NCBI GenBank assembly: GCA_963801355.1
Contig: CAWDEM010000004.1
Coordinates: 960,001-1,024,000, forward strand
Direction of reading: 5' to 3'
Length of the DNA stretch: 64,000 nucleotides
Origin: Ignavibacteriota bacterium
GTDB taxonomy: Bacteria > Bacteroidota > Ignavibacteria > UBA10030 > UBA6906
Shown: positions 1 through 64,000 of the stretch, piece after piece
Layout: each line of letters starts with the position of its first letter
Numbering within the stretch: the first letter of the stretch is position 1
Notes under the pieces: generated by a model
Databases searched by the model: none
What the model was told of the DNA's origin: nothing
The model's input: only the letters and a program-made list of their open reading frames with translations
Translations under genes and position numbers: made by a program

Positions 1-30
1 AGCAGTACTAATTGGTCGTGAGATTTTACC
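1..30 (+). rRNA. rrl: 3' end of 23S rRNA (partial)
   Basis: AGTACTAATTGGTCGTGAGATTTTACC resembles the bacterial 23S 3' terminus and lies ~100 nt upstream of a 5S gene. Confidence 0.7.
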
Positions 31-128
31 ATATTATTCTTATTGTCCCCGATATGCATCGGGTGCCCCAATAAGAATACGCTCAGTGCGCTTTCAGCTC
101 CGCTCTTCCGATTGTCAGAATTGAAACA

Positions 129-244
129 TCTGGCGACCATAGCGAAGGTGTTACACCCGATCCCATTCCGAACTCGGCAGTTAAGCCCTTCAGCGCCGAT
201 GGTACTACTCGTGCGAACGTGTGGGAGAGTAGGTCGTTGCCAGA
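129..244 (+). rRNA. rrf: 5S rRNA
   Basis: CACCCGATCCCATTCCGAACTCGGCAGTTAAG...GCCGATGGTACT...GGGAGAGTAGGTCGTTGCCAG; the termini pair (TCTGGCGAC / GTTGCCAGA). Confidence 0.97.
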
Positions 245-253
245 GTTATTGTG

Positions 254-284
254 AAAAGCCCCGTCCCCCCCGGACGGGGCTTTT
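254..284 (+). terminator. Intrinsic terminator of the rRNA operon
   Basis: AAAAGCCCCGTCC-CCCCC-GGACGGGGCTTTT hairpin with T-tract. Confidence 0.9.
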
Positions 285-396
285 GCTTGTCTCCGCTCCA
301 CTGGCAGATGATCGAGGAAAGCCTTATATTATCCCCGTTTAGGCGTCCGTTATCACTGACCCCAGTCTATCACCACTCTCGTCCGGAAATTGCACC

Positions 397-1272
397 ATGC
401 CGAACTACTCACTCCGCAACATCGCCGCCGTTGCATCCCTCATCCTGCTCGTCCTCTGGCCCGGCTGCAGCCGTAGAAGCGACTCCGCCGGCACCACGCT
501 GCAGATCAAAGGGTCCGATACCATGGTGAACCTCTCCCAGGCCTGGGCGGAAGAGTTCATGAAAAAGAACCCGGGGACATCGGTTGCCGTGACGGGAGGC
601 GGATCCGGTAACGGGATCACTTCACTCATCAGCAACACCTGCAACATCGCCGAAGTCTCCCGCGAAATGAAGGAGTCGGAAATTGCCCTCGCACGACAAC
701 GCGGCGTAGAGCCGAAAAAGATCATCGTCGCACTCGACGGGCTCGCCGTTGTCGTCAATCCCGCCAATCCGGTGGACCAGCTCACCATGCCGCAACTTGC
801 CGACATCTACACGGGCAAGATCACCAACTGGAAACAGGTCGGGGGACGCGATGCGAAGATCGTTCTGCTCTCACGCGAAGTGAATTCCGGAACCCATGTG
901 TATTTCAAAGAGCACGTGCTGCGTCACGGAAGTAGCGACGCAAAGGAAGAGTTCTCCCCGGAAGCCCTCCTGCTTCCTAGCTCCCAGGCAATAGTGGATG
1001 AGGCGTCTCAAAACCACGATGCAATCGGGTACTTTGGCATGGGGTACATCAACGCACACATCAAGGTCCTCAAAGTCGCCGTTGATGCACAGGCACCGTT
1101 CTTTGCGCCTACCGTTGCATTGATTCAAAACAACACGTATCCGATCTCCCGGCCGCTGATCTTCTACACGAAAGGCGAGCCGGTAAGTCTGACAAAGACC
1201 TTCGTGGATTTCGTCCTCTCACCCGAAGGACAGCACATTGTGCGAACCCTGGACTTTGTTCCCGTGCTGTGA
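397..1272 (+). CDS. pstS: Phosphate ABC transporter substrate-binding lipoprotein
   Basis: Lipobox-like WPGC; KGSDT, GGGSGNG, SRE..SGT and YPISRPL motifs. Confidence 0.95.
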   Translation: MPNYSLRNIAAVASLILLVLWPGCSRRSDSAGTTLQIKGSDTMVNLSQAWAEEFMKKNPGTSVAVTGGGSGNGITSLISNTCNIAEVSREMKESEIALARQRGVEPKKIIVALDGLAVVVNPANPVDQLTMPQLADIYTGKITNWKQVGGRDAKIVLLSREVNSGTHVYFKEHVLRHGSSDAKEEFSPEALLLPSSQAIVDEASQNHDAIGYFGMGYINAHIKVLKVAVDAQAPFFAPTVALIQNNTYPISRPLIFYTKGEPVSLTKTFVDFVLSPEGQHIVRTLDFVPVL

Positions 1273-1291
1273 ACCGGCTCCCTGACGCTGC

Positions 1292-2173
1292 ATGACAGTC
1301 CGCAAGCTGAGAGAATGGTGCATTGAACGCCTGGTCTTCCTGAGCGGGATCACGTCGATTATCATTGTGGTCCTGATTTTCGTTTTTCTGCTGAAAGAAG
1401 GTCTGGCGATATTCGGCCATGTCAGCGTGCTTCAGTTTCTCTTCGGCGGCAACTGGTATCCGATCTCCGACCCTCCTCAATTCGGTGCATTTCCCCTGAT
1501 TGTCGGATCCGTGTTCGTCACGCTGGGAGCAGCCGTCATTTCTGTCCCCCTGGGCGTTGCGAGCGCGCTGTACGTCGCGGAAATCGCGCCGAAGAGAACG
1601 AAGGAAATTCTCAAAGCGGGCATCGAGCTTCTGGCCGCCATCCCTTCAGTGGTAATCGGGTTCATCGGCATGGTGACCCTCGGTCCCGCCATCAAATCCC
1701 TGTTCGGCCTCCCGACCGGTCTGACAGCACTCACCGGTTCCATCACCCTGGCGTTCATGGCTTTGCCTACCATCGTTTCGATAGCCGAAGACGCCATTAC
1801 GGCCGTGCCGCGGCAATACCGTGAAGCCGCTGCGGCAATGGGTGCCACGACATGGCAGACCACCTGGCGGATCGTCGCGTATGCGGCCCGCCCGGGTATG
1901 CTTGCCGCGGTGATGCTGGGTATCGGCCGCGTGATCGGCGAAACGATGGCAGTGATGATGGTGACGGGCAACGCCGCGCTCATACCACACAGCATCCTGC
2001 AGCCGGTTCGAACGCTGACTGCAACCATCGCGGCCGAGATGGGGGAAACCGTGCAGGGCGGCGACCACTACGCCGCTCTGTTCGCCATCGGCATCGTGCT
2101 GTTTGTGATTACGTTTGCCATCAACGGTGTCGCAGAACTGTATCTGCACCGGACAACGAAGAGACGAGAATGA
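1292..2173 (+). CDS. pstC: Phosphate ABC transporter permease
   Basis: ELLAAIPSVVIG and GRVIGETMAV motifs; operon position. Confidence 0.95.
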   Translation: MTVRKLREWCIERLVFLSGITSIIIVVLIFVFLLKEGLAIFGHVSVLQFLFGGNWYPISDPPQFGAFPLIVGSVFVTLGAAVISVPLGVASALYVAEIAPKRTKEILKAGIELLAAIPSVVIGFIGMVTLGPAIKSLFGLPTGLTALTGSITLAFMALPTIVSIAEDAITAVPRQYREAAAAMGATTWQTTWRIVAYAARPGMLAAVMLGIGRVIGETMAVMMVTGNAALIPHSILQPVRTLTATIAAEMGETVQGGDHYAALFAIGIVLFVITFAINGVAELYLHRTTKRRE

Positions 2174-3015
2174 ACGTCCGGACACAACAACGCATTGCAG
2201 TCACAATCCTCTTCCTCTGCACCGTGCTCGTCATTCTGCCTGTGATCATCGTTCTGGCGATCATCACCTACAAAGGCATATCAGCACTCTCCTTCGAGTT
2301 CATCTTCGGCATGCCGGAAAGCGGCATGAATGCAGGGGGTATATTCCCCGCATTGCTCGGAACGATCTATCTGGTGACAGGCGCCGTGCTGTTTGCCGTG
2401 CCCCTGGGGGTGATGTCGGCGATTTACCTCGTCGAGTACTCGAAAGACAACGCCGTCAGCCGTCTGATCAAGCTGGCCATCGTCAATCTTGCCGGCGTCC
2501 CTTCTGTCGTCTACGGCCTGTTCGGCCTCGGCGTTTTCGTCGCGTTCTTCGGGTTCGGTGTTTCCATCCTGTCCGGATCCCTGACACTCGGCATCATGAT
2601 CCTCCCCGTGATCATTACGGCGTCGCGGGAAGCACTGGAAAGCGTTCCGTCGTCATTCCGGATGGTGAGCTTTTCGCTCGGCGCCAGCCGCTGGCAGACC
2701 ATCAGGCATGCCGTCCTTCCGCATGCGTTGCCGGGAATTCTGACCGGTACCATTCTCGGACTGGGAAGGGCCGCTGGCGAGACTGCGCCCATCCTCTTCA
2801 CCGTGGCGGCGTTCTATCTGCCCACGTTGCCGACGTCGGTCTTCGACCAGACAATGGCGCTGCCCTATCACCTCTACGTGATTTCCACGCAGGTCCCGGG
2901 AATACGGGAGGACTTCAGGTTCGGCACAGCTCTCGTGCTGTTGTTGCTTGTGCTGATCCTGAACCTTGCTGCCATCATCCTCCGGTATCGATTCCGGAAG
3001 AAGAAACGGTGGTGA
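2170..3015 (+). CDS. pstA: Phosphate ABC transporter permease
   Basis: NLAGVPSVVYGLFG and RAAGETAP motifs; ATGA overlap with pstC. Confidence 0.95.
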   Translation: MNVRTQQRIAVTILFLCTVLVILPVIIVLAIITYKGISALSFEFIFGMPESGMNAGGIFPALLGTIYLVTGAVLFAVPLGVMSAIYLVEYSKDNAVSRLIKLAIVNLAGVPSVVYGLFGLGVFVAFFGFGVSILSGSLTLGIMILPVIITASREALESVPSSFRMVSFSLGASRWQTIRHAVLPHALPGILTGTILGLGRAAGETAPILFTVAAFYLPTLPTSVFDQTMALPYHLYVISTQVPGIREDFRFGTALVLLLLVLILNLAAIILRYRFRKKKRW

Positions 3016-3019
3016 GCCG

Positions 3020-3769
3020 ATGCCGACCCACATCTCCGTCCACGATCTTTGTCTTCACTACGGGGACACGTGCGTGCTCAGGAATCTCTCGCTCGAGATC
3101 CAGAGGAATGAGATCTTTACGATTATCGGACCCGCCAATTCGGGGAAGTCGTCGTTTCTCCAGACGTTGAACCGCCTGAACGAACTGCATGCGGACTTCA
3201 AGAAAACCGGAAAGGTGACTCTGGATGATGTCGACATTGACACGATCGATGTTGAACAGCTGCGCGCACGGGTCGGCATTGTCTTCGCCCTTCCGTTTCC
3301 CCTGCCGTTGTCGATTGCCGACAATATCACCTACGGCCCCCGGATGCACGGCGTTCACCAGAAAGAGAAGCTTGCGGACCTGGTCGAACGGAGCCTGCGC
3401 GAAGCATACCTCTGGGATGAAGTGAAAGACCGCCTGCACCGGCCCGCCATGAATCTCTCGGGAGGCCAGCAACAGCGTCTCTGCATCGCCCGCGTGCTGG
3501 CCGGGCAGCCGGAAGTGATCCTGTTCGATGAACCCACGTCCGGGCTGGATCCCATTTCAACGGCGCGCGTGGAAGAAACGATGCTGGTGCTGCGCGAACG
3601 GTATACGATCATTCTGGTGACCAACAACGTCGCCCAGGCGGCCCGCGTCGGGACGCGCACCGCATTCTTCCTGATGGGCGACCTGGTGGAGCTGGGTGCG
3701 ACCAAGGATGTGTTCACGCGGCCGTCGGATCCGCGCACGGACGAATATGTGACCGGAAAATTCGGATAG
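3020..3769 (+). CDS. pstB: Phosphate ABC transporter ATPase, copy 1 (degenerate Q- and H-loops)
   Basis: GPANSGKS, LSGGQQQRLCIAR, DEPTSGLDP, C-terminal YVTGKFG. Confidence 0.9.
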   Translation: MPTHISVHDLCLHYGDTCVLRNLSLEIQRNEIFTIIGPANSGKSSFLQTLNRLNELHADFKKTGKVTLDDVDIDTIDVEQLRARVGIVFALPFPLPLSIADNITYGPRMHGVHQKEKLADLVERSLREAYLWDEVKDRLHRPAMNLSGGQQQRLCIARVLAGQPEVILFDEPTSGLDPISTARVEETMLVLRERYTIILVTNNVAQAARVGTRTAFFLMGDLVELGATKDVFTRPSDPRTDEYVTGKFG

Positions 3770-3772
3770 GCG

Positions 3773-4531
3773 ATGGAATCAGCGATCATCCAGACACGGC
3801 GGTTGAATCTGTTCTACGGGGACTTCCATGCCCTGATCGACATCGACATTGACATCATGGAACGCCAGATTACCGCACTGATCGGACCATCGGGCTGCGG
3901 CAAATCCACGCTGGTACGGGTCTTCAACAGGATGAATGACCTCATCGACGGGACACGGGTGACCGGCGACGTCCGCGTGCACAACGAGAACATCTATGCC
4001 CCCAGGGTGGATCTCATCGCCCTCCGGTCACGCGTCGGCATGGTCTTTCAGCGTCCGAATCCGTTCCCCCTGTCCGTCCGGGACAACATCACGTTCGGGT
4101 TGGAGATTCACCGGCAGGCACAGCGCAATGAGTTCGACGGCATTGTGGAACGGGCATTACGCGCGGTGCTGCTGTGGGAGGATCTGAAGGACCGGCTCAG
4201 CGACTCCGCGCTTTCCCTCTCACTGGAGCAGCAGCAACGCGTCTGTATTGCCCGGGTCCTCGTCATGCGGCCGGAAATCATCCTGATGGATGAACCCTGT
4301 TCCGCGCTCGATCCGATTGCCACTCTGCGCATTGAAGAACTGATGCGCGAACTCAAAAAGCAGTACACGATCGTCATTGTGACCCATAACATGCAGCAGG
4401 CCGCCCGGGTGAGTGATGCGACAGCGTTCCTCTATCTCGGTCAGCTTGTGGAATTCGGTGAGACCAAACAGATTTTTACCGCGCCGGCGCAGCAACGAAC
4501 CGAAGAATATATCACCGGCAGGTTCGGGTAA
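3773..4531 (+). CDS. pstB: Phosphate ABC transporter ATPase, copy 2 (degenerate signature)
   Basis: [43 protein letters not shown]. Confidence 0.93.
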
Positions 4532-4566
4532 CCAAGGCGGTGTGCACGTGAACCCCAGGAGAACGT

Positions 4567-5232
4567 ATGGAACGGCATTTTGAACGCGAGCTCGACGGTC
4601 TCAAGACCATGCTCATGAAAATGGCGAGCATGGCGGAGGAAAACTATCATAACGCCATCAGGGCGCTTACCGAGCGGAACACACTGCTGGCAGACGAGGT
4701 CATCCAGAACGACCAGCGCGTGGATTCCCTGGAGTTGGAGATCGACAACGCGGTGGTCGACATTCTCGCGCTTCAGAAGCCTGTCGCGAGCGATTTGCGC
4801 TTGATCATCGCGGCGCTGAAGATCAACAATGACCTTGAGCGAATATCGGATCATGCTGTCAACATCGCCCAATCGGTCCTCACACTCCTGCAATCGTCGG
4901 CCGTCACCACATATCTTGAAATCCCCAAAATGACGGACATGACACGGGGGATGTTGCGCGATGCACTGGATTCCTTTCTGCACCTTGAACCTGAAAAGGC
5001 ACGTGCGGTGTTGACCCGGGATGACCAGATTGACGACCTGAACCGATCCAATGCACGGCAGGTCATCGGGTGGATCCATGAGAAGAACCTGCCCGTCGAG
5101 ATTGGCCTCGATCTCATCCGGATCAGCCGCAATCTCGAGAGAGTGGCCGATCTGTCTACGAATATTGCGGAAGAGGTGGTGTTTCTCACGCAAGCAAGGG
5201 TCGTGAAACACCACGCCGACGAGAAAAAGTAG
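4567..5232 (+). CDS. phoU: Phosphate signalling protein PhoU
   Basis: QKPVASDLR, DLERISDHAVNIA and LERVADLSTNIAE repeats. Confidence 0.95.
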   Translation: MERHFERELDGLKTMLMKMASMAEENYHNAIRALTERNTLLADEVIQNDQRVDSLELEIDNAVVDILALQKPVASDLRLIIAALKINNDLERISDHAVNIAQSVLTLLQSSAVTTYLEIPKMTDMTRGMLRDALDSFLHLEPEKARAVLTRDDQIDDLNRSNARQVIGWIHEKNLPVEIGLDLIRISRNLERVADLSTNIAEEVVFLTQARVVKHHADEKK

Positions 5233-5288
5233 ACTGCCCGGCATCGCAAAATTCCCTTCCGGTGTGTAGTAATCCGTGAGGCGAGGTC

Positions 5289-6041
5289 TTGCTCACGGAA
5301 TCCCACCACACACGCGTACCCGCACGATCCCGGTCGATCCTGACTGTCCGCCCCGGCGATACGTTGTATCCGCCTGGGGTGCGGCATTGGCTCGCGTGGA
5401 CCCGGCGGGATGGCCTCTTTGGCCCGGATGACGGCTGCGCCGGGCCGGCACTGTCGGTCGTCGGTGATGCCGGTCTCCTCTCCCGCACCTCCGTCGGTCT
5501 GCTGTGCTCCGTCCGGTGTCCGGGCAGCATCGTCCTGAGCGCCTATGACTTTGCCAGAAAGACTCCGCAGGATGGTGCCGTAATCATTGGGGGCTTTCAC
5601 TCCCCCATGGAGCGCACATGTCTCCAGACGCTGCTTGCGCGGCACGTCCCGGTTGTCTATTGTCCCGCCCGGCGGTTGAATGAACGCGGGATCCCCCGTG
5701 CGTGGGACGCCGCGCTGGCGGAGCAGCGGCTCTTGATTCTCTCCCCCTTTGTCGGATCACAGCGCCGCGTCACGCGCGATCTTGCCAGGCAACGCAACCT
5801 CCTCATTGCTGCATTGGCCACCGTCCTGTTTGTGCCGTATGCGTTGCGGGGTGGAAACACCGAAGCAATCGTGCGGTTGAGGGTGCACTGCGGCATGCCG
5901 GTGTGTACGCTACAGGATGGGGAGAACGAGCATTTGATAAGTCTGGGCGCGCGCGGGTTCGCCGTTGCGGAACTGCCCGGCATGGCGCGTCCGGGAGAAA
6001 CACGAAGCCCCTTCCGGGAAAGCGGGAAGGGGCTTGTGTAA
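5289..6041 (+). CDS. DprA/Smf-like (SLOG fold) protein; start uncertain
   Basis: GLLCSVRCPG, IIGGFHSPME and ARQRNLLIAALA resemble the DprA core; no obvious SAM or HTH domain. Confidence 0.55.
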   Translation: MLTESHHTRVPARSRSILTVRPGDTLYPPGVRHWLAWTRRDGLFGPDDGCAGPALSVVGDAGLLSRTSVGLLCSVRCPGSIVLSAYDFARKTPQDGAVIIGGFHSPMERTCLQTLLARHVPVVYCPARRLNERGIPRAWDAALAEQRLLILSPFVGSQRRVTRDLARQRNLLIAALATVLFVPYALRGGNTEAIVRLRVHCGMPVCTLQDGENEHLISLGARGFAVAELPGMARPGETRSPFRESGKGLV

Positions 6042-6043
6042 CG

Positions 6044-8608
6044 CTATTCTTTCTTGCCGGGTTCGGGTTGACCCGGCGGGGTCGTCGGTGTGCCGCCGGC
6101 TCCGGCGGGGTTCTCGGCCGGAATACCTCCCGACCCTTTGTCGTTAGTGGCGCTGGTGAACCACAATTCGCCGGTTTCACTGTTCACCTTGACGCGCACA
6201 GCGGAACCCTCGACGAAGACCCCCTTGAGCAGCTCTTCTGCAATGGGATCTTCAAGATACTTCTGGATCGCGCGCCGCAACGGCCGTGCCCCGTAGGCGG
6301 GGTCATAGCCCTTCTCCGCAAGGAATTCACTCGCTTCGGCCGTCAACTCAAGGGTGAGGCCCTGTGCCTCGAGCCGCCTGGACAGGTCACGAATCTGGAT
6401 CTGGACGATTTCCTTGATGTGCGACTTGTCCAGCGGATGGAACACAATCGCGTCGTCGACGCGGTTGAGGAATTCCGGATTGAACACGCGCTTCAATGCT
6501 TCTTCAATCGTCGACTTCATTGCACCGTATTCATCTCCGGCGGACTGCGTGCCAAAGCCGATGCCGCCCGACCGTTTTAGATCCCGCGTGCCGATGTTCG
6601 AGGTCATGATGAGAATGGTGTTCTTGAAATCCACCTTGCGGCCGAGACTGTCAGTCAGGATACCGTCATCAAGCACCTGGAGCAGAATGTTGAAGACATC
6701 CGGATGCGCCTTTTCGATCTCGTCGAGCAGGACGACCGAGTACGGTTTCCTGCGCACCTTTTCTGTAAGCTGTCCACCCTCCTCATAGCCGACATACCCG
6801 GGGGGCGCGCCAACGAGGCGCGACACGCTGAATTTCTCCATGTATTCGCTCATGTCGATACGGATCAATGCATCCTCCGTATCGAAGAGGTAGCGGGCAA
6901 GCGCCTTGGCGAGTTCCGTCTTTCCGACGCCCGTTGGACCGAGGAAGATAAATGAACCGATCGGCCGCTTCGGGTCCTTCAGCCCCGCCCGCGTCCGGCG
7001 AATCGCCTTGGTGAGCTTCTGGATTGCTTCATCCTGCCCTACAACCTGATCCTTGAGCACCTCCGCCATTTTGAGGAGCTTGGCGGACTCGGATTCGGCA
7101 ATCTTGTTCACGGGAATGCCGGTCATCATGGCGACCACGTCCGCCATGTTCTCTTCGTTCACTTCATGAACGGTATCCTGGGCTTTCAACTCCCATTCCC
7201 GCTTGGCGATTTCCAGATCGCTGAGCAGTTTCTTTTCGAGATCACGCAACCGGGCCGCTTCTTCGAAATTCTGACTCTTGACCACCTGGTTCTTTGACTG
7301 CTTGATCTTCTCGATTTCCCCTTCCAGGTCCAGGATCTCCTTTGGCACATGGATATTCGCCAGGTGTACGCGCGAACCCGATTCATCCAGAACATCGATG
7401 GCCTTGTCAGGCAGGTAACGGTCGGTGATGTAGCGATCGCTGAGCTTCACCGCCGCATCTATGGCCTTGTCGGTATAGCGGACGCCGTGATGTTCCTCAT
7501 ACTTGTGCTTGACGTTCCGCAGTATCTGGATGGTTTCTTCGACGGTGGTGGGGTCCACCATGATTTTCTGGAACCGGCGGTCGAGGGCGCCATCTTTTTC
7601 AATATACTGCCGGTACTCGTCGAGAGTGGTGGCGCCGATGCACTGCAATTCGCCGCGTGAGAGAGCGGGTTTGAACATGTTGGATGCATCGAGCGAACCG
7701 GAGGCGCCGCCGGCCCCCACGATGGTGTGCAACTCGTCGATGAACAGGATGACGTCCTTGGCCTTCTCCAGCTCATTCATCACGGCTTTCATCCGTTCCT
7801 CGAACTGCCCGCGGTACTTTGTCCCGGCAACGAGTGCGGCGAGATCCAGCGTGACCACACGTTTGCCATGGAGTACGCGCGAAACCTTCTTCTGCACGAT
7901 CCGCATCGCGAGCCCCTCGGCGATGGCGGTCTTGCCTACGCCGGGTTCGCCGATGAGAACGGGATTGTTCTTCTTCCGGCGACTCAGGACCTGCGCAACC
8001 CGCTCAATCTCCTTTTCCCGTCCGATAATCGGGTCCAACTTGTCTTCGGCGGCCATTTTGGTCAGGTCATGACCGAAGTTGTCGAGGACCGGAGTCTTGG
8101 ATTTTTCGGGCTTCTTTTCAGAAGCAGGCTGATGCGGCTGTTGCGCACCCGGCTGGGGCGTACCCGAGGGCTTGCCGCTGATGATGTTGTCGAGTTCCGC
8201 GCGGACCACGTCGTAATGAATGTTGAACTGATGGAGGATCTGCGCCGCGATGTTGTCGTCATCCCTGAGCAGCGAAAGCAGCAGGTGCTCCGTGCCAATA
8301 ACATCCGATTTGTACAGCTTGGCCTCAAGATAGGTGATTTTCAGCACCTTCTCGGCCTGTTTTGTCAGCGGTATGTTGCCGATGGTAAGTGTCCCGCCGG
8401 ACGTCCTGACCGTATCCTCAATTGCCTTCTTCAGCTTGAACAGATCCACCCCGAGATTGCGGAGGATTTTGACCGCAATCCCTTCGCCCTCCTTGATCAC
8501 TCCAAGCAGCAGGTGTTCGGTGCCGATGTAATCGTGTCCGAGCCGGATTGCCTCCTCGCGGCTCAAACGGATGACATCCTGCACCCTGTTCGAAAAATTG
8601 CCTTCCAT
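6044..8608 (-). CDS. clpC: ATP-dependent Clp protease ATPase subunit ClpC
   Basis: Two Clp_N repeats (GTEHLLL), GEPGVGKT and GPTGVGKT Walker A motifs, UVR-type FEEAARLRD. Confidence 0.96.
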
Positions 8609-8717
8609 TCGCGTGCCTATTGTATGTAGTGTTCCTGCACTCGCTCGCCTTCTCTATCTCTAACACCATGCTGCAAGGCCTGGGTTCCATGGCTTTCATC
8701 TTCCACTCACCCTGAAA

Positions 8718-8746
8718 AATATAACCAAATGTGCCAGGGAAGTCAA
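8718..8746 (-). promoter_or_regulatory. Sigma70-type promoter for clpC
   Basis: Minus strand TTGACT-N17-TATATT. Confidence 0.65.
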
Positions 8747-8838
8747 CTTCAGGGTCCGGAGGGCCCAAAGTTGACCCTGAGCGGCGTTTTCCGCATCATA
8801 TAGATGAAAACCATTCGTCCCAGAGAACCGGAGAGATG

Positions 8839-9054
8839 ATGCCAAGTTATGATTATCGCTGTGACGCTTGTGGGAACGTGTACGATGTGTTTCACAAAGT
8901 GAAGGAAATCGAGGAGGATGTCGTCTGCCCTTCTTGTGCGTCAACAAAGCATACGCGGCTGCTTTCGGCACCCGGGATTAGTACGGGACGCGGTCAAGAT
9001 CTTCCGCCCTGTGCCGAGGGAGGTTGCTGCAGTGGATCCTGCGGGTTGAATTGA
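8839..9054 (+). CDS. FmdB-family zinc ribbon protein
   Basis: MPSYDYRCDACG...CPSC, Cys-rich tail. Confidence 0.85.
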   Translation: MPSYDYRCDACGNVYDVFHKVKEIEEDVVCPSCASTKHTRLLSAPGISTGRGQDLPPCAEGGCCSGSCGLN

Positions 9055-9117
9055 AAGGTACGGTCACTCCCGATACCCGGCCTCCAATCTTCCGGCTCCG
9101 GTATCGGGCGTGTGATG

Positions 9118-10029
9118 TCACAGCCCCGGAACAAGTCCTCTGAAGTAGATCAGCACCACACACGCGGCTATCCACAATCCGGCGACCACAAGGATGGGAA
9201 TATCCGACGCCACAACGGCGGTGGGGTTTTCTATGCTGTCGGTCGAGTTGGTGAGATGCATGTAGCGAAACACCCCGTAGATCACAAAGACCGTGGTGTA
9301 AATCAATTTGTCCGTGCCGAACACCTCCAGCGTTCGAGGTGCAACAGTATACAGTGCGTACGAAATCACCGTGCCGGCTGCGGTGATCGTCAACATCTGA
9401 TCAAGTACTTCCAGACGATACTGCTGGAGCACTTTGCGTTCCGACTGCCCGCCCGCCGCCTGTGACGACACCAGTTCTCCCCGCCGCTTGGCGAATCCGA
9501 GAAAAAGGGAGATGAACATCGTGCACAGAACGAGCCAGCTCGAGACCACAACCCCGATGGCATACGCACCGCCGAGGACGCGGAGCATGAAGCCGGCCGC
9601 TATGATGAAGACGTCGAGCAGCATCACTTCCTTCAGTTTGAAGGAATACGCCAGGTTCATGACGAAGTACGTCGCGACAATTGCCTTGAACATGTTCGGC
9701 AGCGGCCAGATGAGCAGGACATCGCCGCAGACAAGAATCCCGAGCAACGCCAGCGCCTGGGGCACGGAGACGGTGCCTGCGGCAATGGGACGGAACCGTT
9801 TCTTCGGATGAGCCCGATCCGCGTCCGCGTCGAGGATGTCGTTGATGATATAGACGGAACTTGCAGTGAGGCAGAACACGAAGAACGCGCGGAGGGCGGT
9901 CAGGAAAGGCGCCGCCTGAAACAGCTCTTTGGCAAAAATCAGTGCCGAGAATACAAACAGATTCTTGATCCACTGCTTCGGCCTGATGAGCTTGACAGCT
10001 GCTGCAAGGGGTTTCGTCTGGGGTGTCAT
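9118..10029 (-). CDS. UbiA-family prenyltransferase (decaprenyl-phosphate phosphoribosyltransferase-like)
   Basis: RPKQWIKN, NDILDADADRAHPKKRFRPIAAG, KRRGE. Confidence 0.9.
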   Translation of the reverse strand: MTPQTKPLAAAVKLIRPKQWIKNLFVFSALIFAKELFQAAPFLTALRAFFVFCLTASSVYIINDILDADADRAHPKKRFRPIAAGTVSVPQALALLGILVCGDVLLIWPLPNMFKAIVATYFVMNLAYSFKLKEVMLLDVFIIAAGFMLRVLGGAYAIGVVVSSWLVLCTMFISLFLGFAKRRGELVSSQAAGGQSERKVLQQYRLEVLDQMLTITAAGTVISYALYTVAPRTLEVFGTDKLIYTTVFVIYGVFRYMHLTNSTDSIENPTAVVASDIPILVVAGLWIAACVVLIYFRGLVPGL

Positions 10030-10137
10030 CGAGATTCCTTTCCTCGGCGACCAATTTCACAAATCCGGCCAAGAAAAGCAATATGAGAGAGTTGTAGCTT
10101 CCGCTCTTTTTTTGTACACTCTGTGCATGGAGGCTCC

Positions 10138-10332
10138 ATGACACACGTGGAACAACACCGGATGATTCTGGATCTCAGGGACTTTGTGCACCGGATGACG
10201 CGGGATGAAGAAGAAACGTTCGCGATGTACGTCAAGCGGGACAAGGATGACGAGGATCTGGACGTCGTGTCGCAGAAACGGCTCGAGGCCATGTACGAGA
10301 AGTACGTCATCCGAAAGGCGAGGCGGGCGTAA
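10138..10332 (+). CDS. Small hypothetical protein
   Basis: GGAGG SD; TAATG overlap with aat. Confidence 0.7.
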   Translation: MTHVEQHRMILDLRDFVHRMTRDEEETFAMYVKRDKDDEDLDVVSQKRLEAMYEKYVIRKARRA

Positions 10333-10955
10333 TGGTGCCGGGCCCGGGCATCCGGCCACGCACGGAACTCACGCCACAGCTTCTTCTCCGGGCTTATGCA
10401 GATGGTTTTTTCCCCATGGCCGAGGGTCGGAACGGGCCGATTGCGTGGTACTCGCCGGATCCGCGCGCCATCTTTCCTCTTGAAAGCTTCAAGGTCTCCC
10501 GAAGTCTCCGCCGGATCGAACGCCGGAAGCAGTTCGAGGTCCGTGTCAATACCGCATTCGCCGATGTCATGTTGCACTGTGCAGCCCGCGAGGATACCTG
10601 GATTTCCGGGGAGATTATCGCGGTCTATGGCCGCCTTTTCGAGATGGGATTTGCCCATTCAGTGGAGACCTGGTCCTCCAGCCGGCTGGTCGGAGGCCTC
10701 TACGGTGTCGCCATAGGGGGTGCTTTTTTTGGCGAATCCATGTTCAGTCATGTGTCAAATGCTTCAAAAATCGCTCTCTGGTATCTCGTGCGCCGGCTCC
10801 GGGAACGTGGTTTCCTGCTGCTGGATACCCAATTCCTGACCCCCCACCTTGCCCGTCTCGGCGCGAGTGATATTCCGCGGGATGCGTATCTGGTCCGGCT
10901 CCGGACGGCACTGCGCGTCGATACCAGCTTCACATCACCACCGCCAGGAATGTGA
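10332..10955 (+). CDS. aat: Leucyl/phenylalanyl-tRNA--protein transferase
   Basis: AYADGFFPM, WYSPDPRA, AHSVETW, FFGESMF, NASKIAL. Confidence 0.95.
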   Translation: MVPGPGIRPRTELTPQLLLRAYADGFFPMAEGRNGPIAWYSPDPRAIFPLESFKVSRSLRRIERRKQFEVRVNTAFADVMLHCAAREDTWISGEIIAVYGRLFEMGFAHSVETWSSSRLVGGLYGVAIGGAFFGESMFSHVSNASKIALWYLVRRLRERGFLLLDTQFLTPHLARLGASDIPRDAYLVRLRTALRVDTSFTSPPPGM

Positions 10956-11072
10956 TCTACATCACGGCGTCGCGCAGGAGGCAAAAGAGAGTGTTGCGTT
11001 GTCCGGGTTTTGTCCCTATATTGAAACAGGCGAATGCAACGGAGCAGCGATTTTCATGAGGAGTGTACGTCA

Positions 11073-11474
11073 ATGCCATTAGCGCGCGAACCACACCGGA
11101 CTGAACGGGTAACGCTCACTCTCGTCCCCCGTACCGATGACCGCAGCTTGTTGAACATCCCTTCAACGTTCAACCAGATCGATCGGACGTATTCCTGGCG
11201 CACCACCGGCACGCTGAACTATATGCTGGTTCCGACCAAGATCTCGAGCTCCGAAATAAAGGTCGACCTCTTTCTTGATCCGCTGAAGAAAGGAAAGCTC
11301 CAGGCCCGCAACTTGCAGAGGACGGTCCAGGAATTCGTGAACGACAAGATTCAGACGGAATGGCGCGGCTTGAAGCTCGACAACATCAGCCGTCCGAGCA
11401 TGGCGTCACCGCCGTCGCATGCCATCGTTCGCGGCACGATTGAAGAAATTCTCGGAACGAATCTCGACCGATAG
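11073..11474 (+). CDS. Hypothetical protein
   Basis: GAGGAG SD, coding-like composition, directly upstream of purC. Confidence 0.7.
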   Translation: MPLAREPHRTERVTLTLVPRTDDRSLLNIPSTFNQIDRTYSWRTTGTLNYMLVPTKISSSEIKVDLFLDPLKKGKLQARNLQRTVQEFVNDKIQTEWRGLKLDNISRPSMASPPSHAIVRGTIEEILGTNLDR

Positions 11475-11488
11475 TCACATCTGCGTCC

Positions 11489-12385
11489 ATGCCCCTTCAT
11501 GTCATCAGCACTACCGCCGTTGACGGGTTCACCCCCTGGAAAAAGGGGAAGGTGCGGGATATCTACGACCTGGGTGACCGGCTGCTCATCGTCGCAACAG
11601 ATCGCCTCTCGGCGTTTGATGTCGTCCTCCCCGACGGGATCCCCGACAAGGGCAAAGTGCTCACGCAGGTCTCCGCATTCTGGTTCCAGCGTCTTGGCCA
11701 TATCGTCGGACATCATCTTCTCAGTACAGCAAGTGACACGTTTCCCGAGCCGTTCTGTTCCCGGCCCGACCTGTTTGCGGGCCGGAGCATGCTTGTGAAG
11801 AAGACCGCTCCGCTCAGCGTCGAGTGTGTCGTGCGCGGGTACGTCACCGGTTCCGGATGGATTGACTACAAGCGCGAGGGAGCAATTTGCGGCATCACAC
11901 TCCCGCCCGGGTTGCAGGAATCGCAGCGTCTGCCCGAGCCGCTCTTCACCCCCACAACCAAAGCCGAAGTCGGACTGCATGACGAGAATATTACATTCTC
12001 GCAGGTCGAGGATATTGTCGGCGCTTCGCTTGCCGCGCAATTGCGGGATCTTTCGATCCGGCTCTATCTTGAGGGAGCATCGTACGCGGAGACCCGGGGC
12101 ATACTGATCGCGGATACGAAATTTGAATTCGGCCTGGACGACAACGGCGGTCTGCTATGGATCGATGAAGCGCTGACGCCGGATTCATCCCGGTTCTGGC
12201 CTCTGGATTCCTACCGTTGTGGGGCGTCACAACCCAGCTTCGACAAGCAGTTTGTCCGGGATTATTTGTTGTCGCTGCACTGGGATAAGCGTCCGCCGGG
12301 TCCTCCGCTGCCCGAGGACGTCATTGCTACCACCGCACAGAAATACCGCGAGGCGCTCCGCCTTCTTACGGGCATCTCCCTGTAA
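11489..12385 (+). CDS. purC: SAICAR synthase
   Basis: GKVRDIY, TDRLSAFD, ADTKFEFG, DEALTPDSSRFW, DKQFVRD. Confidence 0.97.
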   Translation: MPLHVISTTAVDGFTPWKKGKVRDIYDLGDRLLIVATDRLSAFDVVLPDGIPDKGKVLTQVSAFWFQRLGHIVGHHLLSTASDTFPEPFCSRPDLFAGRSMLVKKTAPLSVECVVRGYVTGSGWIDYKREGAICGITLPPGLQESQRLPEPLFTPTTKAEVGLHDENITFSQVEDIVGASLAAQLRDLSIRLYLEGASYAETRGILIADTKFEFGLDDNGGLLWIDEALTPDSSRFWPLDSYRCGASQPSFDKQFVRDYLLSLHWDKRPPGPPLPEDVIATTAQKYREALRLLTGISL

Positions 12386-12506
12386 CACCCACCCCCTGTC
12401 CGCTTAAAGTATCTCTTAAGATTGCTCTTGCATTTAGTTGTTAAATTAGCTAATTAGGGGCGGATTACACCCCCCCTGTTCACAAACGAGGCATCTGCTG
12501 ATCCCC

Positions 12507-14939
12507 ATGTCGAACCAGCTTCGTTACGAGAGCATTCTCGAAAGCATTAGCGGCGGGTTCTTTGCAATGGACTCCCGGTACATCATCACGTACTGGAATC
12601 GCGCGGCAGAGGTCGGAACCCAGTTGAAGGCCGAGGAAGTCCTCGGTCAGAATGTATTCGATGTCTTTCCGAATGCGCGCGGGGCCCTGCTCGGCGAGAA
12701 ATACCGCCAGGCGATGGAGACCCGCACCTATCAGAGTTTCGAAACCGCCTACCGCGATGAACGTTTCGAGCGGTGGTATGACGTCCGGATTTATCCCGCG
12801 GAAGACGGGCTCTCCGTTTTTCTGCAGGACGTGACCGAACGGAAACGAGACCAGAAGCGCAAGGAATTTCTCGTCGAGATTTCACGGGCGGTCAACGGTG
12901 CCCAGTATCTCGACGATTTGTGCCAGCGTTCGGCCACGGTCATCGCCGATGCGTTTGAGATCCCGCCGCACCTCGTGTGCGTCTATCTCTACGATCCACG
13001 CGGAAACGAAGTGCGGCTGGTTGCCCCGACCCTGCTCGGCGTCGACGTGCCCGCACACATCGCCCACCAGCGGGTCTGTGCCGATGCACCGCATGTCGCG
13101 GCGAGAACGGCGTTCACGCGTGAACCCATCCTCACGGAACACATCGACACCGGGACCGTCGGACACCTGCCCGGCGCATCGGTGCACGGCCTGCCGCTCC
13201 GTACACTGATTGCCATGCCGCTCATCGTCCAGAGTGAGCTGCAGGGCGTGATCGAAGTGCTGACGATTAAAGAGTTCGCATACGCCCAGGAAGAGATGGA
13301 GATTCTCGACATCGCTTCGAAGGATATTGCGCTGGCGATGAGTCGCAAACGGCTCATTGACGAGCTGCGGATGAAGAACCTGGAGCTTGAAGCACAAACG
13401 GAGCGCACGCTGGAAGCAAGCGACACGCTCAAGAAGTTTCTTGCCATGTTCAGTCATGAGTTGCGCTCGCCGTTGAATTCCATTATCGGGTTCTCGGAGC
13501 TCCTGTCCGGCACGATGGATGATCTCGGGGCCGAAAAGACCCGGGAGTTCATGAAGAACATCAATATGAGCGGGCGGCACCTGCAACACATTCTGAACGA
13601 CATCCTTGATCTCTCAAAGATAGAGGCAGGGCAGATGGATCTCCACATCGCCAGCTATCCTGTCAGCTATTTTGAGGAAAGCGTGAATGGCGTACTTGCC
13701 GGTATGCTTGCAGACAAGCAGGTGCGCTTGAAATTCGCGTTTGACAGCGAGATCGATCAGATTGTCGTCGACCAGGTGCGCTTCAAGCAGATCCTGATCA
13801 ATCTGATTTCCAACGCGGTGAAATTCAGTCATCCCGGAGGGACGGTGACGGTCAGCTCGTTACGCGTGGGGAACGACCTCCACTTTGCAGTGAAGGATGA
13901 AGGGACCGGGATTAGAAAAGAAGACCTCCCGACATTATTCAAACCGTTCAAGCAGGCGAAGTCGGACACAGGCCAAAACAAGGGTGGGATTGGACTTGGT
14001 CTGGCGATCTCGAGAAAACTCGTGGAGCTGCACGGTGGGACGATCTGGATAGAGAGTGAGTGGGGGAAGGGGACGACGGTAGCCTTCAAAGTGCCGATGG
14101 TCGTCGATGCCACCTCTGAAAAGATCGTGCAGGCGGGGATGCTGCTGGACGCACTCAAACGTGAAAACTGGCGCAAAGAGGGGGGGGAGAAACCGCTGGC
14201 GCTCGTCGTGGAAGACTCTCCCCCGGCGGCGGAGCTGCTCCGGGTGTACATCGAATCTGCAGGTTACACCGTCGAAATCGCGCGAAACGGCACCGATGCC
14301 GTGGATCTGGCAAAGCGCTTGCACCCCAACGTCATCACCCTTGACCTCTTGCTCCCCGGAAAAGACGGCTGGCAGGTGCTCAATGAGTTGAAACGGCACC
14401 CGCTCTGCAAACAAATTCCGGTCATTATCGTATCCATTATTGATGAGAAGAATCTGGGCTTCAGCCTGGGAGCAGTGGAGTACTTTGTGAAACCGGTGAA
14501 CCGGGATGACCTGGTGCAGGCTCTTGACCGCGTCCATCTGCTTCCCTCGAAGGAAGAAGAGAAGCCGACGGTGCTGGTGATCGATGACGATCGGGCCGCC
14601 ACGGATCTGGTCCAGGTGATTCTGGAGAACGAAGGGTACAGGGTCCTGAAAGCCTTTCACGGGCAGGAAGGTGTGGAGGTTGCGACGCGGGAGCGTCCTG
14701 ATGTGGTCATCCTCGACCTTCTCATGCCGGAAATGTCCGGCGTGGCAGTCGCACATCAGCTGAAACAGATCCCTGCAACACGTGCAATTCCCATTATCGT
14801 CCTGACCTCACTGGACGTGGACGAGACCATGCAGGAAGAACTGGGGAGTGCGGTCTCCGGGCTGGTCAGCAAATCGAGCTTCACGAAGAAGGAACTGCTG
14901 CGCGAGATCACCAACATCGAGAATGCCCGCTGGCCATAA
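12507..14939 (+). CDS. Hybrid histidine kinase PAS-GAF-HisKA-HATPase-REC-REC
   Basis: SHELRSPL H-box, NLISNAVKF, GIGLGL, two receiver domains (TLDLLLP, ILDLLMP). Confidence 0.93.
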   Translation: MSNQLRYESILESISGGFFAMDSRYIITYWNRAAEVGTQLKAEEVLGQNVFDVFPNARGALLGEKYRQAMETRTYQSFETAYRDERFERWYDVRIYPAEDGLSVFLQDVTERKRDQKRKEFLVEISRAVNGAQYLDDLCQRSATVIADAFEIPPHLVCVYLYDPRGNEVRLVAPTLLGVDVPAHIAHQRVCADAPHVAARTAFTREPILTEHIDTGTVGHLPGASVHGLPLRTLIAMPLIVQSELQGVIEVLTIKEFAYAQEEMEILDIASKDIALAMSRKRLIDELRMKNLELEAQTERTLEASDTLKKFLAMFSHELRSPLNSIIGFSELLSGTMDDLGAEKTREFMKNINMSGRHLQHILNDILDLSKIEAGQMDLHIASYPVSYFEESVNGVLAGMLADKQVRLKFAFDSEIDQIVVDQVRFKQILINLISNAVKFSHPGGTVTVSSLRVGNDLHFAVKDEGTGIRKEDLPTLFKPFKQAKSDTGQNKGGIGLGLAISRKLVELHGGTIWIESEWGKGTTVAFKVPMVVDATSEKIVQAGMLLDALKRENWRKEGGEKPLALVVEDSPPAAELLRVYIESAGYTVEIARNGTDAVDLAKRLHPNVITLDLLLPGKDGWQVLNELKRHPLCKQIPVIIVSIIDEKNLGFSLGAVEYFVKPVNRDDLVQALDRVHLLPSKEEEKPTVLVIDDDRAATDLVQVILENEGYRVLKAFHGQEGVEVATRERPDVVILDLLMPEMSGVAVAHQLKQIPATRAIPIIVLTSLDVDETMQEELGSAVSGLVSKSSFTKKELLREITNIENARWP

Positions 14940-14966
14940 GCCGGCCCGGGAACGACGGGGACGACT

Positions 14967-15218
14967 ATGGACACTCCTGAAGCGGTTCCGCCCGCGGCGC
15001 TGGAAGACATGATGAAGGAGATCCGCCAGATCTGCCACGATCTCAGCAATCCCATGGGGATTCTCCGTATGGCGGTCTACTTCCTGCAATCGTCGAATGA
15101 CAATCCGGAGAAGCGGGCGGGGTACTGCACGATGATGAATGAATCCCTCGATAAAATGGAAGTGCATCTGAAACGATTGCGGTCGCTCGCAACGGGTGAC
15201 CGGCAGACAGGGGCATAG
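14967..15218 (+). CDS. Stand-alone HisKA/DHp-like protein
   Basis: 83 aa, predicted helical, H-box ICHDLSNPMGIL, no ATPase domain. Confidence 0.7.
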   Translation: MDTPEAVPPAALEDMMKEIRQICHDLSNPMGILRMAVYFLQSSNDNPEKRAGYCTMMNESLDKMEVHLKRLRSLATGDRQTGA

Positions 15219-15224
15219 CAGAGC

Positions 15225-16670
15225 ATGATACGCGCACTGTGCAGCAGTCTTGTGGCAGTCACCCTTGCACTGACGGTGGGAGGGTGCGGGTCGCAGACGA
15301 AGTGGAGCACTCCCTCCGCGGAAGCGAGACGGGCCTTCGAAGAAGGAGTCGGCCATTTTGAAAAGTTCTATTACGCGGAGGCTGCGGAGTCGTTCAAGCA
15401 GGCAATCGCGGCAGACTCGACGTTTGCCGTCGCCTGGGGGCGGTTGGGGCTCCTGCATATGTATACGATGGATGAAACCGCGGCGCGCCACGACGTGACC
15501 CGTGCCCTGATGCTGAGCTCCCGTGCTACGGAACGCGAACAGCTTCTCATCCGGCTCTGGTACTACCGTGTCATGTACGAAAACGTGCGGGCGGCGGCGG
15601 TGGCTGACTCACTCATCGCTCTGTATCCGAAGGAGGCCGAAGCGTACCTCGTGCGGGGACAGTTGTATACGGGGGAGAAGAATATCGAAGCCGCGGTGAA
15701 GATGTTCGAGCGGGCAGTAGCTGCCGATACCGGATTTGCCCTCGGCGTGATGTCGCTCGGATATGCCTATTCAGATCTGGGCGAACAGGACAAGGCGGTG
15801 AGCTATATGCAGCGGTATATTCGCATGGCGCCGGATGCCGCCGATCCGCGTGCGAGCTATGCTGACATCCTCCTGCGCGCCGGGCGGTACGACGAAGCGC
15901 TCGAACAATACCGCGCGTCGCTCGAGCACAAGCCGGACTACTGGTACTCCGTTCGCCAGATCGGCGGAGTGTACGCCTTGCACGGCCGCCTGGCAGACGC
16001 CCGGAAGGAATTTGACCGCTCACTCACCATGGTGCCGGGGGGATCCACGACCGAAGCCCTGCGTCTGCGTTTGTATGCCTATCTGGATATGCAGCGGGGC
16101 GCCTACGAAGAGGCGGTGAGCAAAAGCAGAGAAGCTGTTGCGATCGACTCATCCCTGCTCGGCAGCGCATTGCAGTTGTCATATGCGCTGGCGAAGCTGA
16201 AACGGTTTGCGGAAGCCGAGGAATGCATCCGGCAGTCGCTGGAGGAATTGGAGCGGAAACATCAAACCGATTCCCCCACGATGCAGGGGTACCACATCAT
16301 GCGGGCGCGCGTCTATACCGAAGAAGGCCGGTATGAAGAAGCGCTGCGCGCATGCAAATCGGCGCTGGAATACTCCTCGCCGCAAATGCGGGGTGCGGTC
16401 TACACCCAGATCGCACGCACATATCTTGCAGCCCGTCAGTATGAGCCATCGCTCGATGCGGTGGAAGGTGCACTGGGGGTGAACCCCAATGCGCCGGAAG
16501 CCCTGCTCATTCTGACAAAAGTGTACAACGAGCTGGGTGACCGGCGCATGGTGATCGAGGTGGGAGACCGCTTGAGGACGCTCTGGAAAGACGCTGATCC
16601 GGATTTCCTGCCGTTACGAGAACTTCACCAACTGCTCGGCAGTCGAAGGACACCGCGAACCGGTACCTAG
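15225..16670 (+). CDS. TPR-repeat lipoprotein
   Basis: Lipobox VGGC and multiple TPR-like repeats. Confidence 0.85.
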   Translation: MIRALCSSLVAVTLALTVGGCGSQTKWSTPSAEARRAFEEGVGHFEKFYYAEAAESFKQAIAADSTFAVAWGRLGLLHMYTMDETAARHDVTRALMLSSRATEREQLLIRLWYYRVMYENVRAAAVADSLIALYPKEAEAYLVRGQLYTGEKNIEAAVKMFERAVAADTGFALGVMSLGYAYSDLGEQDKAVSYMQRYIRMAPDAADPRASYADILLRAGRYDEALEQYRASLEHKPDYWYSVRQIGGVYALHGRLADARKEFDRSLTMVPGGSTTEALRLRLYAYLDMQRGAYEEAVSKSREAVAIDSSLLGSALQLSYALAKLKRFAEAEECIRQSLEELERKHQTDSPTMQGYHIMRARVYTEEGRYEEALRACKSALEYSSPQMRGAVYTQIARTYLAARQYEPSLDAVEGALGVNPNAPEALLILTKVYNELGDRRMVIEVGDRLRTLWKDADPDFLPLRELHQLLGSRRTPRTGT

Positions 16671-16990
16671 CTCTGGAATCCGAGACGTTTGCGGGCGGTT
16701 GCCGACATCCGCTCGGGTGTCCATGCCGGCTCCCAGACGATCCGCACATCGGCTTCTCTGACCCCCTCGAGAGCGAGCACACGGTTTCTGACGCTCTGGG
16801 CAATCATTCCGCTCATGCCACATCCCGGCGTCGTGAGGGTCATCTTCACCCCCACCCAGTCATCAATTATCTTCACATCGTAGATGAGCCCGAGGTCAAC
16901 GACATTGACCGGAATTTCCGGGTCATAGCAGTCGCGCAATGCACCGTAGACTTGCTCCTCAGTGATGGCGGCGGTTTTCTGATCGTTCAC
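16667..16990 (-). CDS. SufT/PaaD-like (DUF59) Fe-S assembly factor
   Basis: DPEIPVNVVDLGLIY, MTLTTPGC, WEPAW. Confidence 0.9.
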   Translation of the reverse strand: MNDQKTAAITEEQVYGALRDCYDPEIPVNVVDLGLIYDVKIIDDWVGVKMTLTTPGCGMSGMIAQSVRNRVLALEGVREADVRIVWEPAWTPERMSATARKRLGFQS

Positions 16991-17207
16991 GGTATCCCTC
17001 CTGATTGTCTGTAATCTTATGATACGGTTCGGCGATGGTCTTTTCAAGTGACCCATCCTGTCCTCCCTGCCGGGGCGATGCGCCGCATGCGCAGGATCCG
17101 CCGCACGGCGTGGTTATGTCCCGGTGAAGCGACCGTACCTTCCATCGGGCCAGAAGGACGGCAACCCCGGCAACTATGGCCAGGGCACACAGTGTCTGCC
17201 AGTCCAT
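16959..17207 (-). CDS. FeoB-associated Cys-rich small membrane protein
   Basis: MDWQTL, TM helix, CGGSCAC; directly after feoB. Confidence 0.65.
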   Translation of the reverse strand: MDWQTLCALAIVAGVAVLLARWKVRSLHRDITTPCGGSCACGASPRQGGQDGSLEKTIAEPYHKITDNQEGYRERSENRRHH

Positions 17208-17208
17208 C

Positions 17209-19314
17209 TCAGGTTCCTCCGAGAAAGTGTACGCCATGGTAGACGGCGAAGGACAGACCATAGGCAAGGGCGGTCATGTAGAACAGTTGAAAGGCCGGCC
17301 ATTTCCAGCTGTTGGTCTCCCGCCGCACGACCGCCACAGTGGAGAGGCACTGCAGCGCAACCAGATAGTATGCGAGAAGAGCCAGCGTTGTTGCAAGGCT
17401 GAAGGTCGGGAGCCCCGTCTGCGGATTCATATCGTTCTGCATGGCGTGGCTCAATGCCGCAACCTGCGGACGATTGTCGTCGTCGGCTATGTGGTAAATA
17501 GTGGCCATGGCGCTGACGAATGCTTCGCGTTGCATCAGCGATGAAATCAACCCGATGCCGATTTTCCAATCGAAGCCCAGCGGACGAATCACCGGTTCGA
17601 TTGCGTGCCCCATCTGTCCGGCGTAGCTCTGCTCGAGCCGTTGTGCGGGTGTCGCGTGGTCGGACTTTGGATACGTCGCGAGGAACCAGAGGAGAATCGA
17701 AACGCCGAGTATGATCGTGCCGGCTGTTTTCAGGAATGCGAGGACCCGTTCCCATACAAGGAAAAGAACCGTCCTCAACGATGGGAGTTTGTAAGGCGGA
17801 AGCTCCATGATGAACAACGGGGGCACGCCGCGCAACAGGGTCTTCTTGAACAGCCATGCCATCGCGAGTGCCAATACCATGCCGGCCACATACAGGAAGA
17901 GAAGGGTGAGCCCCTGAGAGGAGACAATGCCGAGGAAGACCGCAGGGGGGATGCACGCCGCAATCAGCAGCGAATAGACAGGCAGACGGGCGCTGCAGCT
18001 GATCAAGGGAGCTACAAGGATGGTGGCGAGCCGGTCTTTGGGATTCTCGATTGTGCGGGTCGCCATGATGCCGGGAATGGCGCATGCAAACGACCCGAGA
18101 AGGGGAATGAACGACTTGCCGTGCAATCCTACCTTGGACATCAGTTTGTCCATGATGAATGCGGCCCGCGCCATATAGCCGCTGTCTTCCAGGAGACCGA
18201 GGAAGAAAAAGAGAAATGCAATCTGCGGCAGGAATGTGACAACACCGGCGACACCTGCGAGCGCGCCATCCACGATCAGACTGCGGAGATCTCCCGGCGG
18301 CATGACAGATGTTATGAGACGTCCCAGCGCGTCGAAGCCGCTGCCGATCCACGCCATCGGCAGAGCCGCCCAGCTGAAAATGCTCTGGAACACCACCGCC
18401 ATGACGCCGAGGAACAGAAGGAGTCCCCACACACGGTGCGTCACAATCCTGTCGATGCGGTCCGTCAGCGAATGGTCCGCGCGGCCCGGGGTGTGCATGA
18501 CCGCCGTGCACAGGTTGCGGATCCACGCGTAGCGGGTTTCGATGAAGGCTGCAGGCGGATCGATACCGAGAAACGTGAGACGCTCCCGGGTCGTGCGCAG
18601 GTATTCCCGCAGGCGTTCGCCGCTCCGGTCATCGCGCCCGGCGATTGCCCCGGGGGCAAGAAGAAGGGCAGTGGCTTCGTGTGAAGCAGCCGGCAACGTC
18701 ATTCCGGAATCGGTGCGCAGCATTTCGGCGAGCTGTTCATGCGCGCGCTGCAGCGGCTCGGGCAATGCCCAGCGCAGCACGTTGCCGTTGGAGCGGGGGA
18801 CGGTCAGGAGAGCCTCCCGGAGGGCCCCGATCCCTTCCCCTTTGTGCGCTACAGTCTTGACCACCGGAACACCCAGAGCTTCGGACAGAAGGCGGGTGTC
18901 GATGCGCATCATCCGCGCTTCGGCGAGGTCGCACATGGTGAGCACCACGACCACAGGGAGATGACAATCCATTACCTGCGTGACGAGATACAGATTGCGC
19001 TCGAGATTCGTTGCGTCCACGACACAGAGCACGACTTCGGGAGGCGGTGATGGTGTCCGGCCAAGGAGAGCGTCGGCCGCTATCCGCTCGTCTGGAGAGT
19101 CGGGGTGCAGACTGTACGTGCCGGGGAGATCCAGAATGGTGATTTCCCTGCCTCCGGGAAGGACACAGCGGCCTTCTCTCCTTTCCACGGTGACACCGGG
19201 GTAGTTTCCGACCTTGTGATGCAAGCCGGTCAACGCGTTGAAGAGAGAGGTCTTTCCGCTATTGGGATTGCCCAGGAGGGCGACCGTGCCGGCCTGCCGA
19301 TTGGATGCGTTCAT
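17209..19314 (-). CDS. feoB: Ferrous iron transporter FeoB
   Basis: GNPNSGKT, GNYPGVTVE, DLPGTYSL, DATNLERNLYL and membrane gate domains. Confidence 0.97.
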   Translation of the reverse strand: MNASNRQAGTVALLGNPNSGKTSLFNALTGLHHKVGNYPGVTVERREGRCVLPGGREITILDLPGTYSLHPDSPDERIAADALLGRTPSPPPEVVLCVVDATNLERNLYLVTQVMDCHLPVVVVLTMCDLAEARMMRIDTRLLSEALGVPVVKTVAHKGEGIGALREALLTVPRSNGNVLRWALPEPLQRAHEQLAEMLRTDSGMTLPAASHEATALLLAPGAIAGRDDRSGERLREYLRTTRERLTFLGIDPPAAFIETRYAWIRNLCTAVMHTPGRADHSLTDRIDRIVTHRVWGLLLFLGVMAVVFQSIFSWAALPMAWIGSGFDALGRLITSVMPPGDLRSLIVDGALAGVAGVVTFLPQIAFLFFFLGLLEDSGYMARAAFIMDKLMSKVGLHGKSFIPLLGSFACAIPGIMATRTIENPKDRLATILVAPLISCSARLPVYSLLIAACIPPAVFLGIVSSQGLTLLFLYVAGMVLALAMAWLFKKTLLRGVPPLFIMELPPYKLPSLRTVLFLVWERVLAFLKTAGTIILGVSILLWFLATYPKSDHATPAQRLEQSYAGQMGHAIEPVIRPLGFDWKIGIGLISSLMQREAFVSAMATIYHIADDDNRPQVAALSHAMQNDMNPQTGLPTFSLATTLALLAYYLVALQCLSTVAVVRRETNSWKWPAFQLFYMTALAYGLSFAVYHGVHFLGGT

Positions 19315-19318
19315 CCGC

Positions 19319-19564
19319 TCACGTATCCTTTTCGGGAAAGACGAAGATCCCTTGGGCTTCCGTGCAGCGGAGCATGAGCCGGTACCCTTGCATGTTGATC
19401 TCGATCGGATCGCCAAACGGGGCCCGGCGGACAAATTGAAGGTGTGTCCCGCTGGTCACACCCATCTCAAGCAGCCGCTGTCTGGCCCGGACGGAGAGAC
19501 CCCTGAGGGCTGCAACCGTGCCGTGGTCGCCGGGGGAGAGCTTCTCCAACGCAATTTGTTCCAT
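19319..19564 (-). CDS. feoA: Ferrous iron transport protein FeoA
   Basis: RLLEMGVTSG...RAPFGDPIEI. Confidence 0.93.
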   Translation of the reverse strand: MEQIALEKLSPGDHGTVAALRGLSVRARQRLLEMGVTSGTHLQFVRRAPFGDPIEINMQGYRLMLRCTEAQGIFVFPEKDT

Positions 19565-19566
19565 CC

Positions 19567-20034
19567 TCACGTTTTCCTTTCCGTTGACCGCGTCTTGGTG
19601 CATTTCGCGCAGGTACCGAATATTTGCAGACTCGAACTGTGCGGTGTGAAGTCTTTGGAGGTACAGACCTCTTCCTGTAATTTGTTCATGCGTTCATTCA
19701 TGAACTCGAGGATATCGCCGCATTGCAGGCATATGAGGTGATGATGGTGTGGTCTGCCAAAAGCTTTTTCGTACCGTGACGAGTGTTCTGCGAAGCGGTA
19801 CTTCGAAATCAGACCACATCCCTGAAGGAGGTCGAGAGTGTTGTAGACGGTGGCTTTCGAAATCCTCGTGCCATGTGAGATCAGCCGGTAATAAAGCCCC
19901 TCAGCGTCGAAGTGCCCCTGGGTCTGGACGATGGCATCCAGCACCGCCATCCGGGCCGGCGTCGACCTCAATTTCCCCTGGGATTTCAGGTACTTTTGCA
20001 GGATTTCTTGTGCTGCTTCGCTGTTCATCGGCAT
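19567..20034 (-). CDS. fur: Fur-family transcriptional regulator
   Basis: HFDAE, ISKATVYNTL, HHHHLICLQCG, CAKC. Confidence 0.9.
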   Translation of the reverse strand: MPMNSEAAQEILQKYLKSQGKLRSTPARMAVLDAIVQTQGHFDAEGLYYRLISHGTRISKATVYNTLDLLQGCGLISKYRFAEHSSRYEKAFGRPHHHHLICLQCGDILEFMNERMNKLQEEVCTSKDFTPHSSSLQIFGTCAKCTKTRSTERKT

Positions 20035-20042
20035 CTCACTTG

Positions 20043-20059
20043 TTTAGAATTGGTCTAAA
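20043..20059. promoter_or_regulatory. Palindromic Fur-type operator
   Basis: TTTAGA-ATTGG-TCTAAA inverted repeat between the fur promoter and its start codon. Confidence 0.7.
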
Positions 20060-20061
20060 TA

Positions 20062-20090
20062 AAAATAGTGAATACTTGCCCACAAGTCAA
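20062..20090 (-). promoter_or_regulatory. Sigma70-type promoter of fur-feoAB
   Basis: Minus strand TTGACT-N17-TATTTT. Confidence 0.6.
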
Positions 20091-20218
20091 GAGTTTTTTC
20101 TTGCGTTTTTTGGTCATTTTTACGATTTTTGAACAAGGCATTTGTATCCGTCCCTTCACTTAAAGTCTGAAAGAAAGCGGCTAAAGACCTATCACGTGTA
20201 TTGTCAAGGAGGAATACC

Positions 20219-20428
20219 ATGAATCGTTTGCAGGAATTGCGGGATTTGCTCACGACGTTCGAGAAAGACTTCGTGAAGTTTTATGAGAAAGGGAACAAGT
20301 CAGCCGGCACGCGCGTCCGGAAACATATGAACGAGTTGAAGCGCAAGGCGCAGGATATCCGCAAAGAAGTGCAGGACATCAAAGGGGTGGAAAAGGGTGG
20401 CGAGCAAGCGGCGCCGGATCAGCAGTAG
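20219..20428 (+). CDS. Histone H1-like (Hc1 family) small basic protein
   Basis: KFYEKGNKSAGTRVRK...ELKRKAQDIR motif. Confidence 0.8.
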   Translation: MNRLQELRDLLTTFEKDFVKFYEKGNKSAGTRVRKHMNELKRKAQDIRKEVQDIKGVEKGGEQAAPDQQ

Positions 20429-20445
20429 GGAAGGGGAAGCATAAC

Positions 20446-20477
20446 GCAGAGAACCCACCTTGCGGTGGGTTCTTTGC
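20446..20477. terminator. Hairpin terminator between convergent genes
   Basis: GCAGAGAACCCACC-TTGC-GGTGGGTTCTTTGC. Confidence 0.8.
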
Positions 20478-20672
20478 TCAGGACTGTTCGCTTGCGTTCC
20501 GCTGGGAGCGGCGGATGGCCTTCAGTTTCTTCATGCGCTTCTTGACTGACGGCTTGCTGAAGTAGGCCCGTTTCTTGAACTCCTTCAACACGCCCGAGCG
20601 CTCATACTTCTTCTTGAAGCGTTTGATCGCGCGATCGATGGGTTCATTTTCAGAGACGACGATACCAACCAA
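20478..20672 (-). CDS. rpsU: 30S ribosomal protein S21
   Basis: ENEPIDRAIKRFKKK...YFSKPSVKKR; TTG start with GGAGG SD. Confidence 0.95.
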   Translation of the reverse strand: MVGIVVSENEPIDRAIKRFKKKYERSGVLKEFKKRAYFSKPSVKKRMKKLKAIRRSQRNASEQS

Positions 20673-20692
20673 CCGGATTCACCTCCTCTCGG

Positions 20693-21085
20693 TTATTCGG
20701 GGCTATCGGGGCTGAAGGGAATATTTTCCATCAGCCGCCGTTCGCCGAGTTTTTGGAAAGAGACCACGATCGCACTCCCTCCCCCGGAGGTGCGTTCCTT
20801 CGAAACAATTTTCCCGATATCACCCCAGTCGGTATGGAAAATTGCCTGCCCGACAGCATAACTATTTTCGGGATGGTATTCGCTTGCCTCAGCGCGGTCG
20901 AGCTTGCGTTTGGATTCCTGTTCCGCGCGTCGCAAGTCCTCCAGGTTGATAAGGCTTGCATGCCTGCAACGGGTACAGCGGTACCATGATCGCTCGGGCT
21001 GCTGGTCGGTGGAGCCGATCAACTCCATCTTTGCGATGCGGTCGCAGTGTGCACAGTGGTGGAGAATATGCTTTCCCTTCGCCAT
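20693..21085 (-). CDS. Zn-ribbon plus Tudor-like domain hypothetical protein
   Basis: CAHC...CTRC followed by YAVGQAIFHTDWGDIGKIV...VSFQKLGERRL. Confidence 0.7.
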   Translation of the reverse strand: MAKGKHILHHCAHCDRIAKMELIGSTDQQPERSWYRCTRCRHASLINLEDLRRAEQESKRKLDRAEASEYHPENSYAVGQAIFHTDWGDIGKIVSKERTSGGGSAIVVSFQKLGERRLMENIPFSPDSPE

Positions 21086-21238
21086 CTGATCCTCCTGCGG
21101 AAGACAATACAGCAATGCCCCCGGAAGAGACGACAGGGGTCGCGGGATCCGGGCGGATGCGGCTCACTACACTTGTTCAATGTACAGAAAACGGCAGCGG
21201 AAGTCAACACAACTCAGGGGGATATGTCGGGGGTGTGA

Positions 21239-21436
21239 TCACACGAGAGGCAGATTCCGGTCGGTGCGCGGAGGAGGTTGCTGTTGTCGGGCGATATATC
21301 TCTCCGCTGCCCGTTCAAGCTCGGCGTAGGACGCAGAGGGCTGAGGACGGATGGTACTCCAGACGGTTTCGATGTTCAGGTTGAGGGCGCGGGCGAGATA
21401 GACCGCCTCGGCGTGGGTAGCGGGACGTGTCTGCAT
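21239..21436 (-). CDS. Small hypothetical protein (paralog A)
   Basis: AGAGGA SD; similar to 21453-21644. Confidence 0.6.
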   Translation of the reverse strand: MQTRPATHAEAVYLARALNLNIETVWSTIRPQPSASYAELERAAERYIARQQQPPPRTDRNLPLV

Positions 21437-21452
21437 GTTTCCTCTAGTGCTG

Positions 21453-21644
21453 TTATTGCATGTCTGTACTGTTGGGAGAGGAAAACCGCTCGAGCGGAAG
21501 CGGCTTCAGGCATATCAAGACCGCCATGACCAGCTCCGAGTATGAACTGTAAATCATGCCGCCGATGATATCCCACACGATTTCGACTTTCATGTTCATC
21601 GAACGGGCAATTAGCACAGCATCTGCGTGCGTGGCCTTTTTCAT
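21453..21644 (-). CDS. Small hypothetical protein (paralog B)
   Basis: AAGGAG SD; similar to 21239-21436. Confidence 0.6.
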   Translation of the reverse strand: MKKATHADAVLIARSMNMKVEIVWDIIGGMIYSSYSELVMAVLICLKPLPLERFSSPNSTDMQ

Positions 21645-21878
21645 GGCTTGACTCCTTCTGTCTGCCGCCTAAGCGGGGAGGATGTTGGGGAGACCGATGC
21701 TCCCCGGTGCTGTGACAATATACTATGGCAGGTCCCGCCACGCTGTGCCATGGCGCATGAGCACACATGAGACGCGACACCACTTGAAACAGGCCCCCCC
21801 TCTTGCCGCTCACGCCGACGTTTCGTATATTCCGCAGTCATTGCCGGATGTCCCGGCGTGCGGAATTCACTCCAATTC

Positions 21879-21952
21879 GGGCCCTTAGCTCAGTTGGTTA
21901 GAGCGACAGACTCATAATCTGTTGGTCGCAGGTTCGAGTCCTGCAGGGCCCA
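21879..21952 (+). tRNA. tRNA with CAT anticodon, probably tRNA-Ile2 (lysidine type); CCA not encoded directly after the discriminator
   Basis: GGGCCCTTAGCTCAGTTGGTTAGAGC...ACAGA-CTCATAA-TCTGT...GGTTCGAGTCC...AGGGCCCA; resembles ileX-type tRNAs. Confidence 0.92.
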
Positions 21953-22072
21953 CACCATTTCTCCCCCCCCCCACCTTGGGACATCCCGTCCCGGATTTCT
22001 GGCGCAGAAATTGCTTCGTCAATGAGGTGTTGAGACACGGAGCAACATACGTCCAGAACTCATAGGTTCGGT

Positions 22073-22453
22073 ATGAAGATTCTTTTGGTCGATGACGAAA
22101 GAGGTTTTCTCGCTATTATGGGGGATATTCTCCGTGAGAACGGGCACAATATCCTTCTCGCGGAAAACGGGAAACAGGCACGGGAAGCCCTGGAATTTGA
22201 GCGCGTTGACCTCATAATTTCCGATGTCTTCATGCCGACTCTCGATGGTGTCCGATTCCACGACTACGTGAGGGAGTTCACCGATGCACAGGACATTCCC
22301 TTCATTTTCATGTCAGGTTTTGATGACGAGCACACGCGCAGCCTGGTTGTGGACCCCGCGATTGACTTCTTTTTGAGCAAAACCACCCCGGTTGAAAAAG
22401 TTCTCGATCTTATCAATAGCCTGAAAATCGAAAAAGAGGCGAAACCGGGATGA
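22073..22453 (+). CDS. Single-domain response regulator (REC)
   Basis: ILLVDDE, LIISDVFMPTLDG, FMSG, FLSK. Confidence 0.92.
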   Translation: MKILLVDDERGFLAIMGDILRENGHNILLAENGKQAREALEFERVDLIISDVFMPTLDGVRFHDYVREFTDAQDIPFIFMSGFDDEHTRSLVVDPAIDFFLSKTTPVEKVLDLINSLKIEKEAKPG

Positions 22454-24261
22454 GCGCGCCTACCATGGACACGAAAGAACCGGTGGCTCAGGGAGGACGT
22501 GTCGGCCCGCATGTCATGGCGTCTTTCTTTGACCACCTGGTTAAGAATCAGATCATTACCCCCGCCCAGGCCGCCCAGGCGGCCCTGTGGAAAGACCAGA
22601 ATGTGGCGGAAAAGCGCACCATGGTCGAAATGATCGAACAGGAGTTCGGCATCAACCGCGATGTGGTGCGCCAACAGATTGCACAATATTACGCATTCAG
22701 GATCATCGACCCCCGCGACCGGTCGGTGCGCCGCCTACTGCCATCCGAAATCAACAAGATTCTTCGCGCTCTCCCGGAGCACGTGATGCAACAGCTCCTG
22801 AAAGCGCAGTTGCTTCCGTACGATCATGCCGAGAACCAGCCTGACAAGATTGTGTTGGTTACGCCAAACCCCTCCGATCGGGAGATCCACAAGCTGGCCC
22901 GTACACTCCCATACAAGAAATTTGAGATTTGCTATCTGAGGGAGGCCGACTGGATTGAATACTGGGGTGTGCTCACTGCTGAGCGTGAAAAGCCTACCCC
23001 GGAAAAAGTTGTTTCCCCGCCGGCCGAGAGCACCGAATCTGATTTCGAAAGTGTGATGGACCGCGAAATCAGCCGGACGCAGTTGAACTCACTGCTGGAA
23101 AATATCTTTGCAGACGCGTTGCGGAATCGTGCGACGGAAATCCATTTCATGCCGCTGGGACCACGGAGGACGGACGTCCTGTTCCGCCTCGATGGTCACC
23201 TTTCCCTCTGGGTCAGCATGGAGGATGTTCGATGCGAAGCAGTACCGACCGCATTGAAAATGTTGACGGGCAACATGGATCGTTATGAGCGGATGGCTGC
23301 CCAGCAGGGGATGATATTCAGGATGGTGGAGAAGATGCCGCTGCGCATGAGCGCGTCCAGTATCCCGATCGCTTCCGGTGATCCGGGCTTGCGCTATGAG
23401 TCGGTTGTGCTTCACCTCATCAGGGAAACAGAATCTGTACCTTCGCTGCGGAACATCGGACTCGACGCACATTCGGCAGACGTTCTGAACGCTGCACTCA
23501 CCGGCAGGCGAGGGATTGTCCTCTTTGCCGGCTTCGATCACTATGCCCTCCGCACGGCGATCGCCGCATCGCTGAAGTCGATAGTCAAGCCTGCGCTCAA
23601 CATCATGACGATTGAAGAACGGCTGAGCTATCTGGTGGACGGTGTTCGTCAGATCAAACTCAACCCGCGCCTCTCGGCAAGCGATGCCGTGCGCGCAATT
23701 GATGGGCATGATCCGGATGTTGTTTTCCTGGGAGAAATTGACGGCCCCGAGATCGCTGCAGTGGCGCTCCGGTTGGCCAATATTGGGCAATTGGTTCTCT
23801 GCAGTATCCATGCCCGTGACGCCGTCACCTCCCTGGCACGTCTGCTGCGCATCGTGGGTGACGGACTGGTCCTCGGTGATGCGTTGAGCGCCGTCGTGGC
23901 CCAACAAACCGTCCGGACACTCTGTTCCCGCTGCAAACAACAGCTGCAGCCGCCCTCATTGCCGCTCGCCATTGCGCATCTGAGACTCCGTGAGGGAGAA
24001 TCTGCGCCTTCAAAGGTCCATCGTGCCGTGGGATGCATCGACTGCCACGGAGGATATCTGGGTCAGGAGATGCTCTTTGAGGCGTTTCCCATAACCCCGG
24101 GGATTCGCGATATACTTGCGGGATCTGACGGGTGTCTGAACAACGATGCTGTCATCAAATCAGCCATGCTTGATGGTATGATCCCCATTCGCAACAAAGG
24201 GCTGGAATTGGTTGACAAGGGTCAAACCACCGTCGATCAGCTGCTTCACTTCGCTGTTTGA
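22450..24261 (+). CDS. PilB/GspE-like protein with degenerate ATPase motifs
   Basis: Colinear with the PilB at 27011; Walker A position reads AGFDHYALRT; retains DPDVVFLGE and CSRC/CIDC. Confidence 0.85.
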   Translation: MSAPTMDTKEPVAQGGRVGPHVMASFFDHLVKNQIITPAQAAQAALWKDQNVAEKRTMVEMIEQEFGINRDVVRQQIAQYYAFRIIDPRDRSVRRLLPSEINKILRALPEHVMQQLLKAQLLPYDHAENQPDKIVLVTPNPSDREIHKLARTLPYKKFEICYLREADWIEYWGVLTAEREKPTPEKVVSPPAESTESDFESVMDREISRTQLNSLLENIFADALRNRATEIHFMPLGPRRTDVLFRLDGHLSLWVSMEDVRCEAVPTALKMLTGNMDRYERMAAQQGMIFRMVEKMPLRMSASSIPIASGDPGLRYESVVLHLIRETESVPSLRNIGLDAHSADVLNAALTGRRGIVLFAGFDHYALRTAIAASLKSIVKPALNIMTIEERLSYLVDGVRQIKLNPRLSASDAVRAIDGHDPDVVFLGEIDGPEIAAVALRLANIGQLVLCSIHARDAVTSLARLLRIVGDGLVLGDALSAVVAQQTVRTLCSRCKQQLQPPSLPLAIAHLRLREGESAPSKVHRAVGCIDCHGGYLGQEMLFEAFPITPGIRDILAGSDGCLNNDAVIKSAMLDGMIPIRNKGLELVDKGQTTVDQLLHFAV

Positions 24262-24279
24262 GAGACGTGATATGGAATC

Positions 24280-24313
24280 ACACGGAGACTCAGATTTCTG
24301 AGTCTCCGTGTTT
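24280..24313 (+). terminator. Intrinsic terminator after the PilB-like gene
   Basis: Perfect inverted repeat ACACGGAGACTCAGA-TT-TCTGAGTCTCCGTGT followed by a short T run. Confidence 0.75.
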
Positions 24314-24351
24314 ACTTCACGTTCAGGATTCCGTCCAGCAACTTCTCTCAG

Positions 24352-24401
24352 GTCCTCTGCTTCAAGCCCCTGTATCCAGTCCTCTACCTCAAACCCCTGC
24401 A
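24352..24401. repeat. Two imperfect 23-bp direct repeats, 27-bp period
   Basis: GTCCTCTGCTTCAAGCCCCTGTA / GTCCTCTACCTCAAACCCCTGCA (19/23 identical). Confidence 0.65.
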
Positions 24402-24497
24402 CGGTAATATTTACCTCCAGTGGTAGAATTATCACCTGTCTGTGTAACCTCTCTGCCGGTGCCATGTCAAAACGAGTTCTTCGAATGAGGAGTGGGT

Positions 24498-24513
24498 TGG
24501 CACGGCAGTTGCT
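24498..24513 (+). promoter_or_regulatory. Sigma54 (-24/-12) promoter of the major pilin-like gene
   Basis: TGGCACG-GCAG-TTGCT matches consensus TGGCACG-N4-TTGCW. Confidence 0.85.
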
Positions 24514-24590
24514 GAAAATGAGCGCAGGAATTGAAAGAGGAAACGAGGAACAAGTACGTCACCCACTCATCAACCTAAAGGAGCTACACC

Positions 24591-24998
24591 ATGGGACAGC
24601 AGCAACTTCTTCTGATCATCCTCGGCGTTATCGTTGTCGGTATCGCAGTGGCGGTCGGAATCACGATGTTCACGGACAACGCAGTGAATGCCAACCGCGA
24701 TGCGGTCACCAATGACCTCGTCAACCTGGCTGCGCGTGCCCAGCAGTTCTATCGCCGTCCGACTGCCCTCGGCGGTGGCGGGAACTCATTTGTCGGTCTG
24801 ACCGGTACAACCGGCCTGGCAAAACTGACCAACCGTGCCGTCAATGCAAACGGGAGCTATACGATTCAAACTGCCGGATCGGCAACCGGTGTCGTGATCC
24901 GCGGCGTCGGGACCGAGCATTCCGATGCGTCCAACTTTGTAACGATGGACATCTACGTCTTCAACGACAAAGCGGATAGTGTGGTGCTGGTTCACTAG
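24591..24998 (+). CDS. Putative major pilin-like protein, leaderless
   Basis: MGQQQ plus hydrophobic helix, amphipathic helix and small beta-rich head; strong AAGGAG SD; T4P context. Confidence 0.75.
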   Translation: MGQQQLLLIILGVIVVGIAVAVGITMFTDNAVNANRDAVTNDLVNLAARAQQFYRRPTALGGGGNSFVGLTGTTGLAKLTNRAVNANGSYTIQTAGSATGVVIRGVGTEHSDASNFVTMDIYVFNDKADSVVLVH

Positions 24999-25015
24999 AA
25001 GCAGGTTGTGCGTGT

Positions 25016-25040
25016 AGGCCCCCGGAACAACCGGGGGCCT
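25016..25040 (+). terminator. GC hairpin after the major pilin gene (weak terminator or mRNA stabiliser)
   Basis: AGGCCCCCGG-AACAA-CCGGGGGCCT, no U-tract. Confidence 0.65.
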
Positions 25041-25070
25041 CGGATATGAGCAAAACGGAGCGGAAGAGAC

Positions 25071-25457
25071 ATGGGGAGTCAGCAGCTGTTGCTCATCATT
25101 GTCGGGGTGCTGATGATCGGTTTGTCGATTGCCATCGGGATCACATTGTTCTCTGATAGCGCTGCAGCGTCAAACAGAGATGCCGTTGGAACCGATCTGG
25201 AGTCGCACGCTTCGAAGGCGCAGGTGTTCTACCGGCGCCCCAAGTCTATGGGAGGTGGCGGCAGCTCGTTTGTGGGGTTCACGCTGACTGAACAGAGCGC
25301 GAAGAACCACAACGGGGAATATGATGTCTCTGGTGCAACCAGCTCGTCGGTGACGATTCAAGGGACCGGGCACGAGATCGGTTATGACCGGTCAACACCG
25401 GTGATGGTGGCCATCACGGTCACCCCGGACTCGATTTTGGTAACCGAATTGAACTAG
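25071..25457 (+). CDS. Second pilin-like protein, paralog of 24591
   Basis: MGSQQLLLII...NRDAV...AQVFYRRP..GGGG.SFVG shared with 24591. Confidence 0.75.
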   Translation: MGSQQLLLIIVGVLMIGLSIAIGITLFSDSAAASNRDAVGTDLESHASKAQVFYRRPKSMGGGGSSFVGFTLTEQSAKNHNGEYDVSGATSSSVTIQGTGHEIGYDRSTPVMVAITVTPDSILVTELN

Positions 25458-25481
25458 CAGCTGAAACGACAGGGGAGTCGT

Positions 25482-25578
25482 ACAGGGGATGTCCTCCCCT
25501 TGTTGGTTCGTGCACCTGAGATCGGGGGATCATCAGGTGGTGGAGGGCCGAGCCAACGAGGAGGGAGCAATGCCCTGT
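25482..25578 (+). ncRNA. Candidate structured RNA element upstream of pilC
   Basis: Nested stems ACAGGG/CCCTGT, CCTTGTTGGTTCG/CGAGCCAACGAGG, CACCTGA/TCAGGTG, GATC/GATC. Confidence 0.45.
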
Positions 25579-25615
25579 TTGCGTTTTCTGCACACAACAG
25601 CACGAGGGTGGCGCA

Positions 25616-26995
25616 ATGCCAGAATTCAGAATTGAAGGTATCACAGTCGCAGGGAAACCGGTGCAGGGCCTCCTGGAGGCAGATTCTCTCCGTGGAGCCA
25701 AGACGAAAGCATCGCAACTTGCAGCGCAGCGCAAATTCAAACTGGTGAAGGTCACCCAGCGATCGACATGGGTGTACAAGGTGCAACGGGGGACAGAAAA
25801 GCCGATTATCGGTGAGCAGAAGGCTTTCACCCGTGCCGAGGTCGAAGATGCATTGCTGAAAATGGGCTTCCGGGTTCTTCGCATCCAGAAGCGGCTCTTC
25901 AACTTCAAATCCAAACCGCCGGCCACCGAGATTGTGACCTTCGTGCGGGTGAGCGCCGATCTGATCCGGCAGAAGCTCCCCTTCAATGAGATCCTGCAGC
26001 TCCTCGTCAATGACCTGGAGAACCGCACACTGCGCGAGGCGGTCAAAGACATCAATATGGAGCTCAAACAGGGCAAGGACAGCGAAAAGGCGTTCGTCAA
26101 GCACGAAGCGGTGCTGGGGCGCTTTGCGGCCCACATGCTGGGCCTTGCTTCCAAGAGCGGGAACATGGCCGAGATTTATGAAAGCACGGCGAAGTTCCTG
26201 GAGCGGCAAACGCAATTCAAGAAGGACCTGCGCAGCGCACTGATCACTCCCATCGTGACACTCGTGGTATTGTTCGGGGCGGTGGTGTACTATGTGGCTT
26301 ACATCTTTCCGGCCACGGCGAAACTCTTTGTGAAATTCAAGATCGACCTGCCGCCGATGACGAAGGCGACGCTGGCCATGAGCGATTTTCTCGTAGACAA
26401 CATGCTCATCATTCTCGTGCTGACCGCCATTCCGATCATTCTGCTGGCGAGGTTCCTTGCGACGGAGCGCGGCCGCTTGCTGCGCGATCAGTACATCTGG
26501 CGCGTTCCCGTGATCGGCACGCTGTTGCAGAAAACGAGCATCGAGATCTTCTGCCGCGTGTTCTATGCGCTCTACAGCGGCTCGGGTGAGAATATCGAAG
26601 TCATCCGCATGGCCGCGGAGGCCTGCGGCAACAAGTATATGGAAGCCCGGGTCAAGAACGTTGCTATTCCCATGATGATCCAGAAGGGGGCGGGTATTAC
26701 GGAGGCGTTTGAACAGACCGGGGTCTTCACACGAACGGCAATTTCACGCTTTCACTCGGGTGCGGAAACGGGCACAGTGAAAAACACCGCCCTCCAGCTG
26801 GCCGAGTATTACGAGAAAGAAACGACGTACAAGATGCGCAATGTGATCGAGTTTATCCAGCTCTGGATCTCGATGGTCATCATGATCGTGCTGACAGCCC
26901 TCACGATTGTTTCCTCCGAGACAGCCACCATCCGCCCGAAGAATCCCGCGGCCGGCCAGGCAATCGAGCTGCGCATTGACAAACCCCTGACCTAG
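25616..26995 (+). CDS. pilC: Type IV pilus / T2SS inner membrane platform protein (PilC/GspF family)
   Basis: MPEF..G...GKPVQGLLEADS N-terminus, DLPPMTKA, PVIGTL, GAETG, LAEYYE; three TM segments. Confidence 0.88.
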   Translation: MPEFRIEGITVAGKPVQGLLEADSLRGAKTKASQLAAQRKFKLVKVTQRSTWVYKVQRGTEKPIIGEQKAFTRAEVEDALLKMGFRVLRIQKRLFNFKSKPPATEIVTFVRVSADLIRQKLPFNEILQLLVNDLENRTLREAVKDINMELKQGKDSEKAFVKHEAVLGRFAAHMLGLASKSGNMAEIYESTAKFLERQTQFKKDLRSALITPIVTLVVLFGAVVYYVAYIFPATAKLFVKFKIDLPPMTKATLAMSDFLVDNMLIILVLTAIPIILLARFLATERGRLLRDQYIWRVPVIGTLLQKTSIEIFCRVFYALYSGSGENIEVIRMAAEACGNKYMEARVKNVAIPMMIQKGAGITEAFEQTGVFTRTAISRFHSGAETGTVKNTALQLAEYYEKETTYKMRNVIEFIQLWISMVIMIVLTALTIVSSETATIRPKNPAAGQAIELRIDKPLT

Positions 26996-27010
26996 CGCAT
27001 AGACGGCACG

Positions 27011-28804
27011 ATGCCACCCATCGATATCACAGACAAGATCGGTTTCGCCCTCCTCAAGAAGGGTGTCATCGACTACGAAACGCTCGAGAAGTCCCTCAGG
27101 GTCAAAGATTCTGAAGACAAGAAGAACCGGAGAAACCTCGGGCAGATTCTGGTGAATGACTTCGGCGCCGACCATGATGCGGTGTTCCGTGAAGTGGCGG
27201 ACCTGTACGCCTTCCGGGAAATCTATCTCGCCGATGAACGGACCGACCGCAGCCGGATCGATTTTATCCGGAAGTACATTGATGTGCTCCCGCAGAATAT
27301 CCGGGAACTGGTCATGCAGACCAAGATGCTTCCGCTGAAGTTCGACGAGAAGCAGGCGGACAAGCTGATCATCATCGCTTCCGATCCGACCGATCGGCGC
27401 ATCCCGCTGATTGCCCGTGAATTCAACGCGAAGAAATACGAGATCGCCTATTGCCGGCTCAAAGACCTGCAGGCGTTGCTGGAGCAGGTCATCCCGCCCG
27501 AGAACGAATTCCTGCGGCAACTGGAAGTCAGCCAGGTCGGCATTCAAGTCAAAGAAGAGGAGGATGAAACCGCACTTGATGAGGATGCGCTGGAAGCGGA
27601 GATCAGCAAAAGCGCACTCGTCAACCTGGTGGAAGGTGCGCTCGTCGAATCGGTCCGGCAGGGCGCGAGCGATATCCACATTGTCGCAAAAGAAGGGAAC
27701 CGCACGGAATTCTGGTTCCGCGTGGATGGCGGCCTGAAGCTCTGGCATGCGCAGGAAAAGACGATGCCGGAAGCAATCGCAGCGGTCGTGAAAGACCGGT
27801 CAAAGAACGTCGACCGGTTCGAACGGGAAATGACACAGGATGGTTTCATCCAGCGCCTGATCGACGATCACATGATCCGCTTCCGCGTTTCCATCATGCC
27901 GATCGTCGGCATCGAGTTCCGGCACAAGTACGAAAGCATCGTGATCCGCGTGCTTGACGACCGCAAGGTCATCACCGATCTCACCAAGCTCGGGCTCATG
28001 GGGCCTTCGAATGAATTCTTCCATAAGGCGATCGAAAGGCCGCAGGGCATCGTCATTCTGACCGGTCCCACCGGATGCGGAAAAAGTACAACCCTGATCG
28101 CTGCACTGCATCAGGTGATCGATCCCAGCGTGAACGTGCTGACGGTGGAGGACCCTGTGGAGTACATCATCCGGGGAGCCCGCCAGCTGCGCATCGGTCC
28201 CAAGATGAACTTCGACCAGGCTATTCGCGGCATTCTTCGCCACGACCCCGATATCGTGCTCGTCGGCGAGATGCGTGACAAGACGACCGCGGAAATCGCC
28301 ATCAAACTGGCCAACACCGGCCATCTCACATTCTCCACCCTGCACACAAACGACGCGCCCAGCGCAATTTCCCGCCTCTACAAGATGGGGATTGAGCCGT
28401 TCCTGATTGCGTACGCCATCAACATCATCGTCGCCCAGCGCCTGGTTCGCACCATCTGCAAAGAGTGCAGACGCCCGCTCGGGAAGGACGAAATCGACAA
28501 GGACGTCTACCTGAAATTCGGCTTTACCGAAGAGGATCTGGAGCAACACACGATTTACGAGGCGATCGGATGCGATAAGTGCATTGGCGGATACAAAGGG
28601 CGTGCGGCGATTCACGAAGCCCTCTATTTCACGCGGGAAATCCGCAATCTCATCGCGAAGGCCGGAGAAGAAGTCGACGAGGAAAAATTGCGCGACCAGG
28701 CGATCCGCGACGGCATGTGGACACTCCGGCGGTCCGGCATCGAACGCATCAAGATGGGGCAGACCACACTCGAAGAAATCGCGGCAGCCACCACTGACGA
28801 TTAG
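27011..28804 (+). CDS. pilB: Type IV pilus assembly ATPase (PilB/GspE family)
   Basis: ASDIHI, GPTGCGKSTT, TVEDPVE, RHDPDIVLVGEMRD, TGHLTFSTLHTN, CKEC/CDKC; MshEN-like N-terminus. Confidence 0.93.
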   Translation: MPPIDITDKIGFALLKKGVIDYETLEKSLRVKDSEDKKNRRNLGQILVNDFGADHDAVFREVADLYAFREIYLADERTDRSRIDFIRKYIDVLPQNIRELVMQTKMLPLKFDEKQADKLIIIASDPTDRRIPLIAREFNAKKYEIAYCRLKDLQALLEQVIPPENEFLRQLEVSQVGIQVKEEEDETALDEDALEAEISKSALVNLVEGALVESVRQGASDIHIVAKEGNRTEFWFRVDGGLKLWHAQEKTMPEAIAAVVKDRSKNVDRFEREMTQDGFIQRLIDDHMIRFRVSIMPIVGIEFRHKYESIVIRVLDDRKVITDLTKLGLMGPSNEFFHKAIERPQGIVILTGPTGCGKSTTLIAALHQVIDPSVNVLTVEDPVEYIIRGARQLRIGPKMNFDQAIRGILRHDPDIVLVGEMRDKTTAEIAIKLANTGHLTFSTLHTNDAPSAISRLYKMGIEPFLIAYAINIIVAQRLVRTICKECRRPLGKDEIDKDVYLKFGFTEEDLEQHTIYEAIGCDKCIGGYKGRAAIHEALYFTREIRNLIAKAGEEVDEEKLRDQAIRDGMWTLRRSGIERIKMGQTTLEEIAAATTDD

Positions 28805-28813
28805 GTACGAAGC

Positions 28814-29317
28814 ATGGGACTCGGACAAACGCTGTTGAGTGTTTTCGCGCTGGCCCTGCTCGGGACAGCGATCCTGATGATGAACAACACTGTCTTTGAC
28901 AGCGGCACGGCAATAGAGACGTCGGAGTACTTCATCATGGGGACATCACTGGGCATTTCCCAGCTCGAGAGCGCGTCAGGGAAGGCCTTCGATGATCATA
29001 CCGTCTCCAACGATATCGCATCGCCTGCCGCCCTCACGATCACGCTCGGCAAGGAAATGGGTGAAACGGAGCCGACCTTTGATGACTATGATGATTACCA
29101 CGGCCTGTCCAAATGGGTGAACGGCGACTCCATCAACTTCCGGTCCGCCAGCTTCCTGATCAGGGATTCCGTGGACTATGTGACGATCTCGGGGAACACG
29201 GTGGTACCATCCGGGTCTCGAACGTACCATAAGCGCCTCCGGGTCTGGGTCTCGAGCCCGTCCATGCGTGATACGCTCAGGTTTTCATCGGTCTACAGTT
29301 ACTGGTATTTCCGGTAG
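28814..29317 (+). CDS. Putative minor pilin-like protein
   Basis: MGLGQ plus hydrophobic helix; FDDYDDY motif; follows pilB. Confidence 0.65.
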   Translation: MGLGQTLLSVFALALLGTAILMMNNTVFDSGTAIETSEYFIMGTSLGISQLESASGKAFDDHTVSNDIASPAALTITLGKEMGETEPTFDDYDDYHGLSKWVNGDSINFRSASFLIRDSVDYVTISGNTVVPSGSRTYHKRLRVWVSSPSMRDTLRFSSVYSYWYFR

Positions 29318-29337
29318 CTCCAACAAAGGAAGGCGCC

Positions 29338-38048: not shown

Positions 38049-40853
38049 GTGCATCAACGTATTGTCATCCGCGGTGCGCGGGTGCACAATCTCAAGAATA
38101 TCTCGCTTGAGATCCCCCGCAATGCGCTCATCACCATCACAGGAGTGAGCGGATCGGGCAAATCCAGCCTCGCATTCGACACCATCTACGCCGAGGGGCA
38201 GCGGCGCTATGTGGAAAGCCTCTCGTCGTATGCACGGCAGTTCCTGGAACGGATGGACAAGCCGGACGTCGATCTCATCCAGGGAATCAGCCCTGCGATG
38301 GCGATCGAGCAGAAGACCAACACACGGAACCCGCGATCCACCGTCGGGACATCCACCGAAGTCTACGACTACCTGCGCCTGTTGTATGCGCGCGTCGGGA
38401 AAACGTACTGCAGGAATTGCGGCAACGTGGTCGAGCGCGATTCGGTATTGACGGTGCTGACAACACTGCAGCGCGCCGCTGAGGCGCGTGCAGCCGCGGA
38501 GCTTCCCCTGCTGATCACGTTCCCGCTTCCGACGCATCCCAAAGAGACCATCGACCAGGCGCTTGCCAATCTTCAGAAAGAAGGGTTCTTCCGCATCCGT
38601 GTCAAGGAGAAGATCATTGATTTGACGGAGGAACCCGTCCCCGCGCGGACGAAGGCGGCGGATATTGAGGTTGTTGTCGACCGCACCGTCTACCGTCCCG
38701 GAGAGGAGACCACACGCATTGCGGATTCGATCGAGACAGCATTTGCTTCGGGCAGTGGCGCTGCATCAGTGGTCCTGCTGGATCCGGCCGAAACGTTCGT
38801 TTTCGACCGCAATTTTGCATGCGGCGAATGCCGGATTGCGTACGAGGAACCCGACCCGCCCCTGTTTTCCTTCAACAATCCGTTTGGCGCATGCCCCGAC
38901 TGCCAGGGATTCGGCCGTGCGCTCGGTATCGACATGGACCTGGTAATTCCGGATGCCGGGAAGAGTCTGAGGGAGAACGCCATCCAGCCGTGGTCCACAC
39001 CGAAATTCCGGGAATACCTCCGCGAACTGTTGCGCATTGCGCACAAGGCCTGCCTGCGGGTGGATGTTCCTGTGCGCGATCTGGAAGAACGCGAACGCCG
39101 GATTATTCTCGAAGGATTCGAGGAATATCCCGGACTGAACGCCTTTTTCGCAATGGTCGAGAAAAAAGCATACAAGATCTACTATCGTGTGATGTTGAGC
39201 CGGTATCGCGCATATACCATATGCCCGGGCTGCGGCGGTACACGGCTGCGCCCGGAGGCGCTGAATGTCCGGATTGCCGGACGCCGGTTGCCGGATGTCG
39301 TGCGGATGACGGTGCATGAGGCACGGGAATTCATCCGGACGCTTGATCTCTCTCCGTTCGATGTGGAGGTCGCGCGGCGCATACTGGAGGAATTGAAGAG
39401 AAGGCTCGCCTACCTCGATGATGTCGGCATCGGCTATCTGACGCTCGACAGATTGTCGAGCACGCTTTCGGGCGGCGAATCACAGCGCATCAATCTTGCT
39501 ACGTCGCTGGGTTCCTCTCTCGTCGGCGCGGTCTATGTGCTTGATGAGCCGAGCATCGGCCTGCACCCGCGGGACAATGGGAGGCTCATCGCAATCCTCC
39601 AGGCCCTGCGCCGGGTGGGCAATACCGTGATTGTGGTCGAACACGACGCCGACATGATGCGCGCCAGCGACGTCATCATCGATCTCGGACCCCGTGCCGG
39701 CGAACAGGGCGGTCAGGTCATGTTCAATGGCCCCGCGGACGCAATTGTCAAAGACCCCGCGTCGTTGACGGGAGCATATCTTTCCGGACGCAAGAGCATA
39801 CCGCTGCCGCGGCAGCGCAGAGCACCGACGGGACTCGCGCTTCGCATTCTGGGCGCCTCAGAACACAACCTGAAACAGATCGATGTCGACATTCCGTTGC
39901 AGCTCCTGGTATGCATCACCGGGGTCAGCGGAAGCGGAAAAAGCACGCTGGTCCATGATGTTCTCTTCAACGGCCTCCGGCGCCTGCTGGGTGAGGGGGG
40001 CGTGCGTGCCGGCGCACACCGTGGCATCGAGGGCGTGGCGCTGCTCAGTGCAGTGGAGATGGTGGACCAATCGCCGATCGGCCGCACACCCCGGTCGAAC
40101 CCGGTAACCTACATCCATACGTTCGACCTGATCAGGACGCTCTTTGCTTCGACGCCGGCGGCGCGCATTCACGGGCTGAAACCAGGAGCATTTTCCTTCA
40201 ATGTCCCCGGGGGAAGATGCGATGCCTGCGAGGGGGATGGTGTCGTCAAAGTGGAAATGCAGTTCCTTGCCGACCTCTATCTTACCTGTGATGTGTGTAA
40301 AGGCAAGCGCTACAAGCATGAAATCCTGGACATCCGCTACCGCGGGAAGAATATCGACGACGTGCTGGCGATGACGGTGGATGATGCCGCTCAATTCTTC
40401 GGTCAGGAGGCGCAGGGGCGCAGAATCGCGTCGCGGCTGAAGGTACTGCAGGACGTCGGGTTGGGGTACATCCGGGTAGGCCAGCCGGCGACATCGCTTT
40501 CGGGGGGAGAAGCACAACGGATCAAATTGGCGGCACACCTTAACTCGCCGCCGGCAGACCGTCACACGCTGTTTATTTTCGATGAACCCACGACCGGCCT
40601 GCATTTCGACGACATTGCAAAACTCCTGCGATGCTTCAACGCGCTGATCGACGCGGGGAATTCGGTTGTCATCATCGAGCACAATCTCGATGTCATCAAA
40701 TGCGCTGATTGGGTTATCGATCTGGGTCCGGAAGCAGGGGATGAAGGAGGGAGCGTCGTTGCGAAAGGAACACCCGAGCAGATCGCAGGACAGAAGGGAT
40801 CGTTTACCGGGAAGCACCTGCAGGGATTGTTACGACCTGCTGCCGCTGGATAG
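38049..40853 (+). CDS. uvrA: Excinuclease ABC subunit A
   Basis: GARVHNLKN, GVSGSGKSSLAFDT, two LSGGE signatures, Zn fingers; GTG start inferred. Confidence 0.96.
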   Translation: MHQRIVIRGARVHNLKNISLEIPRNALITITGVSGSGKSSLAFDTIYAEGQRRYVESLSSYARQFLERMDKPDVDLIQGISPAMAIEQKTNTRNPRSTVGTSTEVYDYLRLLYARVGKTYCRNCGNVVERDSVLTVLTTLQRAAEARAAAELPLLITFPLPTHPKETIDQALANLQKEGFFRIRVKEKIIDLTEEPVPARTKAADIEVVVDRTVYRPGEETTRIADSIETAFASGSGAASVVLLDPAETFVFDRNFACGECRIAYEEPDPPLFSFNNPFGACPDCQGFGRALGIDMDLVIPDAGKSLRENAIQPWSTPKFREYLRELLRIAHKACLRVDVPVRDLEERERRIILEGFEEYPGLNAFFAMVEKKAYKIYYRVMLSRYRAYTICPGCGGTRLRPEALNVRIAGRRLPDVVRMTVHEAREFIRTLDLSPFDVEVARRILEELKRRLAYLDDVGIGYLTLDRLSSTLSGGESQRINLATSLGSSLVGAVYVLDEPSIGLHPRDNGRLIAILQALRRVGNTVIVVEHDADMMRASDVIIDLGPRAGEQGGQVMFNGPADAIVKDPASLTGAYLSGRKSIPLPRQRRAPTGLALRILGASEHNLKQIDVDIPLQLLVCITGVSGSGKSTLVHDVLFNGLRRLLGEGGVRAGAHRGIEGVALLSAVEMVDQSPIGRTPRSNPVTYIHTFDLIRTLFASTPAARIHGLKPGAFSFNVPGGRCDACEGDGVVKVEMQFLADLYLTCDVCKGKRYKHEILDIRYRGKNIDDVLAMTVDDAAQFFGQEAQGRRIASRLKVLQDVGLGYIRVGQPATSLSGGEAQRIKLAAHLNSPPADRHTLFIFDEPTTGLHFDDIAKLLRCFNALIDAGNSVVIIEHNLDVIKCADWVIDLGPEAGDEGGSVVAKGTPEQIAGQKGSFTGKHLQGLLRPAAAG

Positions 40854-41065
40854 CGCCCCCCCTCAGTGTCACCCATCTCTCTTCGACGCACCGTGACGCG
40901 CGTCACGGTGATGCCGGCGGGGAGCACCTATATTGCAGCTGCCGTAAGACTTGAAAGGCATTGGCGGCGCGTCGATTGGAGGGGAGAGTCGGCGCGATCG
41001 TCAGTGCCTTTCGCCATTTGGTACGCCATCTCTGCACTGAAGCAGTACGCCATCCCGACGCTGAA

Positions 41066-41842
41066 TTAGTAGGCCATCCCGATGTTCAGGTTGATGACGA
41101 ACCCTCCAAAATTTTCCTTGGTCGCTGCGACCGCTCCGGTACGCTCATTATAGAGTGATGGGAGCCCTCCGCCCGGAATATAGGTGAAATAGTAGCGGAA
41201 GTTGACTCCAAAGATGTTGGAACGTTCCGTGCCAAAGTTCGCACCGAGGCCGACGAATCCGCCGAATGTATAATGCGGTTGCCCTTTGCCGATGGCCTTG
41301 AAATAGTCCATCTGCTCGGGGAAGTAGCTGCCATCCGGCTGCTGGGTGAGCTGCACATACGGCATCATGTAGACCATCGTGGGTCCCACGCCGGCAGTCA
41401 AAAATGGGCGGAACGTATCCACGATATCGTCCCGGAATAACCGGTACTGAACACCACCCATCAGGGGGAGAACCAGGAAACGACTGAGCTTCCCCGGGGT
41501 GACGGAGATGCCATAGTAGTAATCGTAGTATTCGACTTCCCGCTCGTCCTTTGACTCGGAAACCGAAAACGAAAGAAACCACGAAAGGTCGGGCGTCACC
41601 GATCTCCGGTAGCTTGTTCCAAGACCGAAGCCGTCATTCGCCAACAGAATGTCCAGACTCCAGATGTTGGGATATCTGTCCGGGCTCGTCGGATCTTGTG
41701 GAAGGTTCCCTGCCTGCACCACGGTATCCCGGGATGATGCCGGATCCCACTGACGGCGGGGATCCTGGGCGACCGCCGATGTCACCGGAAGCAGTCCGCT
41801 CCCGGCGACGAGCAGGGTGAGCACAGTACGGCGCGCGTTCAT
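41066..41842 (-). CDS. Outer-membrane beta-barrel-like hypothetical protein
   Basis: Signal peptide, alternating aromatic beta strands, C-terminal LNIGMAY. Confidence 0.7.
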   Translation of the reverse strand: MNARRTVLTLLVAGSGLLPVTSAVAQDPRRQWDPASSRDTVVQAGNLPQDPTSPDRYPNIWSLDILLANDGFGLGTSYRRSVTPDLSWFLSFSVSESKDEREVEYYDYYYGISVTPGKLSRFLVLPLMGGVQYRLFRDDIVDTFRPFLTAGVGPTMVYMMPYVQLTQQPDGSYFPEQMDYFKAIGKGQPHYTFGGFVGLGANFGTERSNIFGVNFRYYFTYIPGGGLPSLYNERTGAVAATKENFGGFVINLNIGMAY

Positions 41843-41911
41843 TGCTCACACTCCTTTCTCTCACCAACAACATTCCTGTTCAAAAATAGGTTCTCGCCGG
41901 GCCAAAAGCAA

Positions 41912-43096
41912 TCAGAGGACACGGAACAGGGCGAACTTGAGGTACTCCGTTTCCGGCACTGTGGGAAGGACGGGGTGGTCTGGAGAAGCCCCGCGCCAGG
42001 CCAGCTGCTGGAGGGGCCGGTTGAGTTCGCGCGCCGCGGCATTGACCACCTCTACAAACGTCCCGGGAAGGATATGGTGGGAACAGGATGCCGTCGCCAG
42101 AAATCCTCCGTTCACCAGGAGCGGCAATGCGGCCCGGTGCAGATCCCGGTATCCCTTCTTTGCGGTTGCGACGTTCTTCCTGCTCTTGGTGAACGACGGC
42201 GGATCCAGAATGATGAGGTCGAACCGGCGTTCTGCCGCAGCCATCCCGGCCAATGCCTCAAAGACATCGGCGTGCTGAAACGTGACATTGCCGGCTTTGT
42301 TGAGCGCCGCATTCCGTTCAGCGCGCTCTACCGCATCAGCAGAGCTGTCGATGCCGTGTGCGGAGATCGCCCCGCCGGCGGCTGCGTGCAGTGCGAATCC
42401 CCCGTCGTTGCAGAAACAGTCAAGCACGCGTGCTCCACGTGCGAACCGACGGATCAGCAACCGGTTGGCACGCTGGTCCAGGAAGAAACCCGTTTTCTGC
42501 CCGCCCAGGGGATCGACGATGAAGTGCACCCCCTCATCGATGATTTCCGTCGGCGTTGCACTCCCGCGAAGAATGCCCTTGCGGGGGGGGAGATGTTCGA
42601 GCGTTCGCTGGGACGATTCGTTGCGTTCGACGATGGAAGCGGGATGCAGCAACGCTTCGAGGGCATCGCAGACAGCGTCGATCCGTTGGTCCATGCCCGC
42701 CGCAAGAGTCTGAATCACGAGCTGGTCGTTAAACCTGTCGATGACCAGTCCGGGCAGGAAATCTCCTTCGCCGTGCACGAGCCGGTAGAAGGTGCTCCCC
42801 GGAAAGATTTTCTCGCGCAGTGCGAGCGCGGTCGCAATGCGCGTAGTGAAAAACGCTGCGTCGGGAGTGACCGGTGTCGCCGACAGGAACCGGAAGGCGA
42901 TCAACGAGTGAGGGTGGTACAATCCATAGCCCAGGCAGAGACCTCCGGCATCCCGGAGTTCAACAAGATCCCCCTGCGTCGGAGAACCCACCACGTCCCG
43001 GATCTCATTGCTGAATACCCAGGGGTGGCCGGCAAGGATCCGGCGTTCTTCATGACGCTTCAGCGTCAGGCGGGCAATCGGAGGAGAGGGGGGCAT
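41912..43096 (-). CDS. rlmI: RlmI-family SAM-dependent rRNA methyltransferase
   Basis: GHPWVFSNE, GQKTGFFLDQR, DPPSF, DHP...PETEYLK. Confidence 0.88.
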   Translation of the reverse strand: MPPSPPIARLTLKRHEERRILAGHPWVFSNEIRDVVGSPTQGDLVELRDAGGLCLGYGLYHPHSLIAFRFLSATPVTPDAAFFTTRIATALALREKIFPGSTFYRLVHGEGDFLPGLVIDRFNDQLVIQTLAAGMDQRIDAVCDALEALLHPASIVERNESSQRTLEHLPPRKGILRGSATPTEIIDEGVHFIVDPLGGQKTGFFLDQRANRLLIRRFARGARVLDCFCNDGGFALHAAAGGAISAHGIDSSADAVERAERNAALNKAGNVTFQHADVFEALAGMAAAERRFDLIILDPPSFTKSRKNVATAKKGYRDLHRAALPLLVNGGFLATASCSHHILPGTFVEVVNAAARELNRPLQQLAWRGASPDHPVLPTVPETEYLKFALFRVL

Positions 43097-43223
43097 AAGC
43101 GCAGTCGCAATGTGATGATTAATGTACCAACAACTCCCCCGAACTTCAAGCGGACGGATTGAATATGGGCACGCTCGTACGTATATTAATTGTTTAGCAT
43201 GAATATTCTCTGGAAGCGATCGT

Positions 43224-43901
43224 ATGGTGACACCCGACCGGCTTGCGTGCATGATCTTCGACATCGACGGAACGCTCGCGCGGACAAATCAATTGATCTT
43301 TGCGACCTTCAACCATGTGGCACAACTCCACCTCGGGCATACATTCACGCCGCAGGAGATCGTCAGCCACTTCGGTCCGCCTGAAGAGGGTGCCGTTGCC
43401 GAAGTGTTCGGTGTGGACATGGTTCCGCGCGTCATGGACGAAATGTGCGCGTACTACCGCGCCCACCACAAAGAGATGGCCGAAGTCCATGAGGGCATTG
43501 TACCGGTGCTTGCCATGCTCCGCCGTCACGGGATCCGGCTCGCCGTGTTCACCGGGAAGGGCCGCCGGACAACCCTGATCACGCTCGAAGAGCTGGGGAT
43601 ATTGCCGTTCTTCGAACACATTGTCACCGGGAACGACGTGCGCTGTTTCAAACCGCATCCGGAAGGAATCCTCCAGATTCTGGATGCCTTCCATGTGTCT
43701 CCCCACGCAACGGTCATGGTCGGGGATTCCCTGATGGATTTGATGGCAGCCCGGGATGCAGGGGTGGCGTTCGCGGGCGTCTTGTGGGATGCGTATGACC
43801 GGTCCCGCCTGCTCGGCGCACATCCGGAGCGTGCGTTCTCGACTGTGGGGGAGTTTGAGGTGTGGTGCAGTTCCCGCCTGAATGGAGGGATGCCGTCATG
43901 A
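43224..43901 (+). CDS. HAD-family phosphatase (PpaX/Gph-like)
   Basis: FDIDGTL, KPHPEG, MVGDS..D. Confidence 0.9.
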   Translation: MVTPDRLACMIFDIDGTLARTNQLIFATFNHVAQLHLGHTFTPQEIVSHFGPPEEGAVAEVFGVDMVPRVMDEMCAYYRAHHKEMAEVHEGIVPVLAMLRRHGIRLAVFTGKGRRTTLITLEELGILPFFEHIVTGNDVRCFKPHPEGILQILDAFHVSPHATVMVGDSLMDLMAARDAGVAFAGVLWDAYDRSRLLGAHPERAFSTVGEFEVWCSSRLNGGMPS

Positions 43902-43929
43902 CTGTCGAACATCAGCACAGGCCCCCGGC

Positions 43930-44922
43930 ATGAACGCATTGCGTATTGGTGTCATCGGCGTCGGGCATCTGGGTGCACTCCATGCCAAGATGCTCTCGGC
44001 CATCCCCACGGCACACCTCGTAGGCGTGTTCGACACGGATCCGGAAAAGGCCCGCAAGGCCGCCGCCGAAAACGGGACAACGGCATATGCAACACTGGAC
44101 GAGCTGCTCGGCCAGGTGGAAGCCGTCACTGTCGCCACGACGACAACAACGCATTTTGAGATTGCCGGTCAGGCGATCGCCCGCGGGCTGCACGTGTTTC
44201 TCGAAAAGCCGATCACGCAGACTGTCGCTGAGGCCAATCAGCTGTGCGCTCTCGCCGCCGAGAGAAAACTCGTTGTCCAGGTAGGGCATATCGAACGGTT
44301 CAACCCCGCAATACTCGCCCTGGAGGGGTATGACATCGCACCGCTCTTCATCGAGACGCATCGTCTCGCACAGTTCAAACCCCGCGGAACGGATGTGGCC
44401 GTGGTGCTGGACCTCATGATCCACGACATCGATCTGATTATGACGTTCGTCAAGTCTCCCGTCAAACAGATCGACGCCAGCGGAGTCGCCGTGGTGTCGG
44501 ATACCATCGACATCGCCAACGCCCGGATCCAGTTTGAAAACGGTTGCGTGGCGAACGTGACGGCAAGCCGCATCTCCCAGCGGTCGATGCGGAAAATGAG
44601 ACTGTTCCAGCAGAATGCCTACATTTCCATCGATTTTGCCGAGGGTCTGGCCGAAGTCTTCCGGTTGATGCCCGAAGATGCTCCCGAGATCCGGGGGACA
44701 ATGGTCCTCGGAGAAATGGGCATCGGGAACAAACGCAAGAAGATTATTTACGAACAGCCGGAAACCCGCGAAGTGAATGCATTGCGGTACGAACTGGAAC
44801 TATTTGTCAACGCGGTGCAGACCGGCGGGACACCGGTGGTGACGGCGGATGATGCCCGGCGCGCACTCGAAGTTGCGACAAGTATTCTGCAGAAGATCGA
44901 TCAACAACAATTGCCCGCGTGA
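43930..44922 (+). CDS. Gfo/Idh/MocA oxidoreductase (GnnA-like)
   Basis: GVIGVGHLG, EKP, VGHIERFNPA, LDLMIHDID. Confidence 0.9.
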   Translation: MNALRIGVIGVGHLGALHAKMLSAIPTAHLVGVFDTDPEKARKAAAENGTTAYATLDELLGQVEAVTVATTTTTHFEIAGQAIARGLHVFLEKPITQTVAEANQLCALAAERKLVVQVGHIERFNPAILALEGYDIAPLFIETHRLAQFKPRGTDVAVVLDLMIHDIDLIMTFVKSPVKQIDASGVAVVSDTIDIANARIQFENGCVANVTASRISQRSMRKMRLFQQNAYISIDFAEGLAEVFRLMPEDAPEIRGTMVLGEMGIGNKRKKIIYEQPETREVNALRYELELFVNAVQTGGTPVVTADDARRALEVATSILQKIDQQQLPA

Positions 44923-46407
44923 ATGACGACCGCATCAGACAGAGTGGATCTCTCACATCCCCTGCTGCACCGGATCGGAGGCATCGCCGACCGGTCGGGA
45001 TGGGAGGTCTATGTGGTCGGCGGGTACGTGCGTGACCTGCTCCTCGGACGAAGTTGCCAGGATATTGACATCCTCGTCATGGGGGATGGCATTGCGTTTG
45101 CCCGGCGTGTTGCGGAGGATCTTGGAATCGACACCGTGGTGACCTTCGATCGCTTCGGCACCGCGATGATCCCCCTGTCGGAAGGGAAACTGGAATTTGT
45201 GGGGGCGCGCAAGGAACGCTATGGGGGAGAGTCGCGGAAGCCCGACGTGTCGCCCGGCACACTCGCGGACGATCTGCGCCGCCGGGACTTCACCGTGAAC
45301 GCGCTTGCCGTGGCCCTCAATACCGGACGGTACGGTGTGCTGCTTGACCCGTTTGACGGCCGGAAGGATCTCACGGCACGGCGGTTGCGCACTCCGCTTG
45401 ACCCGGCGGAAACATTCGACGATGATCCCCTGCGCATGCTGCGCGCACTCCGGTTTGCCGCGCAACTGGATTTCACGGTCGATCCGGAAGTCCTGCAGGC
45501 CATCGGCACGATGAAACAGCGGCTGAGCATCGTGTCGCAGGAACGCGTCACCGAGGAGCTGTTGAAGATGCTGAAGAGCCGGAAACCCTCCACCGGGTTC
45601 ACACTCATGGCGCAGACCGGCATCCTCCAGAGTGTGCTTCCGGAAATCGCGGCCATGGCCGGTGTGGACCAGCGGAACGACTTTCATCACAAAGACGTTT
45701 TCCTGCATACCTGCACGGTGGTCGACAACGTCGCCGCGGTGAGTGAAAATCTCTGGCTTCGTTTTACGGCCCTGGTGCATGATATTGCCAAGCCGCGCAC
45801 GAAGGCGTACCAGGAGGGGGTCGGCTGGACTTTTCACGGCCACGAAGAGGTCGGCGCCCGGATGATGAGGAAGCTCTTTCACCGCCTCCGTCTTCCCCTG
45901 GTGCATCTACCGTATGTTGAGAAGCTTGTCCGTCTTCATCTCCGCCCCATGGCGCTGGTGGGCGATCTGGTCACCGATTCGGCTGTACGCCGTCTTCTGG
46001 TGGATGCGGGAGAGCAGGTGGACGATCTGATGATGCTCTGCCGGGCGGACATTACATCAAAAAACCCCGCACTTGTCGGCCGGTACCTTCGGAACTACGA
46101 CCGTGTGGCCGAAAAAATGCGGGAGGTCGAAGAAAAAGACCGGTGGCGGAGCTGGCAGCCCCCGGTGCGCGGCGAAGAAATCATGTCCATGTGCGGCCTT
46201 GCCGAGGGACCCAGAGTTGGTGTGCTTAAAAGGGCCATCGAAGATGCCATACTGGACGGCGTTATCCCCAATGAACACGATGCAGCGTTGGCGTATTTGC
46301 TGCGTATTAAAGACGATGTGCTTGCCGGCCTGCCCGAAAACCTCAAGAAACCCCCCCAACGGCGTCCCGGCAATGAAACTTTGGAAGGCGAAAAAGCGTC
46401 TAAATGA
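44923..46407 (+). CDS. cca: tRNA nucleotidyltransferase (CCA-adding) with HD domain
   Basis: VGGYVRD..DID, DLRRRDFTVNA, DDPLRMLR, HDIAK. Confidence 0.88.
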   Translation: MTTASDRVDLSHPLLHRIGGIADRSGWEVYVVGGYVRDLLLGRSCQDIDILVMGDGIAFARRVAEDLGIDTVVTFDRFGTAMIPLSEGKLEFVGARKERYGGESRKPDVSPGTLADDLRRRDFTVNALAVALNTGRYGVLLDPFDGRKDLTARRLRTPLDPAETFDDDPLRMLRALRFAAQLDFTVDPEVLQAIGTMKQRLSIVSQERVTEELLKMLKSRKPSTGFTLMAQTGILQSVLPEIAAMAGVDQRNDFHHKDVFLHTCTVVDNVAAVSENLWLRFTALVHDIAKPRTKAYQEGVGWTFHGHEEVGARMMRKLFHRLRLPLVHLPYVEKLVRLHLRPMALVGDLVTDSAVRRLLVDAGEQVDDLMMLCRADITSKNPALVGRYLRNYDRVAEKMREVEEKDRWRSWQPPVRGEEIMSMCGLAEGPRVGVLKRAIEDAILDGVIPNEHDAALAYLLRIKDDVLAGLPENLKKPPQRRPGNETLEGEKASK

Positions 46408-46472
46408 AGAAAGGTTCATTTCCGCTGATTTCCTCCCACGTATTCACTCACGAAAGAGAAATGGAGTGTACC

Positions 46473-47810
46473 ATGCGATTGAGTGCTGTAGCCCTGTGTG
46501 CAATCCTGCTGATGACAGGTCTGACGGCATTTGCTCAACCTCAGACAATGACACTGGAAGAGGCCACGCGAGTGGCCCTGGAACGCAACCTGAGTGTTCT
46601 CCAGGCGCAGAACATCTATGACGCTGCGGGGAGCAGTTCGCTGGCTGCGTACGGACGATACCTTCCCTCCTTAAGTGCCAGCGGTGGTTGGCAACGCAAT
46701 CAGCAAGAAGGGCCGATTTACACTCAAGGAGTCGCGATCCCGGGCACCAACCAGAAGGCCACCACCGGGAGCTTTTCGGCGGGTCTGAGCACATCGCTGA
46801 CGTTGTTTGACGGTTTCGTTCGCGAATCCAACTTGAACAGGGCTAATGCGTCACTGACCCAGGACAACCTTTCTCTGACCCGGACGCGGCAATCAATCGT
46901 CTATCAGGTCGAGAGCGCGTACCTCAACGTCTTGCGCCGCGAGCAGCTGGTCAGAGTGAGCGATGAGAACCTGAAGCGCGACGTTCGCCAGCTGGAGCGG
47001 ATAACGGAATCCAATCGCGTCGGCGCGCTGTCGCTGGCGGATGTCTACCGGCAGCAATCACAGGTGGCTGCAGACGAGCTCGCCCAGATCAACGCGCAGA
47101 ACGACTTCGACAAAGGAAAGGCGGATCTCGTGGCGTTGATCGGATTGGATGTTGCACAGGAGTTCAGCTTTGCCGATCCCGCATTTTCCGGATCCCTGGA
47201 TTCCGTGGAAATCAAGGCGACCAGGGAGAAATACCAGAGCCTGCGTGATCTCACCCGCCGGGCCCTGGTTGCGCGGCCGGACTTCCAGAGTTTGAAGGCG
47301 GGTCTCGATGCGGCGGAGTCGGGTGTGACCTCGGCGCGCGCGGGCTATCTTCCGAGTCTGAGCGCCAATGCCGGGCTGTCGGCAAACAATGAGACGTTCA
47401 AGGATCTCTTGGATTACAAGACGATGTATTGGGGTTTGCGGCTGAGTTGGACGCTGTTCGACGGGTTCGCGACAAATGCTTCCATTCAAAACGCCACAGC
47501 GACGAAACGCAATGCGGAGATCACGCTCGCGCAAACCGAGCGAAGCATCGGTGTCGAGGTGAAGAAGGCCCTTCTTGACCTTGACGCGGCTATGAAGCAG
47601 TATGACGTCAGCCAGAAGGGACTCACCTCTGCCACAGAAGACCGGAAAATAGCCGAAGAACGCTACAATCTTGGTGCGGGCACACTGCTCGATCTCCTGA
47701 CCGCAAATGCGGGGCTCGTGAATGCTGAAGCAAATGTCGTGAACGCCTCGTATAACTACATCATCGCGAAACGGAACGTCGAGTACGTACTCGGCGAGAG
47801 AGCATACTAA
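46473..47810 (+). CDS. TolC-family outer membrane efflux protein
   Basis: Signal peptide, two YLPSLSA repeats, ERYNLG..TLLDLL. Confidence 0.92.
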   Translation: MRLSAVALCAILLMTGLTAFAQPQTMTLEEATRVALERNLSVLQAQNIYDAAGSSSLAAYGRYLPSLSASGGWQRNQQEGPIYTQGVAIPGTNQKATTGSFSAGLSTSLTLFDGFVRESNLNRANASLTQDNLSLTRTRQSIVYQVESAYLNVLRREQLVRVSDENLKRDVRQLERITESNRVGALSLADVYRQQSQVAADELAQINAQNDFDKGKADLVALIGLDVAQEFSFADPAFSGSLDSVEIKATREKYQSLRDLTRRALVARPDFQSLKAGLDAAESGVTSARAGYLPSLSANAGLSANNETFKDLLDYKTMYWGLRLSWTLFDGFATNASIQNATATKRNAEITLAQTERSIGVEVKKALLDLDAAMKQYDVSQKGLTSATEDRKIAEERYNLGAGTLLDLLTANAGLVNAEANVVNASYNYIIAKRNVEYVLGERAY

Positions 47811-47831
47811 CCGCACAGAAGGAGCGCCGTT

Positions 47832-49091
47832 ATGGCAAAGAATGGAAAGAAAACACGCAAGAAGATCATCATTTTCGGTGTGCTCTTTCTGGTGATCGTG
47901 GCACTTGGCATCATCATTTTCCTCGGCAGTAAGAAAGAGCCGGTGATTCAAGTACAGGTAGAGAAGGCACAGCGTCGGACGGTGACCCAGGTGGTGACGG
48001 CGACGGGGAAGATTCAACCGGAGGTCCTCGTGAAAATCACCCCCGAAGTGAGTGGTGAAATCGTCGCCCTGCCGATCAAGGAAGGGCAAAAAGTGAAGAA
48101 GGGTCAACTGTTGATGAAAATCAAACCCGACTTCTACGTCGCCCAGCGCCAGCAGTTCGCGGCAGCTGTGCTTCAATCCAAGGCCAACCTGAGCCGCACA
48201 GAACCGGAATTCAGACGCGTGGAAACTCTATTCAAGAAGGGCATGGTCTCCCAGGCGGAATTCGATCAGGCGCGGGCCGCGTATGAGCAGAGCAAGGCTG
48301 CCTATGCGCAATCGAATGCATCGCTGAACCAGGCTGAAGAAAGTCTGCGGAAGACCACCATCGTTTCCCCGATGGACGGCACCGTCAGCCAGCTAAATTC
48401 CGAACTCGGTGAACGCGTGCTGGGCACCGTCCAGTTCCAGGGCACCGATGTCATGACGATTGCCGATCTTTCGCGCATGGAAGCGCGCGTTGATGTGAGC
48501 GAGAATGACGTCGTGCTGGTCTCGATCGGCGATACGGCTCGCATCTCGGTGGATGCCTTCCCTGACCGCAAGGCCAATGCCGTCGTGTACGAGATCGCCA
48601 ACACGGCCACCTCAAAGGGTCTGGGGACCCAGGAAGAGGTCACGAACTTCATGGTGAAGATGCGTGTCGTTGACGCATCGCTGTCGCTCCGTCCCGGCAT
48701 GTCCATGACAGCCGATATTGAAACCGAGACGAAGCACGACATCCTCTGTGTACCGATCCAGTCCCTTACGACGCGGGTGCCAAAGGTGGAGGTAAAGGAG
48801 GGCGAGCAGGCCGAACAGGCGCCGGTTGCGGCATCGACAAGTGCCAAGAAGAAAGAAGAGAACAAGGCCCAGGAAATTGTGTTTTTGGTGGAGAATGGCC
48901 AGGCCAAGAGCACACCGGTACGCCGGGGCATCAGCGACGACCAGTGGATAGAAATCACCAGTGGCTTGAAAGACAGTGTCCTCGTCGTCTCGGGCAGCTA
49001 TAAGGCCATCAACCGCGAGCTGGAGGACGGCAGCAAGGTCCGCATTGAAGAGCCGAAGAAGGATGTGCGCAAGAAACCCGCTGAAGGATAG
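47832..49091 (+). CDS. MacA-like periplasmic adaptor
   Basis: TM anchor, [31 protein letters not shown]. Confidence 0.92.
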
Positions 49092-49095
49092 CACG

Positions 49096-49812
49096 ATGAA
49101 TGTCATTGAACTAAAAGATATCGTCAAGACGTATGACATGGGCGGGGCGGAGGAAGTGCACGCACTTCGGGGCGTCTCGGTGGCGATTGCCAAGAATGAG
49201 TATGTCGCCATCATGGGTCCTTCCGGCTCGGGAAAATCTACGCTGATGAACATCATCGGGTGCCTGGATACGCCGACTTCGGGGATATACCAGTTCAACG
49301 GTGTGAACGTCAGCGAAATGGACGACAATGCTCTGGCAAAGGTCCGGAACAAGGAAATCGGGTTCGTCTTTCAGACATTCAACCTGTTGCCCCGTTCGGA
49401 TGCCCTGCACAATGTCGAGCTGCCGTTGATCTACGGCGGCTTCGGTGCCGGCGAGAGGAAACAACGTGCACTGGAGACGCTGACCCACGTCGGCCTGGGT
49501 GATCGTGTCCATCATAAACCCAACGAACTGTCCGGCGGTCAGCGTCAACGTGTGGCGGTTGCCCGCGCACTTGTCACGCGGCCGTCTATCATCCTGGCGG
49601 ATGAACCAACTGGAAATCTCGACAGCAAGACGGGCGAGGAAATCATGGCGTTGTTCGAAGAGCTTCATCATCAGGGAAATACGATCATCCTGGTCACCCA
49701 TGAAGCTGACATTGCCGAACACGCCCACCGTGCAGTCCGGTTGCGTGACGGTCTCATCGAATCGGATGGACCGGTGCAACATCGCCGCGCTGCAGTAGCG
49801 AGTGTTGCGTGA
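49096..49812 (+). CDS. MacB/LolD-type ABC ATP-binding protein
   Basis: [30 protein letters not shown]. Confidence 0.94.
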
Positions 49813-49830
49813 GACAGAACGGAGCCGCAG

Positions 49831-51054
49831 ATGCACCTGCTTGCTGAAATCAAAGAGGGGTTGCTGATCTCCCTGCGGGCGATCCGGGCCAATAAATTGC
49901 GCTCGGTGCTGACGACCCTGGGTATCGTCATCGGCATCGTGTCCGTCACGCTGATGGCGACGGCGATCGAAGGGGTGGACCGTGCGTTTGCCCGCAGCGC
50001 TGCGGCGTTCGGAACCAATGTGCTCTACGTTCAACGCTTTCCATGGGTGTCCAATGAAGACTGGGCGTTCTACCGCAACCGGCGACGCCTGGAAGTCAGC
50101 TACGGGCAGAAGATCGAACGGCAGGCGAAATTGAGTGACGCCGTGGCCCCCGTGGTCCGCACCCGCAGACGGACGACCTACGGAAACCTGAGCATGGAAG
50201 ATGCGTTTGTGACCGGCACGACGCAAGCGTACATGATGGCTGCCGGTGTCACACTGGAAGACGGTCGGTTCTTCACTGTGGAAGAATCCAACGGCGGGCG
50301 CCCGGTCTGTGCGATCGGTGCGAATGTTGCGGAGACACTCTTTCCGCGTGAAGATCCCCTCGGCAAGGTGGTGCGCGTTGCCGGTCATCCCTATACCGTG
50401 ATCGGTGTTCTCGAGAAACAGGGCGGACTCTTCGGCACCTTCACATCCGACAACCTCGTGATCATCCCGCTCTTCTCGTTTCAAAGCCACTTCGGCAGCC
50501 GCCGCGATGCCACGATTCAGGTCAATGTTGCAGACGTGGCGAAGATGGAAGATGCCAAGATCGAACTGGAAGGCATCATGCGCAAGATCCGCCGGATCGC
50601 GCCCGGGAAGGAAAACGACTTCAACATCAACCAGCAGGAATTGCTGACCCAGACGTTCGCCCCCATCAGCCTGATCATCGCTTCTATCGGGCTCTTCATC
50701 ACCGGCCTCTCTTTGTTCGTCGGGGGGATCGGCATCATGAACATCATGTTCGTCTCCGTCTCGGAGCGCACCAAAGAAATCGGGATACGGAAAGCGATTG
50801 GGGCCCGCCGCCGCACCATCCTCATGCAATTTCTCATCGAGGCCGCAGCCCTTTGCCTGATCGGGGGCGTGATCGGCCTGGCAATCGCATTCCCGTTGAG
50901 TCTTGTCGTCGATCAGGTCCTTCCCACGGCGATGCCCCTATCGGTCGTGGCGATCGCCATCATCATCTCCCTTGTGGTCGGACTCGTGTCAGGGTTCCTG
51001 CCGGCGTACCGGGCCGCCAAAATGGATCCGGTGGAGGCACTGCGGTATGAGTAG
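49831..51054 (+). CDS. MacB-type ABC permease
   Basis: RSVLTTLGIVIG, GIMNIMFVSVSERTKEIG, DPVEALRYE. Confidence 0.94.
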   Translation: MHLLAEIKEGLLISLRAIRANKLRSVLTTLGIVIGIVSVTLMATAIEGVDRAFARSAAAFGTNVLYVQRFPWVSNEDWAFYRNRRRLEVSYGQKIERQAKLSDAVAPVVRTRRRTTYGNLSMEDAFVTGTTQAYMMAAGVTLEDGRFFTVEESNGGRPVCAIGANVAETLFPREDPLGKVVRVAGHPYTVIGVLEKQGGLFGTFTSDNLVIIPLFSFQSHFGSRRDATIQVNVADVAKMEDAKIELEGIMRKIRRIAPGKENDFNINQQELLTQTFAPISLIIASIGLFITGLSLFVGGIGIMNIMFVSVSERTKEIGIRKAIGARRRTILMQFLIEAAALCLIGGVIGLAIAFPLSLVVDQVLPTAMPLSVVAIAIIISLVVGLVSGFLPAYRAAKMDPVEALRYE

Positions 51055-52303
51055 AATAATGCTCCAAATCGCCGACCTCGGTGAAGCACTGCGTATGGCG
51101 CTGAGTGCGATTCGCACTTCCAAGCTCCGTTCACTCCTCACCCTCCTCGGCATCGCCGTGGGAGTCTTCTCTATCATATCCGTGATGACGGCTGTCGGCG
51201 TGTTGAAGAACAGCATTGAAGAGGGAATGACACAGCTCGGGGCAAACACGTTCCAGATTCAGAAATACCCGGCATTTCAGACGGGTCCGCATGACCACCG
51301 CAGGTTCCACAACAGGAAGGATATCACGTACGAGCAGGGACTGGAAGTACGCGAGAAAGCGACTCTTGCTGCGGCCGTGGGACTTGAGGTGTGGGAAAAC
51401 GGTAAGACCATGGTCTGGCGCGGAGCAAAGACAAATCCCAATGTCACCCTCCAGGGCGAAAACGTCGATGGCATTACGACCAACGATTGGATTGTGGAGA
51501 GTGGCCGGCCGCTCTCGAATACCGATATGGAATTGGCCCGTCCGGTGATCATACTCGGGCGCGCGGTTGTCGACAAACTCTTCCCCCCCAGTATTAATCC
51601 CATCGGGGAAACGGTCAGGATCGACGGCAATGTGTACCAGGTGATCGGCGTCTTTGCCAAAAAGGGAAGTGCGCTGGGCGGTAATCAGGACAGTTTTGGG
51701 GCGATTCCGATTAGCACGTACATGGACAACTACGGAAGGCACCGCCGGAGCGTCAACATCATGGTCAAGGCTCTCAACAACGAAGTGCTGGATGAGGCGA
51801 TCGAGCAGGCCCGCTCGATCCTCCGGACTGCGCGGAAAGTGGCACCGGGCGACGAGGACGATTTTGCGTGGTTCTCCAACGATTCCCTCATCAAGCAGTT
51901 CAACGACTTCACCCTGTACCTGCGGATGGGCGTGCTCCTGGTGAGCTCGATTGCCCTGCTTGCTGCGGGTGTGGGCATCATGAACATCATGCTGGTCTCG
52001 GTGACGGAGCGGACGCGCGAGATCGGGATCCGGAAAGCCATCGGCGCGCAGCGGAGCGACATTCTCCAGCAATTTATTATTGAAGCCGTCCTCCTGTCAG
52101 AACTCGGCGGACTCATCGGGATCGTGTTCGGCATTCTCGGCGGCAATGTCGTAGGATTGCTTCTGGAAGTGCCGGCAATCATTCCATGGGACTGGGCGAT
52201 GATCGGACTCGTGAGCTGTTCCGTCGTTGGACTCGTGTTTGGCGTCTATCCTGCATGGAAGGCGGCGATGCTCGATCCGATCGAGGCGCTTCGCTATGAA
52301 TAG
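51047..52303 (+). CDS. MacB-type ABC permease (second paralog); start could be 51059
   Basis: RSLLTLLGIAVG, GIMNIMLVSVTERTREIG, DPIEALRYE. Confidence 0.93.
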   Translation: MSRIMLQIADLGEALRMALSAIRTSKLRSLLTLLGIAVGVFSIISVMTAVGVLKNSIEEGMTQLGANTFQIQKYPAFQTGPHDHRRFHNRKDITYEQGLEVREKATLAAAVGLEVWENGKTMVWRGAKTNPNVTLQGENVDGITTNDWIVESGRPLSNTDMELARPVIILGRAVVDKLFPPSINPIGETVRIDGNVYQVIGVFAKKGSALGGNQDSFGAIPISTYMDNYGRHRRSVNIMVKALNNEVLDEAIEQARSILRTARKVAPGDEDDFAWFSNDSLIKQFNDFTLYLRMGVLLVSSIALLAAGVGIMNIMLVSVTERTREIGIRKAIGAQRSDILQQFIIEAVLLSELGGLIGIVFGILGGNVVGLLLEVPAIIPWDWAMIGLVSCSVVGLVFGVYPAWKAAMLDPIEALRYE

Positions 52304-52306
52304 TTG

Positions 52307-53845
52307 ATGAGATTCCCTCTCCCCGTCCTGGTTTTCCTGTCGCTGTTCGCGGGCGGCACTGTCGGTCCTCAGTTGCAGGCGCAACAGAAGATCGACAGTC
52401 CCGTTTTTAAACGGCCATCCCTCCCGCAGCCCCCGCTCCTGCGTACGTCCGATGTCCTTGACGACATCTGGCAGTCATTCCAGGTCTCACGAAAAGCGAA
52501 TGCCGGCGATCCGATTGCCCAGCATGAATTGGGGGTGCGATACATGATGGGCAAAGGGATCGAGGCGGACTCGGGCAAGGCCGCATATTGGTTCGGCAAA
52601 GCTGCGGCGCAAAACATGCTTTCCTCGCGGTTCAATCTCGGCATTCTTTCCTTCAATGGTTGGGGTGTGAACTGGAACCCCTTCGAGGCGTTCCGGGCTT
52701 TCCGCATCGCGGCGGAGGGTGACATGCCGGAAGCCGAATACATCCTGGGGCTGTTCTACGCGGAAAATATGGTTGTGCCCATCGACTTCGACAAAGCCCT
52801 GTACTGGGTGCGCAAGGCCGCTGCCTCCGGTTCACGTGCGGCCAGGGAAAGTCTTCCGGAGCTCGAGCGCTCGGCCAGTCGCTTCGCCGCGCGTCGTGCC
52901 GCAGATGCCGAGACCATGCATCAGGTTCCCGTTCTCCCTGTCGGGATCGTCGACACGTCAACGGTGCCCGGGGAAGGAATGATGTTGCACGCCGCTCTGC
53001 TGGGCTCCGATCCGGATATGCGTCGCGCGCTCGGGTTGTCGAAGATGCTTGACACCGACCTGCAGGTCGATTCCATGGGTGTGCACGCACTCCGCCGGGC
53101 TGCTGATGTGGGAAGCCCGGAAGCACTGGCCCTCGTGGGGAAGTGTGCCGAGCAGGGCCTGGGAGTCCCCCGTGACGACATCACCGCTATTGCCGCATAC
53201 GTGCGCGCTGCACGGATGGGGTCTCCCCGCGCCGGAGAACTCCTGAACGCCATTCTGGCCAAGCCCGGCGTTGTGCAGGCGTTGAAGACCCGTGCGCGCC
53301 GCGACGAGCCGGAAGCCATGTGCGCCTGGAGCGCGCTACATGCGTTGGGATTCACAGGAGCCCTGTCTCAGGCACAAGCTCTTCTCACGCCGGCACAGGC
53401 CGTGCAGCTGCTCAAGAAGGCTGCCGACCGGGACCATGTCCCCGCGCTCATCGAGCTGGGACTCTGGTATTTCACCGGGCGGTGGGTCGGCATGGATGCC
53501 GCACATGCCCAAGAACTCTGGGAGAAGGCAGCAGCACTGGGAAGCAGGGAAGCGGAGCTGAGGCTTGCCGCGATACGCCTGCGCGCGGAGCAGGATTCCG
53601 CCGGGGTCGCCCGGGATCTGGCCACGGTGCTCCGGGGGATGGAAGACGGCAGCGTCCTTGCGGAAGTGGCGCTCGGATATTGTTACGAATCCGGACGCGG
53701 CATGTCCCCCCGCATCGCCGAAGCCGTCCGGCTCTATCGAGTCGCCGCGCGCCGCGGCAGTCTTGATGCCTACCGGGCGCTCCGGCGCCTGCACGACGAG
53801 CGCCGACCGCAGGACGTGGAATTTGTCATTCGTGAGGAGGAGTGA
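52307..53845 (+). CDS. Sel1-repeat exported protein
   Basis: Signal peptide; repeated A...LG..Y..G.G...D...A..W...AA. Confidence 0.88.
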   Translation: MRFPLPVLVFLSLFAGGTVGPQLQAQQKIDSPVFKRPSLPQPPLLRTSDVLDDIWQSFQVSRKANAGDPIAQHELGVRYMMGKGIEADSGKAAYWFGKAAAQNMLSSRFNLGILSFNGWGVNWNPFEAFRAFRIAAEGDMPEAEYILGLFYAENMVVPIDFDKALYWVRKAAASGSRAARESLPELERSASRFAARRAADAETMHQVPVLPVGIVDTSTVPGEGMMLHAALLGSDPDMRRALGLSKMLDTDLQVDSMGVHALRRAADVGSPEALALVGKCAEQGLGVPRDDITAIAAYVRAARMGSPRAGELLNAILAKPGVVQALKTRARRDEPEAMCAWSALHALGFTGALSQAQALLTPAQAVQLLKKAADRDHVPALIELGLWYFTGRWVGMDAAHAQELWEKAAALGSREAELRLAAIRLRAEQDSAGVARDLATVLRGMEDGSVLAEVALGYCYESGRGMSPRIAEAVRLYRVAARRGSLDAYRALRRLHDERRPQDVEFVIREEE

Positions 53846-55445
53846 CCGTCGCCGGTCCAGGTCCGTCCAGAACCTTCCTGATAGTCTCCAGCATGTCGGC
53901 CACAGTGTAGGGTTTGAAGACCACCCCCTGCGCGCCAAGACCGAGCAACTCCTCCGATCGTTCCTTCCGCACGTAGCCGGTGCTGAACACCACCTTCAGC
54001 CCTGGATCCCGCTGCCGCAACGAGATGAGAACCTCATCGCCGGCCAGTTTGGGCAACCCGAGGTCCAGTAGCACAAGGTCAATGGTCTCACGGTGTTCAT
54101 CGTACACGCGGAGTGCTTCCTCGCCGTCATTCGCAAAGAGGACGGAATACCCCGTCCGTGTCAACACCTCCCTCACGAGCGTTCTGAGCATCTCTTCATC
54201 TTCCACGACAAGAATTGTCTCGGGACCGCCTTGAGGTGATGCACTGACGGAGGTATCCGCTGCAACAGAACCCGCCTCGGGATTTTCTGCGGGAAAGAAG
54301 AGGGAGATCGACGTCCCCTCGCCGGGCTTGCTGTTCACATCGATGAAGCCTTTGTGGCTGGTGACAATGCCATACACAACGGACAGCCCGAGACCCGTGA
54401 AGGTGGCGCGGTCCCGGGTGGTGAAGAACGGTTCAAAGATGTGCCGCCGGGTCTCATCGTCCATGCCCTCGCCCGTATCCTCAATCGTGATCTTCACGTA
54501 CGGAATATCCTGGAGGTTAGGGAACCGCCCCCGCAGAGATGCGCTGTTGACCGTCTGGGTCGCAATGGTGATCGTTCCGCCCTGGGGCATTGCATCGCGC
54601 GCATTCAAGAGCACGTTCAGCAACGCTTGATGCAGCTGGTTCTGCTCGGCGGACACCCTCGGCCGGAAGGGATCCAGACGCTGGACAAACGTGATCGTCT
54701 TCGGAAAGACTTCAATGACCATGCTCATGAGGTCCTCCAGCATGGTATTCACATCCACGGTCGCATACTGGAGATTGGATTTCGTGGTGACGCCAATGAG
54801 CTGCTGGATGAGCCCCGCACCGCGCCTGACGGCCTGGTTGATGGCGTGGACGCTCTGCATCACTTTTGCAGGATCATCCGGACACCGCTCAAGCCGTGAT
54901 GCGTAGCCCATCACGATGGCGAGGATGTTGTTCAGATTATGGGCCAGGCCCACCACGAGCGTACCGATCGACTCCATCTTTTGTGATTGCAACAGCTGCG
55001 CCTCGAGCCCGCGTCGTTCCTGGTCCATCGATCCCTTGTACAACGCCATCTCAATCGTGGTTCTCAGCTCGCTGTCTTCAAACGGCTTGAGAAGGTATCC
55101 AAAGGGTTCGGTGACCTTTGCGCGCTCCACGGTGGACTGGTCGGCATAGGCTGACAGATAGATGATCGGGATGTTATGGTTTCTCCGGATCGTATCGGCC
55201 GCCTGGATGCCGTCCATCGTTCCTTCCAGCCTGATATCCATCAAGACGAGATCCGGATGATGTTCGTCCGCCGCGCGGATTGCGTCATCTCCCGTCGACA
55301 CAATTGCGGCGACGCGGTACCCCATCCTCCGCAGGCGGGAGCGCAGATCTCCTGCGACGATCCGTTCATCTTCAACGATCAGGACCTGCACCGGTTGCGT
55401 GAGACCAGGCGAGGTGCCGGCCGATGGGGCCTGTGGTGGTGTCAT
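53826..55445 (-). CDS. Cytoplasmic hybrid kinase REC-HisKA-HATPase-REC
   Basis: LMDIRLEG, SQKMESIG..AHNLNN, FEPFFTT, GLGLS, C-terminal REC. Confidence 0.92.
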   Translation of the reverse strand: MTPPQAPSAGTSPGLTQPVQVLIVEDERIVAGDLRSRLRRMGYRVAAIVSTGDDAIRAADEHHPDLVLMDIRLEGTMDGIQAADTIRRNHNIPIIYLSAYADQSTVERAKVTEPFGYLLKPFEDSELRTTIEMALYKGSMDQERRGLEAQLLQSQKMESIGTLVVGLAHNLNNILAIVMGYASRLERCPDDPAKVMQSVHAINQAVRRGAGLIQQLIGVTTKSNLQYATVDVNTMLEDLMSMVIEVFPKTITFVQRLDPFRPRVSAEQNQLHQALLNVLLNARDAMPQGGTITIATQTVNSASLRGRFPNLQDIPYVKITIEDTGEGMDDETRRHIFEPFFTTRDRATFTGLGLSVVYGIVTSHKGFIDVNSKPGEGTSISLFFPAENPEAGSVAADTSVSASPQGGPETILVVEDEEMLRTLVREVLTRTGYSVLFANDGEEALRVYDEHRETIDLVLLDLGLPKLAGDEVLISLRQRDPGLKVVFSTGYVRKERSEELLGLGAQGVVFKPYTVADMLETIRKVLDGPGPATVTPPHE

Positions 55446-57157
55446 GCTTTCATCCGCCGGCCTTTTTCTTCGAAGGTGAAGAGCCATCCGCATATCTTGC
55501 CGGGATCGATTTCGGTGAGATTCTTCCAGTACTCCCGGTTATACATCGTGCGCGAACTGGTTTCGTCGTCCGGCAGGCTCTCCACATGTCTGATCATCTG
55601 GCTGAACCGCTCGCGCCACAGTTTCATGTTCTTGACGCGCAGATCCACCCACCCGTCATGGGCCCACTGGTCGATGCGTTTCGCCGTGAGAGGGATTTCC
55701 TGTTCGCCCCGCGGAGGGGGGATCTTGATCGTCGAACCCCGTACCAGTGACACGCCATCGGGAAGGAGAATGGGGATGCCGATGGAAATAATCTGCGCAC
55801 GGAGTTGATCGTCGGCCTGGATCAGGTCAAGCAGGCGTTTGCTGAGGATACCGGCATCGGTCCGGGCGACCGTCCGGACATCCCCGAAACACACTTTGAG
55901 AAGGTAGGCCTCGTACAGTAATTTGGAGAGACGCGGCGGACCGAGTATTTCGAATGCCACCGAATCGACGCCGTGTTGTTGTTCAAGTTTCTTCATGGCG
56001 GCCAGCGCGCTGTTGAACATGTACCCGGCGCGGTAGGTCGGCGACAGCGTCGCGTTGTCCAGTGCGTTGATGATGTCGTGTCCCGTGTTGCCCGCTCTGA
56101 TTTCGAACACCGCATTCTCGGCGATTTCCTCGGGTGTTACGAATTCCATCTGGCCGGGCGTGGAGATCGCCTCGAATTCCCCGCGGGAGAACGATCCGTT
56201 CTCGCCCGTGTCAATGAACACCGAACGCAAGGTGTCGCCGCGCGGCCGCGCAACGTTGGGCACGGTCAGTGTGAGCGCCTTCTTCAGCTTCACCGCACTC
56301 GAGATCGGGCAATCCTCAAGGGGGATCGGCTTGCCGCGCCGCTTGATCTCACCGTAGCCGATGCCCTTCCACGCGATCGCTGCCGTGGGCTTGATCTCTT
56401 TCGTGATCGGTGCGTCGGGCGTACGGCCCATTAGGAAGAGTAACAGCGTGTGGGCGCCGGCAATCGCCGACTTCGAAAGCAGGACCCTCGATGGCCTTTC
56501 CTCACTGTGCGTGTAGGGGATATTCAGTCCCATCCCCCCCGTACCACTTGTCCCGATCTTCACATAGATCTTCGCCCCCGCCAGCTGCATGGACCGGTAC
56601 ATCAGCTGCACATGACGGATCAATTGCGGCACATAGAGCGTGCAGAGGAGCTTTTCCGTCGCATCCACCAGATGCTCCGGCGGCACACCGCGTGTACCAC
56701 GTACATCCTTGAGGGCTTTCACAACCCGCCGCGACGTCTGGTAGATGTCCTGATACGCGATCCCCGTCGCTGAATTGACACAGTCCACTACAATGTCCGG
56801 TTTGTATCGCTGCATCAGGCGATACAGTGTGGACCGCTGCAGCACCGGCCCCGACAGCTCCTCGAGGATGTCTTCCATGATCATCGTGCGGTATCGATGA
56901 CTCGCGAGGATCTTCTCCCGGGGCATGTCTTTGAGTTCTTCACGGACAAAGATGTTCCCCCACCAGGGAACGAACATCCTCGGATTGACGTCGGGATAGG
57001 ATTTGCGGAGCGCGGCAACCGCCTCATGGGCTTCACGCTCTGTAAGGGAAGTGACTACCAGACGACGGGGGTGCTCTTCCATGAACTTACGGCAGACGGC
57101 GGAACCGACGAGCCCCCAACCACCGATGACCAGCACGCATTTGCCCTTGATGTCCAT
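55442..57157 (-). CDS. Large NAD(P)-binding Rossmann-fold protein of unknown function
   Basis: N-terminal VLVIGGWGLVGSA; second Gly-rich motif GTSGTGGMG. Confidence 0.7.
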   Translation of the reverse strand: MDIKGKCVLVIGGWGLVGSAVCRKFMEEHPRRLVVTSLTEREAHEAVAALRKSYPDVNPRMFVPWWGNIFVREELKDMPREKILASHRYRTMIMEDILEELSGPVLQRSTLYRLMQRYKPDIVVDCVNSATGIAYQDIYQTSRRVVKALKDVRGTRGVPPEHLVDATEKLLCTLYVPQLIRHVQLMYRSMQLAGAKIYVKIGTSGTGGMGLNIPYTHSEERPSRVLLSKSAIAGAHTLLLFLMGRTPDAPITKEIKPTAAIAWKGIGYGEIKRRGKPIPLEDCPISSAVKLKKALTLTVPNVARPRGDTLRSVFIDTGENGSFSRGEFEAISTPGQMEFVTPEEIAENAVFEIRAGNTGHDIINALDNATLSPTYRAGYMFNSALAAMKKLEQQHGVDSVAFEILGPPRLSKLLYEAYLLKVCFGDVRTVARTDAGILSKRLLDLIQADDQLRAQIISIGIPILLPDGVSLVRGSTIKIPPPRGEQEIPLTAKRIDQWAHDGWVDLRVKNMKLWRERFSQMIRHVESLPDDETSSRTMYNREYWKNLTEIDPGKICGWLFTFEEKGRRMKA

Positions 57158-57192
57158 ACAGGTTCCCGGAATGGAAGGTGTTGTTCAGGATG

Positions 57193-58185
57193 TCAGCGCC
57201 GGGAGTTCAATATGACGCCATACGTGCGTTCGGCCCAGCCCAGTTTCAGCCAGACAGAATGGGCATCCCGGGGTTCAAACCAGATCCGGAACGGATCCAC
57301 CTGGCTGTCCTGTTTCTGCAGCTTCATGGGAATTCTGGCCAGATCGAGCGCCGGGTCATAGTTGGGCGGTGTGCCTCCCGGTCGTTTGCTGACAATCAGC
57401 GTGAAGATGCCTTCTGAGGGGAGCGAATACAGCGTGTAGGCACCTTTGGGAATCCTTGCGCCACCTGCCCGAAGATCCACTTCTGTTTCGAACGAAGTCG
57501 CCAGGTTCGCACCGGTCCGCCAGACCGAATCCCACGGTACGACAACTCCCCAGATGCTTCTCCCGCGGGCGTAGGGTTTGCTGTACTTGACACGCAGACG
57601 TTTGTTGTCGAGCGTTATCGAAGAAGAATCTGCCGGGCTGATCGGACGGATCTTCGTATTCTTTTCAAAGGGGACCGCGATCAGGGTGTTTTCCCACATC
57701 AGCATAAAGAGGCCTGATGTCTTCCCCGTGGGTTCGAGAGCGACCGTCAATGTCTCAACCGGCGAAGGAGGACTCTTCGGCATGGCGTCCAACCTCGCGA
57801 GATCCAGCCGCTCATCGTAGTTGGTTCCCCATTGACCGGTCTGTTTGTTCAGAATGATCTTCCAGCCTGACTGTGACGGAAGCGTCCAGAGGGTGTACAA
57901 GCCACGTGGTACGGGCACGCCGCCGAAGGTCATATCGAAATTCGTCCTCAGGTGAGTGGCCTGGTTTGCTCCGGTCCGCCAGACTTTGTTCCATGGAACG
58001 AGGTCTCCCATGATCTTCCGTCCCCGCATCGAAGGGCGGCCGTAGTTCACGGAGATGACATTGGTGTCCAGGGTCAGGAACACGGAATCCCGAGGACTCA
58101 GTATCTTGCGTTCCTGGGCGGGCAGTTCGCTGAAGAGAATGGCGGGGATCAGGAACAGGACTGCTGCACAAAGCACAGTACGCAT
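57193..58185 (-). CDS. Exported protein with two DUF2911-like domains
   Basis: Y..P..RGR.I.G..VPW..VWRTGAN.AT occurs twice. Confidence 0.85.
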   Translation of the reverse strand: MRTVLCAAVLFLIPAILFSELPAQERKILSPRDSVFLTLDTNVISVNYGRPSMRGRKIMGDLVPWNKVWRTGANQATHLRTNFDMTFGGVPVPRGLYTLWTLPSQSGWKIILNKQTGQWGTNYDERLDLARLDAMPKSPPSPVETLTVALEPTGKTSGLFMLMWENTLIAVPFEKNTKIRPISPADSSSITLDNKRLRVKYSKPYARGRSIWGVVVPWDSVWRTGANLATSFETEVDLRAGGARIPKGAYTLYSLPSEGIFTLIVSKRPGGTPPNYDPALDLARIPMKLQKQDSQVDPFRIWFEPRDAHSVWLKLGWAERTYGVILNSRR

Positions 58186-58202
58186 ACAAACTCCTTTCGG
58201 TC

Positions 58203-58532
58203 TCAGATTCTTTCTACGACAACCGCTGTCCCGTATGCGAGGACCTCGGTGACGCCGGCCATCACGTCGTTGGCATCGTAGCGCATCCCGACGACAGCGT
58301 TGGCACCGAGAGCCTCGGCATGCTGCACCATGGAGCTGAACGCCTCCTGCCTGGTCTTCTCACAGAGCTCCTGGAGGAGGGAAATATTACCGCCGAATAT
58401 CGTCTGAATGCCCGCACCCACAGTGCCCAGGATGGAACGGGAGCGGACGGTGATCCCCCGGACGATGCCGAGGTTCCGCACAGTCCGGTAGCCGTCAAGA
58501 GTAAACGCCGTCGTCACGAAGGAATGTTCCAT
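58203..58532 (-). CDS. YbjQ (UPF0145) family protein
   Basis: [26 protein letters not shown]. Confidence 0.92.
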
Positions 58533-58537
58533 CGAGT

Positions 58538-59548
58538 TCACTTGAACTTGATCGATTGGATGACCTTGTCGTACGTGGCAAGGTATTGCTGACGCTGGGG
58601 TTTGTACCAGTCCATGGTCACACGATAGACCTTGTCATCCTTTACCGCGAAATAGAACCGGCGCTCCACTTCTCTCGTCGGTGCATACGTCAGGGTGACC
58701 GCAGGGAGTCCGCCGACCGTCGCCTTGCCCGAGGCAGCGCCCGGATATTTGCCTTTGTTTTGAGCGACGACTTTGTCGACTGTCAGACCCTTGGCGCCGA
58801 ACACGTGGAAGAGAATGGAACAATCCTGGCGAACGCCCCGGAGACCCAGCGCCATGTCGTTGGTTCCTTTCGAGACGTCGACGAAGTTGAAGTTCTCCGG
58901 ATACTGGAATGAGAAGAGCTTTGTGTCATAGTTCGTGAAATTCTCGGAAGGCAGAGTCTCATCACGCCCCTTCTCCACCGGCTTCGCGAATTCAAAGCTT
59001 TTGGTGATTGCGTCGAAGATGAGGCTGTGAGCGGCATACTGATCACCGAAGCCCGCAAGAGTGATATCAAAGAGGAGAGTGTCGAGTGGAACGTAGATGT
59101 GCACCCCTTGTTCCTTCACCTGTTTACTCCAGCTGGCGGTGTACCCGACGGTCGCCGCCGGCTTGCCGCCCATGGTCGAGGCGACTTCCTGTGCGAGCAC
59201 CCGCCCGGAAGCCTTCATCTCTGAGATCAGCGTGGCCTTTTGCTGATCCGGCGCAGGTGTCTTGGTAACGTCCACGGCGATAATCACGCCATCGGCGTAA
59301 GCACCCGTGGGGTCAACGAAGCGCTGCACTGTCTCGTCAGAACTGTAGATCCGCGTCTTGCCAGCTTCGCTTTGATTTGTCCACCCCAACGGAAAACGCA
59401 GGCGGAACCCGTACTGCGGATCGCGGTACTCCTGCATCTCTCCGACGGCGATCGGAGTAACCGTCTTTTGTCCACCGCAACCGGCGATGAGCAGGCCGAC
59501 CAGCGCGACACAGGCGGTCATGCCAAGAATTCTGGCAGCACTCTTCAT
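58538..59548 (-). CDS. Lipoprotein with two PsbP-like domains
   Basis: Lipobox IAGC; repeated F...(F/Y)P..(W/F) ... GG.PA ... I..S..F units. Confidence 0.7.
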
Positions 59549-59643
59549 GACAGTTCCTCTGGATAATGAATGTTGGTGAAGCTCGTCACGGAATAGACGG
59601 AAGATAGGCAAAACAGATGACTTCCTCAACAGGATTGTGAAAG

Positions 59644-59709
59644 TATCGAATCGGTTGTAGCGAATGGGTTTATCGAATGGGGGTATCGAATCGGCTGGTA
59701 TCCAACTGG
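59644..59709. repeat. Five short direct repeats TA(T/G)CGAAT(C/G)GG
   Basis: Copies at 59644, 59658, 59671, 59684 and a degenerate one at 59699. Confidence 0.75.
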
Positions 59710-59759
59710 AGGAGCGGGGGATGACGACCGGTTAATCAGAAATGAAAGGGCAGAAGGCA

Positions 59760-59783
59760 CAAGCCCGCCATCCGGCGGGCTTG
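59760..59783 (-). terminator. Hairpin downstream of the ECF operon
   Basis: CAAGCCCGCC-ATCC-GGCGGGCTTG. Confidence 0.65.
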
Positions 59784-59880
59784 AGGAGGAATGGGGGATT
59801 GAGGAGCTCCAGCACGGGCCTGCTTCACTCCCTCAATCCCTGACCCATTCCCCGTGAATCGTGATGCTTCAGCACCCCGC

Positions 59881-64000: not shown

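Follow-up and report, generated by a model that had tools for sequence, protein, structure and literature searches.

The pilus operon in the window (the whole stretch analysed, 64,000 nucleotides of a genome of Bacteroidota/Ignavibacteriota type) encodes two PilB proteins, one of which has lost most of its catalytic residues and overlaps the gene for a single-domain receiver. What is a PilB of this kind kept for, and what has the receiver to do with it? The choice between extension and retraction in type IV pilus machines and the role of second PilB homologs are both open questions, and the purpose of such homologs is posed directly by a 2024 review (PMC11656802).

The paralog is the descendant of a second, receiver-linked PilB in the genome's only type IV pilus operon (Table 1). 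It has a fixed position at the head of the pilus operon in every locus seen, and the position of the two pilin-like genes that follow is likewise conserved in relatives.

Table 1 Features of the receiver-paralog pair and of the pilus operon, with positions in the window.
Feature	Position	Strand	Evidence or remark
tRNA-Met (CAT)	21879..21953	+	ARAGORN; directly 5' of the pair, context only
Sigma-54-type -24/-12 motif TGGCGCAGAAATTGCT	22000..22015	+	58 nt 5' of receiver ATG
Single-domain response-regulator receiver, 126 aa	22073..22453	+	PF00072 Response_reg, E 4.6e-20
Catalytically dead PilB paralog, 603 aa	22450..24261	+	PF00437 T2SSE, E 7.2e-50; alternative start ATG 22465
Paralog N-terminal MshEN/GSPII-type domain, aa 20-179	22507..22986	+	Domain model and Foldseek
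Paralog N2 domain, aa 196-330	23035..23439	+	Geobacter PilB alignment and McCallum et al.
Paralog C-terminal ATPase-fold domain, aa 331-490	23440..23919	+	Mapped catalytic positions
Degenerate Walker A GFDHYALRTA, aa 361-370	23530..23559	+	Lys to Leu, Ser/Thr to Arg
Paralog C-terminal region with tetracysteine zinc motif	23920..24258	+	C492, C495, C529, C532
14-bp perfect hairpin	24280..24311	+	RNA fold; starts 19 nt past paralog stop
Exact sigma-54-type motif TGGCACGGCAGTTGCT	24498..24513	+	78 nt 5' of first pilin gene
Two pilin-like genes (24591-24998 and 25071-25457)	24591..25457	+	Translations; weak ComP_DUS match
PilC/GspF platform protein	25616..26995	+	PF00482, E 2.9e-29
Catalytically intact PilB, main extension ATPase	27011..28804	+	PF00437, E 5e-96
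PilT-family retraction ATPase	31394..32623	+	TIGR01420, E 2.3e-90
PilM-like protein	32658..34223	+	NF045709, weak match
298-aa protein	34254..35150	+	Between PilM-like protein and secretin
Secretin	35164..36411	+	PF00263 Secretin, E 1.4e-26

Catalytic residues of the paralog

The preliminary description of this locus had called the 603-residue product a full-length PilB paralog, colinear with its neighbour, with degenerate Walker A, Asp and His boxes and with all four zinc-binding cysteines kept. Alignment bears out each of these points, and shows that the arginine fingers are lost besides. The paralog and PilB align colinearly, with 29% identity across 577 positions and 8 gaps (E 8e-97). Walker A reads GFDHYALRTA where PilB has GPTGCGKSTT, the Asp box (residues 387-393) reads TIEERLS against TVEDPVE, and the His box (445-455) reads IGQLVLCSIHA against TGHLTFSTLHT. 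In Walker A the glycine-rich loop of GxxxxGK[ST] is itself gone.

Eight catalytic positions were defined by mapping onto Geobacter PilB (McCallum et al.), and the paralog keeps two of them, the other six being gone. Magnesium is coordinated in the Asp box by the last Glu of TVEDPVE, which corresponds to E357 of Geobacter PilB and is Ser393 in the paralog; both arginine fingers (R271 and R286 of Geobacter PilB) are replaced, by S301 and H322, and the first His of the His box is Gln447. The second His, H454, is retained, as is the catalytic Glu after the atypical Walker B (E429), which is present in only 16 of the 42 degenerate paralogs. The main PilBs encoded directly after PilC keep eight of eight positions in 31 of 31 cases; the degenerate paralogs keep two to six in 42 of 42, and L129, added to the degenerate set later, keeps one.

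The paralog still carries a T2SSE domain (Pfam, residues 211-598, 170.1 bits against a cut-off of 24.9). Its score in the type IV-A PilB equivalog model TIGR02538 is 175.9 bits against a cut-off of 675.65, and the active PilB of the operon, too, stays below the cut-off with 409.5 bits, so that the whole system lies outside that equivalog. Judged by its sequence, the paralog is a pseudoenzyme, here a pseudo-ATPase: a homolog of an enzyme that is without the catalytic residues and is under purifying selection.

Predicted fold, zinc site and N-terminal domain

AlphaFold2 gives a model of the full paralog with a pLDDT of 82.6, which has the bilobed fold of N2 and C-terminal domains typical of PilB/GspE ATPases. 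The best Foldseek matches are to PilF, PilB and GspE (5oiu, 5it5, 5tsh and 4pht, E 1e-32 to 1e-30). All 44 aligned relatives and all 42 degenerate paralogs keep the four zinc cysteines; a tetracysteine zinc motif is described as a feature of the PilB/GspE clade (bioRxiv 082750).

The N-terminal domain, modelled on residues 1-195 with a pLDDT of 83, is predicted to have the GSPII/MshEN fold. Foldseek matches it to 7lko (E 3.8e-6) and 5htl (E 4.3e-5), with PilF GSPII-B entries at 3e-4, and the Pfam MshEN domain has no match in the paralog sequence. The first of these structures is the PilB N-terminal domain of Xanthomonas citri with PilZ and FimX (PDB 7LKO; PMC8389850) and the second is the MshE N-terminal domain with c-di-GMP (PDB 5HTL; PMC5013675). 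In both systems the ATPase receives its regulatory input through a module of this fold. MshE binds c-di-GMP through a tandem 24-residue motif, RLGxx(L/V/I)(L/V/I)xxG(L/V/I)(L/V/I)xxxxLxxxLxxQ (PMC5013675). A relaxed form of this motif was found in none of 44 degenerate paralogs, the window copy included, and in none of 17 intact-type paralogs, so that canonical c-di-GMP binding by the paralog N-terminal domain was rejected. The main PilB has one copy of the motif in 27 of 29 cases.

Column conservation was compared for the N-terminal MshEN-type domain (N1), the second N-terminal domain (N2) and the C-terminal ATPase domain (CTD). The means are 0.77, 0.66 and 0.61 in the degenerate clade, 0.70, 0.82 and 0.89 in its catalytically intact sister group and 0.90, 0.93 and 0.94 in the main PilB, figures whose comparison from clade to clade is affected by the sampling of each. 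Across all three groups, 58 positions are conserved at 90% or more. The C-terminal ATPase-fold domain also has the highest dN/dS of four paralog regions, 0.159 against the closest relative, L036. In the dead clade the N-terminal MshEN/GSPII-type domain has taken over from the ATPase core as the most constrained part.

History of the catalytic loss

The preliminary description had named an intact Walker A in orthologs as an outcome that would contradict it, and this outcome is seen in part. One clade is degenerate throughout, but in at least nine sister genera the orthologs keep all eight catalytic residues. The dead state therefore arose within that one clade and is not a property of the family. 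In the paralog tree the 44 degenerate rows form a single clade (SH-aLRT 100), whose sister group consists of 14 receiver-linked paralogs, 13 with eight of eight catalytic positions and one with seven. An independent tree of FeoB, Fur, PilC, PilB and PilT has a 34-row clade (SH-aLRT 100) that takes in every one of the 28 degenerate loci; the 7 intact loci all lie outside it.

The first tree left out every second PilB that follows PilC, and the paralog tree with the 44 degenerate rows left out all but six of the post-PilC PilBs, the outgroup PilBs and four distant rows. Three of 27 loci (L096, L117 and L126) were dropped from the genus table and the paralog tree on account of a spurious frame on the opposite strand, and two of the three genomes concerned are represented by other loci (L013 and L027).

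These phylogenies indicate that the receiver-linked paralog is an old second PilB, and that catalysis was lost once, in the ancestor of a clade of several genera that includes the window and is degenerate in 44 of 44 sampled members. Members of the clade have each lost two to seven of the eight catalytic residues, in lineage-specific combinations. One subclade, in which the Walker A Lys is replaced by Arg, keeps GxxGxGR[ST] together with the Asp box; its members may still bind nucleotide, so that "dead" may differ in meaning between subclades. The intact orthologs of the sister genera are, from their residues, probably true second motors.

Could the window copy itself still bind nucleotide, or be weakly active as an ATPase, through a non-canonical site, and so work as a second extension motor like TfpB of A. 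baylyi? The intact orthologs and the Lys to Arg subclade point that way, as do the catalytic Glu and second His of the window copy. We can give this reading hardly any credence, however, given that the glycine-rich loop is lost and that the Glu for magnesium, the two arginine fingers and the first His of the His box are replaced. In L036 the Walker A reads GFDHYALCTA, where even the Arg that might replace the Lys is changed. The paralog also scores 165.5 bits in the TfpB model (NF053534) against a cut-off of 850, and orthology to TfpB was rejected.

Selection, maintenance and loss

Against L036, to which it is 91% identical, the paralog has a dN/dS of 0.084 (dS 0.56), and values lie between 0.048 and 0.106 in 10 pairs drawn from all three degenerate subclades. 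The main PilB has 0.023-0.042 in the six of those pairs where it is measurable, and in the same pairs the nonsynonymous rate of the paralog is 1.6 to 6 times that of PilB. For intact paralogs dS is saturated in four of five pairs, and the one usable dN/dS is 0.049. Among 54 family genomes of 90% completeness or more, 42 have a paralog-type match, with internal stops in none; the copy in G051 is partial. The frame of about 600 codons stays open across at least ten genera, with paralog identity down to 35%. The preliminary description had proposed a maintained pseudo-ATPase and had named neutral decay as one outcome that would contradict it. The dN/dS range, the open frame in relatives and the confidently predicted PilB fold agree with maintenance, and neutral decay is not what is seen. 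Selection keeps the paralog full-length, PilB-folded and with its zinc site intact.

The gene has also been deleted outright in at least five relatives, and is therefore dispensable. It is absent at the inspected locus from G001, G005, G012, G014, G044 and G068; in the window's own genus, G001 lacks it and G004 has it broken into three frames. The PilM-like gene of G004 is split too, so the breaks in its paralog may be assembly errors.

These absences, together with the raised dN and the erosion of different catalytic residues in different lineages, might suggest a redundant second PilB that is slowly dying, its open frame the mark of recent or incomplete decay. We consider this very unlikely as an account of the family. 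It is opposed by the low dN/dS in every degenerate subclade, by a frame open over so many genera at such low identity, by the zinc cysteines and the 58 shared positions, and by an N-terminal domain that is more conserved in the dead clade than in its intact sister (0.77 against 0.70); the G004 breaks, as noted, may not be real. Individual lineages may all the same be drifting toward loss of the paralog.

The receiver partner

The product of the gene directly 5' of the paralog is a receiver domain by its PF00072 match and by its acidic pocket, phospho-acceptor Asp, Ser/Thr and Lys. The phospho-acceptor set is complete in the window (D7, D8, D51, S81 and K103). Among 79 orthologs D7 and D8 are found in 75, D51 in 77 and S81 and K103 in all 79, the misses being gaps. 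The receiver and paralog genes overlap in an ATGA at 22450-22453, just as first described. Close homologs have a Met at paralog position 6 in 14 of 15 cases and start there in 11 of 15, so that the true start of the paralog could be the ATG at 22465, 11 nt past the receiver stop. Among 72 receiver-paralog junctions, the 4-nt overlap occurs in 8 and a distance of 12 nt or less in 52 (maximal ORFs). The link between the two genes is almost universal, the receiver lies directly 5' of the paralog wherever upstream DNA is present, and fusions of a receiver to a PilB domain exist in other lineages (P0091, P0096 and P0097).

A physical pairing of the two proteins is weakly supported by complex prediction. 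The score is 0.43 (runs 0.33, 0.45 and 0.43; best of three controls 0.00), a mark that 116 of 157 solved complexes attained, against 2 of 215 mismatched pairs; among passes, scores up to 0.60 take in only 18 of the 157 solved complexes yet both passing mismatches. Passes in this range are more often wrong than right unless the pairing is likely a priori. At least 44% of contacts agree between the runs, and the partner pLDDT is at least 78.

The receiver is also found without the paralog, in four or five relatives (G005, G012, G014, G044 and G068). Since it outlives deletion of the paralog, its role cannot depend on the paralog, and its main partner may be PilB or something else. A hybrid kinase at 12507-14939 was considered as the cognate kinase and rejected, as it is not conserved 5' of the receiver in relatives, which leaves the receiver with no assigned kinase. 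The genes conserved upstream of the receiver in their loci encode a TPR protein, FeoB, Fur and a 140-residue ORF.

Possible function and comparison with known systems

On balance, we think it rather probable that the paralog is a retired second PilB, now a non-catalytic modulator of the pilus machine with the receiver as its input. Through its N-terminal docking domain and its ring-forming body it would occupy or bridge the site of the real motors: it may compete with them, stand in as placeholder or adaptor, or share a mixed ring with PilB. The preliminary description had it poison or tune PilB hexamers, or compete for PilC or PilM, under phosphorylation control, and these are likewise candidate mechanisms. 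The adjacent canonical phospho-receiver would provide the input, binding as single-domain response regulators bind the PilB of Xanthomonas. The function would be modulatory and not essential, because relatives have deleted the gene.

Receivers that act in this way are described elsewhere. EmvR binds to PilB, whose ATPase activity it lowers (PMC11973254), DrdR binds both PilB and PilT (PMC13507683), and the cyanobacterial PATAN-CheY regulators are single-domain regulators that bind PilB (bioRxiv 2021.06.11.447907). All of them are receivers without an output domain that work directly on a PilB-type ATPase, and the window receiver is comparable in type. Those regulators, however, are orphans encoded elsewhere that act on the active motor, whereas the window receiver is gene-coupled to a dead paralog and, in contrast to their setting, persists in genomes from which the coupled paralog is absent.

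A search of the literature on PilB/GspE pseudoenzymes and degenerate Walker A motifs found no naturally dead PilB. As far as that search goes, what is new here is a naturally dead, receiver-coupled PilB paralog; that pilus ATPases can be useful without hydrolysis is already known. In Vibrio cholerae, a PilT with a dead Walker box supports retraction through PilU (PMC11656802), which is a comparable case of a hexameric pilus ATPase body serving without ATP hydrolysis, as a ring that gives another motor a docking site or adaptor. That PilT is a laboratory mutant of a retraction ATPase, whereas the paralog is of the extension-ATPase type, naturally fixed and anciently dead. In Acinetobacter baylyi two extension ATPases, PilB and TfpB, work on one pilus machine (PMC8213720; PMC11656802), and PilB/TfpB complexes or hetero-oligomers are raised as a possibility in the review (PMC11656802). 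Like TfpB, the paralog is a second PilB-family protein on the pilus system of the main PilB. TfpB is active and aids extension; the paralog lacks six of eight catalytic residues and is always paired with a receiver gene.

Other type IV filament motors have accessory P-loop proteins that hydrolyse ATP poorly or not at all, namely TadZ/CpaE of Tad pili and ArlH/FlaH of the archaellum. The former are MinD/ParA-like, TadZ carrying a receiver-like domain, and the latter KaiC/RecA-like. Neither is a dead copy of the motor itself, as the paralog is.

A more specific form of the modulator proposal, possible though doubtful, is that the dead PilB is a phospho-switchable clutch made from a retired motor and docked on a PilC/PilM-like platform. 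It would dock through the conserved N-terminal domain, forming a ring of its own or alternating with PilB subunits, and the phosphorylated receiver would decide between block, priming, or handover of the platform to the live PilB and PilT. Since sister genera have the intact version, the family would then record the stepwise passage of a rotary motor subunit to a regulatory one, for which the non-catalytic subunits of F1/V1 ATPases are a parallel. Tandem PilB-PilB fusion proteins exist elsewhere, one of them (P0157) without the Walker A Lys in its first half, which hints that mixed rings are physically possible.

Among closely related genomes the family forms a natural separation-of-function series, which comprises an active second PilB linked to the receiver, versions with Arg in place of the Walker A Lys that may still bind nucleotide, fully gutted versions, and clean deletions in which the receiver is either kept or lost as well. 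Outside the paralog the machine is about 78-93% identical across the compared genomes, and this allows direct tests of ATP-independent PilB functions such as docking, priming and signalling. In public annotation such paralogs appear as "type IV pilus assembly protein PilB" (the source names of the matches), so that the pseudo-ATPase carries the label of a motor enzyme in current pipelines.

Transcription signals and a possible role off the motor

The receiver-paralog pair resembles a transcription unit of its own, with a hairpin after its stop and a separate sigma-54-type motif before the pilin genes. The paralog is moreover dispensable for keeping the pilus genes. Both observations would suit a protein that works off the pilus motor, a permanently nucleotide-free PilB body that would take the receiver as its input and report to another pathway, of the exopolysaccharide or biofilm type. 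The analogy is with Myxococcus xanthus, where PilB K327A is reported to raise exopolysaccharide production and abolish motility (PMC11656802; PMC5544727). A PilB dead in Walker A there has a regulatory output independent of pilus assembly, as is considered here for the paralog. The M. xanthus protein, however, is a single bifunctional PilB with an engineered mutation and with no receiver partner described for it, whereas the window has a dedicated paralog. By this analogy a role off the motor is conceivable, and we judge it unlikely. Every locus seen has the paralog at the head of the pilus operon, the paralog has its N-terminal domain type, zinc site and N2-CTD architecture in common with the PilB of the same operon, and no downstream target gene is linked to it.

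The sigma-54 consensus used was TGGCAC-N5-TTGCW, from which TGGCGCAGAAATTGCT differs by one mismatch. With up to one mismatch there are 4 matches in the window against 2.0 expected. Of 74 loci scanned, 13 have a similar motif 63-74 nt 5' of the receiver start, most of them from near relatives of the window, besides L098 and L070; one more regex match, 6.7 kb away, was excluded from this count. On these matches TGGCGCAGAAATTGCT is a candidate promoter of the pair. The motif before the pilin genes, TGGCACGGCAGTTGCT, is the only exact match in the window, with 0.08 expected.

The terminator scan did not flag the hairpin, which has no clear T tract. The segment 24262-24330, in which it lies, folds at -34.2 kcal/mol (z -7.2; none of 200 shuffles as stable), and the hairpin is a possible terminator or transcript end.

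The paralog and its receiver

The 603-residue paralog aligns from end to end with the main PilB of its operon (29% of 577 aligned positions identical, with 8 gaps; E 8e-97). The strings and coordinates quoted in the preliminary description are all correct, including the ORFs, the ATGA overlap and the motif alignments: Walker A changes from GPTGCGKSTT in the main PilB to GFDHYALRTA in the paralog, the Asp box from TVEDPVE to TIEERLS, and the His box from TGHLTFSTLHT to IGQLVLCSIHA. The genome is 4.8 Mb in 8 contigs and 100% complete, and no more than three of its genes pass the Pfam cut-off for T2SSE: the paralog, PilB and a PilT-type protein, which share one operon. Together with a canonical receiver gene, to which it is coupled, the paralog opens the genome's only pilus operon.

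Features of the pilus operon and other sigma-54-type matches in the window
Feature	Position	Strand	Details
Sigma-54-type match	14308		Fourth match, within kinase gene
Sigma-54-type motif	22000-22015		One mismatch; 58 nt 5' of receiver
Receiver	22073-22453	+	126 aa; Pfam response-regulator receiver, E 4.6e-20
ATGA	22450-22453		Common to receiver and paralog ORFs
Paralog	22450-24261	+	603 aa; Pfam T2SSE secretion ATPase, E 7.2e-50
Hairpin	24280-24311		Perfect, 14 bp; 19 nt 3' of paralog stop; 69-nt region around it folds at -34.2 kcal/mol (z -7.2)
Sigma-54-type -24/-12 motif	24498-24513		Exact, sole exact match in window (0.08 expected); 78 nt 5' of first pilin gene
Pilin-like proteins	24591-24998, 25071-25457
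Main PilB	27011-28804	+
Minor-pilin-like block	28814-31239		167, 214 and 414 aa
Sigma-54-type motif	31344-31359		One mismatch; 35 nt 5' of PilT
PilM-like protein to secretin	32658-36411

The catalytic set of PilT-like ATPases described by McCallum et al. (bioRxiv 082750) includes Walker A (GxxxxGK[ST]), a catalytic Glu that follows the atypical Walker B, two arginine fingers, which in Geobacter PilB are R271 and R286, the magnesium-binding Asp-box Glu E357, and the His box, H413 and H420. These positions were transferred by aligning the window's PilB with the Geobacter chain, which has a 20-residue tag offset. In the paralog the Walker A Lys is Leu and the Ser/Thr is Arg, the Asp-box Glu is Ser, the arginine fingers are Ser and His, and the first His-box His is Gln. 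This leaves 2 of the 8 positions, the catalytic Glu (E429) and the second His (H454); with the other positions replaced, residual nucleotide-dependent motor activity is scarcely to be expected. The four zinc-binding cysteines are all present, as had been claimed. The AlphaFold2 model (mean pLDDT 82.6, ATPase core mostly above 90) has PilF, PilB and GspE as its closest structural matches (E 1e-32 to 1e-30). Judged by sequence and model, the scaffold is retained and the active site dismantled.

Relatives and gene order

In a word-indexed search the paralog has about 50 full-length homologs (32-91% identity); the next matches are ordinary PilBs and score far lower, with a fall from 334 to 164 bits. 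Genome and metagenome collections, when scanned, yielded 28 and 59 loci, the named records among them being Bacteroidota or Ignavibacteriota metagenome-assembled genomes and one labelled Aminicenantes. Dozens of loci have the order receiver, PilB paralog, pilins, PilC, PilB, often followed by three minor-pilin-like genes and then PilT, a PilM-like protein, a 298-residue protein and a secretin. The minor-pilin-like block is absent in loci L137, L138, L140, L143 and L145, where PilT directly follows PilB. Upstream of the receiver, relatives have the same TPR, FeoB, Fur and 140-residue genes, and given this recurring order and these shared neighbours the operon looks vertically inherited.

The receiver is immediately upstream of the paralog in every locus with upstream DNA present, and 52 of 72 junctions between maximal ORFs are at most 12 nt, including 8 where the ORFs overlap by 4 nt and 21 where 1 nt separates them. 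Receiver residues D7, D8, D51, S81 and K103 are kept in 75-79 of 79 orthologs, the pattern of a normal phospho-acceptor.

Loss of catalysis

Eight catalytic positions were scored in all full-length sequences. All eight are present in each of the 31 PilBs that follow PilC, and in 4 of 5 early-branching receiver-linked paralogs. The other receiver-linked paralogs (42 of 42) have only 2-6 positions left, in many different combinations; at the Walker Lys position 25 have Arg, 5 Leu, 5 Ala and 2 Val, while 5 still have Lys, and arginine finger 1 is retained in 6. A degenerate Walker A is thus conserved only in part across orthologs: the Lys is replaced in 37 of these 42, but most of the early-branching and sister paralogs keep the full catalytic set.

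In a 68-row tree with family genomes added, all 44 degenerate sequences form one clade (SH-aLRT 100), including L129, which joined with the added genomes and has only 1 of the 8 positions. The sister of this clade is a group of 14 receiver-linked paralogs, 13 with all eight positions and one with seven, and both are nested in a 58-row receiver-linked clade (SH-aLRT 100). Because this tree includes the catalytic columns themselves, a second was built from FeoB, Fur, PilC, PilB and PilT; it has a 34-row clade (SH-aLRT 100) into which every one of the 28 degenerate loci falls, with the 7 intact loci all outside. By genus, intact copies occur in g6, g13, g27, g30, g31, g32, g35, g36 and g39, and degenerate ones in g1 (the window's genus), g7, g8, g10, g14, g15, g28, g33, g37 and g38. 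Given the intact receiver-linked sister group and this spread, the ancestral gene would thus have been an active second PilB, already coupled to a receiver; the need for catalysis was lost once, and the active site has been drifting since.

Absence in relatives

A paralog-type match (at least 378 bits; the main PilB scores about 300-330 bits) occurs in 42 of the 54 family genomes whose completeness is 90% or more. G062 has a partial match at a contig end, and no match was found in the other 11. The locus was inspected in six genomes lacking a paralog-type match, five from this set plus G005 (87% complete, outside the set). In G005, G012, G014, G044 and G068 the receiver directly precedes the pilins and the paralog is absent, while in G001, from the window's genus, both are absent. 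Their place in G001 (locus L106) is occupied by unrelated genes, including a 1053-residue transporter-like ORF and a 689-residue ORF, and an additional pilin-like gene is present; the head of the pilus operon was rearranged in this genome. In G004, also of the window's genus, the paralog match is split over three frames and the receiver is truncated, breaks which may be assembly errors since the PilM-like gene is likewise split. In the second tree, the species proxy, G005, G012, G044, G001 and G004 fall inside the clade with dead paralogs, and G068 in a base without clear branching. The dead paralog is therefore kept in most lineages, yet dispensable in some relatives. The receiver, present without it, must have a role that does not need the paralog.

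Selection and constraint

Between the window and locus L036 (91% identical, dS 0.56) the whole paralog has a dN/dS of 0.084, made up of 0.055 for the N-terminal MshEN/GSPII-type domain (N1), 0.071 for the second N-terminal domain (N2), 0.159 for the ATPase domain and 0.074 for the C-terminal part. The values are 0.024 for the receiver, 0.09 and 0.155 for the two pilins, and 0.043 for the first 165 codons of PilC. Across 10 pairs spanning all three degenerate subclades the paralog gives 0.048-0.106, with ORFs cut stop to stop and so including a few upstream codons; the main PilB gives 0.023-0.042 in the 6 pairs where it is measurable. Paralog dN is 1.6 to 6 times that of the main PilB in the same pairs, and 1.35 times in the sole measurable intact-type pair. 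In the same genome pairs, identity to the window's copies is 76-88% for PilB, PilC and PilT, 57-80% for the receiver and 35-49% for the paralog (full-length matches).

Mean column conservation, which depends on the sampling of each group, is 0.77, 0.66 and 0.61 for N1, N2 and the ATPase domain in the dead clade, 0.70, 0.82 and 0.89 in the intact sister group, and 0.90, 0.93 and 0.94 in the main PilB, a pattern indicating that constraint within the paralog has moved between domains. The idea of a maintained pseudo-ATPase is thus upheld, its inactivity being read from sequence: the paralog is an ATPase homolog that lacks the catalytic set and is under purifying selection, with fold, zinc site and N-terminal domain conserved. 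A dying duplicate would fit the eroded active site and the losses in relatives, but with selection of this kind in all three subclades it is very unlikely. We note that dS between the window and G004 (L109) is 2.9 for the receiver and 2.0 for the paralog, about twice that of PilC, PilB and PilT (1.0-1.3); a difference in codon usage could account for this, or a history of its own for the operon head.

The N-terminal domain

A separate model of paralog residues 1-195 (pLDDT 83) matches the N-terminal domains of Xanthomonas PilB with PilZ (7lko, E 3.8e-6) and of MshE with c-di-GMP (5htl, E 4.3e-5), and also the PilF GSPII-B domain. The c-di-GMP motif as defined in PMC5013675, even when relaxed, is found in 0 of 44 dead and 0 of 17 intact-type paralogs, so that this domain more likely docks proteins than senses c-di-GMP in the canonical way. 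One relaxed copy occurs in 27 of 29 main PilB orthologs; in the window's it covers residues 9-32 (KIGFALLKKGVIDYETLEKSLRVK), and a search of that protein for a second tandem copy gave no match.

Possible receiver binding and function

The predicted receiver-paralog complex (26-row alignment each) scores 0.43 (runs 0.33, 0.45 and 0.43) against 0.00 for the best of 3 controls, with contact agreement of at least 44% and partner pLDDT of at least 78. This ranks as weak support. In calibration 116 of the 157 solved complexes passed the mark, as did 2 of the 215 mismatched pairs, scores of 0.60 or under comprising 18 of the 157 and both passing mismatched pairs; the prediction adds a mild increment to the gene linkage in suggesting that the two bind. 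Independent pointers come from analogy. Receiver and PilB domains are fused elsewhere, in P0091 and P0096 (MshEN-T2SSE-REC) and P0097 (REC-REC-MshEN-T2SSE), EmvR is described as binding PilB and reducing its ATPase activity (PMC11973254), and DrdR as binding PilB and PilT (PMC13507683); these hint at binding here too. The receiver is C-terminal in P0091 and P0096, P0097 has two at its N-terminus, and Walker A is intact in all three.

We infer that the paralog acts as a non-catalytic PilB look-alike at the motor-docking site, where it would serve as competitor, adaptor or mixed-ring subunit under control of the receiver. Such a role is credible by analogy, because according to a review (PMC11656802) Walker-dead PilT still supports PilU-driven retraction, and signalling persists in Myxococcus with a Walker A-dead PilB. 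The latter precedent would also suit a purely signalling protein away from the motor, which, for a gene that leads the sole pilus operon, we consider unlikely.

Probable inactive PilB proteins elsewhere

Pseudoenzymes are known, as are second PilBs and interactions of receivers with PilB. In the literature searched, no PilB or GspE paralog that is inactive by nature turned up, and the 2024 review (PMC11656802), in its passages on PilB cofactors and multiple PilB homologs, presents active paralogs only. Among the best 147 newly returned cluster representatives of an exhaustive search, 10 have at least one ATPase domain without GK[ST], and 14 (among P0135-P0157) are tandem PilB-PilB fusions of about 1000 residues with two T2SSE domains. 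Both halves have GK[ST] in 13 of these fusions; in P0157 the Walker Lys is missing from the first half. It is therefore probable that dead PilB modules extend beyond the paralog family, although the sampling favours relatives of a dead query. PilB/GspE-like proteins outside the family without the Walker A Lys include P0084, P0100, P0101, P0105, P0147, P0167 and P0204; one, from Vicinamibacterales, has GPTGSGATST and no His box, and several have Arg for Lys. These proteins suggest that dead PilB-like forms arose repeatedly.

Candidate transcription signals and pilins

Against the sigma-54-type consensus the window has 4 matches (2.0 expected), three of them in intergenic regions of the pilus operon. 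The putative motif that precedes the receiver has counterparts in 13 of 74 loci, 63-74 nt upstream. Together with the hairpin, these separate motifs suggest that the receiver-paralog pair may be a transcription unit of its own.

The two pilin-like proteins start MGQQQLLLIILGV... and MGSQQLLLIIVGV..., with a hydrophobic helix straight after 'MG'; both lack a long class III leader, and position 5 is not Glu. Prepilin peptidase (PF01478) has 0 matches in the window's 100%-complete genome and is present in 12 of 14 control genomes; the pilin type may be independent of PilD. It is worth adding that the PilM-like protein and secretin weakly match the Akkermansia pilus-complex families Amuc_1101 and Amuc_1098, which hints that this pilus is akin to the little-studied Akkermansia type.
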